DNA of 64,000 nt, taken from IMG/VR virus record IMGVR_UViG_3300012347_000364, positions 158,826-222,825 of that record; one strand, given 5' to 3'. The stretch is from a virus (taxonomy: Duplodnaviria > Heunggongvirae > Uroviricota > Caudoviricetes). The notes beneath the pieces were generated by a model. That model was not told the origin of the DNA. It made no database searches and saw nothing but the letters and a program-made list of their open reading frames with translations. Position 1 is the stretch's first letter; every line of letters begins with the position of its first letter. Positions 1 through 64,000 of this stretch are shown in pieces. The position numbers and the translations under genes are program-made.

Positions 1-1111
1 CAGCAATACAGCAAACGTTGTGGGTGCAGTAGCTCTATCTAACACATTAACCGTAACAGGCAATGCTACCTTTAGTAACACAATCTCTGTTACTGGTGAA
101 GCAACGTTTGTTTCGAATGTTGCGTTTGATACTAATACTCTATTTGTAGATTCCGTTAACAATCGTGTAGGCGTTTTAACCTCCACACCAGACGCTAGTT
201 TGAGTATCAATGGTACTGCTAACGTTGCTGGAAATACGACCATTGCTGGTAAGCTAACACAGGTTGCTAATGCGACATTTAGCAATACCATTACTGTAGT
301 TGGTAATGCAACATTCAGCAACACAATCTCTGTTACTGGTGCTGCCGAGTTCCTCAATACGATTACCGGTTCTGCTAACGTCAATATCGACTCTGGTACT
401 CTATTCGTCGATACTGTAAACAATAAAGTTGGTATTGGTGACACTACCCCAGACGTAGAGTTGAAAGTTGTTGGTGATGGTGTATTCACAGCGAATGTAA
501 CAGCCAATAACCTATTGATCAACGCCGATGCTACCATCAACGGTAACTTGGCTGTTAACGGCACTCTAACCACGATTGACACAGTCAACTTGGTTGTTGA
601 AGATCCGCTATTTAAACTAGCTAAGAACAACAACGTTGCTAATAGTGCAGGTGACGTAGTCGACTCTGGTTTCTATGGTGTATATGCAAACACCACCGCG
701 GATATGTACACTGGTATGTTCCGTGACGCGACAGACGGTAAGTATAAACTGTTTACAGGTCTGACGACAGAGCCTACAACGACAGTTGATACGTCAGCAC
801 CATCGTTCAGATTCGCTACACTAACTGCGTTCTTGGAGATAGGTGGGTTTGTAGCTAATAATACAAACTTAACAGCTACTGCCAACTCAACGTACAACGT
901 TTCGTTAACTGCCAACACATTAACACTAGCTAACAAGTTAGAAGTTACGAGTGGTGGTACTGGTGTTGCTTCATTCACTACAAACGGCGTTCTGTTTGGT
1001 AATGGTAGCGCAAACCTACAAGTCACATCAGCAGGCACAACAGGTGATGTGCTGCAAGTAAATGGATCAGGAGTACCAGTATTTGGTACGCTTGACGGAG
1101 GCACTTTCTAA
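1..1111 (+). CDS. Tail-fibre-like virion protein (5'-truncated by window edge)
   Basis: Frame open from the window start; repeated GNATFSNTISVTG units and LFVD..NNRVG motifs typical of T4-like fibres; ends LDGGTF. Confidence 0.75.
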   Translation, partial: SNTANVVGAVALSNTLTVTGNATFSNTISVTGEATFVSNVAFDTNTLFVDSVNNRVGVLTSTPDASLSINGTANVAGNTTIAGKLTQVANATFSNTITVVGNATFSNTISVTGAAEFLNTITGSANVNIDSGTLFVDTVNNKVGIGDTTPDVELKVVGDGVFTANVTANNLLINADATINGNLAVNGTLTTIDTVNLVVEDPLFKLAKNNNVANSAGDVVDSGFYGVYANTTADMYTGMFRDATDGKYKLFTGLTTEPTTTVDTSAPSFRFATLTAFLEIGGFVANNTNLTATANSTYNVSLTANTLTLANKLEVTSGGTGVASFTTNGVLFGNGSANLQVTSAGTTGDVLQVNGSGVPVFGTLDGGTF

Positions 1112-1122
1112 GGAGTTTTATT

Positions 1123-1377
1123 TTGGATACTGAATTTATTAATGCATACATACAACGTATGCTTGCTTTGAACAATGACTTAACAAATAAGAACGTAATG
1201 CTTGAGACAAAATACGTGATTTTGGAAACAAAATACAACGCACTTGTCCAAGCTTACAACTCACTCGTCGAGTCATCACAACAAACTGTAGAAGAACAAC
1301 CTGTAGAAACAACGCCAGCAGTTACTACAACGAAAGCAAATAAAAAGCAAGACGACGCGCAAAATGCGTCCTTTTAA
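1123..1377 (+). CDS. Small coiled-coil hypothetical protein
   Basis: AGGAG RBS before a TTG start; heptad-like N-half. Confidence 0.65.
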   Translation: MDTEFINAYIQRMLALNNDLTNKNVMLETKYVILETKYNALVQAYNSLVESSQQTVEEQPVETTPAVTTTKANKKQDDAQNASF

Positions 1378-1426
1378 TTGATAAAACCGGGCTGCTCTAT
1401 AGTAGCCTTTAACTCTAGATAGAGAC

Positions 1427-4018
1427 ATGGCCGGAAATAAAATCCAATTAAAACGCACCAGCGTTGCTGGTCGCGTTCCAAGTAACCTCGATGTAGGCGA
1501 GTTAGCAATTAACTTAGCAGACAATCGACTGTTTACTGCCGATGGTTCAAACACAATCATCGACGTTCACGGCCAAAGTCTCAACACAACGGCTAACGTA
1601 ACCTTCCGTGACGGCGCCTTTGCTAACATTACAGCAAATGTTATTGGCGCAACGACTATAACAGGCAACGTAGACTGGTCGTATATTACATCAAAGCCAG
1701 ATCTAAAGATCGACATAACTGGTGATGTAACAGGCAACAACACTTTCACTGATCTTGCCAACGGATCTATTAATGTTACGCTCCCCAACACAGCAGTAAC
1801 AGCAGGCACGTATGGTAACTCATCAGCAATACCAGTAATTACGGTAGACGGCAAAGGTCGTATAACCTCAGCAACAACAAACACCGTAGCTGGCGTTACT
1901 GGATTTGCATACACAACTGCAAACAACACCCTTTCGATCACGACTGGTTCAGGATCGACGTATTCAGCTAACATCAACACTATTACCTCGCCAACGATTA
2001 CCAACGGTACGTTGAACGGTAATACTACAATTGCTGCAGTAATTGCCAACGGCACGGTTGGTGTAGCTGGCCAGATACTTACAACAAACGGTAGTGCGGT
2101 CTATTGGAATAATGCACCTGCTACTAGCCTAGATGCTGTTCTAGCTGTTGGAAATACAACTACAAAAGCATTGACTGTCGGCCCATTAACGGTTGGTACA
2201 GGAAACACTTCCTTAGGTAATACGACCATTACTGGATCTGCGAACGTAACTACAACGTTACAAGTCACAGGCGCAGCAACGTTTTCAAATACTGTTTCTA
2301 TTGCTGGTAATCTGACTGGCAGTGCTGCTAACGTAACTATCGTTGCGGGAAGCTTCTCAACCATTTTTGCTAATAATGGTTCAACTACCTTCCCGGGAGC
2401 TGTATCTGGCATCACAACTCTGTCGGCTGGCAATACATCTATTACCGGTAACCTGACGGTAACGAGTGGTACAACATCTCTAGGCAATACAGTAATTGCT
2501 GGTAATCTAGTTGTTACTGGTGCAACAACGTACGTCAATACTAACATATTCCAAGTCAGTGATAATATTATCACGCTTAATGCTGATGCTGCTGGAACGC
2601 CAACAGATAATGTTGGGTTTGAAGTAAATCGCGGAACATCTGCTAACACGTCACTGTTATGGGATGAGTCTATCGACAAATGGACGTTCACGAACGATGG
2701 AACGGCTTATTTTAAAATAGCATCCAACACTGATGTTGACACGGCTTATACTAATGCTATAGCATATGCTGCTTCTAACACATACGTAAACACTACGTTT
2801 GCTCCTCTAGCTGGTGCTGCATTTACCGGTAATGTCACGTTTAACGCTAATGTCACGTTTAGCAACACGCGCATTTCATCCAACGGCGGTGTTGGTACAG
2901 CAGGACAAGTTCTAACATCCGGCGGAGCGGCGGATGAGATGTATTGGTCGACTATCGTCAGCGGCAACTCATTTGGAAGAATTGCAGTTGCAGGTCAGAC
3001 TAACATTAGTGCGGATGCAGCAACTGATACATTAACGTTTGCTGCTGGTAATAACATTATCATTACTACTGACCCGAGTACTGATACTATTACGATTACA
3101 GCTTCGGGTGGCGGTGGTAATAACACGCTGTCGTCGCAGTTCTTTATTACATCGTATGAGACGTTTACGGCTAATGGTACTGCCACAACATTTACCCTTG
3201 CTCAAGAAGCAAAACACGAATATGCATTCGTAGCAGTAGATGGTTTAATACAGAAGTATTCTGATCATTACACATTCGACGGTACGTCTCTAGTTTTTGT
3301 AACTGCGCCTGTCAGTGGTGAAATTGTATCCGTATATCATATTGCAAATGATGAGCAAACGACCGAAACTACTGCGGCAATTGCTGCTATCGATACGTTC
3401 ACGGCTAACGGAACAAGCAACTCGTTTACGCTAAGCGTCGATGGTGCAGACAATACCACCCTTGTATTGGTGGATGGTCAGTTGCAGGTATATACAACCG
3501 ATTACACAATTAGCGGTACGACGCTTCAGTTTGATGCTGCCCCAACCGTTAATAGCAGTATTGCAGCTGTACACCTCAGCTCTACTGTATATGGTTATAA
3601 TATGTCTACCGATGCGTTCGTCGGTGACGGTAGCACTGCATCCTATACTACATCACGTAATGGTACTCAGTATAACTGTTTAGTGCTTGTAGACGGCATA
3701 GTTCAAAAATACACAACCGATTATACCTTTGCTGGTAATGTAATCACATTCAATGAAAATATAGGGTTAAATGAAGAGGTAGAAGTATTATTCTTCATCA
3801 ACTCACAAGCGAAGAAAACTAACTCACTTGCATATACTGGAAATGGGTCAAATACAGCGTTTACTTTGCCTTCAGCAACAGATGCTGAAAACATTCTAGT
3901 ATACGTAAACGGGTTATACTACCATCCCGGCGAAGATTATTACGTATCTGGCAATCAGTTATCTTTCTACACAGCGCCAATCAACAGTGCGAAGATTAGA
4001 GTCCGTCAGATCCGATGA
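1427..4018 (+). CDS. Tail-fibre/virion structural protein
   Basis: N-terminal IQLKRT..P..L.VGELAINLAD fibre-attachment motif; C-terminal repeats of the FTANG...F.L....V.VDG..Q....DY module. Confidence 0.8.
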   Translation: MAGNKIQLKRTSVAGRVPSNLDVGELAINLADNRLFTADGSNTIIDVHGQSLNTTANVTFRDGAFANITANVIGATTITGNVDWSYITSKPDLKIDITGDVTGNNTFTDLANGSINVTLPNTAVTAGTYGNSSAIPVITVDGKGRITSATTNTVAGVTGFAYTTANNTLSITTGSGSTYSANINTITSPTITNGTLNGNTTIAAVIANGTVGVAGQILTTNGSAVYWNNAPATSLDAVLAVGNTTTKALTVGPLTVGTGNTSLGNTTITGSANVTTTLQVTGAATFSNTVSIAGNLTGSAANVTIVAGSFSTIFANNGSTTFPGAVSGITTLSAGNTSITGNLTVTSGTTSLGNTVIAGNLVVTGATTYVNTNIFQVSDNIITLNADAAGTPTDNVGFEVNRGTSANTSLLWDESIDKWTFTNDGTAYFKIASNTDVDTAYTNAIAYAASNTYVNTTFAPLAGAAFTGNVTFNANVTFSNTRISSNGGVGTAGQVLTSGGAADEMYWSTIVSGNSFGRIAVAGQTNISADAATDTLTFAAGNNIIITTDPSTDTITITASGGGGNNTLSSQFFITSYETFTANGTATTFTLAQEAKHEYAFVAVDGLIQKYSDHYTFDGTSLVFVTAPVSGEIVSVYHIANDEQTTETTAAIAAIDTFTANGTSNSFTLSVDGADNTTLVLVDGQLQVYTTDYTISGTTLQFDAAPTVNSSIAAVHLSSTVYGYNMSTDAFVGDGSTASYTTSRNGTQYNCLVLVDGIVQKYTTDYTFAGNVITFNENIGLNEEVEVLFFINSQAKKTNSLAYTGNGSNTAFTLPSATDAENILVYVNGLYYHPGEDYYVSGNQLSFYTAPINSAKIRVRQIR

Positions 4019-4021
4019 CTG

Positions 4022-4028
4022 ATAAATA
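4022..4028 (+). promoter_or_regulatory. T4-like late promoter (ATAAATA)
   Basis: gATAAATA about 25 nt upstream of a structural gene; the same motif recurs before gp13, gp18, gp67-like, gp23 and gp3. Confidence 0.6.
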
Positions 4029-4052
4029 ACACATGGAATTCAGGATATCTTT

Positions 4053-6482
4053 ATGCGTAAATTAGACATTAATAGAATAAAAGCAGGTACGGTCAGTAAC
4101 AACCAAATCGTTGCCTATAGTAACGTGACGGGCGGCTTCGTTTCGACGAGCAATGCTGTACTTGATAATATAACTGTCAACGCCAACTTAACCGTTAATG
4201 GTACTGTTACCTTCAGCGGCTCGTTAGCGGGCATTCCAGCCGGCAATAGTTCTACTGCTGGTATATTGAAGATTGTAGATTCTACATCCAACACTAGCGC
4301 TACTATCGCCGCGTCAGCTAATGCTGTTGCTAGTTTGTCGACGTCGAAGGCTGATAAAGCCTCGCCAACGTTTACAGGAACATTGAGTGCAGCTGATGTA
4401 ACGATTACTGGTAATTTAACCGTATCAGGCAACACAACATATATCAATACCACCGAACTGAATATTGGTGATAATCTGATTGTACTTAATGCTGACCTTC
4501 CTGGCGGCACTGCACCAACACAAAACGCCGGCATTGTAATCAACCGCGGTAGTTCTACCAACGTCAGCATTTACTGGGACGAAACGAACGATTACTTTGA
4601 AACTACTGACGGATTGTCTGTAATAGGTGATGTTGTATCGAGTAATGTCGTATATGCTGAATACGTTACCGCTAATCAAGGCATCTTTTCCTACGCAGGT
4701 CTTACTGCTAATGGTGATGTTGTAGCTAATAATTTATCCGCTACATATTTAATTACGGCTACTGATGCTAGTATAAGCAACACAATCACTATTGGTTCCG
4801 CTACTGTTAACTCATCGGCGTATACCGGTACTGCAAACTCCACGACATATTTTGGCGGTCAATTAGCTGCGTACTATACAAACGCAACCAACATCGCTAC
4901 TGGAACAGTACCAACAGCTCGCCTACCCGCATCTAATACCAGCCAGGCCGGTGTTGTGCAAATGGTTGATAGCACTGGCAATACAAGCGTGACTATTGCG
5001 GCCACAGCAAACTCAGTTAAAACTGCCTATGATATGGCAATTACTGCCAACACAAATGCAGCAGCTGCATACTCAAATGCATATAATGATGCGGTGGCGT
5101 TAGCTGGAAATGCGTATTCGAATGCAGTTGCATTGGCAGCTAATGCAACTAATATCACGTCTGGGACGCTAGATACCGCACGATTACCAGCTACAGCAAA
5201 CGTAACTACTGCTATTAACGTTGGTGCTAATATAAACGTTACCACAGCTTCTATCAAAGTAGGCAATTCCACTGTAAACACAACAATGAATGCATCCACA
5301 TTCGCTGTTGGAAGCGCATATACCGTTAATAGCACTGCTATAGCAATGGCCACAGGCGCGCTGACGATTAATACAGTTTCTGCTTCAGGAACATTAGCAG
5401 TTGGTAGTAACGTAACCGTAAATACCTCAGCAATTGTTGTTGGCAATGCGTCTGTATACACACTGATTGTATCTGATCACGTACATGCTAATGGTACATA
5501 CATCACAAGCGTAGATGCAGCAACAGTCGGCGGAAATACAGCAACAACATTGCTGGCGGCATCGGATACAGCATACACAAACGCAGTAAGCGTCGCCGCA
5601 GCTGATGCTACAAGTAAGGCTAACGCAGCATATACAAACGCAGTAAGCGTCGCCTCAACGGATGCAACAAACAAAGCAGCTACCGCGTACTCAAACGCAA
5701 TTGCGTACTCTGGCAATGCTGCATTAGCGTTTGCAAACGCAGTGAGTACTGCTGCTGCGGACGCCACTAGCAAAGCAGATGCAGCATTTGCAAACGCAAT
5801 TGCAACATCTAATGCGTCACAAGCATATGCTAACGCGATTGCTTATTCTGGTAATGCAGCACTAGCATATGCCAACGCCGTCACATTTGCTACAACAAAA
5901 GCTGATGATGCGTATGCTAATGCAATTTCTTATTCGGGCAACGCTGCTCTTGCATATGCCAACGCTGCGGCATTCTCTGCAAACGCAGATAATATTGCTT
6001 CTGGCACACTCAACACAGCGAGATTGCCAGCAACAGTCAACGTAGCTACTGCATTTAATGTGGGTGCTAATGTTAAGATTACTACATCAGCCGTCCGTGT
6101 TGGTAATGCTACATCGAATGTGGAAGTCATTTCGACGGGTATAGTATTCCCCGACTCGTCTCTCCAAACGTCTGCTCCAATTGGAGGAAGTTCCAATACG
6201 CAAGTATTATTCAACGACCGTGGAAGCTCAAATGGCGCTGTAGGTTTAACATTCGTATATACTACGAATACATTAACCGTTGCTAACACTATAAATAGTA
6301 ACAACATTACAGTTAATACTGTCACGACAAACGTAATCAGTGGTTCGAATGTTACATCGACAGGTAACGTCAACGTTACAAACACATTGCGCTTAGGCAG
6401 TAATGGTGTTATGTTCTCGGACGGTAGCACGATGACGACAGCAGCTTTAGACCCAATCGCATATGCGATCGCTTTAGGATAA
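4053..6482 (+). CDS. Tail-fibre-like protein with AY(A/S/T)NA helical repeats
   Basis: Multiple AYANA/AYSNA/AYTNA repeats, three NA.NI.(S/T)GT..TARLP units; ends AYAIALG. Confidence 0.75.
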   Translation: MRKLDINRIKAGTVSNNQIVAYSNVTGGFVSTSNAVLDNITVNANLTVNGTVTFSGSLAGIPAGNSSTAGILKIVDSTSNTSATIAASANAVASLSTSKADKASPTFTGTLSAADVTITGNLTVSGNTTYINTTELNIGDNLIVLNADLPGGTAPTQNAGIVINRGSSTNVSIYWDETNDYFETTDGLSVIGDVVSSNVVYAEYVTANQGIFSYAGLTANGDVVANNLSATYLITATDASISNTITIGSATVNSSAYTGTANSTTYFGGQLAAYYTNATNIATGTVPTARLPASNTSQAGVVQMVDSTGNTSVTIAATANSVKTAYDMAITANTNAAAAYSNAYNDAVALAGNAYSNAVALAANATNITSGTLDTARLPATANVTTAINVGANINVTTASIKVGNSTVNTTMNASTFAVGSAYTVNSTAIAMATGALTINTVSASGTLAVGSNVTVNTSAIVVGNASVYTLIVSDHVHANGTYITSVDAATVGGNTATTLLAASDTAYTNAVSVAAADATSKANAAYTNAVSVASTDATNKAATAYSNAIAYSGNAALAFANAVSTAAADATSKADAAFANAIATSNASQAYANAIAYSGNAALAYANAVTFATTKADDAYANAISYSGNAALAYANAAAFSANADNIASGTLNTARLPATVNVATAFNVGANVKITTSAVRVGNATSNVEVISTGIVFPDSSLQTSAPIGGSSNTQVLFNDRGSSNGAVGLTFVYTTNTLTVANTINSNNITVNTVTTNVISGSNVTSTGNVNVTNTLRLGSNGVMFSDGSTMTTAALDPIAYAIALG

Positions 6483-6486
6483 AAAT

Positions 6487-6849
6487 ATGGCAAGCAATTT
6501 CAAACGATCATTTACAAGAAATATTGGCACAGCCAATACAACAATTTACAACCCAACGACACCTGGCGTTCAAGCAACCGTCATTGGTCTATCGCTGTGC
6601 AATATCACTAATGCAGCCGTTGAGGTATCTGTTACTTTTTCACAAGGCGCTAATTCAGCAAGCGCTGGAGCGAATACAGTATATCTAATTAAGAGCGCCA
6701 TCATTCCAGCAGGGTCATCGTTGGTGCCAATTGGTGGTGATCAAAAGTTGGTATTGGTAGCTAATACCACAACGAGCGATTATCTAGAAGTATCGAGCAA
6801 TACAGCAACATCAGTAGATGTGGTACTTTCTTCATTAGAGGTAGCATAA
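6487..6849 (+). CDS. Small virion-associated hypothetical protein
   Basis: Tightly packed in the fibre operon; beta-rich, of the type that follows AIALG-ending fibre genes. Confidence 0.6.
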   Translation: MASNFKRSFTRNIGTANTTIYNPTTPGVQATVIGLSLCNITNAAVEVSVTFSQGANSASAGANTVYLIKSAIIPAGSSLVPIGGDQKLVLVANTTTSDYLEVSSNTATSVDVVLSSLEVA

Positions 6850-6850
6850 T

Positions 6851-7369
6851 ATGGCATACGTCGGCACGCCGGTCGGGCTGTATGAAGATGGGTACGAAGC
6901 TCGCGCAGAATATTTTAATGGAAATGCTAGTAATACTGTATTTACGTTAGCGTACGCAGTTAACAGTACAACAGACGTAGAGGTTGTTGTTAATAACGTA
7001 CCACAAAACCCATTTGACAATACATATACTATTACCGACGGAACTACTTTGACGTTTGCGTCGGCGCCTTCTGCTGGTTCAAAGAATGTGTATATTCTTT
7101 ATAACGTGTTTGCACGCCGCCGTGTGTCTCCATACAGCAGTTCAGTACTTTCTGATTACCTTGCTCCACGATCTGTCACAACAGTTAAGCTGGATGATCA
7201 AGCGGTTACGACTGAGAAGGTTGCAAACAACATCACGCTAGGGACAGTGTCGTTCACTGGTCCAGTCGCATCAGCTAATAGCGTCTCTATAAATACTCGA
7301 GCTACATCAGCCAATCACGCAACGCAAAAACAATATGTGGATGCATTGACTATCATTTTCGGAGCATAA
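6851..7369 (+). CDS. Virion structural protein
   Basis: MAYVG start; F.GN.S.T.FTL...V.VNNV.Q.P module shared with 1427..4018. Confidence 0.65.
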   Translation: MAYVGTPVGLYEDGYEARAEYFNGNASNTVFTLAYAVNSTTDVEVVVNNVPQNPFDNTYTITDGTTLTFASAPSAGSKNVYILYNVFARRRVSPYSSSVLSDYLAPRSVTTVKLDDQAVTTEKVANNITLGTVSFTGPVASANSVSINTRATSANHATQKQYVDALTIIFGA

Positions 7370-7371
7370 TA

Positions 7372-10212
7372 ATGGCACGCAAGTTTGTTTCAAACTATAC
7401 TTTTACCGCAAGTACAAAAACCCTTAAAATAGCTGGATTCGTTCCTCAACACAAGTTGTTGATGGTTACACACATTCCGTCTGGTACTGTGCTGCAGCAA
7501 TTCGCTGCTCCTGATAGTGGCGTCACATCATATTCGTACGATCAATCATCTACTGCATTGGATACTGATTCGGGCGTGACCACATTCGTGCTGGAAAATC
7601 CATGCACTGGCGTAACCGATAATGACATTTTACAGATTGTAGTCGAAGAGAATCAGATCACTACTCGTCCCTTTGACTTTGGCGTAGATGCGATTGAGCG
7701 TACTCGTGTATCGAACCCTCAAAGTATGATTGACGCTGACTTTGAATATGGTCTGCAAGGTACGAAATGGCAAACATACAACTCGGTCAATAATATTCCG
7801 GGCATTTACGAATTGCCTGGTCAAGATATTACGATCACATCCATCACCACAAACAACACATCTCCATACTCTACCATCACCGTGACAGCTAACGGTCATG
7901 GTCTTGCGAACGGTAGTGCTGTTACGATGTTTGGTTTAGAAAACGATCCACCAACAGCATCGCGCGCAGAAGGCGCGTTCTTGGTTAAGACCCCAACAAC
8001 AAATACATTCACGTACGTCGCTAAGGGCTATGTTGGCCCAGCAAACAACACTGTATTGTCTACACAATATACAACGGCTCGTAAGGCTGGATTCTATTCT
8101 ACATCTAGCATTCCGTTCACGTCAATGTCGTCGAGCGGAGCAAACCCATCAGTAATTACTGTGACTACATCGGCACCACACGGTCTGGTGCCTGGCCACA
8201 CGTTGATTACTGATATATCGACTACAGGCAACAACCACCCATTAGTCGAAGGTAACTTCTTCGTTGAGTCCATTCCGTCCTCAAACAGTTTTACGTTTAC
8301 GGCGTTGTCTGGTGGTGCTGTTGGCGCCGGGCTAGCCAACTCAGTTGCTGTAGTATACTCGCGTTCAGATGCTTTCAACGTCCATCGCCCCTTCGATGGT
8401 GGTGTGTTAATTGGTCCAGATAGCCCTGCGCATGGATCGCGTGTGATGCGCTCGTCGAAAAAATATTTCCGCTACCAGTCAGGTAAAGGCTTGCTGTGGT
8501 CTTCTGGTACATTGCTGCATCCAAACTATGATGTTGAATCTGTAACAGCATCTGGTACTACAATTGGTTCGGCTATCACAATCAGAACGGAGCAAAACCA
8601 CGGCTTGCAGGCAGGCGCTACAGTCGTTTTGTCGGGTGTTGATACTTCTGGATATAACGGAACTTATGTTATAGGCACGATTGTATCTACGCAAGAATTT
8701 ACTGTGACTGCAGCAGTGGTGCTAGGATCCGCAACAGCTTCACTAAGCGCACAACCACGTATTGCTGTTACTGCATGGCATGGATCTACTATCCGTGCAG
8801 GTATGTTTGATGATCAAAACGGATTGTTCTGGGAGAGTGATGGACAGAAGGTATACGCTGTAAAGCGCAGCTCCACGTTCCAGCTAGCTGGTACAATGAG
8901 TGTAGCTAACAACAGTACTGCTGTTACGGGAACTTTGACGCGTTTTGCTGAACAGCTGCGCGCAGGTGATCGTATCGTTATTCGTGGCCAGACGCGTCTT
9001 GTCACTAGTGTAGCTAACAACACGTCAATGTATGTGTCTCCTGCTATACGTATCAGTGGTGCTGCTTCTATTGCCGGTATTAAGGCCACTCTTACCATTG
9101 ATACGCGCTATCCACAAGAGGATTTCAACCACGATCGCTTAGATGGTACAGGTGATTCTGGATTTACCTTCAACGTCAATAAGATGCAGATGTTGGCTAT
9201 CCAGTACTCGTGGTATGGTGCCGGTTTTGCTGATTTTATGATTCGTGGTATTAACGGTAACTTCGTTACAGCACATCGTATCAAGAATAACAACGTTAAT
9301 GATGAAGCATATATGCGTTCTGGTAACTTGCCAGCACGTTATGAGATTGTTAACGACACACCACGCACGTTTACAGTCGCTGCAGCCAACGCTACCGTAA
9401 ATGCAATCAGCGTATCTAATACCTACACGTTCCCATCATCTGGCACGCTGTATATTGATAATGAAATGTTATCGTATACTGGTAAGACTGCAAATACGTT
9501 TACTGGGTTGACCCGTGCTGCGTCATTGACCCAATACGCTGGCGGTTCTGGTAGAACATTTACCGCTGGGGCTGCTGCATCGCATGCTAACAACTCCGGT
9601 GTTCAATTGATTAGTTGCACATGCTCGCCGACCCTATCGCACTGGGGCTCTTCTATTATCATGGACGGTGGATTTGATAGCGATCGTGGTTACTTCTTTA
9701 ACTACGCGCAGACAAACATCGCGGTTACTGCAGCAGCAACGAAGACTGCTTTCTTAATTAGATTAGCACCAACAGTAAGTAACAGCATCCCAGGAGACAT
9801 GGGATTGCGTGAGTTGATTAACCGATCACAGATCTTGCTGGAGAGAATTGAGATTGTAAGCTCACGTAATGCTCAGATTACTGGTATTTTGAATCCGTCA
9901 GGCATCACATCCACTACATGGTCTAATCTGAACACCTCAGGGTTCGGATCACAACCATCGTTTGCTCAAGTATCTGCTTCATTCACGGGCACAGCAGCCC
10001 CAGGTGAACAGATCTTCTCTACTATAGCCTCAGCCGCTGGCGGTTTGACTACTGTAGATTTATCAGCTCTTAAAGAACTAGGCAATTCGGTAATTGGTGG
10101 TTCGAACCAGTATCCGGACGGCCCAGACGTACTTGCTATCCAGATTAAGAACTTAGACGCCCAAAACGCTACAGTTCAAATTAACTTATTCTGGTCAGAA
10201 ACACAGGCTTAA
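7372..10212 (+). CDS. Large virion structural protein
   Basis: 946 aa; RVSNPQSMIDADFEYGLQ motif and repeated ITVT...HGL domains seen in T4-like aquatic phage structural proteins. Confidence 0.7.
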   Translation: MARKFVSNYTFTASTKTLKIAGFVPQHKLLMVTHIPSGTVLQQFAAPDSGVTSYSYDQSSTALDTDSGVTTFVLENPCTGVTDNDILQIVVEENQITTRPFDFGVDAIERTRVSNPQSMIDADFEYGLQGTKWQTYNSVNNIPGIYELPGQDITITSITTNNTSPYSTITVTANGHGLANGSAVTMFGLENDPPTASRAEGAFLVKTPTTNTFTYVAKGYVGPANNTVLSTQYTTARKAGFYSTSSIPFTSMSSSGANPSVITVTTSAPHGLVPGHTLITDISTTGNNHPLVEGNFFVESIPSSNSFTFTALSGGAVGAGLANSVAVVYSRSDAFNVHRPFDGGVLIGPDSPAHGSRVMRSSKKYFRYQSGKGLLWSSGTLLHPNYDVESVTASGTTIGSAITIRTEQNHGLQAGATVVLSGVDTSGYNGTYVIGTIVSTQEFTVTAAVVLGSATASLSAQPRIAVTAWHGSTIRAGMFDDQNGLFWESDGQKVYAVKRSSTFQLAGTMSVANNSTAVTGTLTRFAEQLRAGDRIVIRGQTRLVTSVANNTSMYVSPAIRISGAASIAGIKATLTIDTRYPQEDFNHDRLDGTGDSGFTFNVNKMQMLAIQYSWYGAGFADFMIRGINGNFVTAHRIKNNNVNDEAYMRSGNLPARYEIVNDTPRTFTVAAANATVNAISVSNTYTFPSSGTLYIDNEMLSYTGKTANTFTGLTRAASLTQYAGGSGRTFTAGAAASHANNSGVQLISCTCSPTLSHWGSSIIMDGGFDSDRGYFFNYAQTNIAVTAAATKTAFLIRLAPTVSNSIPGDMGLRELINRSQILLERIEIVSSRNAQITGILNPSGITSTTWSNLNTSGFGSQPSFAQVSASFTGTAAPGEQIFSTIASAAGGLTTVDLSALKELGNSVIGGSNQYPDGPDVLAIQIKNLDAQNATVQINLFWSETQA

Positions 10213-10215
10213 TAT

Positions 10216-11544
10216 ATGGCATATATCGGTCAAGATATTGGAAGTAGAACGTCGAGAACTACTTCCACATTCACCTCAGCAAATAACCAAACAACATTCT
10301 TCCCGAATGGTGGGTATACACGAGGGTTTGTGGATGTATTCGTCGACGGAACTAAGAAACAAGACGGCGTCGACTACAACGCAAACAATAGCTTGTCTGT
10401 TGTCTTCACTAGTCCGGTGTCGAATGGAATGGTTGTCGAGACGGTAGCATACTCTCCTCTAGCATTGTGGACACACGTTGCTAGAACGGGTGATGCTATG
10501 ACAGGCGATCTAACCGTTCCTAGTCTAATCGCATCCAACAACGTCACTGGATCGAACGCTACGTTCGGTTCAATGAAGATCAACACAGGATTGACTGTTA
10601 ACAACGCACTGGTGGTAACTGGTCCGCTGACGCAAACTGGTGATGTTGCTCTTACAGGCAACTTGGTGCTTACAGGCAGTTTGATTATTACTGGTAACGC
10701 TACATCGGTTGCAACGCAATCGTTGGAAGTTGAAGATACGATCATTAAACTTGGTGCTAATAACAGTTTAGACACGCTTGACATCGGTTTCATTGGCCGA
10801 TACAGCAATGGTACTGCAAACGTGTGGTCAGGGCTTGTGCGCGATGCTTCAGAGCAGCACTATTGGCTGTTCACCGATTATACAGGCACCGTTAACAACA
10901 ACATTGACATCAACCATTCGAGTTTTGTTCTTGGAACAATGCACGCCAATTTCGAAGGTAATGTAACGTCAAACAACGTGCTCGCTACCGTAGTTAACGC
11001 TGGTAATGTCAACGTAACATCGTCATTGACAATCACCGGTGATGCTGCTGGTATTAAACAAAATACTACTACGGTATATGGTGGCGATGCTGGTGTTGGA
11101 TTTGGTCGTATCGAGTACTACAATAATGCTTGGGTATTCAACGCCGGCTCCGATAGCTCAGATGTAGCTATCTTCCAACGCGGCAACGAAGTTAAAGCTG
11201 TCATAGATAATACAGGAACATTTAGCGGCACAGCTAATAACGCATCTTATTTGGGTGGCGTTATATCTTCTAGCTATGCGCTCAAAGCCAACCCAACATT
11301 CACTGGTACTACCACTACAGCTGTTTTAGCTGCTGGCAATACTACTATCACTGGGTTCGCAAACGTTTCTACTACATTACAAGTAACTGGTGCAGCTACT
11401 TTTAGTAACACAATCAACGCTACTGGTTTGATTACCGGTACGATCACTACTGCAAACAACGCAACTTATTTAAATAGCCAAGCAGCATCTTATTACCTAG
11501 ATCTGGCTAACGCAACTGGCACTTTAAATGGGGGAACGTATTAA
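10216..11544 (+). CDS. Tail-fibre-like virion protein
   Basis: MAYIG start; shares segments with 1..1111 and 1427..4018; ends LNGGTY. Confidence 0.7.
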   Translation: MAYIGQDIGSRTSRTTSTFTSANNQTTFFPNGGYTRGFVDVFVDGTKKQDGVDYNANNSLSVVFTSPVSNGMVVETVAYSPLALWTHVARTGDAMTGDLTVPSLIASNNVTGSNATFGSMKINTGLTVNNALVVTGPLTQTGDVALTGNLVLTGSLIITGNATSVATQSLEVEDTIIKLGANNSLDTLDIGFIGRYSNGTANVWSGLVRDASEQHYWLFTDYTGTVNNNIDINHSSFVLGTMHANFEGNVTSNNVLATVVNAGNVNVTSSLTITGDAAGIKQNTTTVYGGDAGVGFGRIEYYNNAWVFNAGSDSSDVAIFQRGNEVKAVIDNTGTFSGTANNASYLGGVISSSYALKANPTFTGTTTTAVLAAGNTTITGFANVSTTLQVTGAATFSNTINATGLITGTITTANNATYLNSQAASYYLDLANATGTLNGGTY

Positions 11545-11556
11545 CGAGGATATATT

Positions 11557-12129
11557 ATGAGAGGTGAGTGGGCTTACTTTAAGGGATTTTTTAGTCCAGA
11601 AGAATGCAAGCAGATTGTTGAGGCAGGATTAAATATTCCAGCAGAAAGAGCAACAATTGGTTATGGTGATAGCAACGTTGTTGATAATGAATTTCGCCGA
11701 ACGAATATCAGATGGCTTCAGCGCAATGATAGTACGTGGGATCAATTGTATCAGGGGTTTGAATATTGTGCAAAGCGTGCCAATGAAGATTACTTTGGCG
11801 TTGAGTACAACAACTTACCATACATACAACTTGCGGAATATGATGCGAAGTTTGAAGGCGAGTATAAAAGACATGAGGATGTGTTTTGGGTAACCGACAG
11901 TCCTTATCATAGAAAATTAACGGTAGTCGTCCAACTATCAGATCCAAAAGAATACGAGGGAGGGAAGTTCGAATTTTTTGACTGCGCTCAGTATCCGGAT
12001 GCAGATGAGATCATACAACAAGGAACAGTTATTGTGTTCCCTAGTTTAAAGTTTCATGCAATGCAACCAATCACCAAAGGGGTGAGATACAGTTTAGCAG
12101 GATGGTTCGAAGGTCCAAAATGGAGATAA
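11557..12129 (+). CDS. 2OG-Fe(II) oxygenase (prolyl-hydroxylase-like)
   Basis: HxD (HED), RKLT, YEGG.F, FPS..FH...P...G.RYSL motifs. Confidence 0.9.
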
Positions 12130-12130
12130 G

Positions 12131-13279
12131 ATGCCAGCAATAATTATAAAGAACTCACAAACAGCACTATCCGTGCCAACCGCTGGTTCCCTGCAGGTCG
12201 GGGAACTAGCTATTAACACAGCTGATATTAAGATTTATTCTAAGCACAGCAATGGTTCTATTGTACAACTAGCATCAACAGGTCCGACAGGCCCTGCCGG
12301 CCCAACAGGGCCTACAGGATCGCAAGGTCCTACAGGAGCTCCTGGCCCTACTGGCCCTACAGGACCAACAGGTCCGTCTGGCGCGCCATCTAGTGTAGCC
12401 GGTCCTACTGGCCCTACAGGCCCTAGCGGACCAACAGGTCCTACCGGTACAGCTGCTACATTATCTGTAGGTACTACAACGACAGGTCCAGCTGGTGGCT
12501 CTGCAAACGTAACCAATTCAGGCAACAGCTCAGTTGCTGTTCTAAACTTTACTATCCCTACTGGCCCTACTGGCCCTACAGGACCAACTGGATCTCCTGG
12601 TCCTACTGGTTCGACAGGACCAACTGGTAGTGCTGCTACCGTTACAGTAGGTACGACTACAACTGGCCCAGCCGGTGGCGTAGCGAACGTTACCAACTCT
12701 GGTACATCAACAGCAGCAACTCTCAACTTTACAATCCCTACCGGACCATCAGGCCCTACCGGCCCTACTGGTCCGACAGGCGGTCCAGGGCCAACAGGTT
12801 CTCCAGGCCCAACAGGCCCTACCGGACCAACAGGTACAACCGGTCCTACTGGCCCCACTGGTCCTGCAGGTACTTCATATACGACTGCTTCCAACGTTCA
12901 ATTAAACTCATTGGGTATTGGTACAGCTGCATCCGCTACAGCTGGTGAAATCCGTGCGACTAACAACGTCACTGCTTATTATTCTGACGATCGTCTAAAG
13001 GTTAAGCTTGGCTTGATTGAAGATGCATTAGCCAAAGTCGAACAATTGAGCGGCTTCTATTATGAAGCAAACGAAGTAGCACAAGCGCTTGGATATAAAG
13101 TTCAGCGTGAGGTTGGTGTATCTGCACAACAAGTTCAAGGCGTAATGCCGGAAGTAGTTGCACCGGCTCCAATCGATGATAAATATCTGACAGTAAGATA
13201 CGAGAAGCTCATTCCTCTATTAATTGAGGCAATCAAAGAGCTGAAACGTGAAGTAGATATTTTGAAACAGGTGAAATAA
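12131..13279 (+). CDS. Collagen-like tail fibre with C-terminal intramolecular chaperone (peptidase S74-like) domain
   Basis: (GPT)n triplets; YYSDDRLK cleavage motif; GVSAQQV..V.PE.V and [12 protein letters not shown]. Confidence 0.85.
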
Positions 13280-13282
13280 TAC

Positions 13283-14221
13283 ATGACTCTACCAGCATCA
13301 GGTCAAATAGCATTAAGCGACGTTAACGTTGAATTGGCGCGTTCATCTACGACCCAGCTAGCAATGAACGATAGTATTGCTCGTACGTTGGCCGCTGTTC
13401 CTAGCGGCCAGATTGCTATGAGTAACTTCTATGGTAAGTCTAATAAGTTCAACTTCAGCGCAACCATTGGTCCTGCAACAGGATACAATATTCGTAGTGC
13501 TGCTGTTGCGGGTGGATGGCCGGGTGCAGTAGATGCTGCAGTTACTATTACCGTTTCTCCTGGTACAATCGTTGGTGCTAGTGGAACTGGTGCATATGCT
13601 ATGGATACTGGTACACCATGGCCAGCAGGCAGCACTATTACTGTTATTAACAATGGATCTATAATGGGTGCTGGCGGTGCTGGCGGTGCTGGCGGTACTG
13701 CAGGTTTGTCCACAGCTGCGCCTGGATCCGGCGGGTCTGCTGGCGGCCCAGCGTTTTATGCACAACGCGCCGTCATTATCACCAATAATGGAACGATTGC
13801 CGGCGGCGGCGGAGGCGGCGGTGGAGGCGGCGGTCGCTACCTAACTGGAGTTGCACCTGCGCCGCCAACAGCTGCTGGCGGTGGCGGTGGCGGCGGTGGT
13901 CAAGGATCTATAACTTCAAGCGGTGGCGCAGGCGGTGTAGCTAGCGCTGCTCCTGGTACAAAGACGCCTGGTACTGCTGGTGGTACTGGTTCTTCTGGTG
14001 CTGCTGGCGGTGGTGGAGCGGGCGGTACAGCTGGCACTGCTATTGGTGGGGCGGGCGCTGCTGGTGGTGGATTGGGGGCTGCTGGCGGTACTGGTGCTAC
14101 AGGCACTGGTGCTACGGGTGGTGGTACAGGTGCTGGTGGCGGTGGCGCTGGTAACTATATAACAGGCGGCGGGAATGCGACGTGGCCGGCCACAGGCACT
14201 CGTTTAGGTGGCGCTGGTTAA
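13283..14221 (+). CDS. Polyglycine-rich receptor-binding adhesin (T-even gp38-like)
   Basis: INNGSIMGAGGAGG, GGPA, NNGTIAGGGGGGGG and terminal GTRLG motifs; directly follows the fibre gene. Confidence 0.7.
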   Translation: MTLPASGQIALSDVNVELARSSTTQLAMNDSIARTLAAVPSGQIAMSNFYGKSNKFNFSATIGPATGYNIRSAAVAGGWPGAVDAAVTITVSPGTIVGASGTGAYAMDTGTPWPAGSTITVINNGSIMGAGGAGGAGGTAGLSTAAPGSGGSAGGPAFYAQRAVIITNNGTIAGGGGGGGGGGGRYLTGVAPAPPTAAGGGGGGGGQGSITSSGGAGGVASAAPGTKTPGTAGGTGSSGAAGGGGAGGTAGTAIGGAGAAGGGLGAAGGTGATGTGATGGGTGAGGGGAGNYITGGGNATWPATGTRLGGAG

Positions 14222-14238
14222 ACAACTAAGATTACATT

Positions 14239-14607
14239 ATGAAGACATATAGAACTAAATTAATTAGCGTTGATCGAACAAACGATACTGCGTGTGTAGA
14301 ATTTAATATAGTTGAGGACGATGAAGTCGTTTACACGTGTCATCATCACACGCCCATCAGACCTCACCCAGACTTAATCAGATGTGCCACACTCGAGTGC
14401 ATTAATAATATGGCAGCAGCAGAGCATGCGGCAAGAGATCGCACTGAGGTGTATTCCTACATCGATAGTATGTTGGGCAAGACGTTCGAATACACCGATG
14501 AAATGGTGAGGTTAGAAACAAAGCAGTGGACGAGGACTGCTGGTAACTATGACGACCGTAAAGCTCTAGTAGTTGAAGTTTTAATTGAAATGGGATTGCT
14601 GAAGTGA
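14239..14607 (+). CDS. Hypothetical protein, paralog family A
   Basis: C-terminal LVVEVLIEMGLL motif shared with 15086 and 16557. Confidence 0.65.
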   Translation: MKTYRTKLISVDRTNDTACVEFNIVEDDEVVYTCHHHTPIRPHPDLIRCATLECINNMAAAEHAARDRTEVYSYIDSMLGKTFEYTDEMVRLETKQWTRTAGNYDDRKALVVEVLIEMGLLK

Positions 14608-15089
14608 ATCTGTATGAGGGCCATTTACAGTTGTGCGTCGATTTTTTGTACGGGCGACACGGAAACACCACGCAGACCGACATAGTAATGCCATATTATG
14701 GATTTTCAGTATATAACATAGATACTAAATCTGTTATCAGTCATACGTATTATACTCGGTATGGGTCTGATCATATCAAAATAAAAAACAACAAGGTATC
14801 TGAATATTATCAGATGCAGACAAAAAACGGGCTTTCGTTTATATCATATGATGTTGATACTGGTCGCTCCCTAGAATATTACACAAGCATAGACAACGTT
14901 CAGCGTAAGTATGACTATTATACACATGAACTCATGCAAGAAAGCTTTCTCATCGATGAATATATGGAACTGCCACAAGACTTCCGCGACAACCTTAAAG
15001 GTAGTGTAGTTACACCATTAACGCCTATATTATGTTATGGTAGGAAGCCATATGGTAGAATTGTAGAGTATGTGGGGCCGCTGCCATGA
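14604..15089 (+). CDS. Hypothetical protein, paralog family B
   Basis: TRYG.DH.K, LP.DF, YG.KPYG motifs shared with 15414 and 15955. Confidence 0.65.
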   Translation: MNLYEGHLQLCVDFLYGRHGNTTQTDIVMPYYGFSVYNIDTKSVISHTYYTRYGSDHIKIKNNKVSEYYQMQTKNGLSFISYDVDTGRSLEYYTSIDNVQRKYDYYTHELMQESFLIDEYMELPQDFRDNLKGSVVTPLTPILCYGRKPYGRIVEYVGPLP

Positions 15090-15436
15090 TCGTTATAGAG
15101 GTCGTTAGCGTTAACGAGGAAGCAAAGCATATCACTGTGCGCGCACACAGAATTGATTGTGAAGAAAGCGTCTTATTAAACTTCGATGTCTCCACATGCA
15201 CTATTGATCCAATGGATTGGATCGCAGAACAGTTATATGGAATTCTTTATACACACACGCCCGAAGTTGTAAATCATACACGGAGTTGGGATTTGAGTGT
15301 GTACAGCGGCCGTCAGTACACCTATAATATGGAAGATTTGAATAGAATCAATCCAATCATTCCTAAAGATGGATCGCTTAACGATTTAAAATCAATTATC
15401 GTGGAGGTGCTCGATGAGCTCGGCATCGTCAGATGA
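15086..15436 (+). CDS. Hypothetical protein, paralog family A
   Basis: DWIAEQ and LKSIIVEVLDELGIV motifs. Confidence 0.65.
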   Translation: MIVIEVVSVNEEAKHITVRAHRIDCEESVLLNFDVSTCTIDPMDWIAEQLYGILYTHTPEVVNHTRSWDLSVYSGRQYTYNMEDLNRINPIIPKDGSLNDLKSIIVEVLDELGIVR

Positions 15437-15989
15437 GCTACTCGTATATAAGTTCTTTGCTGAGAAATATAAACTTCCAAATAAAATAGAGGACGCACCT
15501 ATAGCGTTTAAACCCGTACGTGTGTGGGACTGGTATGACGTTGACAGGCAAATAATTCATGCTAGCAATTGGCAAATTAGGTATGGCGTCGACCACGTTA
15601 AAGTAGAGAACTCGACCATAACTGATTTTTACAAGAAGACGCGACTAAACAACAAATTAATCGTCCGACGATACGATGTACATACTGGCGACTTGTACGA
15701 AAACTACATGTACGAAGGTGCGTACACACAGATAAAGCTCTCAATAGACGGTCGTGTAAAACAAACGAATATATGCGCCAGATACCCTGCGTTGCCGATA
15801 TATTTTAAAAATAAATTGGCCAGTCATCCCAACAAGCATCTTATTTGTGGTTATGGTATTAAACCGTATGGTAATATCGTCGCGTTTTGGACTAGTGAGG
15901 AGTTAATGCGTAAATACCTATACGGCTGGGCAATGCTTCCTTTAGATAATGTGATTGATGATGTTAGAATTATTAAAAGAATTATGTAA
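15414..15989 (+). CDS. Hypothetical protein, paralog family B
   Basis: YDVD, IRYGVDHVK, LP.YF, YGIKPYG motifs. Confidence 0.65.
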   Translation: MSSASSDELLVYKFFAEKYKLPNKIEDAPIAFKPVRVWDWYDVDRQIIHASNWQIRYGVDHVKVENSTITDFYKKTRLNNKLIVRRYDVHTGDLYENYMYEGAYTQIKLSIDGRVKQTNICARYPALPIYFKNKLASHPNKHLICGYGIKPYGNIVAFWTSEELMRKYLYGWAMLPLDNVIDDVRIIKRIM

Positions 15990-16560
15990 AACGCACCCGC
16001 TAACAGAAGAACATCTAACAGTATATAACTTCTTTAGTGATTGGATGGGTAGATCTCGTTGTATTACGCTAGAGCAGCTACAATCCGATGTAGCTTTGGA
16101 AGTGATACCGTTTTATGATGTTCCTCTGAAGTATTGGGAGGTGTATGACGTTGATAAGCGTCAGGCGATCAACTACTCATACATAACGAGGTTTGGCGTA
16201 TACGCATTGAAGTGTTTTAATGGTGTTGTAGGAGATGAAATATACCACTTCTCCAGAATACAATCTCCATTTTACCAAGTTAAGTATGATGTAGGTGGTT
16301 ATCCCAACCCATCCGAGGCTTATACTATTAGCTACGGCGACCTACCTACTGAGTATAAATGGAAGGTTGGCGCAAAACAATTCACACAACGTAATGCCAT
16401 CAGCACAGGATATTACCAGTTGCCGGAAGATTTCCGCAGAGACTTAGTTTCTTACTCTAATAAATATAACATTATAACATACTCCCGCAAAGTGTATGGT
16501 ACGCGGGTGGTGGTGTCGTCCCTCACAAAAATACCATTATCTTTTAATGCTTTATTATGA
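15955..16560 (+). CDS. Hypothetical protein, paralog family B
   Basis: YDVD, TRFG, LPEDF, YSRKVYG motifs; exact start uncertain. Confidence 0.6.
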   Translation: MMMLELLKELCKTHPLTEEHLTVYNFFSDWMGRSRCITLEQLQSDVALEVIPFYDVPLKYWEVYDVDKRQAINYSYITRFGVYALKCFNGVVGDEIYHFSRIQSPFYQVKYDVGGYPNPSEAYTISYGDLPTEYKWKVGAKQFTQRNAISTGYYQLPEDFRRDLVSYSNKYNIITYSRKVYGTRVVVSSLTKIPLSFNALL

Positions 16561-16961
16561 TCTCAAGCGATTTATCATATACGATTGAACAGGACGTAAA
16601 TCCTGGTAATATATTAGTCAAGTATACATGCCAAGGCCAGTCAACGTCTTTAGTGTTCGAATGCGAACAATTGCGTGTTGGCGCATATAATATTCCCGAC
16701 TATATTGCTCTCCAGGGAGCAAGGGCGTTTGCAGAGATTGCGCGCAATATTGAGTTACCCACCACCACACCTTCTGTAGAAGAGCTGAAGCAGGATCTTG
16801 TTGGTATGCAACGGTCATATACACCGCTTGAAATTTCAACAATAGATGACTTGCCTCGAGTGTCACAAGTCGCCGACCTCACTGGCATTGTATTGGAAAT
16901 CTTACAACAACAAGGTGTAATCAGCACTCAGCCTCAAGGGTTTGAAACATGGCCAAGATAG
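16557..16961 (+). CDS. Hypothetical protein, paralog family A
   Basis: DYIALQ and LTGIVLEILQQQGVI motifs. Confidence 0.6.
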   Translation: MISSDLSYTIEQDVNPGNILVKYTCQGQSTSLVFECEQLRVGAYNIPDYIALQGARAFAEIARNIELPTTTPSVEELKQDLVGMQRSYTPLEISTIDDLPRVSQVADLTGIVLEILQQQGVISTQPQGFETWPR

Positions 16962-17731
16962 TAGGTACGTTTGGTGGACTGGACCCCTCTGGAGGCGCTG
17001 GCGTCATTGCTGACGTTAAGACAATATCTCAGCTTGGTTGCTACCCCGTGACTGCATTATCTACAATCGTCCCACAAAACACCGTTAGAGTATATGGGTC
17101 GTATAATGTGTCCTACGATCAATTCGAACAACAGCTCGAATCAATATACGACGATGTGGCACCGCATGCAGTTAAGACTGGTGCTCTCGCTAGCTACATC
17201 CATGTTAAAATGATTGCTGATCGGGTAGGCGACATACCGCTGGTGCTAGATCCTGTTCTCGTAGCAAGTACAGGATCACAAATTGTCAGCGACGACACGC
17301 TCGCAGCTATTAAGGCCTTTTTAATTCCAAAAGCAACAATAATCACCCCAAACATACAAGAAGCATCCTTCTTATTAAACAGGACAATAAACACAATAGA
17401 CGAGCAACGTGATGCAGCGTATGAGTTGTTGTCGTTGGGATGCGATTATGTACTCCTTAAGGGAGGGCATGGCCACAGCGATATCATACAAGACGTGCTA
17501 GTTGGACAGGGTATCGGAGTCGCTTTTGAACATCCTAGAATCAGAACCAAAAACACCCACGGCACTGGATGCACACTATCTGCTGCAATCGCTTGTAACC
17601 TGGCAAAGGAAATGGATGTTTGCTCAGCAGTAGAATTAGCAATTGATTTTGTGTGCAATTGTATTAATCGAAGCAATGAAACGAAAATAGGGCAGGGCAT
17701 AGGACCTGTATTACAATATGAATTACAATAA
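16949..17731 (+). CDS. thiD: Hydroxymethylpyrimidine/phosphomethylpyrimidine kinase (ThiD family), copy 1
   Basis: DPSGGAG..AD.KT, QNT, VKTG, DPV.VAS.G, TPN..EA, LKGGH, HGTGCTLS, IG.G.GP. Confidence 0.9.
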   Translation: MAKIVGTFGGLDPSGGAGVIADVKTISQLGCYPVTALSTIVPQNTVRVYGSYNVSYDQFEQQLESIYDDVAPHAVKTGALASYIHVKMIADRVGDIPLVLDPVLVASTGSQIVSDDTLAAIKAFLIPKATIITPNIQEASFLLNRTINTIDEQRDAAYELLSLGCDYVLLKGGHGHSDIIQDVLVGQGIGVAFEHPRIRTKNTHGTGCTLSAAIACNLAKEMDVCSAVELAIDFVCNCINRSNETKIGQGIGPVLQYELQ

Positions 17732-18533
17732 GACTGTTATTCCTGTGCTTACTATAAGCGCATCAGAGCCAACAGGTGGCGCTGGAACTTTTGCCGATCT
17801 GAAGACCATAACAACGCACGGTTGTTATGGTACTGCTGCTATGGTGGGTATTGTTTTACAAAACACTATGTCGATAGAGGATATCGTCTTCTTCGATAGC
17901 GCTTTGGTTGATCATCAGCTTAGTGTGTTGTTTAAGGACATTCCTCCGGTTGCTATGAAGGTCAGCGATTCGGGTGGTAAAGACACTATAGACGTAATTC
18001 ACCGATATGCGAGTGGGTGTAAGAATTTCATAGTGGATCCTGTATTAGTAGCTACTACAGGGGATCTACTATCAACAGAAGAGAATATAGAATATATGAA
18101 AAAGCGATTGTTTCCAATCGCTAGGATGATTACACCAAACATCGATGAAGCTAGTTTCTTGTGTGGGTTTCCTATTAAGAATCGAGATGATATGATCAGA
18201 GCTGGCCATAAGTTGCTCGAATATGGTTCTGAGTATGTTTTAATGAAGGGTGGTCACTTAGAAGACGATGTTGTGTTGGACATACTAATGAGTAAGGATC
18301 GTATCAAGGTGTTCCATCACAACCGCATAAATACTAAAAATATGCACGGAACTGGATGTGCTCTATCTTCGTCTATAATGTGTAATTTAGCTAAAGGGTA
18401 TGACGTCGAAGCATCTACCGAGCGGGCAGTTGCTTTTGTATATAATGGACTACTACAAAGTAAAGATTTATTTTTAGGGCATGGGTTTGGTGCTGTGTCT
18501 ACTTGTAATTTGATTGAAGTTGAGAGGGTATAA
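17718..18533 (+). CDS. thiD: ThiD-family kinase, copy 2 (divergent)
   Basis: EPTGGAG..ADLKT, QNT, DPVLVATTG, TPN.DEA, KGGH, HGTGCALS. Confidence 0.85.
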   Translation: MNYNKTVIPVLTISASEPTGGAGTFADLKTITTHGCYGTAAMVGIVLQNTMSIEDIVFFDSALVDHQLSVLFKDIPPVAMKVSDSGGKDTIDVIHRYASGCKNFIVDPVLVATTGDLLSTEENIEYMKKRLFPIARMITPNIDEASFLCGFPIKNRDDMIRAGHKLLEYGSEYVLMKGGHLEDDVVLDILMSKDRIKVFHHNRINTKNMHGTGCALSSSIMCNLAKGYDVEASTERAVAFVYNGLLQSKDLFLGHGFGAVSTCNLIEVERV

Positions 18534-18534
18534 T

Positions 18535-19716
18535 ATGGGTTCGAGTTTAACGTGTCGGGATAATATTAATTTATTTTTTAATATTGGTGTGAGCATATTC
18601 TTTATTCAGATAGGGATGTTATTTTTCCCCGGGTTGAATGTAATTGATTCAGTTGTGTGTGTGTTGGCTGGTACTGTAATTGGTACATGGATGTTATCTA
18701 AAATTGCTGAGATATCGGCGACGAATAACTTAACAACGGGCGAGATCTTCAACGAGGCGTTTGGCAGTAATCTAGGCACAAATCTATTGATTGGCATCAA
18801 CGCTTTTACGGTGGTAGGTTGGGCTGTACTGGAAGTAATGATCATTCAAAGCTTGGTCGCTGACCCGTTAGGAATCAGTCCTGTATTAGTTGCAATTGCA
18901 TCGGTTGCTGTCATTGCAGTGTTGTGTTTTACTAATGTGGTAGTTGCAATTAAAAAGGCAGTAGGTAAATATATTTCTCCTATATTGTATGCTGTAATGT
19001 TGTGGTTGACAGGCGTAGCAGTCGTTAACCTCGCCAACGTCGACATTGACACACTCAAACAAAGTTTACATACTGCAACAGGCGATATGCCTTTCTGGCT
19101 GGCTATGGATTTGGTGATTGCAATGCCGGTGTCGTGGGCGTTTATTATTAGCGAAATGACCAAACACTCAACCGATGGTAAGAGTGCTTTCCGCGGATCT
19201 TTCATCGGATACGCTATTGCTAATGCATGGTGCATGCTGCTGGGCGTAGCCTTTGCAATAACATCGCCAGGCACATTAGCAACCGATGTAGTATTAGCTC
19301 TACCGCTCGGGATACTGTTGGCATTTTTGATATCGTTAGCGGAACTTGACAATGGATACTCGAATGCATTATCAGCAATTGCTCAAGTAAATACGCTAAC
19401 AAAACAAACGTCAGACAAACTAATTGCTGCTGTTGTGTGTGTTGTTGTATTAGTATTGGCATTAACGCTCGATTTCTCGATGTATCAGTCGTTTGTGTTG
19501 GCTGTTGGATCAATTGTTGTTCCTGCATTGGGTGTGGTATTATCGCATTTTATTGGTGATATTAGAGGATCTTCCAAACAAGCGTTCTTTGCTTGGGCGG
19601 TTGGCTTAGTCGTTTACCAAGTCATAGCGAACTTTTTCCCGACAATCGGTGCAACGCTGCCTTCTATTGCGATCTCGTCTAGTTTGTACTGGATAATGTC
19701 TAAGTTCAACAAGTAA
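18535..19716 (+). CDS. NCS1-family (CytX-like) hydroxymethylpyrimidine transporter
   Basis: About 12 hydrophobic segments; VGW...E, MDLVIAMPVSW, ANAW...LG and ELDN.YSN..S motifs resemble CytX; adjacent to thiD; ATG 18535 preferred over TTG 18514. Confidence 0.75.
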   Translation: MGSSLTCRDNINLFFNIGVSIFFIQIGMLFFPGLNVIDSVVCVLAGTVIGTWMLSKIAEISATNNLTTGEIFNEAFGSNLGTNLLIGINAFTVVGWAVLEVMIIQSLVADPLGISPVLVAIASVAVIAVLCFTNVVVAIKKAVGKYISPILYAVMLWLTGVAVVNLANVDIDTLKQSLHTATGDMPFWLAMDLVIAMPVSWAFIISEMTKHSTDGKSAFRGSFIGYAIANAWCMLLGVAFAITSPGTLATDVVLALPLGILLAFLISLAELDNGYSNALSAIAQVNTLTKQTSDKLIAAVVCVVVLVLALTLDFSMYQSFVLAVGSIVVPALGVVLSHFIGDIRGSSKQAFFAWAVGLVVYQVIANFFPTIGATLPSIAISSSLYWIMSKFNK

Positions 19717-19783
19717 GTAAAGCGGGGGTTCCCGCTTTCTGCGAGAAAACGCAAAGATAAATAAGCCATATTAGGAGACTTAT

Positions 19784-20527
19784 ATGGCTGTTCCTTCATC
19801 CAGATCTGAATTTAAAGAGTACTGCTTACGCGCTTTAGGTAAGCCAGTAATCGAAATTAACGTCGATGACGATCAAGTAGAAGATCGTATTGACCAAGCA
19901 TTAAAATATTATGGTGATTATCACTTCGATGCATCAGAAAAGATGTATTACAAACATCAAGTCACTGACACTGACAAAATAAACAAATACATCACGTTGC
20001 CCGAAAACATTATCGGCGCAGTAAGTATCTTTTCGATTGGTGATCCATCAGTTCGTTCGGATGACTTGTTTAATATTCGTTACCAGATTGCTCTGAACGA
20101 TCTATACACACTGACCTCCGTTTCGCTTGTCCCATATTATATGGTGATGCAACATCTAGGCGTTATTCAGGAGTTGTTGGTTGGTAAGCAACCCATCAGA
20201 TATGCACGCCACCGAAATCGCTTACATATCGATATGGATTGGAATACTTTAAATTCTGGCGAATACTTATTGGTGGAAGCGTATGAAGTTATTGATCCGG
20301 AAATTTATACTGATGTATGGGGTGATCGTTGGCTTGCAGAGTATTGTGAGCAATTGATCAAGCGCCAGTGGGGCAATAATCTTAAAAAATATAACGGCAT
20401 GCAAATGCCTGGTGGTTTGACATTTAATGGGCAGACCATATACGAGGAAGCGGACGCTGAGATTAAGCGAATCGAGCAAGAAATGATTTCAAACTACTCG
20501 CTTCCTGTAATGGATATGGTGGGCTAA
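19784..20527 (+). CDS. gp13: Neck protein gp13
   Basis: YCLRALGKPVIEINVDDDQVEDRID; QWGNNLKKY.G..MPGG.T.NG; late promoter and GGAG upstream. Confidence 0.92.
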   Translation: MAVPSSRSEFKEYCLRALGKPVIEINVDDDQVEDRIDQALKYYGDYHFDASEKMYYKHQVTDTDKINKYITLPENIIGAVSIFSIGDPSVRSDDLFNIRYQIALNDLYTLTSVSLVPYYMVMQHLGVIQELLVGKQPIRYARHRNRLHIDMDWNTLNSGEYLLVEAYEVIDPEIYTDVWGDRWLAEYCEQLIKRQWGNNLKKYNGMQMPGGLTFNGQTIYEEADAEIKRIEQEMISNYSLPVMDMVG

Positions 20528-20531
20528 TAAA

Positions 20532-21257
20532 TTGGCTACCTCATTCTACTTTAACAACTTTCAAAGCAGCATGGAGCAAGATCTCCTTGCTGACTTGGTT
20601 GCTGAGTCTATTAAAATCAATGGCATTGATGTGTTCTACCTTCCTCGCGAAACAGTAGCGCTGGATGCCATTTATACGGAAGACGCGTTGAGTGAATATC
20701 AGCGCGCAATAATGGTTGACGTCTACGTGAAGTCGTTTGATAGCTTCGGTGGCGAAGGTCAGTTCATGCAGAAGTTTAATCTCGAGATCCGAGATACTAT
20801 GACGTTCAGCATATCACAAAGAACTTTCCAGCACGAGATTACGCAACCCGTTGGTATTATTAGACCGAGAGAGGGTGACTTAATTTACTTGCCAGTTGCT
20901 AAACGTATGTTTAAAATATCATACGTTGAGAAATTCCCTGTAATGATGCCCCTAGGATCGTTACCGTTTTTTGACATGAAGTGTGAGATGTTTGAGTACA
21001 GCGGCGAGGTTATTAATACTGGTGTACGCGAAATTGATGCAATTGAAGCTAAATTTAATATTGAGCTCAACAACTTTGCAATTTCGACCGAGTCGCGCAT
21101 GGAATTGAAGGATGAGGATGGGTTCTCGTTGATGCAAGAATCATATGACATTGACGTCGTTGATCCTACTGCGCAAAATGACGAGATTCAAACTGCGTCC
21201 TTAGACTTCATAAACTTTAGCGAACGTAACCCGTTCAGTGAAGATGGGACATTTTAA
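20532..21257 (+). CDS. gp14: Neck protein gp14
   Basis: EQ.L..DLV.ESI...G.DV.YLPR; RPREGDLIY; FSERNPF. Confidence 0.92.
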   Translation: MATSFYFNNFQSSMEQDLLADLVAESIKINGIDVFYLPRETVALDAIYTEDALSEYQRAIMVDVYVKSFDSFGGEGQFMQKFNLEIRDTMTFSISQRTFQHEITQPVGIIRPREGDLIYLPVAKRMFKISYVEKFPVMMPLGSLPFFDMKCEMFEYSGEVINTGVREIDAIEAKFNIELNNFAISTESRMELKDEDGFSLMQESYDIDVVDPTAQNDEIQTASLDFINFSERNPFSEDGTF

Positions 21258-22075
21258 TGCTCGGAACAACATACTACCACGGCACCCTTAAAAAATACGT
21301 TACCTTATTTGGTACGTTATTCAATGAGGTGTACATTAACCGCATCGATGCTGCTCATAATGTTACCAATAGCATTAAGGTGCCTCTACAATATGCACCT
21401 AAAGAAAAGGTGTTGGCACGCCTCGAGTCAGATCCAAATCTAACTAATCCAGTAGCTACAGTATTGCCACGCATGGCTTTCGAGATTACTACTCTATCGT
21501 ACGCGCCAACTCGCAAGCTACCTACGATTAATCAAATCACAAAAGTGGATACTGACCCTACGAAGAAGAACTATCAATACATGCCTGTGCCGTATGATAT
21601 TTCATTCTCGTTGTATATCATGGTTAAGAACCAAGAAGACGGTACACAGATACTGGAACAAATCTTACCATACTTTACGCCTGAGTGGACTTCAACCGTC
21701 AACATACTGCCTGAGATGGGAATAATTCAAGATATCCCATTAGTGTTGCTTAACGTGACTCCACAAGATTCGTATGAAGGCAACTTCGAAGAGCGCCGTG
21801 TTATTACATGGACGCTAGACTTCATTATGAAGGGGTACTTTTATGGACCTGTGCATAAGTCAGGTATCATTACGTTGGCCAACACCAACTTCTTCGATGC
21901 GTCAAGTTACGATAATATCAGCGACGCTGTGGGGAATATAGATATTATAGATAGAGTTACAGTAACCCCTGGTCTAGACGCAAATGGCCACCCAACATCT
22001 AATGCTTCAGTGAGTGTACCTAGAAATGAAATTACAGCCAACTCCGATTACGGATTTATCGTCAAACTTGGATAG
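21257..22075 (+). CDS. gp15: Tail sheath stabilizer/terminator gp15
   Basis: FGTLFN, VPLQYAPKEK, LPRMAFE, QILEQILPYFTP. Confidence 0.92.
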   Translation: MLGTTYYHGTLKKYVTLFGTLFNEVYINRIDAAHNVTNSIKVPLQYAPKEKVLARLESDPNLTNPVATVLPRMAFEITTLSYAPTRKLPTINQITKVDTDPTKKNYQYMPVPYDISFSLYIMVKNQEDGTQILEQILPYFTPEWTSTVNILPEMGIIQDIPLVLLNVTPQDSYEGNFEERRVITWTLDFIMKGYFYGPVHKSGIITLANTNFFDASSYDNISDAVGNIDIIDRVTVTPGLDANGHPTSNASVSVPRNEITANSDYGFIVKLG

Positions 22076-22466
22076 TATTAGCCAGACATTAAATCTGGAT
22101 CCTCTACCTCCAGCTCCTCTTCCAATCGTCATCGACAGCACCCAGGTTGATGATGATTATGAGTATGCGCGTGGCAATATTATTAATACAATCGAGAAGG
22201 GCAACGAAGCGCTTCAAGGCATCTTAGATGTTGCTGGTATGGGACAACACCCTCGTGCGTATGAGGTTGCTGCCAACTTGGTTAAAACAATGGTCGATGC
22301 AAACAAAGACTTGCTCGAACTTACAAAGAAACGCAAAGAGCTGGATAAGCTCGATGGTAAGATAGGTGCTGGCACTCAGGTAACTAATAACAATATGTTT
22401 GTCGGTTCAACTGCTGAGTTACTAAAGGCATTGAAGAGCGGCAATATGAAAGATATTGAAGGCTAA
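22026..22466 (+). CDS. gp16: Terminase small subunit gp16
   Basis: DDYEYAR, HPRAYEV, NN.FVGST.EL.K motifs. Confidence 0.9.
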   Translation: MKLQPTPITDLSSNLDSISQTLNLDPLPPAPLPIVIDSTQVDDDYEYARGNIINTIEKGNEALQGILDVAGMGQHPRAYEVAANLVKTMVDANKDLLELTKKRKELDKLDGKIGAGTQVTNNNMFVGSTAELLKALKSGNMKDIEG

Positions 22467-24073
22467 TGGCATATAATGGCAATCAGAACCTTGTTTCTGT
22501 AAGAGATACATTAGAGTTCACAAAAGAACAGGTCGTTGAGTATGGCAAATGTGCTCGCGATCCTTTGTATTTTATTGAGAAATACGTTCAGATCGTTCAC
22601 GTCGATCGCGGCTTGGTGCCGTTTGAGATGTGGGACTTCCAGCGAGACATTGTCCGCTTGGTGGAAGATACACGTTATGTGATATGTAAGATGCCTCGAC
22701 AGGTCGGTAAAACTACGACTGTTGCTGCCATTCTTTTACATTACGTTCTATTCAATGAGAATTATTCTGTAGCTATCCTAGCTAACAAGTTGTCGCAAGC
22801 ACGTGAAATTCTTAGCCGTATTCAGATGGCTTTTGAATACCTACCAAAGTGGTTGCAGCAGGGTGTTGTTGAATGGAACAAAGGTTTCATTGAATTAGCT
22901 AACGGATCTAAGATCCTTGCATCTGCGACATCCTCATCTGCCATTCGTGGTACGTCCCAGAACCTGATCTATCTTGACGAGTTTGCTTTCGTCCCAAACA
23001 ACATGCAAGAAGAGTTCTTCATGTCTGTTTACCCTACTATCTCTTCTGGTAAAACAACCAAAGTCGTAATCACATCAACGCCTAATGGCTTGAATATGTT
23101 TTACAAGCTGTGGAAGGATTCGGAAGAGGGTCGTAACGACTATAAGCGTGTTGACGTTCATTGGTCCCAAGTTCCCGGAAGAGATGAAGCTTGGAAAGCT
23201 GAAACAATCCGCAACACATCTGAAGAGCAGTTCAGACAGGAATATGACTGTGAGTTTTTAGGGTCTTCTAATACTCTTATTAGTCCTACTAAGTTGAGAA
23301 TGCTTACATACTCAACACCAATCAAATCAACATCTGATATTAGGGTATATCTTGAACCGGCACAAGGCCGACTATACACATTGGTTGCAGATACGTCAAG
23401 GGCCTTGGGTCAAGACTATTCAGCATTTGTGATATTCGACGTGACCGAATTTCCATATCAGGTTGTTGCAACGTACCGGAATAACACGATATCCTCGCTG
23501 TTATACCCATCCATCATCTATCAATTCGCAAAACACTATAATGGTGCCTATTGTTTAGTGGAGTCCAACGACATTGGTAAGCAAGTCGCTGACATTTTGT
23601 ACTATGAACATGAATATGAAAATGTGTTCTATACATCATCGGACAATCGGTCTGGACAAAGGATTACAGGTGGGTTTGGTGGATCTGCACAACTTGGTGT
23701 TAAGACGTCCAGTACTGTAAAACGGATTGGATGTAGTAATTTTAAATCAATGGTCGAAAATGACAAGATCATTTTAAACGACTTTGATCTACTTCAAGAA
23801 TTGTACCGCTTCTCGGCAAAGGGCAATTCTTATGAGGCCGAAGAAGGCCACGATGACTTAGTGATGCCATGTATTTTATTTGCATGGGCTATTGAGCAAC
23901 CGTTCGTAAAAGAGCTAACAAGCACAGATTTGCGTAAACGTATCTACGACGATCAAGAGAGCTCCATGGAGGAGCATCTTGTTCCTTTTGGCATGATTGA
24001 CGACGGTCAAACAGACTTTGAGGAAGCTCCAGCCATAGCAGTACATCGTGACAACGATAACTGGCTTCTATGA
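22466..24073 (+). CDS. gp17: Terminase large subunit gp17
   Basis: PRQVGKTT Walker A, YLDEFAF Walker B, ITSTPNG, nuclease HDDLVM. Confidence 0.97.
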   Translation: MAYNGNQNLVSVRDTLEFTKEQVVEYGKCARDPLYFIEKYVQIVHVDRGLVPFEMWDFQRDIVRLVEDTRYVICKMPRQVGKTTTVAAILLHYVLFNENYSVAILANKLSQAREILSRIQMAFEYLPKWLQQGVVEWNKGFIELANGSKILASATSSSAIRGTSQNLIYLDEFAFVPNNMQEEFFMSVYPTISSGKTTKVVITSTPNGLNMFYKLWKDSEEGRNDYKRVDVHWSQVPGRDEAWKAETIRNTSEEQFRQEYDCEFLGSSNTLISPTKLRMLTYSTPIKSTSDIRVYLEPAQGRLYTLVADTSRALGQDYSAFVIFDVTEFPYQVVATYRNNTISSLLYPSIIYQFAKHYNGAYCLVESNDIGKQVADILYYEHEYENVFYTSSDNRSGQRITGGFGGSAQLGVKTSSTVKRIGCSNFKSMVENDKIILNDFDLLQELYRFSAKGNSYEAEEGHDDLVMPCILFAWAIEQPFVKELTSTDLRKRIYDDQESSMEEHLVPFGMIDDGQTDFEEAPAIAVHRDNDNWLL

Positions 24074-24090
24074 TAGCGAATTACTGAAAA

Positions 24091-24098
24091 TATAAATA
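24091..24098 (+). promoter_or_regulatory. T4 late promoter TATAAATA
   Basis: Exact consensus upstream of the tail sheath gene. Confidence 0.8.
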
Positions 24099-24141
24099 AC
24101 CGAGAAGTCAAAAAATATAACCTATCTTTGGGGAGATAATC

Positions 24142-26226
24142 ATGCCATTTCAAGTCAGTCCAGGCGTAAACGTATCTGAAATTGACCTGACTACGGTTGT
24201 TCCAGCTGTTTCAACAACGGAAGGTGCCTTAGCAGGCGTTTTCCGTTGGGGCCCAGTGAACACACGTATTCTTGTTGATTCGGAAGCTACGCTAGCAAGT
24301 CGCTTTGGTAAACCATCTAATTTCAATGCTGAAACATGGTTCACAGGCGCAAACTTTTTATCATACGGCAACAAGCTGTATATCGTGCGTACTGCAAATA
24401 CGTCAGACAACACCGGCGCTAACGGCGTTCTGACAGCTGTTGCAAACACAAGTTCTATCACAGATCCTTTATCATTCGTCGTTATTAACGAAGATGATTA
24501 TCTGAACAAAGATTCGCTTGGTCAATTTGCTACAGACTCACAAGTCAAATTCATTGCTAAGTATCCAGGTGCTTTGGGCGATTCGTTGAAGATTTCCGTT
24601 TGTGATTCCGCAAACGCATTCACGTCGTCTGCTAACTTGCTAGGTACTGGTATTGATAGCAATACAAGCGCAACCAGCTTCTCGTTAGCTGTTGGTGCTT
24701 CTAGTGCTACAATCACTATTGCTAACTCTTCTATCGGTACATCAAACAGTACTAACGCTGTTGCTGGTACTGTTCGTAGTTCCTTTATCAACGGCGATTA
24801 TATCGAAGTAGGTAACACGAGTATTGGTAAGCAATATTTGAAGATCAGCAATACAACTGCAGTATCGGTTAACACGATTACTGGCACATCTTCATTCACT
24901 GTCAATTTTGAAGACATATACACGTTGTCGACCGACTACACCGCACAAAGTGTTACCCGTTACTGGGAATACTTTAACTCGGTCGCGAAGGCACCAGGCG
25001 TGTCCGATTACCAAACAAACTTCGGTAACACATCTGCAATCGATGAAGTTCATGCTGTTGTTGTCGACCAGAATGGTGCGTTTACGGGAATCCCAGGTAC
25101 TATTCTAGAAGTATACCAAGGCATGTCTCGCGCTACGGATGCAAAGACTGTAGACGGTGCAACTAACTACTACAAAAACATCATTAACCAACAATCAAAC
25201 TATGTTTGGTTCACAAACCACAGAGCTGCTTCCGAAGCAAATACTGCGGTTAACTTGGCTACATCAGCATTCACTGCTCCATTGACATTAACCTTCACAG
25301 AAGGCGCTGATGGTGACGGTGAGACAAACGTTCCATTGAATGTGTTGGCGCAAGGCTATGATATGTTTGCATCTGCTGAAGCAGTTGACGTATCTTTAGT
25401 ATTGCAAGGTAAAGCTCGTGGCGGTTCACGTGGTGAACAGCTTGCTAACTACATCATTGACAACGTTACTGAAGCACGTAAGGATTGCGTAGCATTTGTT
25501 TCACCAGCTCGCGACACAGTCGTTAATAATGCTGGATCTGAAGCTCTTGATATCATTGCTTTCCGTAATGTGTTGCGTAACAGCTCATACGCGTTCTTGG
25601 ATACTGGTTACAAATATCAATACGACAAGTACAACGACATCTACCGCTATGTTCCTATGAACGGCGATGTTGCTGGTTTGGCTGTACGTACTGATAGTCA
25701 ACGCGATCCATGGTTCTCGCCTGCTGGTTTCAACCGCGGTGCTATTAAGAACATCATCAAGTTGGCCTACAACCCACGTCAAGCTGAACGCGATATTCTA
25801 TACAAGGCTGATGTTAACCCTGTCGTTACATTCCCTGGTCAAGGAACTATCCTGTATGGCGATAAGACGTTGCTAGGCAAGCCAAGCGCATTCGATCGTA
25901 TCAACGTACGTCGTTTGTTCATTGTCCTAGAAAAGGCAATTGCTACAGCTGCTAAATTCACATTGTTTGAATTCAACGATGGTTTCACCCGCGCTCAATT
26001 CAAGAACTTGGTAGAGCCGTTCTTGCGCGATGTGCAAGGTCGTCGTGGCATTTACGAATTCAAGGTTGTTTGCGATGAGACTAACAACACTGGACAAGTT
26101 ATCGATTCCAACCAATTTGTTGGTGACATCTATATCAAACCAGCACGTTCTATCAACTTTATCCAGTTGAACTTCGTTGCTGTGCGTACGGGTGTTGAGT
26201 TCTCTGAAGTCGTTGGTCAATTCTAA
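24142..26226 (+). CDS. gp18: Tail sheath protein gp18
   Basis: SPGV.V.EIDLT, PWFSPAG.NRG, FDRINVRRLF, KPARSINFI.LNF. Confidence 0.97.
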   Translation: MPFQVSPGVNVSEIDLTTVVPAVSTTEGALAGVFRWGPVNTRILVDSEATLASRFGKPSNFNAETWFTGANFLSYGNKLYIVRTANTSDNTGANGVLTAVANTSSITDPLSFVVINEDDYLNKDSLGQFATDSQVKFIAKYPGALGDSLKISVCDSANAFTSSANLLGTGIDSNTSATSFSLAVGASSATITIANSSIGTSNSTNAVAGTVRSSFINGDYIEVGNTSIGKQYLKISNTTAVSVNTITGTSSFTVNFEDIYTLSTDYTAQSVTRYWEYFNSVAKAPGVSDYQTNFGNTSAIDEVHAVVVDQNGAFTGIPGTILEVYQGMSRATDAKTVDGATNYYKNIINQQSNYVWFTNHRAASEANTAVNLATSAFTAPLTLTFTEGADGDGETNVPLNVLAQGYDMFASAEAVDVSLVLQGKARGGSRGEQLANYIIDNVTEARKDCVAFVSPARDTVVNNAGSEALDIIAFRNVLRNSSYAFLDTGYKYQYDKYNDIYRYVPMNGDVAGLAVRTDSQRDPWFSPAGFNRGAIKNIIKLAYNPRQAERDILYKADVNPVVTFPGQGTILYGDKTLLGKPSAFDRINVRRLFIVLEKAIATAAKFTLFEFNDGFTRAQFKNLVEPFLRDVQGRRGIYEFKVVCDETNNTGQVIDSNQFVGDIYIKPARSINFIQLNFVAVRTGVEFSEVVGQF

Positions 26227-26250
26227 GAATAGAAGATAAGGAGAAACAAC

Positions 26251-26802
26251 ATGGCATTTAACGTAAACGAAATCAGAAGTCAGCTGACCCTTGGTGGGGC
26301 ACGAAACTCTCTGTTCCAAGTTACGATTCAAAACCCAGCCAACTCGATTGCTGATTTGAAGGTGCCCTTCCTAGCGAAGGCTACCTCAATTCCAGCAGCA
26401 ACGTTGGGACTGATCGAAGTACCATACTTCGGTCGTAAAGTCCGCTTAGCTGGCGATCGTCAATTTGGCCAATGGGCTGTTACTATCATTAACGATGAGG
26501 ATTTCTTGATCCGCAACGCAATGGAAGAATGGTCGAATAGAATCAACAGCTTCCAAGGTAACCTACGTGGTTTTGGCGCTGCTAGCCCTCTACTATATAA
26601 AGCACAGGCTCAAGTAATTCAATACTCGAAGACTGGCTTACCAATCAGAACATATCAGTTCAACGGCATCTTCCCTCTCGAAGTATCCGCAATTGAACTA
26701 GATTGGAATTCAACTGATCAAATCCAAGAATTCCAAGTCGTGTTTGCATACGACTGGTGGGAAATTAGTGGTGGTATTACTGGCGACGCCGGTGGTGCTT
26801 AA
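26251..26802 (+). CDS. gp19: Tail tube protein gp19
   Basis: GGAR..LF.V, VPYFGR...AGDR.F..W..T..NDEDF, F.YDWW. Confidence 0.95.
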   Translation: MAFNVNEIRSQLTLGGARNSLFQVTIQNPANSIADLKVPFLAKATSIPAATLGLIEVPYFGRKVRLAGDRQFGQWAVTIINDEDFLIRNAMEEWSNRINSFQGNLRGFGAASPLLYKAQAQVIQYSKTGLPIRTYQFNGIFPLEVSAIELDWNSTDQIQEFQVVFAYDWWEISGGITGDAGGA

Positions 26803-26846
26803 TAATATGGAGACCGGCTTGTCCGGTCTCATTAATTGGAGATAAT

Positions 26847-28412
26847 ATGGAGTTTCTAGGCTTCGAGTTTCGTCGCAGAGGTCCTGCTCAACAGCAGAAC
26901 TTAGATGAATTCATCCCTAAACAAAACGACGATGGGTCACTAGTTGTTGCAGCTGGTGGGTCCTATGGTACCGTTGTTGATTTAGAAGGCGCTGCTAAAA
27001 ATGAAGCGGAGCTAGTTACGAAGTATCGTGAAATGGTTCAGCATGCAGAGGTCGACTCTGCTGTTGATGACATTGTCAATGAGGCTATCGTTGTAGAGAC
27101 GGAAGATATCATTTCCGTTAATATGGATGGTACAAATCTCCCAGACAACGTCAAGAAAGTAATTGACCAGGAATTCAAAAACATTCTTGGGCTATTAGAT
27201 TTTAATCATCAAGGGTATGATGTATTCCGTCGTTGGTACGTTGATGGTCGCTTATACTATCATGCAATCATTGATAAGAACAATCCAAAAGACGGCATCC
27301 AAGAATTGCGTTATATTGATCCTCGCAAGATCAAAAAAGTTAAAGAACAGAAGCGTAAGAAGGTTAATGCTACCAATACGTCTGCTGAAGTAACTGTAGG
27401 CCAAAACGAGTACTACATTTACAACGATAAGGGTTGGGGCGGCCGCCCAAGTGCTGGTCCTACATCCGCGACAGCTACAACAGGTCTAAAGATTGCTAAA
27501 GACAGTATCCTATACTGTACGTCAGGCCTGCTTGATAAAACTAATTCCCTCGTCATCTCATATCTGCATAAGGCGATCAAGCCGTTAAACCAGTTAAGAG
27601 CGCTTGAAGACGCTACAATCATCTACCGTATTAGTCGAGCTCCAGAGCGTCGTATTTTTTACATCGACGTAGGTAACCTTCCCAAGATGAAGGCAGAGCA
27701 GTATTTACGCGATATGATGGTCCGCCATAAGAACAAAGTCGTGTATGATGCATCGTCTGGTGAAATACGTGACGATCGTAAGTTTATGACAATGCTAGAA
27801 GATTTCTGGTTGCCACGCCGCGAAGGCAATCGTGGAACCCAAATCGAGACATTGCCAGGAGGCCAAAACCTCGGCGAAATGACTGACGTAGAGTACTTCC
27901 AAAAGATTTTATATCGTTCGTTGAACGTACCAGTTGCTCGTACACAAAATGATGCTGCGTTCGGTATCGGCCGTGCTACAGAGATTTCAAGAGACGAAGT
28001 TAAGTTCTCAAAGTTCATCGACCGTTTGCGCGCTCGTTTCAATCACCTATTCCTCAAAGCACTTGAGAAGCAATTGGTATTGAAACAAGTCATTACGATC
28101 GATGAGTGGAAATCTATTGCTGCCTCTATCAAATTCGTATATGCAAAAGACAACTACTTCTCAGAGCTTAAGGCTTATGAAGTATTGAACGAAAAACTGA
28201 ATGTGTATCAGGCACTATTAAATACTGGTGCTGTTGGAAAATATTACTCTAACAAGTGGGTTAGATCAAACATATTTACACAGGATGCTGAGTTCATGGA
28301 ACAGATGAATGATGAGATCAAAGCAGAAGCAAACGATCCACAATTTAATCCTGTAATGCCAGGCGATGTGAGCGCTCCTACTGCAGGACCTAGCGCACCA
28401 CAACAAAATTAA
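26847..28412 (+). CDS. gp20: Portal protein gp20
   Basis: WYVDGR, YRISRAPERRIFYIDVGNLPK.KAEQY, EDFWLPRREG.RGT. Confidence 0.97.
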   Translation: MEFLGFEFRRRGPAQQQNLDEFIPKQNDDGSLVVAAGGSYGTVVDLEGAAKNEAELVTKYREMVQHAEVDSAVDDIVNEAIVVETEDIISVNMDGTNLPDNVKKVIDQEFKNILGLLDFNHQGYDVFRRWYVDGRLYYHAIIDKNNPKDGIQELRYIDPRKIKKVKEQKRKKVNATNTSAEVTVGQNEYYIYNDKGWGGRPSAGPTSATATTGLKIAKDSILYCTSGLLDKTNSLVISYLHKAIKPLNQLRALEDATIIYRISRAPERRIFYIDVGNLPKMKAEQYLRDMMVRHKNKVVYDASSGEIRDDRKFMTMLEDFWLPRREGNRGTQIETLPGGQNLGEMTDVEYFQKILYRSLNVPVARTQNDAAFGIGRATEISRDEVKFSKFIDRLRARFNHLFLKALEKQLVLKQVITIDEWKSIAASIKFVYAKDNYFSELKAYEVLNEKLNVYQALLNTGAVGKYYSNKWVRSNIFTQDAEFMEQMNDEIKAEANDPQFNPVMPGDVSAPTAGPSAPQQN

Positions 28413-28435
28413 AATGTATAAATAATGGAGAGAAT

Positions 28436-28744
28436 ATGACTACTACAACCTATACGCCCGCTGATATCGTTGGTTTTGCTGCTGAAAGAGATGCAGCAAA
28501 TATTTCCAACGCGTTTAGTGATTTGATTGGCCAACGCATCCAAGATGCTATTCAGGCCAAAAAGGTAGAATTAGCACAATCGATGTTTGCAGATCCTGTA
28601 GAGCAAGAAGTTGAACAACCAGCAGAGCAAGAAGTTGCCGCTGACGCGACCGAAGATGAGACTCAAGAACAGGAAGAAGCTAGCGACGAACAATCACAAG
28701 AAGAATCCGAGGAATCTAATGAAAACGCTGAAGAACATAACTGA
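28436..28744 (+). CDS. Acidic prohead core protein (gp67-like)
   Basis: Position after portal, very Glu-rich C-terminus; TATAAATA upstream. Confidence 0.6.
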   Translation: MTTTTYTPADIVGFAAERDAANISNAFSDLIGQRIQDAIQAKKVELAQSMFADPVEQEVEQPAEQEVAADATEDETQEQEEASDEQSQEESEESNENAEEHN

Positions 28745-29591
28745 AGCTATTAAAGGCGGCTTTCAAGGCCCGAAGCATAATCAAGGTATACGTCAGCCTA
28801 ACGAGACTGGCCCAGCTAAGAAGTTTATTGGCAACACCCCAGTATCTAAGACTGGCAATGCTGTAGCTCCTTCAGAAGGTACACAGGAATTTGTTAACGA
28901 CCACGAAATTGAAGTAATTGCAGACCGCAACGGTAATGGTGATGAAGTGTTTAAGGGTAGCGTCGTTAAGACTGTCGATCGCAAGAAAGAAAAGCACGGC
29001 TACAATGCTAAAGAAAGCGAAGATGTCAACGAACGTCGTTTGACAATGAAAGAGCTTTCAAAGCGTGAAGAAGTTGCAAAAGCAATCGAGCGTGAAAATC
29101 CAGGCATTGATATGTCTAAGAAAATGGCTATCGCAACTGCTACAGCAAAGAAAGTTGCAGAAGCATTAGATCCGCATGCAAAGGCTAAAGAGAACGTTGA
29201 GTTCCACCACGGACAAGCAACCGACTATGCTAAAGAAATTGGTAGCATGTTAGGTGACTATAAAAAGCATCTCAAGGGCGAAAAGCATGTTGGTGAATAT
29301 CATGCAGTTGATATTGCACAAATTCACGGCGGTCTAAAGCAAGTGCATGATGCACTAAAGTATGCTGTAATGGGCATTAAGCCTGTTAAGACGTCTGTTG
29401 CTATTGCAGAAGAAGTCGAACAGCAAGACCAAGATGCTGATATCGTTGAAGCATATGCGGTTGTGCTCGAGTCAGTATACGAGAGCTTGGAAGAAGAAGC
29501 AGACAAAGAAGCATTCTTAGAGATGCTCGAATCCGACGACGCATTTGATGAGTTGATGGATTTGGTACAAGAAACATTAGGAGCTGAGTAA
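28719..29591 (+). CDS. Putative prohead core/internal head protein
   Basis: Between portal and prohead protease; MKTLKNITEA start (T/S-E-A-type protease sites); KMAIATATAKK motif; ATG 28719 preferred. Confidence 0.55.
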   Translation: MKTLKNITEAIKGGFQGPKHNQGIRQPNETGPAKKFIGNTPVSKTGNAVAPSEGTQEFVNDHEIEVIADRNGNGDEVFKGSVVKTVDRKKEKHGYNAKESEDVNERRLTMKELSKREEVAKAIERENPGIDMSKKMAIATATAKKVAEALDPHAKAKENVEFHHGQATDYAKEIGSMLGDYKKHLKGEKHVGEYHAVDIAQIHGGLKQVHDALKYAVMGIKPVKTSVAIAEEVEQQDQDADIVEAYAVVLESVYESLEEEADKEAFLEMLESDDAFDELMDLVQETLGAE

Positions 29592-29953
29592 TGGCTGTCA
29601 CAGTAGTAAACCAACCTGGTAATAAAGTTATTATTCGCGGTTCGGCAAACGCATCATACCAGATGTCTGACTTTGCTGTAGGCTCTGAGACTGTTAATTC
29701 TGCAACACTATCACACATTTACTGCTCGTCTGAGGGTGGCGGTTCTGTTGTAGTGTATCGCGCAAACACAACGGATGCTAATAACGCAATTGTGCGTATT
29801 GCATCACAAGATAATGCATTCTATGATTTCGCTGGATATGGTATTGTTCCAGATTATGATAAGAAGACAGCAAACGTAGTTATCACTGTAACTGGTGCAA
29901 ACACGAACTATATTGTTGTACTACATAAACAATCAACAGCATCGGCAGCATAA
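29591..29953 (+). CDS. Hypothetical head-region protein
   Basis: Coupled ORF (TAATG overlap) preceding gp21. Confidence 0.6.
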   Translation: MAVTVVNQPGNKVIIRGSANASYQMSDFAVGSETVNSATLSHIYCSSEGGGSVVVYRANTTDANNAIVRIASQDNAFYDFAGYGIVPDYDKKTANVVITVTGANTNYIVVLHKQSTASAA

Positions 29954-29954
29954 C

Positions 29955-30608
29955 ATGAAACTATTTACAGAACTCGTCGAAGACGTACAATACATCGTCG
30001 AAGAAAAGAACGGGAAAAAGGATCTTTACATTACCGGCATTTATATGCAGGCAGAGCAAAAGAACGGTAACGGTCGTGTATACCGTCTTCCTATCCTAGA
30101 GCGCGAAGTCGCTCGCTACACAAAACAATACATCGATTCAAACAGAGCTCTTGGTGAGTTGGGACATCCAAACGGTCCATCTATTAACCTAGATCGCGTA
30201 TCACATAAGATCGTTGAATTGAAACAAGACGGCAATAACTTCATTGGTAAAGCTAAGATTCTTAGCACACCTATGGGCGACATTGCTAAGAATTTACTTG
30301 AAAGCGGCGTACAGCTAGGCGTTTCTACACGCGGCATGGGTTCATTGAAAGAAGTGAACGGTGTTATGGAAGTTCAAAGCGACTTCTATCTTGCAACTGC
30401 TGCTGACATTGTTGCTGATCCATCGGCTCCTGATGCTTTCGTTCAAGGCATTATGGAAGGCGTTGAGTGGGTGTGGGATAATGGTATTCTGCAACAGCAC
30501 CAACTAGAAAGCTATAAGCAAACCATACAAAAAGCTAGCAAGAAAGATCTTGAGTCTACTGCTATTAACGTGTGGGAACATTTCTTAAAATCGCTTTCTA
30601 ATAAATAA
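29955..30608 (+). CDS. gp21: Prohead protease gp21
   Basis: ALGELGHP, LGVSTRGMGSL, DIVADPSAPDAFV; ATG 29955 preferred. Confidence 0.95.
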   Translation: MKLFTELVEDVQYIVEEKNGKKDLYITGIYMQAEQKNGNGRVYRLPILEREVARYTKQYIDSNRALGELGHPNGPSINLDRVSHKIVELKQDGNNFIGKAKILSTPMGDIAKNLLESGVQLGVSTRGMGSLKEVNGVMEVQSDFYLATAADIVADPSAPDAFVQGIMEGVEWVWDNGILQQHQLESYKQTIQKASKKDLESTAINVWEHFLKSLSNK

Positions 30609-30649
30609 CCCATATAAATAATTCTAGCCTCAATTAATCAGGAGAAAAT

Positions 30650-31666
30650 ATGTCTCAAAAAGAACTTTTAGAAAAAGCATCTGACCCAGTTGGTGGTGGC
30701 GCTACAGGCGTTACTAAATCAGCTGATCCAGTCGCTACAGGAAATGCAAGTGCTAATCGCGATGCTGACAAGCAGCAAGGCGATACAGCTACTAAGAAAC
30801 TAGACGGTACAGTACAAGATACTGATATGCAGAACAACACAGCACCAACAGGTGATGCTGCTGCATCTAACGCTGCTACAATCAAAACTAAGCCAAGCGC
30901 TGCTTCTGCTTCTGTTAAAGAAGAGATCGACGGTTTGTTCGGTGAAGATTTGTCGGAAGACTTCAAATTGAAGGCTACTACAATTTTTGAAGCTGCTGTT
31001 GCTGGCCGTATCGCTGAAGAGCGTGCTACTCTTGAAGAAGAGTTTGCTGCTGCTAAAGTTGAATTGGAAGAATCATTTGAAGCTGCTCGTGCAGAACTAG
31101 TCGAAGAATTGTCTACGCAAGTAAGCGATTATCTTGACTACGTCGTTGAGCAGTGGATGGCTGAGAACCAAGTTGCTATCGAGTCTTCATTGAATGCTCA
31201 GATTGCAGAAGAGTTCATGGGCAAGTTGAAGACTTTGTTTGCAGAGTCATACATTCACGTCCCAGAAGAAAAGATTGATGTTGTTGAAGAGCTTGCTGCT
31301 AAATTGGAAGAAATCGAATCCAAGTATAACAGCGTAGTTGAAGAAAACATCGAATTGCGTGGTATTGTTGAAACCAACACTCAAAGTGAAATCTTTGATG
31401 AAGTTTCAGAAGGCCTAGTAATGACACAAGTCGAGAAGTTCCGTACTTTGGCTGAAGGTGTGTCGTTTGACAGTGCTGATACATATCGCAAGAAGCTTGA
31501 GATCGTTAAAGAGCAATACTTCGCTGAGAAGAAAGCTGACGTTAAAGAGATCGTAGAGCAAGAGATGGTTGAATTGGATGAAGAAGTACAACATGCACCA
31601 GCAGCTAAGTCTACAGGTCCTGTTGCTAACTACGTTTCAGCAATTTCAAGAACAGCCAAGAAATAA
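30650..31666 (+). CDS. gp22: Prohead scaffold gp22
   Basis: LSEDFK.KATTIFEAAV, YLDYVVEQW..EN. Confidence 0.92.
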   Translation: MSQKELLEKASDPVGGGATGVTKSADPVATGNASANRDADKQQGDTATKKLDGTVQDTDMQNNTAPTGDAAASNAATIKTKPSAASASVKEEIDGLFGEDLSEDFKLKATTIFEAAVAGRIAEERATLEEEFAAAKVELEESFEAARAELVEELSTQVSDYLDYVVEQWMAENQVAIESSLNAQIAEEFMGKLKTLFAESYIHVPEEKIDVVEELAAKLEEIESKYNSVVEENIELRGIVETNTQSEIFDEVSEGLVMTQVEKFRTLAEGVSFDSADTYRKKLEIVKEQYFAEKKADVKEIVEQEMVELDEEVQHAPAAKSTGPVANYVSAISRTAKK

Positions 31667-31720
31667 GTTTTATAAATAAGTTTAGAACCCAATATTTTTA
31701 ACAAGGAAAGGGAAACCACA

Positions 31721-33040
31721 ATGTACTTATCAGAAGACATTCAAAACAAATGGAAGCCTGTCGTCGAGCACGCAGACCTACCTAAGATCACTGACGCTCA
31801 CAAGCGTGGCGTAACTGCTGTTCTTTTAGAGAACACAGAGCGCGCGTTGCGTGAAAGCGGTGGCCGTAGCCAAGGTTCGTTGTTGTCCGAAGCAGCTCCA
31901 GCAAACGCAACAGGCAATGACATCGACAATTTCGACCCAGTGTTGATTTCGTTGGTTCGCCGTGCAATGCCTAACTTGATCGCTTATGACATCTGCGGCG
32001 TACAACCGATGACTGGCCCAACAGGCTTGATCTTCGCTATGCGCGCTAAGTATGGCACACAAGCAAACAACGCAACTGAATCGTTCTACAACGAAGTTAA
32101 CACACAGTACTCTTCTGTTACTGGTGGTGCTAACACGCTTGGTGACAAGCACGTTGGTGGCGTTCCAGGCGTTGCAAACAACGCTGAAGCTGGCCTGTAT
32201 AACTACGGTGCTGGTATGTCTTTGGCTCAAGGCGAAGCTTTGGGTACATCTGGCAACACAGCGTTCCCAGAAATGGCATTCTCCATCGAGAAAGTATCTG
32301 TAACTGCAAAGACTCGTGCTTTGAAGGCAGAATACACAATGGAATTGGCACAAGACTTGAAGGCTATCCACGGTCTTGACGCTGAAACAGAATTGTCAAA
32401 CATCTTGACAACAGAAATCTTGGCTGAAATTAACCGTGAAGTCGTTCGTACTATCGCTGTTACAGCTACTCAAGGTGCTTCTTCCGGTACTACAACTGCA
32501 GGTCGTTTCGACTTGGACGTTGATGCTAACGGTCGTTGGTCTGTTGAAAAGTTCAAGGGCTTGATGTTCCAAGTTGAACGCGAAGCTAACCAAATTGCCA
32601 AGTCCACACGTCGTGGTAAGGGTAACATCATCATTTGTTCTTCGGACGTCGCTTCCGCATTGCAAATGGCTGGTGTTTTGGACTACGCTCCTGCATTGAA
32701 CAGCAACAACTTGCAAGTTGATGACACAGGCGCTACATTCGCTGGCGTGTTGAACGGCCGTATCAAGGTTTATATCGACCCATATGCAACTGGCAACTAC
32801 ATGGTTGTTGGCTACAAGGGCGCATCTAGCTTTGACGCTGGTTTGTTCTACTGCCCATACGTTCCATTGCAAATGGTTCGTGCTGTCGATCAAGGTTCTT
32901 TCCAACCTAAGATCGGCTTCAAGACTCGCTACGGCATGGTTGCAAACCCATTTGCTGAAGGTGCTACAGCTGGTCTAGGCGCATTGACAAAAGACTCTAA
33001 CGTGTACTACCGTCGCGTTCTAGTTGACAACATTCTTTAA
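31721..33040 (+). CDS. gp23: Major capsid protein gp23
   Basis: DPVLISLVRR.MPNLIAYD.CGVQPM.GPTGLIFAMR; FQPKIGFKTRYG; TATAAATA at 31671. Confidence 0.98.
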   Translation: MYLSEDIQNKWKPVVEHADLPKITDAHKRGVTAVLLENTERALRESGGRSQGSLLSEAAPANATGNDIDNFDPVLISLVRRAMPNLIAYDICGVQPMTGPTGLIFAMRAKYGTQANNATESFYNEVNTQYSSVTGGANTLGDKHVGGVPGVANNAEAGLYNYGAGMSLAQGEALGTSGNTAFPEMAFSIEKVSVTAKTRALKAEYTMELAQDLKAIHGLDAETELSNILTTEILAEINREVVRTIAVTATQGASSGTTTAGRFDLDVDANGRWSVEKFKGLMFQVEREANQIAKSTRRGKGNIIICSSDVASALQMAGVLDYAPALNSNNLQVDDTGATFAGVLNGRIKVYIDPYATGNYMVVGYKGASSFDAGLFYCPYVPLQMVRAVDQGSFQPKIGFKTRYGMVANPFAEGATAGLGALTKDSNVYYRRVLVDNIL

Positions 33041-33101
33041 TTAGAATGGGCCACCGAAAGGTGGCGTCAATTAAAATTAAGTCCCCGAAGAGGGATGATT
33101 T

Positions 33102-33129
33102 AAAGAGGCTCCAAGTGGGCCTCTTTTTT
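33102..33129 (+). terminator. Rho-independent terminator after gp23
   Basis: AGAGGCTC/GGGCCTCT stem followed by a T run. Confidence 0.8.
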
Positions 33130-33158
33130 CGTCTGGATAAATAGTAACAGGAGATTAT

Positions 33159-33665
33159 ATGGCAACTGCAAATATCAACAAGAACTTTTTATCCCCGTTA
33201 GGGTTCCGTTTTTCTATTAAGAAGACGCCTAACATAAACTACTTCGTTCAATCGGTCAATGTACCGTCGGTTGCATTAGGCCAAGTTTCCGTTCCTACTC
33301 CATTTTCACGTATTCCGTTAGCTGGCGATCATGTCGAGTATGGTGACCTCACCATATCCTTCAAGGTTGATGAAGAGATGAAGAACTACATGGAAATATA
33401 CAATTGGATTCAAGCAATTGGGTTTCCTGATAATTTTAGCCAGTATAATGATATTACAAGAGCACAGATGGGTGATGGTGTATACTCCGATCTGACCCTA
33501 ACTATACTGACGAGTGCTATGAATCCAAAGCACATAATCACATATGTTGATGCGTATCCTATTAGTTTGACTGACCTTGAATTTGATTCGAGAATGCCAG
33601 ATGTAGAGTATATTGAAGCGACAGCTACATTCAGATGTCGAAAGTTTAACATAGAAACGTTGTAA
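33159..33665 (+). CDS. gp3: Tail completion protein gp3-like
   Basis: NFLSP.GF.F...K.P...YF.Q..N.P, F.VDE.M.NY.EI.NW; position after gp23. Confidence 0.8.
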   Translation: MATANINKNFLSPLGFRFSIKKTPNINYFVQSVNVPSVALGQVSVPTPFSRIPLAGDHVEYGDLTISFKVDEEMKNYMEIYNWIQAIGFPDNFSQYNDITRAQMGDGVYSDLTLTILTSAMNPKHIITYVDAYPISLTDLEFDSRMPDVEYIEATATFRCRKFNIETL

Positions 33666-33724
33666 CTTAACACTTTATGAGGGATAATGTGAATTAACTT
33701 TGTCCTTTTTATACTGATGATATT

Positions 33725-34159
33725 ATGAAACTTGATGAAATCCAAATGATGTGGGAGCGTGATGCGCAAGTCGACCGAACAGAACTCGGTGAAGAAGCGC
33801 TGCGTATTCCTATGCTCCACTCCAAATATTTTAAAGTATTCTCTGCTGAGCGCTTATTGCTGCGTAAGCTTGAGGCAGACTTTAAAACAACATACCGAGA
33901 CAAGTATGAGTGGTACAACGGTACTATCTCAGAAGAGACACTCAAAGCCCACGAATGGGAACCTAATCCGTTGAAGATCCTACGTACAGATATTCCAATG
34001 CACTTGGAAGCTGATAGAGATATTCAAACCATTGCATTGAAGATTGAAATGCAAAAGGAAAAGGTCGACTTTGTGGAATCTATCATCAAAAGCTTGACCG
34101 CTCGAGGGTTTAACATTAAGTCAGCCATCGAATGGGAGCGATTCAAAATGGGTGCTTGA
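33725..34159 (+). CDS. uvsY: Recombination mediator UvsY
   Basis: W..D..D...L..E...IP.LHSKY; R.F.IK.AIEW..F..G. Confidence 0.9.
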   Translation: MKLDEIQMMWERDAQVDRTELGEEALRIPMLHSKYFKVFSAERLLLRKLEADFKTTYRDKYEWYNGTISEETLKAHEWEPNPLKILRTDIPMHLEADRDIQTIALKIEMQKEKVDFVESIIKSLTARGFNIKSAIEWERFKMGA

Positions 34160-35619
34160 TGGCTGACCTAATTATAGAAAAGTACAACTCTGTATACAAT
34201 AAAGTCCATTGCGACACAGCAATTGGATATGAGCTAGGAGAGTATTTTACTTTTCAAGTACCAGGTGCGCGTTTTATTCCTGCTGTAAGAGCTAAGAAGT
34301 GGGATGGTAAAGTTCGTTTATTTAATACTGGTACGCATTTGATATACGGTGGATTGAACCATTATATTGAAGCATTTGCAAAAGAACGCAATTATGAGGT
34401 CGGTTGTCTCACAGACTTCTCACCTAAAGAATTCACAATTGATGATGCTAAGAAGTTCATTGCTAAACTCGATTTAACAATGCAGCCTAGAGATTATCAG
34501 TTAGAAGCATTTGTTCACGCTGTACAGGAACAAAGAACGCTGTTATTATCGCCTACTGCGTCTGGTAAGTCTTTCATCATCTTCTTGTTGATGTGTTATG
34601 CTATGACAAAGACGGACGGTAAGTGTTTGGTTATCGTCCCTACAACATCACTTGTTCATCAAATGGTATCAGACTTCGCGTCTTACACTACAAATGAATA
34701 CCTACAAAACATGGCACATAAAATCATGTATGGGTATGATACTGAATCAGATAAGCGAGTATTCGTTTCTACGTGGCAGTCAATTTACAAGATGCCAAAG
34801 AAGTGGTTCGAAAAGTTTGGTTGTGTTATTGGTGATGAGGCTCATCTGTTTAAAGCTAATAGCTTGACGGGTATAGTTAATAAGATGGTTGATTGTGATT
34901 TTAGATTTGGATTCACAGGTACGCTCGATGGTTCACATACGCACAAACTTGTTCTAGAAGGGCTATTTGGCGCTGTACGCAAGGTTACGACAACTGCCAC
35001 GCTGATTGAGCAGAAACACCTTGCTGCGTTCGATATCAAGTGCATTGTGCTCAAATACCCCGACAAAGCTCGTGAGCTGATGAAGAAAGCTGATTATCAG
35101 GATGAGATTGATTGGATTGTCCGCCACGATGGTCGTAACAAATTCATTAAGAATCTTGCAATGTCTCTAAAGGGAAACACATTGATTCTGTTTCAATTTG
35201 TCGAGAAGCATGGTAAAGTGCTCCATACGTTATTCGATGGATGTGGTAGAGATGTGGTTCTCGTACACGGTGAAGTTGATTCGTTAGTGCGTGAAGAGGT
35301 ACGTCAGGTAGCAGAAAAGAACAATGATATGATTATCGTTGCCTCGTATGGTACGTTCTCTACAGGCGTTAACATCAAGAACCTACATAATGTTATATTT
35401 GCGAGCCCTTCTAAATCACGCGTTCGTAACTTGCAATCTATCGGTCGTGGATTGCGTAAGAGCGACACAAAGACATCGGCTACGTTATATGATATTGCAG
35501 ACGACCTTAGCTGGAAGTCACACAAAAACCATACACTCCTGCACTTCGCAGAACGTATTAAAATTTACGGCGAAGAACAATTCGAATACAAGATCTTCAC
35601 TGTAGATCTGAAAGGATAA
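34159..35619 (+). CDS. uvsW: DNA helicase UvsW
   Basis: WDGK.RLF, PRDYQ, SPTASGKS, DEAH, LQSIGRGLR. Confidence 0.95.
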   Translation: MADLIIEKYNSVYNKVHCDTAIGYELGEYFTFQVPGARFIPAVRAKKWDGKVRLFNTGTHLIYGGLNHYIEAFAKERNYEVGCLTDFSPKEFTIDDAKKFIAKLDLTMQPRDYQLEAFVHAVQEQRTLLLSPTASGKSFIIFLLMCYAMTKTDGKCLVIVPTTSLVHQMVSDFASYTTNEYLQNMAHKIMYGYDTESDKRVFVSTWQSIYKMPKKWFEKFGCVIGDEAHLFKANSLTGIVNKMVDCDFRFGFTGTLDGSHTHKLVLEGLFGAVRKVTTTATLIEQKHLAAFDIKCIVLKYPDKARELMKKADYQDEIDWIVRHDGRNKFIKNLAMSLKGNTLILFQFVEKHGKVLHTLFDGCGRDVVLVHGEVDSLVREEVRQVAEKNNDMIIVASYGTFSTGVNIKNLHNVIFASPSKSRVRNLQSIGRGLRKSDTKTSATLYDIADDLSWKSHKNHTLLHFAERIKIYGEEQFEYKIFTVDLKG

Positions 35620-35620
35620 G

Positions 35621-36025
35621 ATGCTAGCATTAATAAAATTACAAAATGGCCAAGAGATGATTGGTAATGTTTTGGAGGAAAGTGTTGCTAAAATAACGGT
35701 CGAAGATCCTTTACAGATCAACTATAGATTGGTTGCTACCCAACCAATGCCTACAGTTAGCGTTAGTCGCTATATGCCATTCTCTAATGATACTGTGTTC
35801 ACGTTTGACAAACTCGATTTGCTTCATGTAGTGGAACCAAAGAAAGCGATGGCTGAGTATTACAAAAACGCCTTGATCAACTACAAGGAAGTGATCGACG
35901 ATAGTGTTGAACAAGAGTTGATGAGTGCTTCTGCATCTGATGAATTTGAGGGTAGTGAAGATGAGATGAACGATGCGTATAGTGCGTTGTTGGAGAGAAT
36001 TAACCTAAAGGGTCCACTAAACTAG
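35621..36025 (+). CDS. Hypothetical protein (conserved position between uvsW and gp55)
   Basis: IKL.NG.E.IG Sm-like start; AGGA RBS. Confidence 0.65.
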   Translation: MLALIKLQNGQEMIGNVLEESVAKITVEDPLQINYRLVATQPMPTVSVSRYMPFSNDTVFTFDKLDLLHVVEPKKAMAEYYKNALINYKEVIDDSVEQELMSASASDEFEGSEDEMNDAYSALLERINLKGPLN

Positions 36026-36082
36026 TTGACTTTTGGGCTACTTTGTTTTATGCTTACCTTAGTTTACATTTAAGGAGTTTTG

Positions 36083-36676
36083 ATGGCGACACATTATGTC
36101 GATAATAAGCAGCTATACGCATGCATCGTTGATTATAGAGAGCGCGTGCTAGCAGCCAAGGAAAATGGCACAGAGCGACCGATCATCCCCAATTATATCG
36201 GGGAGTGCATTCTTATGATTGCTAATAGGCTTTCTACTAAGCCTAACTTCATCAACTATTCATATAGAGAAGAGATGATTTCCGATGGAGTCGAGAATTG
36301 TATTTGTTATATTGATAATTTTGATCCTCTTAAAAGTACTAACCCCTTCGCCTACTTTACCCAAATCATCTACTATGCCTTCTTACGTCGTATTCTGAAG
36401 GAAAAGAAACAAGTCTATATCAAACACAAGATGTTTGAAAATAGCATGTTGATGAATGAGCTCATTGAGCAGAGTGAGTATGATGAGAAGGATATGGCTC
36501 CTTCATACATCGATATGGAAAACGATAACGTGTTCGACTTTATCAAAACATTCGAGGACAATCTCTTAGCCAAGAAAAAGAAACGCAAAAAAGGTATTGA
36601 GAATTTCTTAGAAGAAGAACAAATCCCCGCGACAGGCGAACAGGATCTAATGATCGACCCCGACTTGGAGGATTAA
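36083..36676 (+). CDS. gp55: Late-transcription sigma factor gp55
   Basis: HYVDNK, NYIGEC...IA..LS.KPNF.NY.YREEMI.DG.ENC, NPFAYFTQI.YYAF.RRI.KEK. Confidence 0.95.
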   Translation: MATHYVDNKQLYACIVDYRERVLAAKENGTERPIIPNYIGECILMIANRLSTKPNFINYSYREEMISDGVENCICYIDNFDPLKSTNPFAYFTQIIYYAFLRRILKEKKQVYIKHKMFENSMLMNELIEQSEYDEKDMAPSYIDMENDNVFDFIKTFEDNLLAKKKKRKKGIENFLEEEQIPATGEQDLMIDPDLED

Positions 36677-36677
36677 T

Positions 36678-37739
36678 ATGAAGGTTGCAATTTTAGGTGA
36701 CACACATTTCGGCGCACGTAACGACAATCTTAGCTTTCATGCTTTCTTCGAGAAGTTCTATAGAGATACGTTCTTCCCCTACCTCGAAGAACATGGTATT
36801 ACAGAAGTAATTCAATTGGGAGATGTGTTCGACCGCCGGAAGTATATCAACTTCCAAACGCTTCGTTCGTGTCGCGACTACTTCTTCCAACCAATGGTTG
36901 ATCGAGGTATTACTGCCCATATCATTGTTGGCAACCACGACACCTACTATAAGAACACTAACGATGTAAACTCATTGAACCTTCTTCTCCAAGAATACAA
37001 GAACGTTAAAGTATATGAGAAGCCTACTCATATTGAGTTTGAAGACTTTAAGATGTTGATGGTACCTTGGATCTGCCAAGACAACGAAAAAGAATGCCTC
37101 GATGCTATTGTAACAACCGATGCTAAGATGGTGGTCGGCCACTTTGAGATTAGTGGGTTCGAAATGTATCGCGGCGCGTTGTGCGACGAAGGTATGGACA
37201 TGAAGTTGTTTAGAGAAGGGCTCCCAGTCATCTCTGGTCACTTCCATCACAAGTCGTCACATGGTTCGATTCACTATCTCGGTACACCATACGAAATTAC
37301 GTGGTCCGATTATAGCGACATGAAAGGTTTCCATATATTGGACACAGACACTGAGACGCTGACGTTCGTTCAGAACCCTAACGTAATGTTCCATAAAGTT
37401 CATTACGATGATCTTGATATGTCTCTTAACGAGATCCTCGATGTAGACTTTGAGCAGTATCGTAGCACGATTGTTAAAATCATTGTACGCAACAAGACGA
37501 ATCCGCATTGGTTTGATATGTACGTCGACAAGCTCGAGAAGGCTGGCGTACTAGACATGCAGGTGGTGGAAGACCACTTCCATTTAGATCTTGAAGCGGA
37601 TGATGATATTGTTAATGAAGCAGAAGACACGTTGACTATTTTAAACAAGTATGTTGATTCTATGCAAATACAAGGTGACCGTCAAAGACTTGACAATTTG
37701 ATGAGAACGTTGTACCATGATGCGTTGACTTTGGAGTAA
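36678..37739 (+). CDS. gp47: Recombination endonuclease subunit gp47 (Mre11/SbcD-like)
   Basis: GDTHFG, LGD.FD.RK, GNHD, SGHFH. Confidence 0.93.
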   Translation: MKVAILGDTHFGARNDNLSFHAFFEKFYRDTFFPYLEEHGITEVIQLGDVFDRRKYINFQTLRSCRDYFFQPMVDRGITAHIIVGNHDTYYKNTNDVNSLNLLLQEYKNVKVYEKPTHIEFEDFKMLMVPWICQDNEKECLDAIVTTDAKMVVGHFEISGFEMYRGALCDEGMDMKLFREGLPVISGHFHHKSSHGSIHYLGTPYEITWSDYSDMKGFHILDTDTETLTFVQNPNVMFHKVHYDDLDMSLNEILDVDFEQYRSTIVKIIVRNKTNPHWFDMYVDKLEKAGVLDMQVVEDHFHLDLEADDDIVNEAEDTLTILNKYVDSMQIQGDRQRLDNLMRTLYHDALTLE

Positions 37740-37742
37740 TGA

Positions 37743-39458
37743 TTGATCTATTTTAAATGTATTCGTTGGAAGAACTTGTTAAGTACAGGTAACGTCTTTA
37801 CGGAAATTGTATTTGATAAGCATAAAACGACTTTGATTGTCGGTGAGAATGGTGCAGGTAAGTCTACGATCCTGGACGCGTTGTCGTTTGGTTTGTATGG
37901 AACACCGTTTCGCAGGGTCAACAAGAACCAACTAATCAATACAGTCAACGGTAAGGGTACTGTTGTTGAATTGGAATTCAGCGTAGGACGTAAAGAGTAT
38001 AAGATTGTTCGAGGTATCAAACCAAATGTGTTTGAAATTTACAGCGACGGTACTCTGGTTGACCAGCATGCTGATGCAAAAGAATATCAGGAGATGTTAG
38101 AATCTCAGATCCTCAAACTCAATCAGAAATCGTTTGCACAGATTGTTATCTTAGGATCAGCCTCCTTCGTTCCGTTCATGCAGTTAAAGACGGCTCATAG
38201 ACGTGAGATTGTGGAAGATTTGCTAGACATTGGTATCTTCTCAACGATGAATAGCTTATTGAAGGATAAGATTGCAGTCAACCGAATCAAATCAACAGAT
38301 GCTGATTACAAAGTCAAGAGCAATGCTGATAAGATTGAGATGCATAAGAAGCATATCGATTCACTAAAGCAAAATAACGACGAACTGATTGCACAGAAGC
38401 AACAGCAGCTAACTAAGCTCAACGAAGATATCGATTCTGCTAATGGTGATGTTGCAAAGATTAGTAGTGAAATTGACACGCTCTCTAGCACGATTGACGA
38501 CCAAGATAAGGTGCGAACAAAGCTAGAGAAAATCAGACAGATCTCAGCAAAAGTCGACAGCCGTCTAGACAAGATTAAGAAAGACATCCAGTTCTTCGAC
38601 GCCCATGATGACTGCCCAACTTGCCGTCAGGGTATTGCTCACGACCATAAGGCTGAAATTCTTGAAAAGAATAACACTCAGGTCGACGAAATCGAGCAAG
38701 GCAAGTCGCAAATTGCAGCTGAACTGAATAGTATCAATACCAGGCTTGCTGAAATTACAAGCGTCTCTTCTATGATATCCTCTAAGAACAGAGAAGTATC
38801 AGACCTCCTCGTGCAGGTCCGAACATGGACTTCGTTCGTGAAAGGCATTAATAAGGAGATTGAAGATCTTTCCAAGAACACTAAACAGATCGACGCTAAC
38901 AATGATGAGATCAACAACTTGAAGGAAGCTCTTAAACAAGCTATTCAGGAGAAGGAAGATCTAGCGCGCGACAAGCAAGTGTATGATATTGCTGCTACGT
39001 TATTGAAGGATACTGGCATCAAAACGAAGATCATCAAACAATATGTTCCCGTGATCAATAAACTGATCAACAAATATCTTGCAGCAATGGACTTCTTTGT
39101 CAGCTTCGAGCTTGATGAGAATTTTGAAGAAACTATTAAATCGAGGTTCCGCGATGAGTTTACATACGACAGCTTCTCTGAAGGAGAAAAGATGCGAATC
39201 GACTTGGCTTTGTTATTCGCTTGGCGCGCAGTTGCGAAATTACGCAATAGTGCTTCTACCAATCTACTCATCATGGACGAAGTGTTTGACAGTTCTTTAG
39301 ACTCAACAGGAACGGATGAGTTTTTGAAGATTCTGAATGGTATTACTGGCGATACTAATACGTTCATCATTAGTCACAAAGGTGACCAGTTATTTGAAAA
39401 GTTTGAGCACGTAATTAAGTTTGAGAAGCATAAGAATTTTAGTAGGATCGCGTCATGA
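37743..39458 (+). CDS. gp46: Recombination ATPase gp46 (Rad50/SbcC-like)
   Basis: GENGAGKST, CPTC hook, SFSEGEK signature, DEVFD. Confidence 0.95.
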   Translation: MIYFKCIRWKNLLSTGNVFTEIVFDKHKTTLIVGENGAGKSTILDALSFGLYGTPFRRVNKNQLINTVNGKGTVVELEFSVGRKEYKIVRGIKPNVFEIYSDGTLVDQHADAKEYQEMLESQILKLNQKSFAQIVILGSASFVPFMQLKTAHRREIVEDLLDIGIFSTMNSLLKDKIAVNRIKSTDADYKVKSNADKIEMHKKHIDSLKQNNDELIAQKQQQLTKLNEDIDSANGDVAKISSEIDTLSSTIDDQDKVRTKLEKIRQISAKVDSRLDKIKKDIQFFDAHDDCPTCRQGIAHDHKAEILEKNNTQVDEIEQGKSQIAAELNSINTRLAEITSVSSMISSKNREVSDLLVQVRTWTSFVKGINKEIEDLSKNTKQIDANNDEINNLKEALKQAIQEKEDLARDKQVYDIAATLLKDTGIKTKIIKQYVPVINKLINKYLAAMDFFVSFELDENFEETIKSRFRDEFTYDSFSEGEKMRIDLALLFAWRAVAKLRNSASTNLLIMDEVFDSSLDSTGTDEFLKILNGITGDTNTFIISHKGDQLFEKFEHVIKFEKHKNFSRIAS

Positions 39459-40075
39459 TTTATAGTTTAGAGCCGCACAATATACAGCTCGGCACAACCC
39501 TTTGTCCTCCATATGCTTGGTGGGATGGTGGTTTTACGGAAGAAGACCTGGCTAAGCTGGATGATATGTTCAAAAACTCCAAACTTGACAAGGGTGTTGT
39601 CGGTACAGGTGATGGTGCAGCTGGGGGATCGCGCGTCGATCTGAATATACGGAATAGTGATGTGGGATTTAAATACACCACTCACGACGATGTGTGGTTC
39701 CTCGATAGAGTCAAGGGATATATAAATTCATTGAACCGAGATTATTATAGATTTGATCTGCGCGCAATCGAGTGTATGCAGTTTACGACCTACAATGGTG
39801 ATGAGAAAGGTCATTATGGTTGGCACACCGACTCTGGGTTTGGTTTGAGTACTAACAATACACGCAAGCTATCGTTTGTCATGTTTATGTCTAATCCGTC
39901 AGAATATGAAGGCGGCCAGTTTCAAATACTAATTGACAATGATCCTATCAACGTCGAGCAGATAAAAGGACGAATTGTAGTATTTCCATCTCATACGCTT
40001 CACCGCGTTACTCCCGTCACGAAGGGTATAAGAAAGAGTATTGTTACGTGGTCTACAGGCCCGTTGTTTGTATAG
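39455..40075 (+). CDS. 2OG-Fe(II) oxygenase
   Basis: WHTD, RKLS, YEGG, FPS..LH.VTPVTKG.R.S. Confidence 0.88.
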   Translation: MIYSLEPHNIQLGTTLCPPYAWWDGGFTEEDLAKLDDMFKNSKLDKGVVGTGDGAAGGSRVDLNIRNSDVGFKYTTHDDVWFLDRVKGYINSLNRDYYRFDLRAIECMQFTTYNGDEKGHYGWHTDSGFGLSTNNTRKLSFVMFMSNPSEYEGGQFQILIDNDPINVEQIKGRIVVFPSHTLHRVTPVTKGIRKSIVTWSTGPLFV

Positions 40076-40086
40076 AAAGTTATAAC

Positions 40087-40668
40087 ATGATTTTAAAATT
40101 AGTAGAACCAGGGCACCCTGCCCTATTGAAAGAAATCGAAGATTTTGATTTCGCAAATCCACCATGCGACCCTGTGCAATTAGCTAACGACTTAATTGAG
40201 ACAATGCATGCTAATAAAGGTATCGGGTTGGCTGCAAACCAATGTGGTCTACCATTTCGAGCATTTGCATTGTGGTCGCAAGAGCCATTGGTGATGTTCA
40301 ATCCTCGTATCGTCGATCAGACGACCGAACTCGTTTCTTTGGACGAAGGGTGCTTGACTTTTCCTAACTTATTCGTTAAAATCAAACGGCCGAAAGCTGT
40401 CAAGGTTCGTTATCAAGATGTTGATGGCAACGTTATTACTGAAAAGTATATTGGAATGACGGCACGAGGAATCCTACATGAGCTCGATCATTTGAACGGA
40501 GTCATGTACACTAAGCGCGCATCGACTGTACTTCTGGCTAGAGCACAGAATCAGAAGAAGCAATTGGATCGTAAACTGAAGCGTGGCGAAGTATACTACA
40601 AGCCTTCTGAGCTACCACCTGTTAATGTTAATTTGAATGGACAAGAGAATGAAAATCAGAGTATCTGA
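40087..40668 (+). CDS. def: Peptide deformylase
   Basis: GIGLAANQ, EGCLT and HELDH motifs. Confidence 0.93.
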   Translation: MILKLVEPGHPALLKEIEDFDFANPPCDPVQLANDLIETMHANKGIGLAANQCGLPFRAFALWSQEPLVMFNPRIVDQTTELVSLDEGCLTFPNLFVKIKRPKAVKVRYQDVDGNVITEKYIGMTARGILHELDHLNGVMYTKRASTVLLARAQNQKKQLDRKLKRGEVYYKPSELPPVNVNLNGQENENQSI

Positions 40669-41548
40669 AATGTTTTATAGCTTCCAAGGCGAAGCTCTGC
40701 ACGCTGGTAAACCAAGCGCTTGGATTCGTTTCTTCGGATGTAATCTAGAATGTAACGGCTTCGGTCAAGATGACCCTACCAATCCTGAAACGTACGTCTT
40801 GCCATACCAGACGTTTAACATCGAATCAATTAAGAGAGTAGAAGACTTGCCCGTCTGGCAGCATGGTTGCGACTCTTCATACTCATGGTCTGCAAAGTAT
40901 AAGCACCTTGTAAGCGATTATAAAGCTACCGATATCGCGGATAAGCTAACTGATATGATGCGTCACGATACGAATCCGGACGGTAAATGGGTACATCCAA
41001 TTACAAAGACGGATACGCAATTATGCTTTACGGGTGGCGAACCGATGATGTGGCAGAAAGCAATGGTTGCTATTGTCAAGGAGTTTGAGGAGCGTGGTGA
41101 TAAGCCTAAACTCATTACTATCGAGACTAATGCCACACAAAAGATCTTGCCGTTCATGGCACAAATGATCGACTACTCTGGTATCGATATTCATTTCGCT
41201 ATGTCGCCGAAGCTGTTTACGGTCTCTGGTGAGAAGGATGCAGTTGTACCATCGATAATTGCTTCATACATCCATTCTGGCTTTTCGCATGTGATTAAAT
41301 TCGTTGTTAACGGAACAGAAGCATGTTGGGCAGAAGTTGATCAAGCCGTTAAAGACATTCGCGAAGCCGTTGCAGCCCAGGCACCAGGTTTAGGCGACCC
41401 ACAATTCTGGGTAATGCCTGTTGGAGCAACGAAGGATCAACAAGAAGATGTCCAGGTTGCTAATATCAGTATGGAAGCTATGAAGCGTGGGTTCAACGTT
41501 GCTACGCGTAACCATTGCTATGTGTTCGGTAACGTGATCGGAAAATAA
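40637..41548 (+). CDS. queE: 7-carboxy-7-deazaguanine synthase (radical SAM)
   Basis: E.FYSFQGE, RFFGCNLEC...GCDS.Y, FTGGEP, IETN, SPKL; start may be 40649. Confidence 0.85.
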   Translation: MDKRMKIRVSEMFYSFQGEALHAGKPSAWIRFFGCNLECNGFGQDDPTNPETYVLPYQTFNIESIKRVEDLPVWQHGCDSSYSWSAKYKHLVSDYKATDIADKLTDMMRHDTNPDGKWVHPITKTDTQLCFTGGEPMMWQKAMVAIVKEFEERGDKPKLITIETNATQKILPFMAQMIDYSGIDIHFAMSPKLFTVSGEKDAVVPSIIASYIHSGFSHVIKFVVNGTEACWAEVDQAVKDIREAVAAQAPGLGDPQFWVMPVGATKDQQEDVQVANISMEAMKRGFNVATRNHCYVFGNVIGK

Positions 41549-41549
41549 T

Positions 41550-41996
41550 ATGTACTATGACGTAAAACAATTTCAGATTGACCTCAAACATATTGCCGAT
41601 CAAATCGTTGCGTCAGGTAAGACCTATGACTATTTGGTTGGGATAGTGCGAGGAGGGTGTATCCCTGCCGTGTATCTGTCCCACCGTTTAGGTATCCCTA
41701 TGCGAACTGTATCATGGTCCACGTTTCATAAGGAACAGATGCGTGAATGTGCAATGGATATTGCAGAGGATGTACATGATGGTAAGAAGATATTGCTGGT
41801 CGACGACATTTTAGATTCAGGACGCACACTCAAGGAACTATTTGATGACTGGGGCTGCGCTCGTGATAAAGTAGACCTTTCTGTATTAATTTACAATAAA
41901 GCCCAATCAATTGTTCCTGATTTTTATGGGACTGTGATCGATCGTGATGTGAGCCAAGACTGGGTTACGTTTTGGTGGGAAGACGACGCGCGTTGA
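41550..41996 (+). CDS. Type I phosphoribosyltransferase (Gpt-like)
   Basis: GI.RGG..PA..LSH, LLVDDILDSGRT PRPP-binding loop, WV.F.WE. Confidence 0.88.
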   Translation: MYYDVKQFQIDLKHIADQIVASGKTYDYLVGIVRGGCIPAVYLSHRLGIPMRTVSWSTFHKEQMRECAMDIAEDVHDGKKILLVDDILDSGRTLKELFDDWGCARDKVDLSVLIYNKAQSIVPDFYGTVIDRDVSQDWVTFWWEDDAR

Positions 41997-42021
41997 CATT
42001 TATAAAAGGTCATTGTACAAT
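41993..42021 (+). promoter_or_regulatory. Sigma70-type promoter
   Basis: TTGACA-17 nt-TACAAT. Confidence 0.75.
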
Positions 42022-42027
42022 TGATAC

Positions 42028-42780
42028 ATGGACCTGATATCAACTTTAGCCTCGACTGCCATCTCTGCTGCTCTTCGTATGAATGATGGCAGTTTCGAGG
42101 CTACTGGTGTGTACCACTACTCACCGCAAATATCTCAAGTAGAAGCATGTAAGCGCGCTGAAGAGAAAGCGAAGCTAGCAATTATTCATAAAGTTGCAGG
42201 GCACGAGTTTACGTCCGATAAAATTTCATCCTGCTCAGAATCGAAGCAGGACCAAAGTTGTAAGTTTTACGACACCTCTTATGAGTCTAGTAAGGGGTAT
42301 ATTAAATCCGTAATAAGTCGTAGTGAGTCGGTTAAAGATTGGACGTGTAGCGTTACCGTCAAAGCTACTGTAGGCAAAACTGACTATAACGTCGACCCAG
42401 ATTTTGATTTGGACATGATTTTTCCAATCACACTCCTGAAGACTAACGAGACCTTAAAATTTACAGTCACGCCCAATTCGCTGGGATACCTGTATGTTTA
42501 TGCATACAATCCATCAGAAAACAAACTGACCAAAATATTCCCCGCCAAATATCAGCGTCCTGTGGCGTTAGCGCGAACTCCTATTAACATCAATGCGATA
42601 GATTATAGGCTAACGCTGCCTCCAGAAAAGGACAGCGAGGAAAGATACATCTTCGCTTTTGTAGTAGGTCATTTTATGAGTCCTCTGGATAATTACCAGT
42701 TGAACTCTTTCTATGAAATGTGGGATAATATCAAGGCCAGAAAACGAATGGTCAAGCGTGGGTTTGTAATAACGAGGTAA
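42028..42780 (+). CDS. Hypothetical exported/periplasmic-type protein
   Basis: 250 aa; paired cysteines in the N-half, GYLY.Y......KIFP C-terminal domain. Confidence 0.6.
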   Translation: MDLISTLASTAISAALRMNDGSFEATGVYHYSPQISQVEACKRAEEKAKLAIIHKVAGHEFTSDKISSCSESKQDQSCKFYDTSYESSKGYIKSVISRSESVKDWTCSVTVKATVGKTDYNVDPDFDLDMIFPITLLKTNETLKFTVTPNSLGYLYVYAYNPSENKLTKIFPAKYQRPVALARTPININAIDYRLTLPPEKDSEERYIFAFVVGHFMSPLDNYQLNSFYEMWDNIKARKRMVKRGFVITR

Positions 42781-42782
42781 TT

Positions 42783-43442
42783 ATGAAAAAAGTTTTATTA
42801 TGTACAGCAGTGTTAGTTAGTCTTGTTGGTTGCTCAAGCAATCCACTAAAGCTAAGTGACAAAACACACTCCTTTGAAAGCTACAAGGAAGCCAACTTCG
42901 AATTTCCGGATTGGTACATGAACCCTCCTAAGGAGGATAGTGCGATCTATGCAGCAGCTACCGAGATCTCTTCCGATCTTCAATTCTCGATCGACAAATC
43001 GTTGCTATCAGCTCAGCGTGAAATTGCTTTCAAACTGAGTAACGATGTCAACCAGAAGTTTAAAGAGTACACAACAGAAACTAACTACTCTAAAGATGAG
43101 CAGACGAGCAAGCAACATGAACGGTTGACTATTGCGAATAGCCAAGGCGTGAACTTGGTTGGTGTTCAGCGTGTCAAGACTTCTGTAATTCGCGAAGGTA
43201 ACAAATACCGATCGTTTGTTTTAGTCCGCTACGGTCTCGATGAGTCCAATAAGATTCACATGAACTACATCGTAAAAGAGCGTCGCGCAAAAGCAAACAA
43301 AGAGCTAGATAAATTTGACGAGGAGTTGAAAGGCCGTGATAAGCCGGAAGCTTCGATCTCCAATAACCCAGTATTACAAGAACGTGTGGCTAAAGTGATG
43401 GAAAAGCCGAACGCTGTAATGATTCGTGAGACTGTAAGATGA
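42783..43442 (+). CDS. Lipoprotein
   Basis: MKK + hydrophobic stretch + LVGC lipobox; PDWY..PP motif. Confidence 0.8.
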   Translation: MKKVLLCTAVLVSLVGCSSNPLKLSDKTHSFESYKEANFEFPDWYMNPPKEDSAIYAAATEISSDLQFSIDKSLLSAQREIAFKLSNDVNQKFKEYTTETNYSKDEQTSKQHERLTIANSQGVNLVGVQRVKTSVIREGNKYRSFVLVRYGLDESNKIHMNYIVKERRAKANKELDKFDEELKGRDKPEASISNNPVLQERVAKVMEKPNAVMIRETVR

Positions 43443-43714
43443 TAACGAGTGAACAATATAACGACGTAGTAGCAGAACAACTCAAACGGTATGATGGCGT
43501 CGTTCCTAGTTTTAGAATGTATAAGCATGCGCCGAATGGTGTGTATGATTATTCTGACCACCAAACGCGTGTATTCGTATATGAAGGGTTTGGTTTTATG
43601 ATAGCCACGAGAACGTGGGTTGAAGATCCTGTTGCTAACATACAATTGCCGGTATGGATGCGAGAGCCGTGGAATGCATACCCCGATATGCCGCCAAAAC
43701 CCGCCAAGAAGTAA
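43439..43714 (+). CDS. Hypothetical protein
   Basis: ATGA-coupled to the lipoprotein gene. Confidence 0.55.
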   Translation: MITSEQYNDVVAEQLKRYDGVVPSFRMYKHAPNGVYDYSDHQTRVFVYEGFGFMIATRTWVEDPVANIQLPVWMREPWNAYPDMPPKPAKK

Positions 43715-43717
43715 GTC

Positions 43718-43750
43718 AACACAGCCCGCCTTTGTGCGGGCTGTTCCTTT
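43718..43750 (+). terminator. Probable terminator hairpin
   Basis: ACAGCCCGC/GCGGGCTGT stem, TTCCTTT tail. Confidence 0.6.
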
Positions 43751-43843
43751 GCGTGGACAACGCGTTCATGCGGTTATTTGATGTGTTGACCTTTTACTAT
43801 GTAACGCGTATAATTAGTTGATTGAACGGAGAGGAATATTATT

Positions 43844-44164
43844 ATGAAGCAATGGGATGAGTTGACTAAAGCGGAACAGTTATACAGCCACTGGTCAGAT
43901 TACCATAAAGAATTCTACGGGGTTCGTCCTCGAGGCGTGACATCGGAACAGCTAAACGATGAAAAATACTTACAGGATCAGATCAATAAAATTGATGATG
44001 AGTTTGCTTTGTTGAAGGGTACGTTTGCAGGACGTGAACACTTGCGTGAGAATGGATGGATTATTGAGGAGACGGAGCCGCACCTAATCGAAAAGGCTGC
44101 GCTGTTGGCTGTAGAGCGTGAACGGTTGTATAATGAGTGGATGGCTAAATGGGAGATTGTATAA
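43844..44164 (+). CDS. Hypothetical protein
   Basis: SDYHKEFYGVRPR motif; GAGG RBS; TTGACC..TATAAT promoter just upstream. Confidence 0.7.
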   Translation: MKQWDELTKAEQLYSHWSDYHKEFYGVRPRGVTSEQLNDEKYLQDQINKIDDEFALLKGTFAGREHLRENGWIIEETEPHLIEKAALLAVERERLYNEWMAKWEIV

Positions 44165-44430
44165 TGTGGTATGCTGTATTAAATCAAGAGCTGAATTTAA
44201 AGGATGAGTTTGAGGGCAAGCCCCACAAAGTCCAAGCCGGCTCCATTTACGCTGTTCGTAAATACGCAAACGATGTGTTAGCAAAGCCCGTCGAAGGAAT
44301 GTCCGCAAAAGCATTTGGGCCAATTGAACTGACTCGAGCTGAGGCGCGCCGAGTGTTTACCAAACCAACGATGTCTTTTTCGGACGCGATTGAACAGAGC
44401 ATCATGCAATGTGAAGCAAATTACTGTTAA
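44164..44430 (+). CDS. Hypothetical protein
   Basis: TAATG coupling with the upstream ORF. Confidence 0.55.
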   Translation: MWYAVLNQELNLKDEFEGKPHKVQAGSIYAVRKYANDVLAKPVEGMSAKAFGPIELTRAEARRVFTKPTMSFSDAIEQSIMQCEANYC

Positions 44431-44449
44431 ATTAATTTTAAAATACTCG

Positions 44450-44478
44450 TTGACTTTTAGTCTGCGTTCAAATACAAT
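44450..44478 (+). promoter_or_regulatory. Sigma70-type promoter
   Basis: TTGACT-17 nt-TACAAT with an AT-rich UP element. Confidence 0.7.
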
Positions 44479-44578
44479 AGCATCCTAGTGGTGCTATTTT
44501 TTTCATATAAGTATAGTACCGGGATAATTTTATTCTGGTGGTCCTTGACCTTTCCACCGACAATCTGAAAGGAAATAA

Positions 44579-45271
44579 ATGTCACATCCAGCGCATAAGG
44601 CTAACTCACAACTCGGCCTTGCAGTTCATCAGCACCTCGTATCTAAAGGCTTGGAGACGCCAATCACCGATAAAGTGAATCGTCTGGCAGAAGATAAGAT
44701 TGCTGAAATCGCTCCTCACTTCAAACAGATTATGGACATCCTCGGTCTAGACTTGACCGACGATTCATTGGAAGATACGCCTAACCGCGTAGCTAAGATG
44801 TATGTCAATGAAATCTTCTGGGGTTTGGATTACACTAAGTTTCCGAAGTGTACTACTATCGAAAACAAAATGGATTATGCTCACTCATTCGTTCTCGAGC
44901 GAAATGTGAATGTACAGTCAAACTGCGAACATCACTTCGTTGTGATCGACGGTATGGCAACTGTTGCATACATTCCAAAGAAGAAAGTACTAGGCCTCTC
45001 TAAACTTAACCGCATTGTTGAGTTTTTTGCGAAGCGCCCACAAGTACAAGAACGCTTGACAGAGCAAATCTGTGAAGCTATTGCATTCATTACAGAAACA
45101 GACGATGTTGCTGTTTACATCGATGCATCCCATTACTGTGTTAAGAGCCGTGGTATTCAAGATACTGGTTCATCGACCGTAACCTTATCAACTCGTGGTT
45201 TGTTTGCAGCTGCCGATTCAGAAGTGCGTCGTGAGTTCTTGAACATTGCCCGAATTGGTTCAACAAAATAA
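44579..45271 (+). CDS. folE: GTP cyclohydrolase I
   Basis: DTPNRVAKM, SNCEHH, GLSKLNR, RPQVQERLT, HYCVKSRG. Confidence 0.96.
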   Translation: MSHPAHKANSQLGLAVHQHLVSKGLETPITDKVNRLAEDKIAEIAPHFKQIMDILGLDLTDDSLEDTPNRVAKMYVNEIFWGLDYTKFPKCTTIENKMDYAHSFVLERNVNVQSNCEHHFVVIDGMATVAYIPKKKVLGLSKLNRIVEFFAKRPQVQERLTEQICEAIAFITETDDVAVYIDASHYCVKSRGIQDTGSSTVTLSTRGLFAAADSEVRREFLNIARIGSTK

Positions 45272-45359
45272 TTGTTGACTTTACGCTTCTACTGTGATAC
45301 AGTAGAGGCTCTGGTGTGTTCCAGTATTATGTTTTTTTATTTTTAATTGAGGTGATTAT

Positions 45360-45620
45360 ATGAATCAGAAGTCTAAAGTTTTGGCAATCTTGAAAGAAGG
45401 TCGTGAAGTTACTGCTAAGCAGTTGTCTGGCCAGTATGGCGTCGGTTCGCCTACTAAAGTTATTTCGATGTTGCGCCGTGAAGGTTACGCAATCTATTTG
45501 AACAAGCATGTTGATACTGTTGGTCGCGAGACTAGCAAGTACCGCTTGGGCACACCAAAGCGCTCAATGGTTGCCTTGGCAGCTCATGTGTTGGGTGCTT
45601 CTGCTTTTGCACGCGCTTAA
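45360..45620 (+). CDS. Small winged-helix DNA-binding protein
   Basis: VL..L..G...TAKQ....YG..SP...IS.LR.EGY.IY.N; YRLG.P. Confidence 0.7.
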   Translation: MNQKSKVLAILKEGREVTAKQLSGQYGVGSPTKVISMLRREGYAIYLNKHVDTVGRETSKYRLGTPKRSMVALAAHVLGASAFARA

Positions 45621-45635
45621 TCGCATAGATTAATT

Positions 45636-45675
45636 TAAGCCTACATCCTTCAATGGGTGTGGGCTTTTTTTGTTT
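45636..45675 (+). terminator. Rho-independent terminator
   Basis: AAGCCTACATCC/GGGTGTGGGCTT stem plus T run. Confidence 0.75.
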
Positions 45676-45685
45676 TGGAGTTTTT

Positions 45686-46078
45686 GTGAAAGTATACCTA
45701 GCACGCTTTGAGAAGAATGGTAAGTTCGCCTATAAGATTGGACATACCAAGTACTTCTATCCGATCAAGAGATTTACCGGTCAGGAATATCACGATCAGT
45801 ATAAGATCTTCGAAGAGATTATTATTCTCGACGACATTAATGTTCAGCACGAGAATGCTCTAATCGCTAGACAGATGGCGCAGATGGTTGAAGCATGCAT
45901 TCAAGGTGTCTTTCCTAAAAACTTTATGTTGGAGCCCTACTTTCTAACAGAAGAAAAAGCGTTTGAGGGGTTGTCTGGTATTACAGAAATGTTTATACTG
46001 GAAGAGAATCAAACACAGCAGCACGTATGCAATACGTTTGCTAGAATTAAGAAACGAGTGGAGAAGTTGAAATGGTAA
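45686..46078 (+). CDS. Hypothetical protein (possibly GIY-YIG-like)
   Basis: GGAG RBS with GTG start; KVYL...YKIGHT and terminal G.TE.F pattern. Confidence 0.5.
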   Translation: MKVYLARFEKNGKFAYKIGHTKYFYPIKRFTGQEYHDQYKIFEEIIILDDINVQHENALIARQMAQMVEACIQGVFPKNFMLEPYFLTEEKAFEGLSGITEMFILEENQTQQHVCNTFARIKKRVEKLKW

Positions 46079-46539
46079 CTGAGGAGAATAATAGTATGAC
46101 CGTAAATCTTGCACAAAATAATAGTAGCGTGTCTATCACAAAGGCACCGAAGTCTTTTATCTGGGTAACATTCCAGAAAGAAGGCATCCACAGATACCCA
46201 GCAGCAGCAACTGATCCTAAGTTGAAGACAGGTGATTGGCTCGATGTTAGCTTCTTGGGCGTACCACACCGTCACATTTTCCACTTCCGTGTAGAGATGG
46301 AAGTATTCCACGACGACCGTGATGTTGAGTTCATCCAAGCAAAGCGATGGATGGAAAGCTGGTACCAGGATGGCACGTTAGCGCTTGATTTTAAATCATG
46401 TGAGATGATGGCTAAAGAACTTTTTGCAAAATGCAATTCACAGTGGCCCGATCGCGATTATGTGATCGAAGTATCAGAAGATGGTGAGAATGGCTGCCGG
46501 ATGTACTTCCATCGCCCAGAACCAATCACAACACGCTGA
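46072..46539 (+). CDS. QueD-paralog T-fold protein (DpdL-like CDG decarboxylase)
   Basis: EG.H..P, LGVPHRHIF (LxxxHRHxF in place of QueD CxxxHGH), DRDVEFI, SCEM.A, V.EDGENG; start may be 46096. Confidence 0.7.
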   Translation: MVTEENNSMTVNLAQNNSSVSITKAPKSFIWVTFQKEGIHRYPAAATDPKLKTGDWLDVSFLGVPHRHIFHFRVEMEVFHDDRDVEFIQAKRWMESWYQDGTLALDFKSCEMMAKELFAKCNSQWPDRDYVIEVSEDGENGCRMYFHRPEPITTR

Positions 46540-46543
46540 TCAT

Positions 46544-46738
46544 ATGATTACGAAGAACAAACTCAAACATCACATCAAGCATCTCGAGGATCAGCATAGA
46601 GAGGTTGATGAGCAAATTGAGCGTGAGTATTCTCATTTCGGGCAAGATGCTGTAGTTACTAGACTGAAGAAACGAAAGCTAGAGCTGAAGGATGATATCG
46701 AATTAATGAAAAGGAAATTAAATGACGCAGTTGAATAA
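46544..46738 (+). CDS. YdcH/DUF465-like small coiled-coil protein
   Basis: L...H..VD..I.......RLKKRKL.LKD.I. Confidence 0.7.
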   Translation: MITKNKLKHHIKHLEDQHREVDEQIEREYSHFGQDAVVTRLKKRKLELKDDIELMKRKLNDAVE

Positions 46739-47606
46739 GAATGTCGGCGACTCTGTAAAGTTCTGCCACATCGCCCCTACACACTTCTTAGAGAAGTACA
46801 CTAAAGACAATGGAGCTCACCTGTTGTTGGCTCATTTGGTAGAAGAAGATCCTGCATATGCAGAATTCTATCTGAACCTTAAAGATGGTAAAGTCAAAAT
46901 CATGGACAACTCTGCTTTCGAGATGTTCAAGCAAGGTCGGCCAATGTACGACTCCAATAAGCTGATTGATATGGGTAAGCGTTGTGGAGCTGACGTTATT
47001 GTGATGTCTGACTATCCAAAAGAACCATGGCAGAAGACGCAGCAAGCTGCACAGAAGATGATCCCAGAACTGAAAGCGGCTGGGTTTGGTACATTCTATG
47101 TTCCGCAGGGTGAGTTTGGTGACTTAGAAGGCGTACTGCAATCGTTTAAGTGGGCTATTGAGAACCCAGATGTCGATTTGATCGGCGTGTCTATCCTCAC
47201 TTGCCCTATTGCGTTTGAGGTTGATGAGTCTAAGCATGGAGACGGTCAACGCCACCAAGCATACTCACTACAACGCTTCTTGTCTCGTTGGAAGATGTTT
47301 AAGGCATTAGACGATGCAGGCTTGTTGACTGTTGGCGCTTTAAAGAAGTTCCACTGCTTAGGAATGACAGACGGCCCTAATGAAGTAGAATTGTTGAGAG
47401 AGTACCACCCATACATCTACTCGTGGGATTCGTCTGCAGCTATTTGGGCTGGCTTGAATGGTATCGGTTTTGACAACTCACCATCTGGTTTGCAGTATGG
47501 TAAAGTTGAGAAAGAAGTTGACTTCAATCACAAACATGAAGTACAATCGCTACTCAAATTAGTTGAATCCAATATTAGTTATATTAACGGCTTATGTCAA
47601 AAATAA
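46722..47606 (+). CDS. TGT-fold base-exchange protein (DpdA-like)
   Basis: IMDNSAFE, MSDYP, VPQG, HCLG, SWDSS motifs parallel the TGT/DpdA catalytic segments; clustered with folE/queE. Confidence 0.65.
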   Translation: MTQLNKNVGDSVKFCHIAPTHFLEKYTKDNGAHLLLAHLVEEDPAYAEFYLNLKDGKVKIMDNSAFEMFKQGRPMYDSNKLIDMGKRCGADVIVMSDYPKEPWQKTQQAAQKMIPELKAAGFGTFYVPQGEFGDLEGVLQSFKWAIENPDVDLIGVSILTCPIAFEVDESKHGDGQRHQAYSLQRFLSRWKMFKALDDAGLLTVGALKKFHCLGMTDGPNEVELLREYHPYIYSWDSSAAIWAGLNGIGFDNSPSGLQYGKVEKEVDFNHKHEVQSLLKLVESNISYINGLCQK

Positions 47607-48157
47607 TTGCACTAACAGGTGCTAAGGGTAGCGGTAAAGATACTGTCGCTACCCTAATTAAATCAAAATTCGAAAACGTCGAGACGATTGCGTTTGCTGA
47701 TCCTATTAAGAAGGTAATTCAAAACATATTCGGCCTCGACAATCGTAACAATAAAGAGTACGACGACTTTAAACGTACTACCCTAACCTTCGATTTACCG
47801 TCTTCACGAATGGCAGCTGCTCATGGCAGACACGTCGTACGTGAGATCGGTATGTTGATGAGGTACTACGACAGTAAACAATTCACAGAGTATGTGAAAG
47901 AACAAATTGCACAACAACCGCACAAGATCTGGATCATTACAGATCTACGGTTTGATAACGAATATACCGTACTTAAACGGATGGGTGCAAAGATTGTAAA
48001 GATTAATCGGCCATCGTATCAATATGATGGCCACATTACCGAGCGTGGATTCGACGATCACTTAGTTGATCATATACTGTTGAATGATGGATCGGTAGAT
48101 TTTTTAGACGCGAGAGTGGATATTGTAATGAAGCATATTTTAGAGGAATGGAAATGA
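47594..48157 (+). CDS. Deoxynucleoside monophosphate kinase (T4 gp1-like)
   Basis: GAKGSGKDT, FADPIK, ITDLRFDNE. Confidence 0.85.
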   Translation: MSKIIALTGAKGSGKDTVATLIKSKFENVETIAFADPIKKVIQNIFGLDNRNNKEYDDFKRTTLTFDLPSSRMAAAHGRHVVREIGMLMRYYDSKQFTEYVKEQIAQQPHKIWIITDLRFDNEYTVLKRMGAKIVKINRPSYQYDGHITERGFDDHLVDHILLNDGSVDFLDARVDIVMKHILEEWK

Positions 48158-48654
48158 AGCACATTATGGGTAAGGAATCACGTTCGACACTAACGAATGT
48201 GGTAGAGGGAGATGTACAGCCTAACGCAGTTGATTTGCGTTTGGGTCAAGTATTTAAAATAAAGACAGATCTGTTCGAGGTGTCTAACGAGCATAAGAAA
48301 CATCGCGGCACAGATTATGAACTGAAGCCAGATCCAGAAGGTTATTTTAACCTACCTCAAGGTAGCTATGAGGTTGTGATGGAGAACATCATCCACGTCG
48401 GCGACAACGAAGCTGGTTGGGTCATTACTCGCTCTACGTTGAACCGTAATGGTTTGTTCCTGACTTCTGGTCTGTATGATTCTGGTTATCATGGTGTAAT
48501 GGCTGGCGTACTACACGTCAACATTGGCAATGCTCGTATCAAGCAAGGTACGCGTATTGGACAATATCTATCGTTTAATGCTGAAGCGTTGCATAAATAT
48601 GATGGTGACTATGGTATTGGTAAAACGCATGATAACAAATATGGAGTGAATTGA
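48154..48654 (+). CDS. dUTPase/dCTP deaminase superfamily protein
   Basis: QPNAVDLRL, TRSTLNRNG, YDSGYHG, RIGQ. Confidence 0.85.
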   Translation: MKHIMGKESRSTLTNVVEGDVQPNAVDLRLGQVFKIKTDLFEVSNEHKKHRGTDYELKPDPEGYFNLPQGSYEVVMENIIHVGDNEAGWVITRSTLNRNGLFLTSGLYDSGYHGVMAGVLHVNIGNARIKQGTRIGQYLSFNAEALHKYDGDYGIGKTHDNKYGVN

Positions 48655-48656
48655 TC

Positions 48657-49505
48657 ATGGAAATTAAAGTAGAAATCTCTGAGTTGCAAAAACTTAAACT
48701 GTTTGTAGCAACTCCAATGTATGGTGGTGCATGTGCTGGTATGTACACTCGCTCGATCGCTGATCTGTCAGCAATCTGTGCTAAGTACCAAATCCCACTA
48801 CAACTATACTTCTTGTTTAACGAGTCGTTGATTACACGCGCTCGTAACTATTGCGTCGATGAGTTTTTGCGCTCTGGTGCAACCCACTTGATGTTTATCG
48901 ACTCAGACATCGGTTTCAATCCTCAAGACGTCCTTGCGTTGTTGGCGATGATGACGGAAGAAAGCCCTTATGATGTTATGGGTGGACCATACCCTAAGAA
49001 GTGCATCTCTTGGGAAAAGATCAAGATGGCTGTCGACAAAGGTGTTGCAGACAAGGATCCTAACGTACTCGAGAAGTTCGTCGGCGACTATGTGTTTAAC
49101 CCTAAGGGCTCACAAAAAGAAATCCCAATCGGCGCTCCTGTCGAGGTGATGGAAATCGGTACAGGCTTCATGATGGTTCGTCGCAAGACATTCGAGGACT
49201 ATGCAAAAGCATACCCACATCAATCTTATAAGCCAGATCACGTTCGTACAGAACACTTCGATGGTACACGTGAGATCATTGCATACTTCGATTGTATCAT
49301 CGATCCAGTATCTAAGCGTTATTTGTCGGAAGACTATATGTTCTGCTACAACGTTGAGAAGATGGGTGGCCGAGTTTGGTTCTGCCCATGGATGCAATTG
49401 CAACACGTTGGTAGCTACGTCTTTGGCGGTAGCTTGGCTGACCTAGCATCGATCGGTGCATCTGCTACAGCAGACGTCGGCAAACTAAACAAATCAAAGA
49501 AGTAA
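48657..49505 (+). CDS. GT-A-fold glycosyltransferase-like protein
   Basis: ATPMYGG, SLITRARN, FIDSD (DxD), GTGFM, LSEDY.FC. Confidence 0.7.
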   Translation: MEIKVEISELQKLKLFVATPMYGGACAGMYTRSIADLSAICAKYQIPLQLYFLFNESLITRARNYCVDEFLRSGATHLMFIDSDIGFNPQDVLALLAMMTEESPYDVMGGPYPKKCISWEKIKMAVDKGVADKDPNVLEKFVGDYVFNPKGSQKEIPIGAPVEVMEIGTGFMMVRRKTFEDYAKAYPHQSYKPDHVRTEHFDGTREIIAYFDCIIDPVSKRYLSEDYMFCYNVEKMGGRVWFCPWMQLQHVGSYVFGGSLADLASIGASATADVGKLNKSKK

Positions 49506-49523
49506 ACCAGGAGAATTTATATT

Positions 49524-50189
49524 ATGAAACTTGAAGGCAGAACCCTTTCTATCCTCAAGAACTTTGCATCGATTAACCCTTCGATCATGTTCCGTCCAGG
49601 TGACGTGCTTAAAACCATGTCACCCAACAAAACAATCTTGGCTCATGCTAAGTTGAAGGAAGATGTCGAGGGTCAATTTGCGATCTACGATCTCAGCAAA
49701 TTCCTCAGTGTGCTTAGTTTGTTTGAAAAGCCAGCACTAACAGTGCAAGAACGCTTTATGACTATTAAGGATGGTAATCAGCGTGTTAACTACACGTTTG
49801 CTGATCCTAAAATGATCGTACAAGCTTCGGATAAAACTCCTAAGGTTGACAATCCTGAAATCGAATTTCAGTTAACACAAGCTACACTCGATCGCGTTCA
49901 AAAAGCGATGGGCGTGTTGAAGATGCCAGAACTTGCTATCGTCGGTAATGGATCTGAAGTGTTTGTAGAAGCTATCGATTCTAAAAACCCATCCGGCGAC
50001 AACTTCGCAGTTCAAGTCGGTACTACCTCCCATAAGTTCAAGATGATTTTCAAATCAGAAAACATCAAGGTTATTATGGGTGATTATGATGTAGCAATTT
50101 CTAGCAAGGGCATCTCTCATTTTAAAGGTGAAGATGTTGACTACTGGATCGTTGCTGAAGCTAATTCTTCTTTTGAGGCAGGAAACTAA
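49524..50189 (+). CDS. gp45: Sliding clamp gp45
   Basis: TL.ILKNFASIN.S, F.IYDL..FL, YDV.IS.KGI.HF, YWI..E. Confidence 0.93.
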   Translation: MKLEGRTLSILKNFASINPSIMFRPGDVLKTMSPNKTILAHAKLKEDVEGQFAIYDLSKFLSVLSLFEKPALTVQERFMTIKDGNQRVNYTFADPKMIVQASDKTPKVDNPEIEFQLTQATLDRVQKAMGVLKMPELAIVGNGSEVFVEAIDSKNPSGDNFAVQVGTTSHKFKMIFKSENIKVIMGDYDVAISSKGISHFKGEDVDYWIVAEANSSFEAGN

Positions 50190-50353
50190 TGAAACCAACT
50201 TCAACATTTAAGTTGAGCAAACAATCTAAGCGCTTGATGGCGACGATTGTTGATCGCCACGCACGTGGTGCTTTTAAGCGTGGAGCAATCCAAGCTGAAC
50301 TCGCAGCCGAAGCGGCACGACACGCTAAAGTTGACAAATCTCATAAAGACTGA
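50189..50353 (+). CDS. Small basic hypothetical protein (54 aa, below ORF-track cutoff)
   Basis: TAATG-coupled to gp45; MKPTSTFKLSKQSKRLMA...KSHKD*. Confidence 0.6.
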   Translation: MKPTSTFKLSKQSKRLMATIVDRHARGAFKRGAIQAELAAEAARHAKVDKSHKD

Positions 50354-50360
50354 GTATAAT

Positions 50361-50504
50361 ATGGATCGGCGAGTACAAGACGAAATCTGCGAGTTGGAAG
50401 AAGTCGTAGCCTCGCTTATTCATTATGATTATAATGCTGACGTAGTTGCAGAACTACGAATTGAAATTGAACGACTGAAGGAGTTAGATCGTCAGTCAAA
50501 TTGA
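50361..50504 (+). CDS. Small acidic hypothetical protein
   Basis: MDRRVQDEICELEE...; fills the gap before gp44. Confidence 0.4.
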   Translation: MDRRVQDEICELEEVVASLIHYDYNADVVAELRIEIERLKELDRQSN

Positions 50505-50517
50505 GGAGTTTTTTATT

Positions 50518-51459
50518 ATGATGGGTGAACACTTTCTTTGGGTCGAGAAATATCGTCCGAAGACAATTAGTGATGCGATTCTACCGCATTCCCTTAAAGC
50601 TGTATTTCAGCAATTCGTCGATGATGGCGTAATCCCAAACCTTTTGCTTAGTGGTAAAGCTGGTACGGGCAAAACAACAGTAGCACGTGCTATGTTGGAA
50701 GAACTTGGTTGTGACTACATCGTTATTAACGGCAGTATGAATGGAAACATTGATACTTTGCGTAACGATATTTCCAACTTCGCTTCGAGTGTGTCTCTTT
50801 CTGGCGGTCGCAAGTATGTGATCTTAGATGAAGCAGATTACCTCAATCCTAATTCCACACAACCAGCTCTTCGTAACTTTATGGAAGAGTTCAGTAAGAA
50901 CTGTGGATTCATCCTTACTTGCAACTTTAAGAACCGAATCATCGAACCATTGCACTCACGTTGTAGTGTAGTTGAGTTTACGATCCCGTCCGTCGAAAAG
51001 CCAAAGATGGCTGCAGGATTCTATAAGCGTTGTATTGATATTCTTAATCAAGAGAATGTGACGGCTGAGCCGAAGGCTGTTGCAGCTGTTGTTGAGAAAC
51101 ACTTCCCTGATTTCCGCCGTACATTGAATGAACTTCAGCGTTACAGTGCAACGGGCAAGATTGATGCCGGTATCCTGGTAAACGTGCAGGAAACGTCTTT
51201 AAAAGAGCTCATTGGCTACTTGAAGACTAAAGACTTCACTCACGTACGTAAATGGGTCGGTGAGAACTTGGATACTGATCCAGTAGTGCTTTTCCGTAAG
51301 TTTTATGACACAGCATCAGAGATGATGAAGACTGCGTCTATCCCTCAGTTGGTCTTGTTGATCGCTGAGTATCAATATAAACAAGCGTTCGTGGCTGATA
51401 GTGAAATCAACATGGTCGCCTTCTTAACCGAAGTAATGGTAGAATGTGAGTTTAAGTAA
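50518..51459 (+). CDS. gp44: Clamp loader large subunit gp44
   Basis: LWVEKYRP, GKAGTGKTT, DEAD, PL.SRC. Confidence 0.95.
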   Translation: MMGEHFLWVEKYRPKTISDAILPHSLKAVFQQFVDDGVIPNLLLSGKAGTGKTTVARAMLEELGCDYIVINGSMNGNIDTLRNDISNFASSVSLSGGRKYVILDEADYLNPNSTQPALRNFMEEFSKNCGFILTCNFKNRIIEPLHSRCSVVEFTIPSVEKPKMAAGFYKRCIDILNQENVTAEPKAVAAVVEKHFPDFRRTLNELQRYSATGKIDAGILVNVQETSLKELIGYLKTKDFTHVRKWVGENLDTDPVVLFRKFYDTASEMMKTASIPQLVLLIAEYQYKQAFVADSEINMVAFLTEVMVECEFK

Positions 51460-51638
51460 TGGAAGAAGGTTTCGAAGTTCAGCCAAAGGATCCTAGCAAG
51501 GGTCACTTTTATGTAAGCCTCGTAAAGAGTGGGTTTAGAATCGGTGCAGGTATTGCATTAGTTCGAGGACATCTAGTTACTGCTGGTGCGTTATTGATAT
51601 TTGCAGAACTCCTAGGTATCCTAGAAGAATTGGTGTAA
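51459..51638 (+). CDS. Small membrane protein (59 aa, below ORF-track cutoff)
   Basis: TAATG-coupled; HFYVSLVKSGFRI...AELLGILEELV*. Confidence 0.6.
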   Translation: MEEGFEVQPKDPSKGHFYVSLVKSGFRIGAGIALVRGHLVTAGALLIFAELLGILEELV

Positions 51639-51646
51639 GACTAAGC

Positions 51647-51937
51647 ATGAACGACATTTTAATAAACACCTTTGGATGGATTAAGGATGATTATAGAACT
51701 CACCCTTTACGCTTTTGTATGGAGTTGCTCGCTTGGGCTATTAGTATTGGGTGTTCAATTACTATGGCGACGACAGTACCGACACCGCCTCTTATTATCC
51801 TTTATCCTATCTGGATCACTGGGTGTGCTATCTACGCTTGGGCTGCTTACACTCGAAAGTCGTTTGGGATGCTGGCTAACTACATCCTGCTGACAACTAT
51901 CGACACAATTGGCTTGGTAAGGATGCTAACGCAATGA
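51647..51937 (+). CDS. Small membrane protein
   Basis: Three hydrophobic helices. Confidence 0.65.
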   Translation: MNDILINTFGWIKDDYRTHPLRFCMELLAWAISIGCSITMATTVPTPPLIILYPIWITGCAIYAWAAYTRKSFGMLANYILLTTIDTIGLVRMLTQ

Positions 51938-52332
51938 ACCCGTTTGACTTTGTAAATGCAATCAACCTGTCTAAAAAAGATATTATGACAGGTACTGAGA
52001 ATGATGAGCTCGCGGAGAAGGGGTATGTGCCGTTTGTTGTTAATCGTGCACTTTCCTACTTTCCAGACACTGTGATGTATGCTAACCATATGAACATACA
52101 TCACATCCTCGACAATAAACCCCAATTTCACTATCTGCTAAATAGCATTCGTCCAGGGAAGAGATTCTCCAAATGGGCAAAGAGGGAAGATAGTGATCTC
52201 CAACTTGTAATGCAATACTTCTCGTATGGGATTGATAAAGCTAAACAAGTGTTACCATTGCTATCAGTTGAACAACTATCCATGATAAAAACAACATTAC
52301 AAAGTGGAGTTGAGGATGACAATACTCGATAG
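51934..52332 (+). CDS. gp62: Clamp loader small subunit gp62
   Basis: PF.F.N.IN..K, Y.PF.VNR.LS.F.DT, KRFSKWAK. Confidence 0.9.
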   Translation: MNPFDFVNAINLSKKDIMTGTENDELAEKGYVPFVVNRALSYFPDTVMYANHMNIHHILDNKPQFHYLLNSIRPGKRFSKWAKREDSDLQLVMQYFSYGIDKAKQVLPLLSVEQLSMIKTTLQSGVEDDNTR

Positions 52333-52711
52333 CTTAGTCGAAGTAAAATTAAACAATGAAGATGACTTCTTGAAGGTTCGTGAAACACTGACACGGATAG
52401 GAGTTGCATCAAAAAAAGATCAGAAACTTTATCAGTCATGCCATATCCTGCATAAGCAGGGGCGTTACTACATTGTACACTTCAAAGAATTATTTGCCTT
52501 AGATGGCAAACCGACGGACATTTCAGAAGATGATCTGTCACGCCGTAATACGATTGCCAACTTGATGGCGGAGTGGGGATTGGTCACATTGGTTGAGGAA
52601 ACCAAGAGTGCAACGCCAGTCGCTCCTCTATCTCAAATCAAGGTCCTAGCCTTTAAAGAAAAGGACCAGTGGGAATTAGTAGCCAAGTACAACATAGGCC
52701 GTAAGAAATAA
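52316..52711 (+). CDS. regA: Translational repressor RegA
   Basis: DDFLKVRETLTRIG, LYQSCHILHKQG.YYIVHFKELF.LDG. Confidence 0.96.
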   Translation: MTILDSLVEVKLNNEDDFLKVRETLTRIGVASKKDQKLYQSCHILHKQGRYYIVHFKELFALDGKPTDISEDDLSRRNTIANLMAEWGLVTLVEETKSATPVAPLSQIKVLAFKEKDQWELVAKYNIGRKK

Positions 52712-52754
52712 AAGCCTGTTGACTTTATTTTTGAGATGTATATAATTGACCGTA

Positions 52755-53186
52755 ATGAATAACAAATGGCATTCACGTTTCTTTGAGTTAGCTGAGCATG
52801 TTTCAGGATGGTCGCAAGACCCTTCTACTGTGGTTGGCGCTTGTATTGTAAACGATGATAAACAAGTACTAAGTCTCGGATTCAACGGATTTCCGCGTGG
52901 GGTCGAAGATCTCACTGAGAGATACGCAGATAAAGAGACAAAATACAAATTTGTATCACATGCTGAACGTAATGCACTAGATAATGCTTATGTTGACGTT
53001 AAGGGTGCAACGTTGTATAGTACGCTATTCCCATGCAACGAGTGTGCAAAAGGAATTATTCAAAAAGGGATCAAGGAAGTCGTAACGATTAAACCAGATC
53101 TCAATAGGGTGCACAACAGTGTTGATGTGTCCTTAAAGATGTTTGAAGAAGCTGGTGTCAAAATTAGCTACTACGAAAATCTTTAA
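52755..53186 (+). CDS. dCMP deaminase
   Basis: S.DP...VGA, G.NG.PRG, HAE.NA, PC.EC. Confidence 0.92.
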   Translation: MNNKWHSRFFELAEHVSGWSQDPSTVVGACIVNDDKQVLSLGFNGFPRGVEDLTERYADKETKYKFVSHAERNALDNAYVDVKGATLYSTLFPCNECAKGIIQKGIKEVVTIKPDLNRVHNSVDVSLKMFEEAGVKISYYENL

Positions 53187-53204
53187 AATAATTTTAAAAA
53201 ACCG

Positions 53205-53233
53205 TTGACTTGTTCGATAAATTATCTTACAAT
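53205..53233 (+). promoter_or_regulatory. Sigma70-type promoter heading the tRNA region
   Basis: TTGACT-17 nt-TACAAT with an AT-rich UP element. Confidence 0.75.
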
Positions 53234-53310
53234 AGACACTTAGACAGAAATAAATTAGAAATATTTTGTTTCTGACGTCTTCAACCTTAGAAAGTTAGCT
53301 ATATACTAAC

Positions 53311-53424
53311 ATGAAAACAATTTCTTTAAACCTCTTGGCGACATATCGCCAGCCCGCTGAGCATAATAATGGCTCATGGGATTGCTTTACCCCAAGTATT
53401 GGGGTTGCGGGGTCTAAAGGATAA
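53311..53424 (+). CDS. Putative attenuator leader peptide (37 aa, all 20 amino acids)
   Basis: MKTISLNLLATYRQPAEHNNGSWDCFTPSIGVAGSKG*; its 3' end is complementary to the 5' arm of the downstream terminator; no clear SD. Confidence 0.6.
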   Translation: MKTISLNLLATYRQPAEHNNGSWDCFTPSIGVAGSKG

Positions 53425-53460
53425 GTTTAGTGTAAGTATACACCTAGATTCTTTCTAAGG

Positions 53461-53493
53461 ACCCCCGAAGACGCAAGTTTCCGGGGGTTTTTT
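53461..53493 (+). terminator. Intrinsic terminator of the putative attenuator
   Basis: ACCCCCG-A-AGAC[GCAA]GTTT-C-CGGGGGT followed by TTTTT. Confidence 0.8.
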
Positions 53494-53587
53494 GTTGGGT
53501 TAGAAGTTTTTGGCATACCAACTAAGTTGGTGCTGTTTTAGTAAAAACGTTCTTCGGAACAACGATCATTCACAATTTGGATCACAT

Positions 53588-53662
53588 ACTCGATTCGTCT
53601 ATCGGTTAGGACATCAGGTTTTCAACCTGAGAAGAGGGGTTCGACTCCCCTATCGAGTGCCA
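53588..53662 (+). tRNA. tRNA-Glu(TTC)
   Basis: Cloverleaf, TCAGG-TTTTCAA-CCTGA, CCA end. Confidence 0.9.
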
Positions 53663-53755
53663 TATTTAAGCATGTTGGCTTGAACATGGGGTAATACCTT
53701 TGCCTAACGGCTCTCGGATACGCCCCTCAGTATTTCCAATATGTTTAAATATGGC
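53659..53755 (+). ncRNA. Long-stem CCAUA element 1
   Basis: GCCATATTTAAGCATGTTGG pairs with CCAATATGTTTAAATATGGC. Confidence 0.6.
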
Positions 53756-53756
53756 G

Positions 53757-53785
53757 TTGACTTTAAAAAGTCTTTATGTTATAAT
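53757..53785 (+). promoter_or_regulatory. Sigma70-type promoter (internal to tRNA array)
   Basis: TTGACT-17 nt-TATAAT with extended -10 TG. Confidence 0.8.
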
Positions 53786-53793
53786 AAACGCAT

Positions 53794-53867
53794 GCGGGAT
53801 TAGTTTAGTGGTAAAACACTTTCCTTCCAAGTAAGAGTTGCCGGTTCGATTCCGGCATCCCGCTCCA
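53794..53867 (+). tRNA. tRNA-Gly(TCC)
   Basis: Cloverleaf, loop CTTCCAA, CCA; U-U mismatch in anticodon stem. Confidence 0.9.
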
Positions 53868-53872
53868 ACAAT

Positions 53873-53947
53873 GCCCTTGTATCCTTAGTGGTAGAGGTCC
53901 TGTTTTGTAAGCAGGGTGTGGTGGTTCGATTCCATCCTGGGGCACCA
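53873..53947 (+). tRNA. tRNA-Thr(TGT)
   Basis: CCTGT-TTTGTAA-GCAGG, CCA. Confidence 0.88.
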
Positions 53948-54090
53948 TATTGAAGTATATTATTATCGCTCGTAAGGCGACCACCCGTGATAACATGGAT
54001 CATTCTTCGATGTTATCAATGCGAACACAAGGTGATGACTCCCCAAGATATAGAGAATGTGAGAGGGAGATGGTAGTGTATTTCAATATG
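53946..54090 (+). ncRNA. Long-stem CCAUA element 2
   Basis: CATATTGAAGTATATTATTATC pairs with GATGGTAGTGTATTTCAATATG. Confidence 0.6.
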
Positions 54091-54188
54091 ATGTGAATTC
54101 ATTGTGGCTATAGTGTGTACGGGCTGCGTCTCCATGCGGCTGCGGAGACTCATCTGGAGATGGCGACCAGACACATCATAAACAATTT

Positions 54189-54264
54189 GCGGCATTAGCT
54201 CAATCGGGAGAGCACAGCACTGTCACTGCTGAGGTAAGGGGATCGAAACCCCTATGTCGCGCCA
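54189..54264 (+). tRNA. tRNA-Asp(GTC)
   Basis: CAGCA-CTGTCAC-TGCTG, GCCA. Confidence 0.9.
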
Positions 54265-54274
54265 AGTATTTTTT

Positions 54275-54348
54275 ACCTGGATAGTTAAATGGCATAACAG
54301 TCGGCTGATAACCGGCCATCACAAGTTCGATTCTTGTTCTAGGTACCA
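54275..54348 (+). tRNA. tRNA-Ile(GAT)
   Basis: GTCGG-CTGATAA-CCGGC, ACCA. Confidence 0.9.
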
Positions 54349-54361
54349 GGGAAAGTTTTAT

Positions 54362-54437
54362 ACCGTAGAGTTCACCTGATGGTGATACTTCACTGTCTAT
54401 GAAGATGCGGCGGGTTTGATTCCCGTCTACGGTGCCA
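54362..54437 (+). tRNA. tRNA-Asp(GTC), atypical second copy
   Basis: CTTCA-CTGTCTA-TGAAG (U37); T-loop TTTGATT; GCCA. Confidence 0.75.
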
Positions 54438-54444
54438 AGTTTGT

Positions 54445-54523
54445 TGCGGGGTAGAGGAGTCCGGTCGTCCTCGCCAGTCTCATAAGCTGGAGATCGCAGG
54501 TTCAAATCCTGCCCCCGCTACCA
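54445..54523 (+). tRNA. tRNA-Met(CAT), initiator-like
   Basis: 1:72 mismatch, GCGGGG acceptor, loop CTCATAA; lacks the three G-C anticodon-stem pairs. Confidence 0.8.
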
Positions 54524-54530
54524 GTTTTAT

Positions 54531-54605
54531 TCCGAAGTAGCACAGCGGTAGTGCAGTTGACTGTTAATCAATTGGTCGCTGGTTCGATCCCAGCCTTCGG
54601 AGCCA
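54531..54605 (+). tRNA. tRNA-Asn(GTT)
   Basis: GTTGA-CTGTTAA-TCAAT, GCCA. Confidence 0.92.
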
Positions 54606-54610
54606 AATAT

Positions 54611-54684
54611 GCGTGGTTAGTTTAATGGTAAAATCAGACGTTGCCAACGTTTAGTTAAGAGTTCGATTCTCTTACCCCGCACCA
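54611..54684 (+). tRNA. tRNA-Gly(GCC)
   Basis: AGACG-TTGCCAA-CGTTT, ACCA. Confidence 0.85.
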
Positions 54685-54778
54685 AGTTATGAGGTGACGC
54701 TACAGTCGTAACTGCTCGAGCAGGAGAAGACAAAAAGCCTAAGCATGCAGATGAGCTCGCATGGCCTCGATTAGTTTT

Positions 54779-54837
54779 AGGATAGTTACAGCAATTAAAA
54801 AGCTAACTATGGTTGTCTAGCGACAAAAGCTATCCTG
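54779..54837 (+). ncRNA. AGGAU-clamp RNA 1 (minimal insert)
   Basis: AGGATAGTT-ACAGCAA ... AGCTATCCTG. Confidence 0.6.
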
Positions 54838-54846
54838 TTATTTTAT

Positions 54847-54928
54847 GGATGAGATGCTCTAATGGTAGGGCAGCAGGCTGTAACCCTGTGGCTTCGGCAA
54901 GTAGGTTCGATCCCTACCTCATCCACCA
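54847..54928 (+). tRNA. tRNA-Tyr(GTA)
   Basis: GCAGG-CTGTAAC-CCTGT, long V arm, ACCA. Confidence 0.88.
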
Positions 54929-54933
54929 CTCGT

Positions 54934-55019
54934 GGAGTCGTAGGAAAATTGGTAACCCCAGTGGACTGTAAATCCGCCGCCCTTGTGCACTACTGGTTCA
55001 ACTCCAGTCGGCTCCACCA
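54934..55019 (+). tRNA. tRNA-Tyr(GTA), second copy
   Basis: GTGGA-CTGTAAA-TCCGC, long V arm, ACCA. Confidence 0.88.
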
Positions 55020-55024
55020 ATTAT

Positions 55025-55098
55025 CTCGGATTAGTTTAGTGGTAAAACTCGTGGTTTGGGACCATGGGTCGGGTGTTCGATTCACCCATCCGAGACCA
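55025..55098 (+). tRNA. tRNA-Pro(TGG)
   Basis: CGTGG-TTTGGGA-CCATG, ACCA. Confidence 0.88.
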
Positions 55099-55266
55099 AG
55101 AATTAGTCGGCGTAATTAACCGAAAAGTAAGTAGTAGACGATCTTGCCACTTCGGTCGTCTTTGCAGTGTATACTGCGTCAGCAAAGGGCAACTGGATGC
55201 TGAGAAACACTGGGGTAAGAGTCCCAATTGATGGTGTGCACTAATTTAACGCAAAGAGAATTCTTT

Positions 55267-55346
55267 GCTCCGTAGAATCCGAGCCAGGTGCACGGACTTG
55301 ACTGTTAATCAATGACTAGCTGGGTTCGAGTCCCAGATACGGAGCA
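55267..55346 (+). tRNA. Atypical tRNA-Asn(GTT)-like RNA without encoded CCA
   Basis: TTGA-CTGTTAA-TCAA, T arm CTGGG-TTCGAGT-CCCAG; acceptor helix extends to about 14 bp. Confidence 0.6.
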
Positions 55347-55359
55347 AAGAGTTTTTAAT

Positions 55360-55434
55360 GGGGGCAGTAGAGGGCTACGGTGGTTCCTTGCAAGAATCAT
55401 GTCTAGATCGGTTCGATACCGACGGTCTCCACCA
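55360..55434 (+). tRNA. tRNA-Ala(TGC), atypical D arm
   Basis: GGTTC-CTTGCAA-GAATC, G3-U70, ACCA. Confidence 0.72.
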
Positions 55435-55473
55435 ATTTTATACTCGATTATAGTAAAGTATAGTCGATTATAC

Positions 55474-55548
55474 ACCCGGTTAGCTCAGGGGTAGAGCACA
55501 CGCTTGATAAGCGTTAGGTCGCAAGTTCAAATCTTGCACTGGGTACCA
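55474..55548 (+). tRNA. tRNA-Ile(GAT), second copy
   Basis: ACGC-TTGATAA-GCGT, ACCA. Confidence 0.88.
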
Positions 55549-55553
55549 GTTTT

Positions 55554-55620
55554 AGGATAGGTTCTGCAATCTTATAGAACACCAAACTTTTAATTTGACA
55601 CGTTCGTCAACACTATCCTG
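55554..55620 (+). ncRNA. AGGAU-clamp RNA 2 enclosing a Lys(UUU)-like anticodon stem-loop
   Basis: AGGATAG..CTGCAA ... CAAA-CTTTTAA-TTTG ... CTATCCTG. Confidence 0.6.
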
Positions 55621-55630
55621 TTGTATTTGT

Positions 55631-55706
55631 GGGGGTATAGCTCATCTGGTAGAGCAGGTGCTTTGCAAGCATCAGGTGGCGGGTTCGAGTCCTGTTGCCT
55701 CCACCA
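55631..55706 (+). tRNA. tRNA-Ala(TGC)
   Basis: Canonical cloverleaf, G3-U70, ACCA. Confidence 0.92.
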
Positions 55707-55804
55707 AGGTTTCGGCCGAAAGAAAACTGTTCGACGGGCTCTATGGGGTCGGAGCGTCCTAGAAAAGAACAGGGGTACGAGTCCCAAGTTCCCGCCAAAT
55801 TTAT

Positions 55805-55879
55805 GTACCATTAGACTTCTGGTGAGGTCATCACCCTTTCAAGGTGACTAGACGGGATCGTAACCCGTATGGTACTCCA
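55805..55879 (+). tRNA. tRNA-Glu(TTC), second copy
   Basis: TCACC-CTTTCAA-GGTGA; T-loop ATCGTAA. Confidence 0.82.
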
Positions 55880-55880
55880 A

Positions 55881-56178
55881 GGCAAATAGTAATCTTGTTT
55901 TGATGCATGGTTACTCAATGTTTGTTAGTTTCAATGGGTGCTATAGAAACTAACCCAAACACTAAGACAACACTTAGTAAGATGAGTAGACGGAAACCGA
56001 CCCAGGAGAGACTTCCTGGGCTTCACAGTGCGTGGACACGATGAGAAACGCAAGGTGACGAACGATAAGCAAAGTCGGTCCAGTAGGGGTAAGAAAAGTG
56101 TTGTCGGCGGAAAGAACTGCCGGACGTCAGAAGTTATGAGTGCGCTAGCATTTGATAACGCCGTGTATACGTACCACA
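55881..56178 (+). ncRNA. Candidate ~300-nt structured ncRNA of unknown class
   Basis: No credible ORF; long-range pair GACAACACTT/AAGTGTTGTC and several local hairpins. Confidence 0.45.
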
Positions 56179-56179
56179 T

Positions 56180-56254
56180 GGATTGTAAACTTTGAAGATG
56201 AAGTCCCGGCTCTTAACCGGCGAGAAGACAGTTTGAGTCTGTCACGATCCACCA
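56180..56254 (+). tRNA. tRNA-Lys(CTT), atypical D/T loops
   Basis: CCGG-CTCTTAA-CCGG; T-loop TTTGAGT; ACCA. Confidence 0.75.
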
Positions 56255-56404
56255 TATTATAATACATTTTTGTCTACATGCGGGGTAAGGTTCCTCGGTA
56301 GGTGTGCCAGAACGAGAATAGTCTTGCAAGGTAAAGCTCGTGGTAACACATCAAAAACCTACAGATGGCGTTGACAACCATTTGGGAGTGTATTATAATA
56401 TGGT
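56251..56404 (+). ncRNA. Long-stem CCAUA element 3
   Basis: ACCATATTATAATACATTTTT pairs with GGGAGTGTATTATAATATGGT. Confidence 0.6.
56371..56399 (+). promoter_or_regulatory. Consensus sigma70 promoter overlapping the 3' arm of element 3
   Basis: TTGACA-17 nt-TATAAT. Confidence 0.8.
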
Positions 56405-56409
56405 ATAAT

Positions 56410-56483
56410 CTGGGTATAGGATAATGGTAGTCAGTGAGTCTTGGATACTCGCAGCGCAAGTTCGATTCTTGCTACCCAGACCA
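56410..56483 (+). tRNA. tRNA-Pro(TGG), second copy with A37
   Basis: TGAGT-CTTGGAT-ACTCG, ACCA. Confidence 0.8.
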
Positions 56484-56492
56484 AAAGAATTA

Positions 56493-56568
56493 GCTCGCGA
56501 AGTATTAGTTGGTGGTATGCCGCCCTCGTAACGCGGAGGATTGGGTTCGAGGCCCGACGTGAGCACCA
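56493..56568 (+). tRNA. tRNA-Thr(CGT)
   Basis: CCGCC-CTCGTAA-CGCGG, ACCA. Confidence 0.75.
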
Positions 56569-56571
56569 AGT

Positions 56572-56762
56572 TTTGTAAGTGTTAGCAAGTTGAAGTACGT
56601 TGAAAAGATTCTTCGAAGGTCTTTAGATGAAAAAAGGTTCGGGTGCGATTCCCCTTGTCCCTAGGATGGAGAACTTATGGATACCCAAGTAACGTACCGA
56701 ACTCCCTGTGCACATAACTGATGGGTGAATGGTTCCGATAACGTGGTGGAACAGCTTACAAA
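56572..56762 (+). ncRNA. Structured RNA with tRNA-like arms (possible clamp-family relative)
   Basis: Closing stem TTTGTAAGT/GCTTACAAA, TAGCAA after the 5' arm, AAGATT-CTTCGAA-GGTCTT and GGG-TGCGATT-CCC hairpins. Confidence 0.45.
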
Positions 56763-56770
56763 TTTAATAT

Positions 56771-56854
56771 GCCCCTGTGGTGGAATGGCAGACACGCTGG
56801 TCTTAGAAACCAGTGCCGAAAGGCGTGCGAGTTCGAGTCTCGCTGGGGGCACCA
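56771..56854 (+). tRNA. tRNA-Leu(TAG)
   Basis: CTGGT-CTTAGAA-ACCAG, long V arm, ACCA. Confidence 0.92.
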
Positions 56855-56972
56855 TATTGAAGTATTCTTGGCATAAGTCAAAGCGGGAGAAGACGTTTAG
56901 TATCTGCAGATGCGAATGCGTCAGTGGATCTATCCCCTCCTATGCCTGCATTCGAGAGTATTTCAATATGGT
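56851..56972 (+). ncRNA. Long-stem CCAUA element 4
   Basis: ACCATATTGAAGTATTCTTG pairs with CGAGAGTATTTCAATATGGT. Confidence 0.6.
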
Positions 56973-57042
56973 AGGCGTAGTTGCAACGTGAAGGGTTCCA
57001 TGGACCTGGAAGCCTACCACCAAATTTTAATATAAGGACAGT

Positions 57043-57303
57043 ATGAATATTATTCCAATTCGTGATAAGGTTGCAGTTGTGCAATTGAAAAACAGCACAA
57101 CTACCGACAGTGGTATTATTTTACAAGGCGATGTCTCGCAAGAAGCGAAGCGCGGTAAGGTAATCGCAGTCGGTCCAGAAGTACAAGATGTTAAGGAAGG
57201 CGACGTAGTCTTACTTGACTGGGTACATGCAATTCAATCCAAGATTGAGAATATCCCATTCTTCCTTATTAAAGAACAGCACGTGATTGCTGTTGTAGAG
57301 TAA
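57043..57303 (+). CDS. groES: Co-chaperonin GroES (Cpn10)
   Basis: P..DKV.V, T.SGII mobile loop, G.V.AVGP, VK.GD.V, E..V.AV. Confidence 0.9.
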   Translation: MNIIPIRDKVAVVQLKNSTTTDSGIILQGDVSQEAKRGKVIAVGPEVQDVKEGDVVLLDWVHAIQSKIENIPFFLIKEQHVIAVVE

Positions 57304-57308
57304 TTTAA

Positions 57309-57384
57309 GCCCTTGTAGCTCAGGTGGTAGAGCAGTGGATTGAAAATCCATGTGTCGGCGGTTCGACTCCGTCCAGGGGCACCA
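57309..57384 (+). tRNA. tRNA-Phe(GAA)
   Basis: GTGGA-TTGAAAA-TCCAT, ACCA. Confidence 0.93.
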
Positions 57385-57509
57385 AGTTTTGTAGAGACAC
57401 GTATTGCCAATCTGTTGCAAGTAATACACAGTATGAAAGCTTCGCCGGTGTGTCCCGTCTATGTTCAGAGTTTGGCACTGGACTTACTACAAATTAGTTT
57501 AGACCATTT

Positions 57510-57628
57510 AGGTTCATTTCAGCAACTACAAATAATCTTTCTATGAAAAAGAGGGTCTGGGTTCGAATCCCAGCTCAGGTTTGGTCTCCTGATGTGGTGT
57601 AATGGTAGCACGATAAAAGTTGAACCTG
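57510..57628 (+). ncRNA. AGGAU-clamp RNA 3: circularly permuted tRNA body (anticodon ATG)
   Basis: AGGTTCA..CAGCAA, then anticodon arm, T arm, loop-closed acceptor, D arm, then TGAACCTG. Confidence 0.75.
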
Positions 57629-57632
57629 TTAT

Positions 57633-57706
57633 ATCTCGGTAGTGTAATGGCAGCATACCAGTCTCCAAAACTGTTGGTCGGGGTTCGAGTCCCTGCCGGG
57701 ATGCCA
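57633..57706 (+). tRNA. tRNA-Trp(CCA) with 4-bp anticodon stem
   Basis: CCAGT-CTCCAAA-ACTGT (C27-U43 mismatch); U11-A24; GCCA. Confidence 0.88.
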
Positions 57707-57713
57707 AGAATAT

Positions 57714-57805
57714 GGATAGTGATGCAGCTGGGTTGGTCCGGCGACGAGCCTTGAAAACTCGGTTCTCAGAAATGGGATGGGGTTCGACTCCTCCGCTATC
57801 CGCCA
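57714..57805 (+). tRNA. tRNA-Ser(TGA), 8/4-type fold
   Basis: Acceptor GGATAGTG/CGCTATCC, T stem GGGG/CCTC, long V arm, GCCA. Confidence 0.78.
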
Positions 57806-57872
57806 TGTTATGGGACAAAAATATAATTCTGTAAAGAATTTATTCTGCAATTTAAATTGTCCCGCCATTTTT

Positions 57873-57989
57873 AGGATACTTACAGCAATGTCTATTAGAC
57901 ACGTTGGTTCGAATCCAACATTTGGGGCTTCCCAAATTCGCTCAGCGGTTGAGCAAACGACTTATAATCGTTCACTAAAAAGTATCCTG
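57873..57989 (+). ncRNA. AGGAU-clamp RNA 4: circularly permuted tRNA body (anticodon TAT)
   Basis: AGGATACTT-ACAGCAA, T arm, ATTTGGG[GCTT]CCCAAAT acceptor, D arm, AACGA-CTTATAA-TCGTT, AAGTATCCTG. Confidence 0.8.
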
Positions 57990-57998
57990 TTGTTTTGT

Positions 57999-58076
57999 TC
58001 CCCCTTCGCCTAGTCTGGCCTAAGGCACTGGTCTTTGAAATCAGTATCGTTGGTTCGAATCCAACAGGGGGTGCCA
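57999..58076 (+). tRNA. tRNA-Gln(TTG)
   Basis: CTGGT-CTTTGAA-ATCAG, weak 1:72 pair, GCCA. Confidence 0.88.
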
Positions 58077-58085
58077 ATGTTTTAT

Positions 58086-58200
58086 GTCGCGGTGGTGTAA
58101 TGGTAGCACGCTATAAAGGTGATCCTGATTAGGATACGTGCAGCATACATTTTCCACTGTCAATGGAGATGACCAGGTTCGATTCCTGGCCGCGACGCCG
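58086..58200 (+). tRNA. tRNA-Asp(GTC)-like RNA with a ~41-nt clamp-motif insertion between D and anticodon arms
   Basis: Acceptor GTCGCGG/CCGCGAC, D arm, insert containing ATCCTG-ATT-AGGATAC-GTG-CAGCA, TTCCA-CTGTCAA-TGGAG, T arm; ends GCCG. Confidence 0.7.
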
Positions 58201-58466
58201 ATCATGTCATGGTGTAATGAGAATGCACGGGATCGCCACATAAGTCCGTCGAAGATAAGGCGGTGGAACAAGGTTCAGGTGTGGTAGGAACCCACAACGA
58301 CATACAATTTTTCGAGATAGACGTAGAGGTTGAGTCCCTTGTATTCTAGTGCCCTTAACTTGAGCATGACACGCCAGTAGAATTGTACAAGGTAGTCTTA
58401 AACTCCCTCATACGAGACAACCCAGCGAGTCCTTGAGAAAGATAGCTGGTCTCTCGAAACCCTTTT

Positions 58467-58570
58467 AGGATGACTGCTGCAACATAAAATTACTTCCACC
58501 ATAATCGGGAGGCCAGCCCGCAGGGGGCATTGTCGTAGGGTTCGAGTCCCGGTCTTGACAAATCATCCTG
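58467..58570 (+). ncRNA. AGGAU-clamp RNA 5
   Basis: AGGATGA..CTGCAA ... GGG-TTCGAGT-CCC T-loop hairpin ... TCATCCTG. Confidence 0.6.
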
Positions 58571-58579
58571 TTATACGAT

Positions 58580-58670
58580 GGAAGGTATAGTCGATGTGGT
58601 ATCGACGCCCGCCTGGAAAGCGGGAGACTGGTTAACGCCGGTCAGAGTTCGACTCTCTTACCTTCCTCCA
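58580..58670 (+). tRNA. tRNA-Ser(GGA), 8/4 fold with 6-bp D stem (allo-tRNA-like)
   Basis: GGAAGGTA/TACCTTCC, GTCGAT/ATCGAC, CCCGC-CTGGAAA-GCGGG, AGAG/CTCT. Confidence 0.78.
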
Positions 58671-58797
58671 TATTCAAACATACTCATCATTGGTAGCAGA
58701 CTTCGAGCAACTTGGTTAATAGTTGAGTCTCGCTATGAAGCAGCCTAACCAGCGCGGTGAAAATCCCCCTGACGGAGAGAGTGTGTTTGAATATGGA
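58667..58797 (+). ncRNA. Long-stem CCAUA element 5
   Basis: TCCATATTCAAACATACTC pairs with GAGTGTGTTTGAATATGGA. Confidence 0.6.
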
Positions 58798-58830
58798 TAG
58801 CGCGTTGCTAGATTGAAATAATTGAAGTAG

Positions 58831-58859
58831 TTGCCTTTTGAGGTGACTCGTTGTATAAT
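58831..58859 (+). promoter_or_regulatory. Sigma70-type promoter
   Basis: TTGCCT-17 nt-TATAAT, ending 8 nt before tRNA-Ser(CGA). Confidence 0.6.
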
Positions 58860-58867
58860 AATTAATT

Positions 58868-58955
58868 GGAAGATTAACTGAGTGGGACTCAGCGCTGTTT
58901 CGAAAGCAGTTGGACTCAGCAATGGGTTGGGGCTCGGGACCTCATTCTTCCGCCA
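58868..58955 (+). tRNA. tRNA-Ser(CGA), atypical D and T arms
   Basis: GCTGT-TTCGAAA-GCAGT, D stem CTGAGT/ACTCAG, T-loop CTCGGGA, GCCA. Confidence 0.7.
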
Positions 58956-58986
58956 CAATAACAATAACAATAACAAGGGAGCTACT

Positions 58987-59127
58987 ATGTCACGTAAAGA
59001 TACGCTAAACAAAGCATATGGTAGCATACCAAAAGAGGTGTACGCTGGTTTCAATACGGATTGGATACCAGAGTTTCGTGGAATAAAGTTTATATGGGTA
59101 AAGACTAAAAGGTTCTTTACTCGTTGA
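58987..59127 (+). CDS. Small hypothetical protein (46 aa)
   Basis: AAGGGAG RBS; MSRKDTLNKAYGSIPKEV... Confidence 0.55.
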   Translation: MSRKDTLNKAYGSIPKEVYAGFNTDWIPEFRGIKFIWVKTKRFFTR

Positions 59128-59134
59128 GATAGAT

Positions 59135-59224
59135 GGAGCGTGGGCCGGATGGTAAGGCAGCGGATTGCTAATCCGTACAATCACGAAAGTGGTTGATAGG
59201 GTTCGACTCCCTAACGCTCCGCCA
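59135..59224 (+). tRNA. tRNA-Ser(GCT)
   Basis: GCGGA-TTGCTAA-TCCGT, long V arm, GCCA. Confidence 0.9.
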
Positions 59225-59294
59225 AATTGTGTCGCGACTAATCAGGGGTGCTTGCGTTCTCGCCCTGTTAAAAATAAAAATATGACGCAGCCAC

Positions 59295-59386
59295 ACCTCG
59301 ATAGTTTAATGGTAAAACGGCGGATTTATATCCCGTAAGCAACAGATAATTGGTTCATCCGAGTTCGAATCTCGGTCGAGGTACCA
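59295..59386 (+). tRNA. tRNA-Ile(TAT)-like with long variable region
   Basis: ACCTCGA/TCGAGGT acceptor, loop TTTATAT, 22-nt variable region, ACCA. Confidence 0.7.
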
Positions 59387-59387
59387 A

Positions 59388-59570
59388 TCACTTTTTAATC
59401 TTCGCCATTAGTTTGTGGCGGATGTTAGAATCATTATATGAAAGAGATGCCAGCAGTCCAATCAGGTATCCTTTTTCATATAATGATTTAGCACGTTCAT
59501 TATTGAATGTACGCTTACTGCATGCTTTGTCGAGCAGTTTGTGGATTAGTTGTACGTGCATGTCAAACAT
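59388..59570 (-). CDS. Small antisense-orientation hypothetical protein (60 aa)
   Basis: MFDMHVQLIHKLL...LYEKGYLIGLLASL...; fills the gap between two tRNAs; CATAAATA late-promoter-like motif 5 nt upstream on the - strand. Confidence 0.5.
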   Translation of the reverse strand: MFDMHVQLIHKLLDKACSKRTFNNERAKSLYEKGYLIGLLASLSYNDSNIRHKLMAKIKK

Positions 59571-59582
59571 AGAAATATTTAT

Positions 59583-59669
59583 GTCTGGGTGGCAGAGCGA
59601 TCGAATGCGACGGATTGCAAATCCGTATCCGAAAGGGCACCGTCGGTTTAAATCCGACCCCAGATTCCA
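59583..59669 (+). tRNA. tRNA-Cys(GCA) with long variable arm
   Basis: ACGGA-TTGCAAA-TCCGT, U73 discriminator, V arm TCC-GAAA-GGG. Confidence 0.78.
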
Positions 59670-59674
59670 AACAT

Positions 59675-59758
59675 GCGAGAGTGGTGGAATGGCATACACA
59701 GCAGACTTAAAATCTGCCGCCGAAAGGCTTGCGGGTTCGAGTCCCGCCTCTCGCACCA
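59675..59758 (+). tRNA. tRNA-Leu(TAA)
   Basis: GCAGA-CTTAAAA-TCTGC, long V arm, ACCA. Confidence 0.92.
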
Positions 59759-59764
59759 AGTTTT

Positions 59765-59962
59765 AGGATCCTTTCAGCAACACAAATGCATTGAAAGCCT
59801 CGTGTCGGTGGTGCGAATCCACCCTCCTCCACTAAGAGTACATTATGGAGTTTACCCGCTACACTACTAAAGGATCGCAACCTGTAGTAATAAAAAACGT
59901 GTGGTATTGTACTCTTAGTGGAGGAGTAGCTCAGTTAGTAGAGCAGAGTAAAGTGGATCCTG
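59765..59962 (+). ncRNA. AGGAU-clamp RNA 6: permuted tRNA with acceptor extended by a long stem
   Basis: AGGATCC..CAGCAA, 3' tRNA half (..GCCTC GTGTC GGTGG TGCGAAT CCACC CTCCTCCA), long hairpin, 5' half (GGAGGAG TA GCTC AGTTAGTA GAGC A GAG), GGATCCTG. Confidence 0.75.
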
Positions 59963-59971
59963 TTGTTTAAT

Positions 59972-60048
59972 GCGTCTTTAGCTTAACTGGAGAAAGCACT
60001 GGCCTACGAAGCCGGGGGATGGGGATTCGAATTCCTCAGGACGCACCA
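59972..60048 (+). tRNA. tRNA-Arg(ACG)
   Basis: CTGGC-CTACGAA-GCCGG, ACCA. Confidence 0.88.
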
Positions 60049-60052
60049 ATTT

Positions 60053-60129
60053 GCCTCTTTAGCTCAACTGGATAGAGTCCTGTCCTTCGAAGTCAGTTGT
60101 TGGGGGTTCGAATCCCTCAGGGGGCACCA
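60053..60129 (+). tRNA. tRNA-Arg(TCG)
   Basis: CTGTC-CTTCGAA-GTCAG, ACCA. Confidence 0.85.
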
Positions 60130-60130
60130 T

Positions 60131-60205
60131 GGTGGTATGGCGTAGATGGATGCGCACCGGCTTCATAAGCCGAGGAGGTTGGATCGATACCAACTACCAC
60201 CACCA
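60131..60205 (+). tRNA. tRNA-Met/Ile2(CAT)
   Basis: CGGC-TTCATAA-GCCG, ACCA; elongator Met vs lysidine-Ile not resolvable by eye. Confidence 0.8.
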
Positions 60206-60225
60206 ATTAGCGAATAAGTGTCATG

Positions 60226-60253
60226 TTGACATTTGTTCAAATCAATGTATAAT
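60226..60253 (+). promoter_or_regulatory. Sigma70-type promoter
   Basis: TTGACA-16 nt-TATAAT. Confidence 0.7.
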
Positions 60254-60274
60254 TAATGTTTTAGAGGAACGAAA

Positions 60275-60406
60275 ATGAAGACGAAACCGATCGTCAAGGA
60301 ACGTAACTGCTTCGTTCGCTTGGCACTATTCCGAAAAGCAGGGTCGCACCGCAAGTCCAATAAGGCTTTGCGTAAAGCGGCAAACCAAATGCCTTTGGGT
60401 CTATAG
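60275..60406 (+). CDS. Small basic protein (43 aa) whose stop codon lies inside tRNA-Lys
   Basis: GAGGA RBS; MKTKPIVKERNCFVRLALFRKAGSHRKSNKALRKAANQMPLGL*; TAG equals tRNA positions 8-10. Confidence 0.6.
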   Translation: MKTKPIVKERNCFVRLALFRKAGSHRKSNKALRKAANQMPLGL

Positions 60407-60474
60407 TTTAACGGCATAAAACATCCGGCTTTTAACCGGTAAGACTCTCGGTTCGAATCCGAGTAGACCCACCA
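60397..60474 (+). tRNA. tRNA-Lys(TTT)
   Basis: GGGTCTA/TAGACCC, CCGG-CTTTTAA-CCGG, ACCA. Confidence 0.88.
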
Positions 60475-60556
60475 TATAAAAACATACTCGCTGAAGTTGG
60501 TTCAGTTAGACAGGGAGATCCAATTGCCTATGTTGTTGAGTGTGTTTTTATATGGT
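60471..60556 (+). ncRNA. Long-stem CCAUA element 6
   Basis: ACCATATAAAAACATACTC pairs with GAGTGTGTTTTTATATGGT. Confidence 0.6.
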
Positions 60557-60605
60557 TAATGTTATCGGCCGGTAACAACCATATTCGGAAGTCATGACTC
60601 CGAAG

Positions 60606-60681
60606 AACTCGCGGTCTTCTAATGGTAGGAAATCCTCGCTAAAGAGGCTAATGCAGGTTCGATTCCTGTCCGCAATGAGTT
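60606..60681 (+). ncRNA. Degenerate tRNA-like RNA
   Basis: D loop TAATGGTA, CCTC-GCTAAA-GAGG arm, GCAGG-TTCGATT-CCTGT T arm, bulged acceptor, no CCA. Confidence 0.45.
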
Positions 60682-60683
60682 TG

Positions 60684-60786
60684 CATATAAAAGTGCATCG
60701 AGCCAAGACGTCGTACTCTTGGTCTTCGAGATAATGTTCGGTGAGCGTTAGCACAATAACTGATCTAATCGGTGTACTTTTATATG
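60684..60786 (+). ncRNA. Long-stem element 7
   Basis: CATATAAAAGTGCATCGA pairs with TCGGTGTACTTTTATATG. Confidence 0.55.
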
Positions 60787-60832
60787 GTAGTCTCTTAGTA
60801 CAATGGTCACACGCCCTTGCTAAGATGTTATT

Positions 60833-60927
60833 GCCATAGTTGAATACATTCCCGTACTGATGAGGGTGGTAGCCTCATATCGTGCAGGACTAAAGAACTA
60901 CTACGTCTGAATGTATTCACCTATGGT
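60833..60927 (+). ncRNA. Long-stem element 8
   Basis: GCCATAGTTGAATACATTC pairs with GAATGTATTCACCTATGGT. Confidence 0.55.
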
Positions 60928-60930
60928 TAT

Positions 60931-61008
60931 GCCCACATGGACAAATTGGCAAAGTCGCTTCTCTCAAAAGGAAGAGCTCTCTCGGTTCGACTCCGAGTGT
61001 GGGTACCA
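60931..61008 (+). tRNA. tRNA-Leu(CAA) lacking the long variable arm
   Basis: CTTCT-CTCAAAA-GGAAG, 6-nt V region, ACCA. Confidence 0.8.
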
Positions 61009-61011
61009 ACT

Positions 61012-61080
61012 TTATACACAGATGTTAGTTCGATTCTAACCCTGATGAAGAGTAGCATAATATGGTAATGCAGTGTATAA
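61012..61080 (+). ncRNA. Permuted tRNA-elbow mimic (YrlA-like topology)
   Basis: Closing stem TTATACAC/GTGTATAA encloses T arm, short loop-closed acceptor and D arm; no anticodon loop. Confidence 0.65.
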
Positions 61081-61130
61081 TTCGAGGCCTCGCGCTGACT
61101 TGTCGCGTATAATGAGATAAATTACAAGTC

Positions 61131-61236
61131 ACTTTTCTAGAACACAATGAGGCGAACGCGACGCCTTTATGTGGAGCATAGCTGGGCCCTTGGCCTGGTC
61201 ACCAGTTCAATTCTGGTAATTGTGTTCTAGAAAAGT
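61131..61236 (+). ncRNA. tRNA-like module within an 18-bp stem
   Basis: ACTTTTCTAGAACACAAT/ATTGTGTTCTAGAAAAGT perfect inverted repeat enclosing an ACCAG-TTCAATT-CTGGT T arm. Confidence 0.5.
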
Positions 61237-61237
61237 C

Positions 61238-61311
61238 GCTTCCGTAGTTCAATGGTAGAACGATGCTTTGACATGGCATAGACAGAAGTTCAATTCTTCT
61301 CGGAAGCACCA
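61238..61311 (+). tRNA. tRNA-Val(GAC)
   Basis: ATGCT-TTGACAT-GGCAT, ACCA. Confidence 0.85.
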
Positions 61312-61318
61312 AACAGGT

Positions 61319-61431
61319 TTTGCGCATTAGTGTAACGGTAGCATTGCCCCGAGAGGGTTGCTTTTACGGTTCAATTCCGTTTGATGGTGGTCCAAGCAAA
61401 TTGAGGATAGGGTTCAATTCCCTAGCGCAAA
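61319..61431 (+). ncRNA. tRNA-like RNA with two T-loop hairpins
   Basis: TTTGCGC/GCGCAAA closing stem, D arm GTGT-AACGGTA-GCAT, ACGG-TTCAATT-CCGT and TAGGG-TTCAATT-CCCTA. Confidence 0.5.
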
Positions 61432-61439
61432 TTAATTAT

Positions 61440-61514
61440 GGTGGCTATAGTGTAGTGGAAGCACCCGAGTCTGTGAAACTCGTAGTACGGGATCGTTACC
61501 CGTTAGTCACCCCA
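61440..61514 (+). tRNA. tRNA-His(GTG)
   Basis: G-1/C73, CGAGT-CTGTGAA-ACTCG, CCA. Confidence 0.88.
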
Positions 61515-61525
61515 AGTATAAGTAT

Positions 61526-61756
61526 ATGATGTATAAAGTAAAAGGTTCAGTAGTAACATTCGATGTAATGACATTGGATGAAGCGATGCATACTGCTAAG
61601 ATAATGAACGAGTTTGTGACTATCACAGGTCCGGAGTTTGAAGTCGTAGGCATGTTCGGTGTAGATACTGTTAAGGACGGTAAGTGTCCGGACGGTGTTG
61701 CATACGACTGGAATAAAGCATCTAGAATAGGTGCTCCAAAAAGAGTAAGAGCATGA
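61526..61756 (+). CDS. Hypothetical protein
   Basis: 76-aa ORF, ATGA-coupled to the next gene. Confidence 0.6.
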   Translation: MMYKVKGSVVTFDVMTLDEAMHTAKIMNEFVTITGPEFEVVGMFGVDTVKDGKCPDGVAYDWNKASRIGAPKRVRA

Positions 61757-61920
61757 AATCCCCAGTCTTCGGTGCGCGTGCCGGTAACGTCAAGCTCAGA
61801 GGTAAGAAGACAAAGTTGATGTCGTGCAAGTGTTGCCACATGATCAACTGTAAATGGGAACATCGCTTTAAACAAGCAGAAAAAGAAATCAAGGAGAGCT
61901 CTAATGAAACGAGTAATTGA
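61753..61920 (+). CDS. Small basic Cys-containing protein (55 aa)
   Basis: MKSPVFGARAGNVKLRGKKTKLMSCKCC...; overlaps both neighbours. Confidence 0.5.
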   Translation: MKSPVFGARAGNVKLRGKKTKLMSCKCCHMINCKWEHRFKQAEKEIKESSNETSN

Positions 61921-62581
61921 GATTCGAGCCGCTGAAGGCGGAGAAGACAGTAAGTTGTTTGTGACCGATTTAGCACAAGCATACCAACGTTTAGGAACGA
62001 AGTTCGGCTGAACTACCCGCCTGATAGATGTACGTCTTGGCGAGTGTAGTTTAGAAGTTCAAGGCGCAGATCTATCCGGCTTAGATAACGAGCCAGGAGG
62101 ACACCGTATTCAGCGTGTACCTCCAACAGAACGTAAAGGTCGCGTTCATACAAGTACAGTCACTGTTGCCGTAATCGATGGTGAAAATAAGTACCAAACA
62201 TCCAACATCAAAGACTCTGACCTACGAGTCGAATGGTACTCTGGTACTGGCGCTGGTGGTCAACACCGTAATAAGCATCAGAACAGCTGTAGAATCACCC
62301 ATATACCATCGAACACTGTCGCGACGGCACAATGCCGCAGTAGACAGAATAGTTACAATGAAGCGATGGCTTCTATCCGCAGCCGTGTTGACTTTTCCAA
62401 CGAGATGCGTTATAATCAGAGTGTAGCGATCGATAGAAAGCTTCAAGTTGGTTCTGGTATGCGTGGCGACAAAATGCGCACTTATCGATTCCAGGATGAT
62501 GTTGTTAAAGATCACCAAACCAATCGATCTGCTAGTGTCAAGAAAGTGCTAGCGGGTAATTTTAATTTATTGTGGAGCTAA
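61904..62581 (+). CDS. Class I peptide chain release factor (RF1-like, no domain 1) with in-frame UGA at codon 36
   Basis: AGGAG RBS; IEIRAAEGGEDS.LF...L...Y, TGA 62009-62011, then E.GGHRIQRVPPTERKGRVHTSTVTVAV, GTGAGGQH.NK..NS.RITHIPS, RSR.NS, GSG.RGDK.RTY.F..D.V.DH. Confidence 0.85.
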
Positions 62582-62582
62582 T

Positions 62583-63092
62583 ATGGAAACGATTCGTTGG
62601 ATCGAAAACATTGCTTGGGACGACTGTAAGAACGGCTGGCATATGGATGCTGGTCCCAATGCTATGTTGATTCAGATTATGGATCCATGTAGCACATTCC
62701 CTACTCCTAAGCGTGAGTTTAAGGAGGTCCATCAGTTTGAATTTCTAGACATTGAGGATTCGGACGTTAAGATGGATCCTAATATGGGAGAATTTGCAAT
62801 TACAGACGAACAAGCACAAAAACTTGTTGACTTATTGCAAAAAGCAAAAGACAATAGCATGAATGTGATCGTTCATTGCTTTGCAGGTATCTGCCGAAGT
62901 GGTGCTGTATGTGAGTTGGGTGTAATGCTTGGCTTCACGGCTACAGATCGTTACAGACAACCTAACCTCCGAGTCAAACACAAAATGATGAAGTGCTTGG
63001 GTTGGACTTATGACGAAGATGAAAAATCAGTCGGCACCGGTGGAAGCATCAGTGCCGGTGGGATTCTTATCCCTTATAAAGATATGGAGTAA
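62583..63092 (+). CDS. Cys-based (PTP/DSP-fold) phosphatase
   Basis: VHCFAGICRSGAV (CX5R) loop; F.D acid loop. Confidence 0.85.
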   Translation: METIRWIENIAWDDCKNGWHMDAGPNAMLIQIMDPCSTFPTPKREFKEVHQFEFLDIEDSDVKMDPNMGEFAITDEQAQKLVDLLQKAKDNSMNVIVHCFAGICRSGAVCELGVMLGFTATDRYRQPNLRVKHKMMKCLGWTYDEDEKSVGTGGSISAGGILIPYKDME

Positions 63093-63095
63093 TAT

Positions 63096-63707
63096 ATGTC
63101 AAACGTGTTCGTTGTAAGCGATACGCACTTCGGTCACGTTGGCGTATGTCGCTTCATGCAAAATGATGGAGTAACTAAACTCCGTCCCTGGGACAGTCCG
63201 GAAGAAATGGATGAGGCAATGGTTAAGTCTTGGAACGAGACTGTTGGCCCAAACGATAAAGTATATCATCTCGGTGATGTGGTAATTAACCGACGTGCTC
63301 TTAGCACTGTTGCAAGACTTAATGGTGACAAGGTCCTTATTAAAGGGAACCACGACATCTTCCGTCTTGAAGAGTATACTACATACTTCAGAGATGTTAG
63401 AGCGTATCATGTGATGAGTGGAATGATCCTCAGCCACATTCCGGTTCACGCCGATAGCCTTGCTAGATTTGGCTGCAACATCCATGGCCACCTTCACGCC
63501 AACCGTGTAATGAAGCCAATCGGTGTTGATGCTCGAACTGGTGTGGTAAAGTATGGCAATCAAATTGATCCTAGATACTTCAACGTCTCTGTCGAGCAGA
63601 TTGGTTTTAAGCCAATTGCCCTCGAAGAGCTCAAGAAGCGTATTATTGAGCAGGGTGGTGAAATATCTTTCCGTCAAGGAAATGGTTCAGCACCCGTTGT
63701 CATGTAA
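63096..63707 (+). CDS. Calcineurin-like metallophosphoesterase
   Basis: SDTHFGH, HLGD, GNHD, SH.P, HGHLH. Confidence 0.9.
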   Translation: MSNVFVVSDTHFGHVGVCRFMQNDGVTKLRPWDSPEEMDEAMVKSWNETVGPNDKVYHLGDVVINRRALSTVARLNGDKVLIKGNHDIFRLEEYTTYFRDVRAYHVMSGMILSHIPVHADSLARFGCNIHGHLHANRVMKPIGVDARTGVVKYGNQIDPRYFNVSVEQIGFKPIALEELKKRIIEQGGEISFRQGNGSAPVVM

Positions 63708-63723
63708 CCTATAAGGATATATA

Positions 63724-63915
63724 ATGTCTGAGAAGTATTCAAAGTTTGAAGAAGTTGTTTTGTCAATGAAAGACGACTTCGAAAAGTTTTATGATAAAGA
63801 AAATAATGCTGCCGGTGCTCGCGTCCGTAAGCACTTGCAGACTTTAGCAGTTCTCTGTAAAGAAGGTCGTAAAGACGTTACAGAAGTTAAGGCCGCTCGC
63901 GCTGCTGCTAAGTAA
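63724..63915 (+). CDS. Histone H1-like (Hc1-type) small protein
   Basis: DFEKFY.K.N.AAG.R.RK.LQ.L...K..RK.V pattern. Confidence 0.7.
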   Translation: MSEKYSKFEEVVLSMKDDFEKFYDKENNAAGARVRKHLQTLAVLCKEGRKDVTEVKAARAAAK

Positions 63916-63923
63916 CTATTAAT

Positions 63924-63998
63924 GCCTTGTTAGCTCAGGGGTAGAGCGTCTCCTTTACACGGAGAGGGTCGGCGGTTCGAAACCGTCACAAGGTACCA
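63924..63998 (+). tRNA. tRNA-Val(TAC)
   Basis: TCTCC-TTTACAC-GGAGA, ACCA. Confidence 0.92.
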
Positions 63999-64000
63999 AA

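Follow-up and report, generated by a model that had tools for sequence, protein, structure and literature searches.

A release-factor gene of a T4-type phage family interrupted by a conserved in-frame UGA, a candidate for programmed stop-codon read-through

The phage genome studied here encodes a predicted class-I release factor (RF) of the RF1 type, consisting of domains 2-4, whose gene is interrupted at codon 36 by an in-frame UGA; its full-length product would probably be made only through programmed read-through of this codon, likely as tryptophan. The comparative sequence evidence strongly supports that the gene is deliberately interrupted, predicted to be functional, and in need of in-frame read-through, because the stop is strictly conserved, both sides of it are under selection, sister lineages carry TGG at the same position, and no restart codon is conserved downstream. 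The conservation of the UGA, the selection acting on both halves of the gene and the TGG alternates are documented in this work, together with a covarying stem located after the stop and the uniqueness of this arrangement within the genome.

The window, i.e., the whole stretch of DNA that was analysed, comprises the final 64 kb of a complete viral record of 222,825 bp with direct terminal repeats. The phage is of the T4 type, with gp23-like head, gp20-like portal, sheath and gp46-like genes, and the nearest relatives of its capsid protein are found in Stenotrophomonas phage DLP6 (75%), in Sinorhizobium phiM12-type phages and in Methylophilales phages. It also carries a beta-type tmRNA, which along with the capsid relatives points to proteobacterial hosts. 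The interrupted gene is the sole RF-1 domain gene of the genome. As read from the sequence, it starts with an ATG at 61904 and has 35 codons before the TGA and 189 in-frame codons after it, ending with a TAA at 62579-62581. This reading confirms a preliminary description of the region, made from the DNA sequence alone, which had reported the same succession of codons with intact PPT and GGQ motifs, as well as the A that follows the UGA. The features of the locus are listed in Table 1.

Table 1. Positions of the release-factor gene, its motifs, the RNA features around the internal stop and the phage tRNA-Trp gene in the window.
Feature	Position	Strand	Description
tRNA-Trp(CCA) gene	57633..57706	+	C27·U43 (4-bp anticodon stem), U11-A24; candidate UGA decoder
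Shine-Dalgarno sequence AAGGAG	61891..61896	+	7 nt 5' of the start codon; from sequence reading
Whole RF1-type release-factor gene without domain 1	61904..62581	+	225 codons including the internal UGA
Codons 1-35	61904..62008	+	Strand 1 and helix 1 of RF domain 2; AEGGED helix tip
In-frame UGA, codon 36	62009..62011	+	Conserved RF1 Trp position; candidate programmed read-through site
Spacer ACUACCC, 7 nt	62012..62018	+	Suppressed synonymous variation (third-position entropy); purine at +4
Conserved stem-loop	62019..62080	+	Candidate read-through stimulator; 24-nt apical region
PPT tripeptide	62120..62128	+	RF1-type PxT stop-codon reading motif; QR[VI]PPT in 102/105 relatives
GGQ catalytic motif	62255..62263	+	In at least 103/105 relatives; invariant in alignment A2

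For profile and structure searches, the protein was used with its internal stop read through. RF homology was found to flank the UGA on both sides, with Pfam PCRF matching residues 4-88 and Pfam RF-1 matching residues 100-204. The NCBIfam RF1 profile (NF001859 / TIGR00019) was matched exclusively at positions 107-333 of its 347 (189 bits, cut-off 400), and therefore the product corresponds to an RF1-type factor devoid of domain 1; both the homology on either side and the absence of this domain had been recognized in the preliminary description. The PxT codon-reading tripeptide is present together with its surrounding QRVPxTE..GR.HTS loop (QRVPPTERKGRVHTS in the window), and an alignment to RF1 of T. 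maritima places the UGA exactly at the Trp of 'RKGW', in line with the position at first proposed for it. An AlphaFold2 model, for which 54 family members constituted the alignment input, reached a pLDDT of 93.6 and displayed the fold of domains 2-4, with a TM of 0.91 and an rmsd of 1.8-2.1 Å to ribosome-bound RF1. The model begins with a strand (residues 2-9), a helix (14-33) and a second strand (37-44), the stop being located between the helix and the second strand; as modelled, the 35 N-terminal residues are integral to the RF fold.

The elements which we take to constitute the RF1 reading head, namely the GG(E/D) helix tip, Q70, PxT, H82 and T83, are all conserved across the family, and a product with these motifs should release peptides at UAA and UAG while being inactive at its own UGA. 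As a GGQ-bearing factor without domain 1, the phage protein resembles PrfH and ArfB; however, it differs from both in retaining the full RF1 codon-reading head (PxT, Q70, T83), and its match to the PrfH model (TIGR03072), with 35.2 bits against a cut-off of 166.65, lies below membership.

The distribution of the interrupted gene was assessed by scanning IMG/VR, which yielded 287 related stretches. Detailed counts were obtained from the best 80 of these loci (67-76% identity), and in all 80 of them codon 36 was TGA; a single internal stop, TGA at this same codon, was counted in 81 of 81 genes. A second scan provided 33 further distinct genes, with identities down to 46% and from phages of up to 524 kb, all of which carry the TGA. 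Altogether, the 105 distinct relatives (46-77% identity) each contain exactly one in-frame stop, always TGA and always at codon 36, and the terminal stop is TAA in 103 of them. Pairwise dN/dS was 0.125 for codons 1-35 and 0.106 from codon 59 to the end, which at the sequence level shows that both gene halves are under purifying selection.

Proteins deposited as 'full-length' members with Trp36 were found to be code 4 gene calls on short contigs: all the close-family ones that were looked up translate only with TGA=W, and the genes adjoining them end at TGA, so that TGA is a stop there too. In public databases, genes of the family are called wrongly, as fragments in some cases and as such code-4 proteins in others. 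Among deposited phage genomes, a DNA search gave no near match to the gene, and the best protein match displayed 37% identity; the UGA-interrupted RF family is known only from metagenomes, and no description of a phage family with a UGA-interrupted short RF was found in a full-text literature search.

More distant relatives lacking domain 1 are informative about the residue at codon 36. TGG occupies this position in P0123 (48% identity), P0128 (44%) and P0141 (43%), and TGA in P0130 (41%), a lineage for which a search of viral contigs retrieved weak partial matches only. In P0125 (46%), codon 36 is TGG and a TGA is found four codons further on; P0126 and P0140 have Ala and Leu at this position, respectively, in uninterrupted frames. 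A second TGA occurs in the P0103 lineage, at a position where Arg is conserved, and is at odds with decoding simply as Trp. In a maximum-likelihood tree all TGA genes fall in one clade (support 92/98), containing a subclade of 23 rows that is entirely TGA and a smaller subclade in which TGA is mixed with TGG and Leu; the TGG genes P0123 and P0128 are interleaved with TGA lineages inside one clade. This interchange of TGA and TGG, along with the alignment to the RF1 Trp, makes Trp the residue most likely to be inserted, as far as can be judged from sequence comparison.

The nucleotides surrounding the internal stop are also constrained. The preceding codon encodes Gly in 101 of the 105 genes (the context in the window being GGC-UGA-A), and at +4 A is found in 81 genes, G in 22 and C in 2, U being absent, whereas TGAT accounts for 29 of the 63 genuine TGA stops of the genome. 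Third-position entropy drops to 0.19-0.47 bits in codons 37-42, compared with about 1-1.9 upstream, and codons 37-58 show a proportion of synonymous differences of 0.42, while values elsewhere range from 0.68 to 0.75.

A conserved stem begins 7 nt after the stop. Its core, formed by 62024-62037 with 62062-62075, was obtained with RNAalifold and coincides with the minimum-free-energy fold of the window sequence itself, and three conserved G-C pairs extend it to 62019-62080; the complete stem thus has 16 bp, with 62019-62021 and 62024-62037 as the 5' arm and 62062-62075 and 62078-62080 as the 3' arm. About 94% of alignment cells are paired, compared with 26-44% in controls in which the pairing was slid; for the core, among 63 distinct sequences, the corresponding values are 93.7% and 32-47%. 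In 7 of the 13 core pairs, both partners vary (84 cells). When the tree was built with the stem region left out, five pairs underwent, for example, 16, 12, 5, 17 and 11 pair-state changes, and therefore the covariation does not reflect a single inherited event. We infer that the stem may act as a read-through stimulator. It is a different and longer structure than the one that had been put forward in the preliminary description, a hairpin at 62008-62054, which did not hold as a conserved element: its outer helix is paired in just 54% of cells across 63 relatives, and its CGCC/GGCG helix is indeed conserved but shows no covariation. A pseudoknot joining this CGCC/GGCG helix with the long stem was also considered and dropped, a 2-nt loop being unable to span a 13-bp helix.

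In 61 of 71 representatives, a 66-nt segment starting 6 nt after the stop ranked among the 10% most stable segments of the gene (mean z of -2.8). The 10 representatives with no unusually stable structure after the UGA all belong to the 25 more divergent ones, and are mostly AT-rich or distant. When pairing was assessed in the fixed register of the window, 1-8 of the 13 pairs formed in most divergent members, and therefore the exact stem is specific to the main clade; many of these members have other stable structure at the same place.

The phage encodes 39 tRNA genes, none of which has a UCA anticodon; the candidate decoder of the internal UGA is its tRNA-Trp(CCA) (Table 1). An unpaired 27:43 position has been reported to allow UGA reading by tRNA-Trp(CCA), as shown in vivo for the C27A variant in E. 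coli, G43U is cited as experimentally active, and G24A corresponds to the Hirsh suppressor change (PMC13092985). According to the same source, 8.9% of bacterial tRNA-Trp genes have 4-bp anticodon stems, A24 or C9 being present in many of these; since A24 and such stems are fairly common in bacteria, the features of the phage tRNA-Trp are suggestive rather than diagnostic. Among 31 distinct tRNA-Trp(CCA) genes of related phages, 27:43 is mismatched in 8 (26%) and Watson-Crick in 21, compared with mismatches in 63 of 611 (10%) of the other tRNAs of those phages; U11-A24 is found in 20 of the 31, and C9 in 2. Instead of a tRNA-Trp(CCA), a 523-kb relative (G010) has a type-I tRNA whose anticodon is UCA, with G73 as discriminator and a mismatched C27·A43. 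In a complete 46-kb relative (G028), the UGA gene is present and no match to the tRNA model was obtained, a model that also picks up other tRNAs; a phage-encoded tRNA is therefore probably not obligatory. A link between the UGA and the phage tRNA-Trp is plausible, with UGA-reading features that the relatives share only in part.

With these elements, the following sequence of events can be proposed. Ribosomes would initiate at the strong AAGGAG/ATG site and arrive at GGC-UGA-A, where host RF2 and tRNA-Trp would compete for the codon. A near-cognate tRNA-Trp(CCA), of host or phage origin, would restore the Trp found in RF1, favoured by a weak stop context (the Gly codon at -1, a purine and never U at +4, and the conserved spacer) and, in the main clade, by the stable stem-loop 7 nt downstream, which would also tip the balance towards read-through. 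The resulting protein would have Trp36 and the complete reading head of RF1, and how much of it is made would depend on how RF2 and tRNA-Trp compete at this single codon. An RF1-type product should not read UGA, and therefore any feedback would be indirect, for instance by relieving RF2 of UAA stops.

The preliminary description had proposed that the full-length factor would be made only if host RF2 terminates weakly at the UGA or the phage tRNA-Trp is abundant, in a read-through analogue of prfB control. Along these lines, we infer that the gate may sense the levels of RF2 or tRNA-Trp and not be a fixed attenuator. In its fullest form, which we advance tentatively and consider less likely than not, the UGA and its 3' stem-loop would constitute a trans-acting sensor of termination capacity, i.e., a structure-stimulated and tRNA-tuned homeostat. 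If RF2 became limiting during infection, ribosomes would dwell at the UGA, tRNA-Trp would win the competition, and the phage factor would be made; the decoding tRNA may be a phage variant adjusted to this task through an unpaired 27:43, A24 or a UCA anticodon. The factor would then take over UAA and UAG stops and free RF2 for UGA, closing the feedback loop.

The fixed attenuator is a possible reading as well, though we would not consider it probable. Here the UGA would leak constantly at a low level and keep a possibly harmful extra RF scarce, with no sensing involved. The comparative evidence fits this explanation as well as it fits the sensor, and some lineages do manage with TGG or Leu at codon 36. 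However, a weak ribosome-binding site would suffice for this purpose, yet the strong AAGGAG is kept; TGA, a single transition away from TGG, has been retained in every one of the 105 genes along with a covarying RNA structure; and any leak at a UGA necessarily depends on RF2 and tRNA-Trp levels.

Other explanations dispense with programmed in-frame read-through. In a split protein, the 35-residue peptide and a separately initiated C-terminal fragment would assemble, and gene callers do predict products of 183-186 aa from a GTG in some relatives. Nevertheless, in the gene of the window the 118 codons past the UGA include neither ATG, GTG nor TTG; one of these start codons occurs within 12 codons after the stop in only 15 of the 105 genes, the restart codon not being conserved, and the TGG lineages make one chain, all of which renders this possibility very improbable. 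Equally remote is a bypass of the T4 gene 60 type, in which peptidyl-tRNA-Gly would take off at Gly35 and land at Gly46, skipping 11 codons. Such a mechanism might be suspected in a T4-like phage in which a conserved Gly codon immediately precedes the stop, a Gly codon lies 30 nt further downstream and structured RNA is close by, but take-off and landing codons mismatch in several relatives (GGA/GGC, GGC/GGG, GGC/GGA), and residues 36-45 align with strand 2 of RF1 and are translated in the TGG lineages.

General decoding of TGA as Trp (code 4), in the phage or its host, or a switch of code late in infection, could be invoked given the UGA-reading features of the phage tRNA-Trp, the tRNA(UCA) of one relative, and the fact that recoded phages are known to carry RF1. 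Conversely, TGA is an ordinary stop in this genome: of the 252 non-overlapping ORFs that reach 90 aa or more, TAA terminates 152, TGA 86 and TAG 14, which bears out the earlier statement that UGA is not globally recoded. Furthermore, a codon-usage-scored scan of the complete 222.8-kb genome for two coding-scoring segments in the same frame separated by one stop detected a single TGA case, the RF gene itself, and none with TAG; the nine TAA cases all proved to be neighbouring genes of the ordinary kind, with a start codon no more than four codons away. A query with an amber-suppressor tRNA sequence retrieved nothing convincing in five large relatives. The neighbouring genes in relatives also stop at TGA, and the tmRNA and capsid relatives indicate proteobacterial hosts, which use the standard code. 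General recoding is accordingly rated as highly unlikely.

Selenocysteine insertion directed by a SECIS-like hairpin has in its favour a spacing of the stem-loop after the UGA not unlike that of bacterial SECIS elements, and is barely credible on other grounds: homologues have Trp (TGG), Leu or Ala at the site and never Cys; the residue at this position is structural and not catalytic; a search of 61850-62250 against Rfam, with SECIS among its families, gave no match at E values up to 10; no tRNA-Sec is encoded by the phage; and the hairpin sequence is not conserved in divergent members. Finally, pseudogenes are usually recognized by just such a lone in-frame stop, but damage to the gene or an error in the assembly, for which the preliminary description had proposed homologues and dN/dS on both sides as checks, is effectively excluded by the recurrence of the same TGA in 105 distinct genes from many samples, the low dN/dS (about 0.11-0.13) on both sides and the intact catalytic and reading motifs.

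Programmed read-through of stop codons is well documented in eukaryotic viruses; to our knowledge, few bacterial or phage examples exist beyond phage Qβ, and, apart from SECIS, we are aware of no 3' RNA structure that has been shown to promote read-through on bacterial ribosomes. In Qβ, low-level programmed read-through of the coat-protein UGA by tRNA-Trp yields A1, a minor capsid protein. The phage RF gene would share with Qβ A1 the programmed reading of UGA by tRNA-Trp in a bacterial virus, but Qβ extends a complete protein at its C-terminus, whereas the RF UGA falls within the N-terminal portion of an enzyme, where a Trp is conserved, and has a covarying stem behind it.

Among the nearest precedents is prfB, encoding RF2, which is autoregulated by a +1 programmed frameshift at an early in-frame UGA, codon 26 (PMC12421855; PMC5009743). 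Both are class-I RF genes interrupted early by a conserved UGA, at codon 26 in prfB and at codon 36 in the phage, and in both the output would depend on the efficiency of RF2 termination at that UGA. In contrast to prfB, homology in the phage gene continues in frame 0 and not in the +1 frame; the context is GGY UGA R with variable bases upstream, in the absence of a slippery CUU UGA C site with an SD-like element 3 nt upstream of it and of a conserved internal Shine-Dalgarno sequence; a 3' stem-loop stands in place of the 5' Shine-Dalgarno stimulator; and the product is of the RF1 type, from whose motifs UGA recognition is not expected.

A further precedent is the class-I RF gene of Mimivirus (R726) and Megavirus (mg280), which needs read-through of a UGA, and for which the virus's own tRNA-Trp, with a Hirsh-like adenine in the D arm, was proposed as decoder (Jeudy et al. 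2012, PMC3521657). Both cases thus involve a virus-encoded RF gene that needs read-through of an internal UGA and a viral tRNA-Trp as candidate decoder. However, the Mimivirus factor is of the eRF1 type and belongs to an amoebal virus, its gene also needs a frameshift, the stop is followed by C, and no 3' structure has been described, whereas the factor reported here is a bacterial RF1 without domain 1 from a tailed phage. The TGA-recoded Jade phages, in turn, carry a 'code-change module' that comprises RF1, a suppressor tRNA(UCA) and TrpRS (Borges et al., bioRxiv 10.1101/2021.08.26.457843), and resemble the present phage in combining a phage RF1 with a tRNA able to read UGA as Trp; they differ in that Jade recodes many late genes and keeps the module itself in standard code, while in the present phage an internal UGA is confined to the RF gene and TGA is still a common stop.

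The family offers more than 100 natural variants of one site, together with a covarying stem, TGG controls and variants of the phage tRNA-Trp, and therefore allows the rules that govern UGA read-through on bacterial ribosomes to be tested directly. It mirrors, in a different virus realm, the arrangement of the Mimivirus RF gene, and indicates that many large phages carry and tightly control a termination factor of their own. If the sensor reading were true, this factor would form part of a phage toolkit for translation maintenance, along with a near-complete tRNA set and the tmRNA.

Among the database proteins of the UGA-interrupted release factor (RF) family (P0002-P0121), public gene calls are either translations under genetic code 4 (TGA read as Trp) on short contigs, which place Trp at residue 36, or, for the remaining entries, fragments of 183-186 aa starting beyond the in-frame stop, and for this reason the TGA is concealed in database searches. 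Related lineages display variations of this interruption. The P0103 lineage carries an extra in-frame TGA at codon 190, where the 'GDK.RTYRF' motif has its conserved Arg. An identical protein was read from nine contigs, and the matches listed cover at least three samples. The P0125 lineage has TGG at the Trp codon and an in-frame TGA four codons further downstream; judged from the sequence, its stop is moved rather than lost.

Release factor genes and other features
Feature	Location	Strand	Remarks
P0103-lineage RF gene	L095:702-1370		58% identity, 27% GC
P0125-lineage RF gene	L099:551-1222		46% identity
55-codon ORF overlapping RF start codon	window 61753-61920	+	Cys/His-rich stretch CKCCHMINCKWEH
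Two genes directly downstream of RF gene	window 62583-63092 and 63096-63707	+	
tRNA, CUA anticodon (amber-suppressor type)	L105:130-204 (genome 130-204)		Rfam tRNA model, 47.8 bits
Type-I tRNA, UCA anticodon (opal-suppressor type)	L214:1501-1577		G010, 523-kb relative
Two tRNAs, CUA anticodons	L215:1190-1265 and 1501-1577		G027, another relative
Permuted two-piece tmRNA, phage-encoded	L231:470-950 (genome about 113469-113949)		outside window; Rfam, ARAGORN

The 55-codon ORF had no Pfam or PHROG matches; a 74-codon ORF (2789-3013) overlaps the RF start in the relative L092. Of the two downstream genes, the first has weak Pfam matches that point to a dual-specificity-phosphatase-like product, and the second encodes a calcineurin-like phosphoesterase (phrog_547). 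Other lineages have the RF gene beside an RNaseH_like (PF04308) gene, or close to a fused kinase (AAA_33)-phosphoesterase-T4 RNA ligase 1 gene.

tRNAs with CUA or UCA anticodons were found in this phage and in two relatives. The CUA-anticodon tRNA of the phage, in which A27·A43 is mismatched and the variable loop is short, is placed just past the window end, after the terminal-repeat tRNA-Val and ~1.6 kb downstream of the RF1-type gene, whose product would be its competitor. TAG terminates only 14 of the 252 long ORFs (non-overlapping, at least 90 aa), and no in-frame TAG target for this tRNA was found in the phage genome. In G010, the UCA-anticodon tRNA (G73 discriminator, C27·A43 mismatch) and a UGA-interrupted RF gene co-occur in one genome.

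The phage tmRNA scored 137.6 bits against the Rfam beta_tmRNA model (gathering score 84) and 147.3 bits against tmRNA_permuted, and ARAGORN read its tag peptide as ANDSKFALAA. The tmRNA hints at a betaproteobacterial host and represents one more translation-maintenance gene in the phage.
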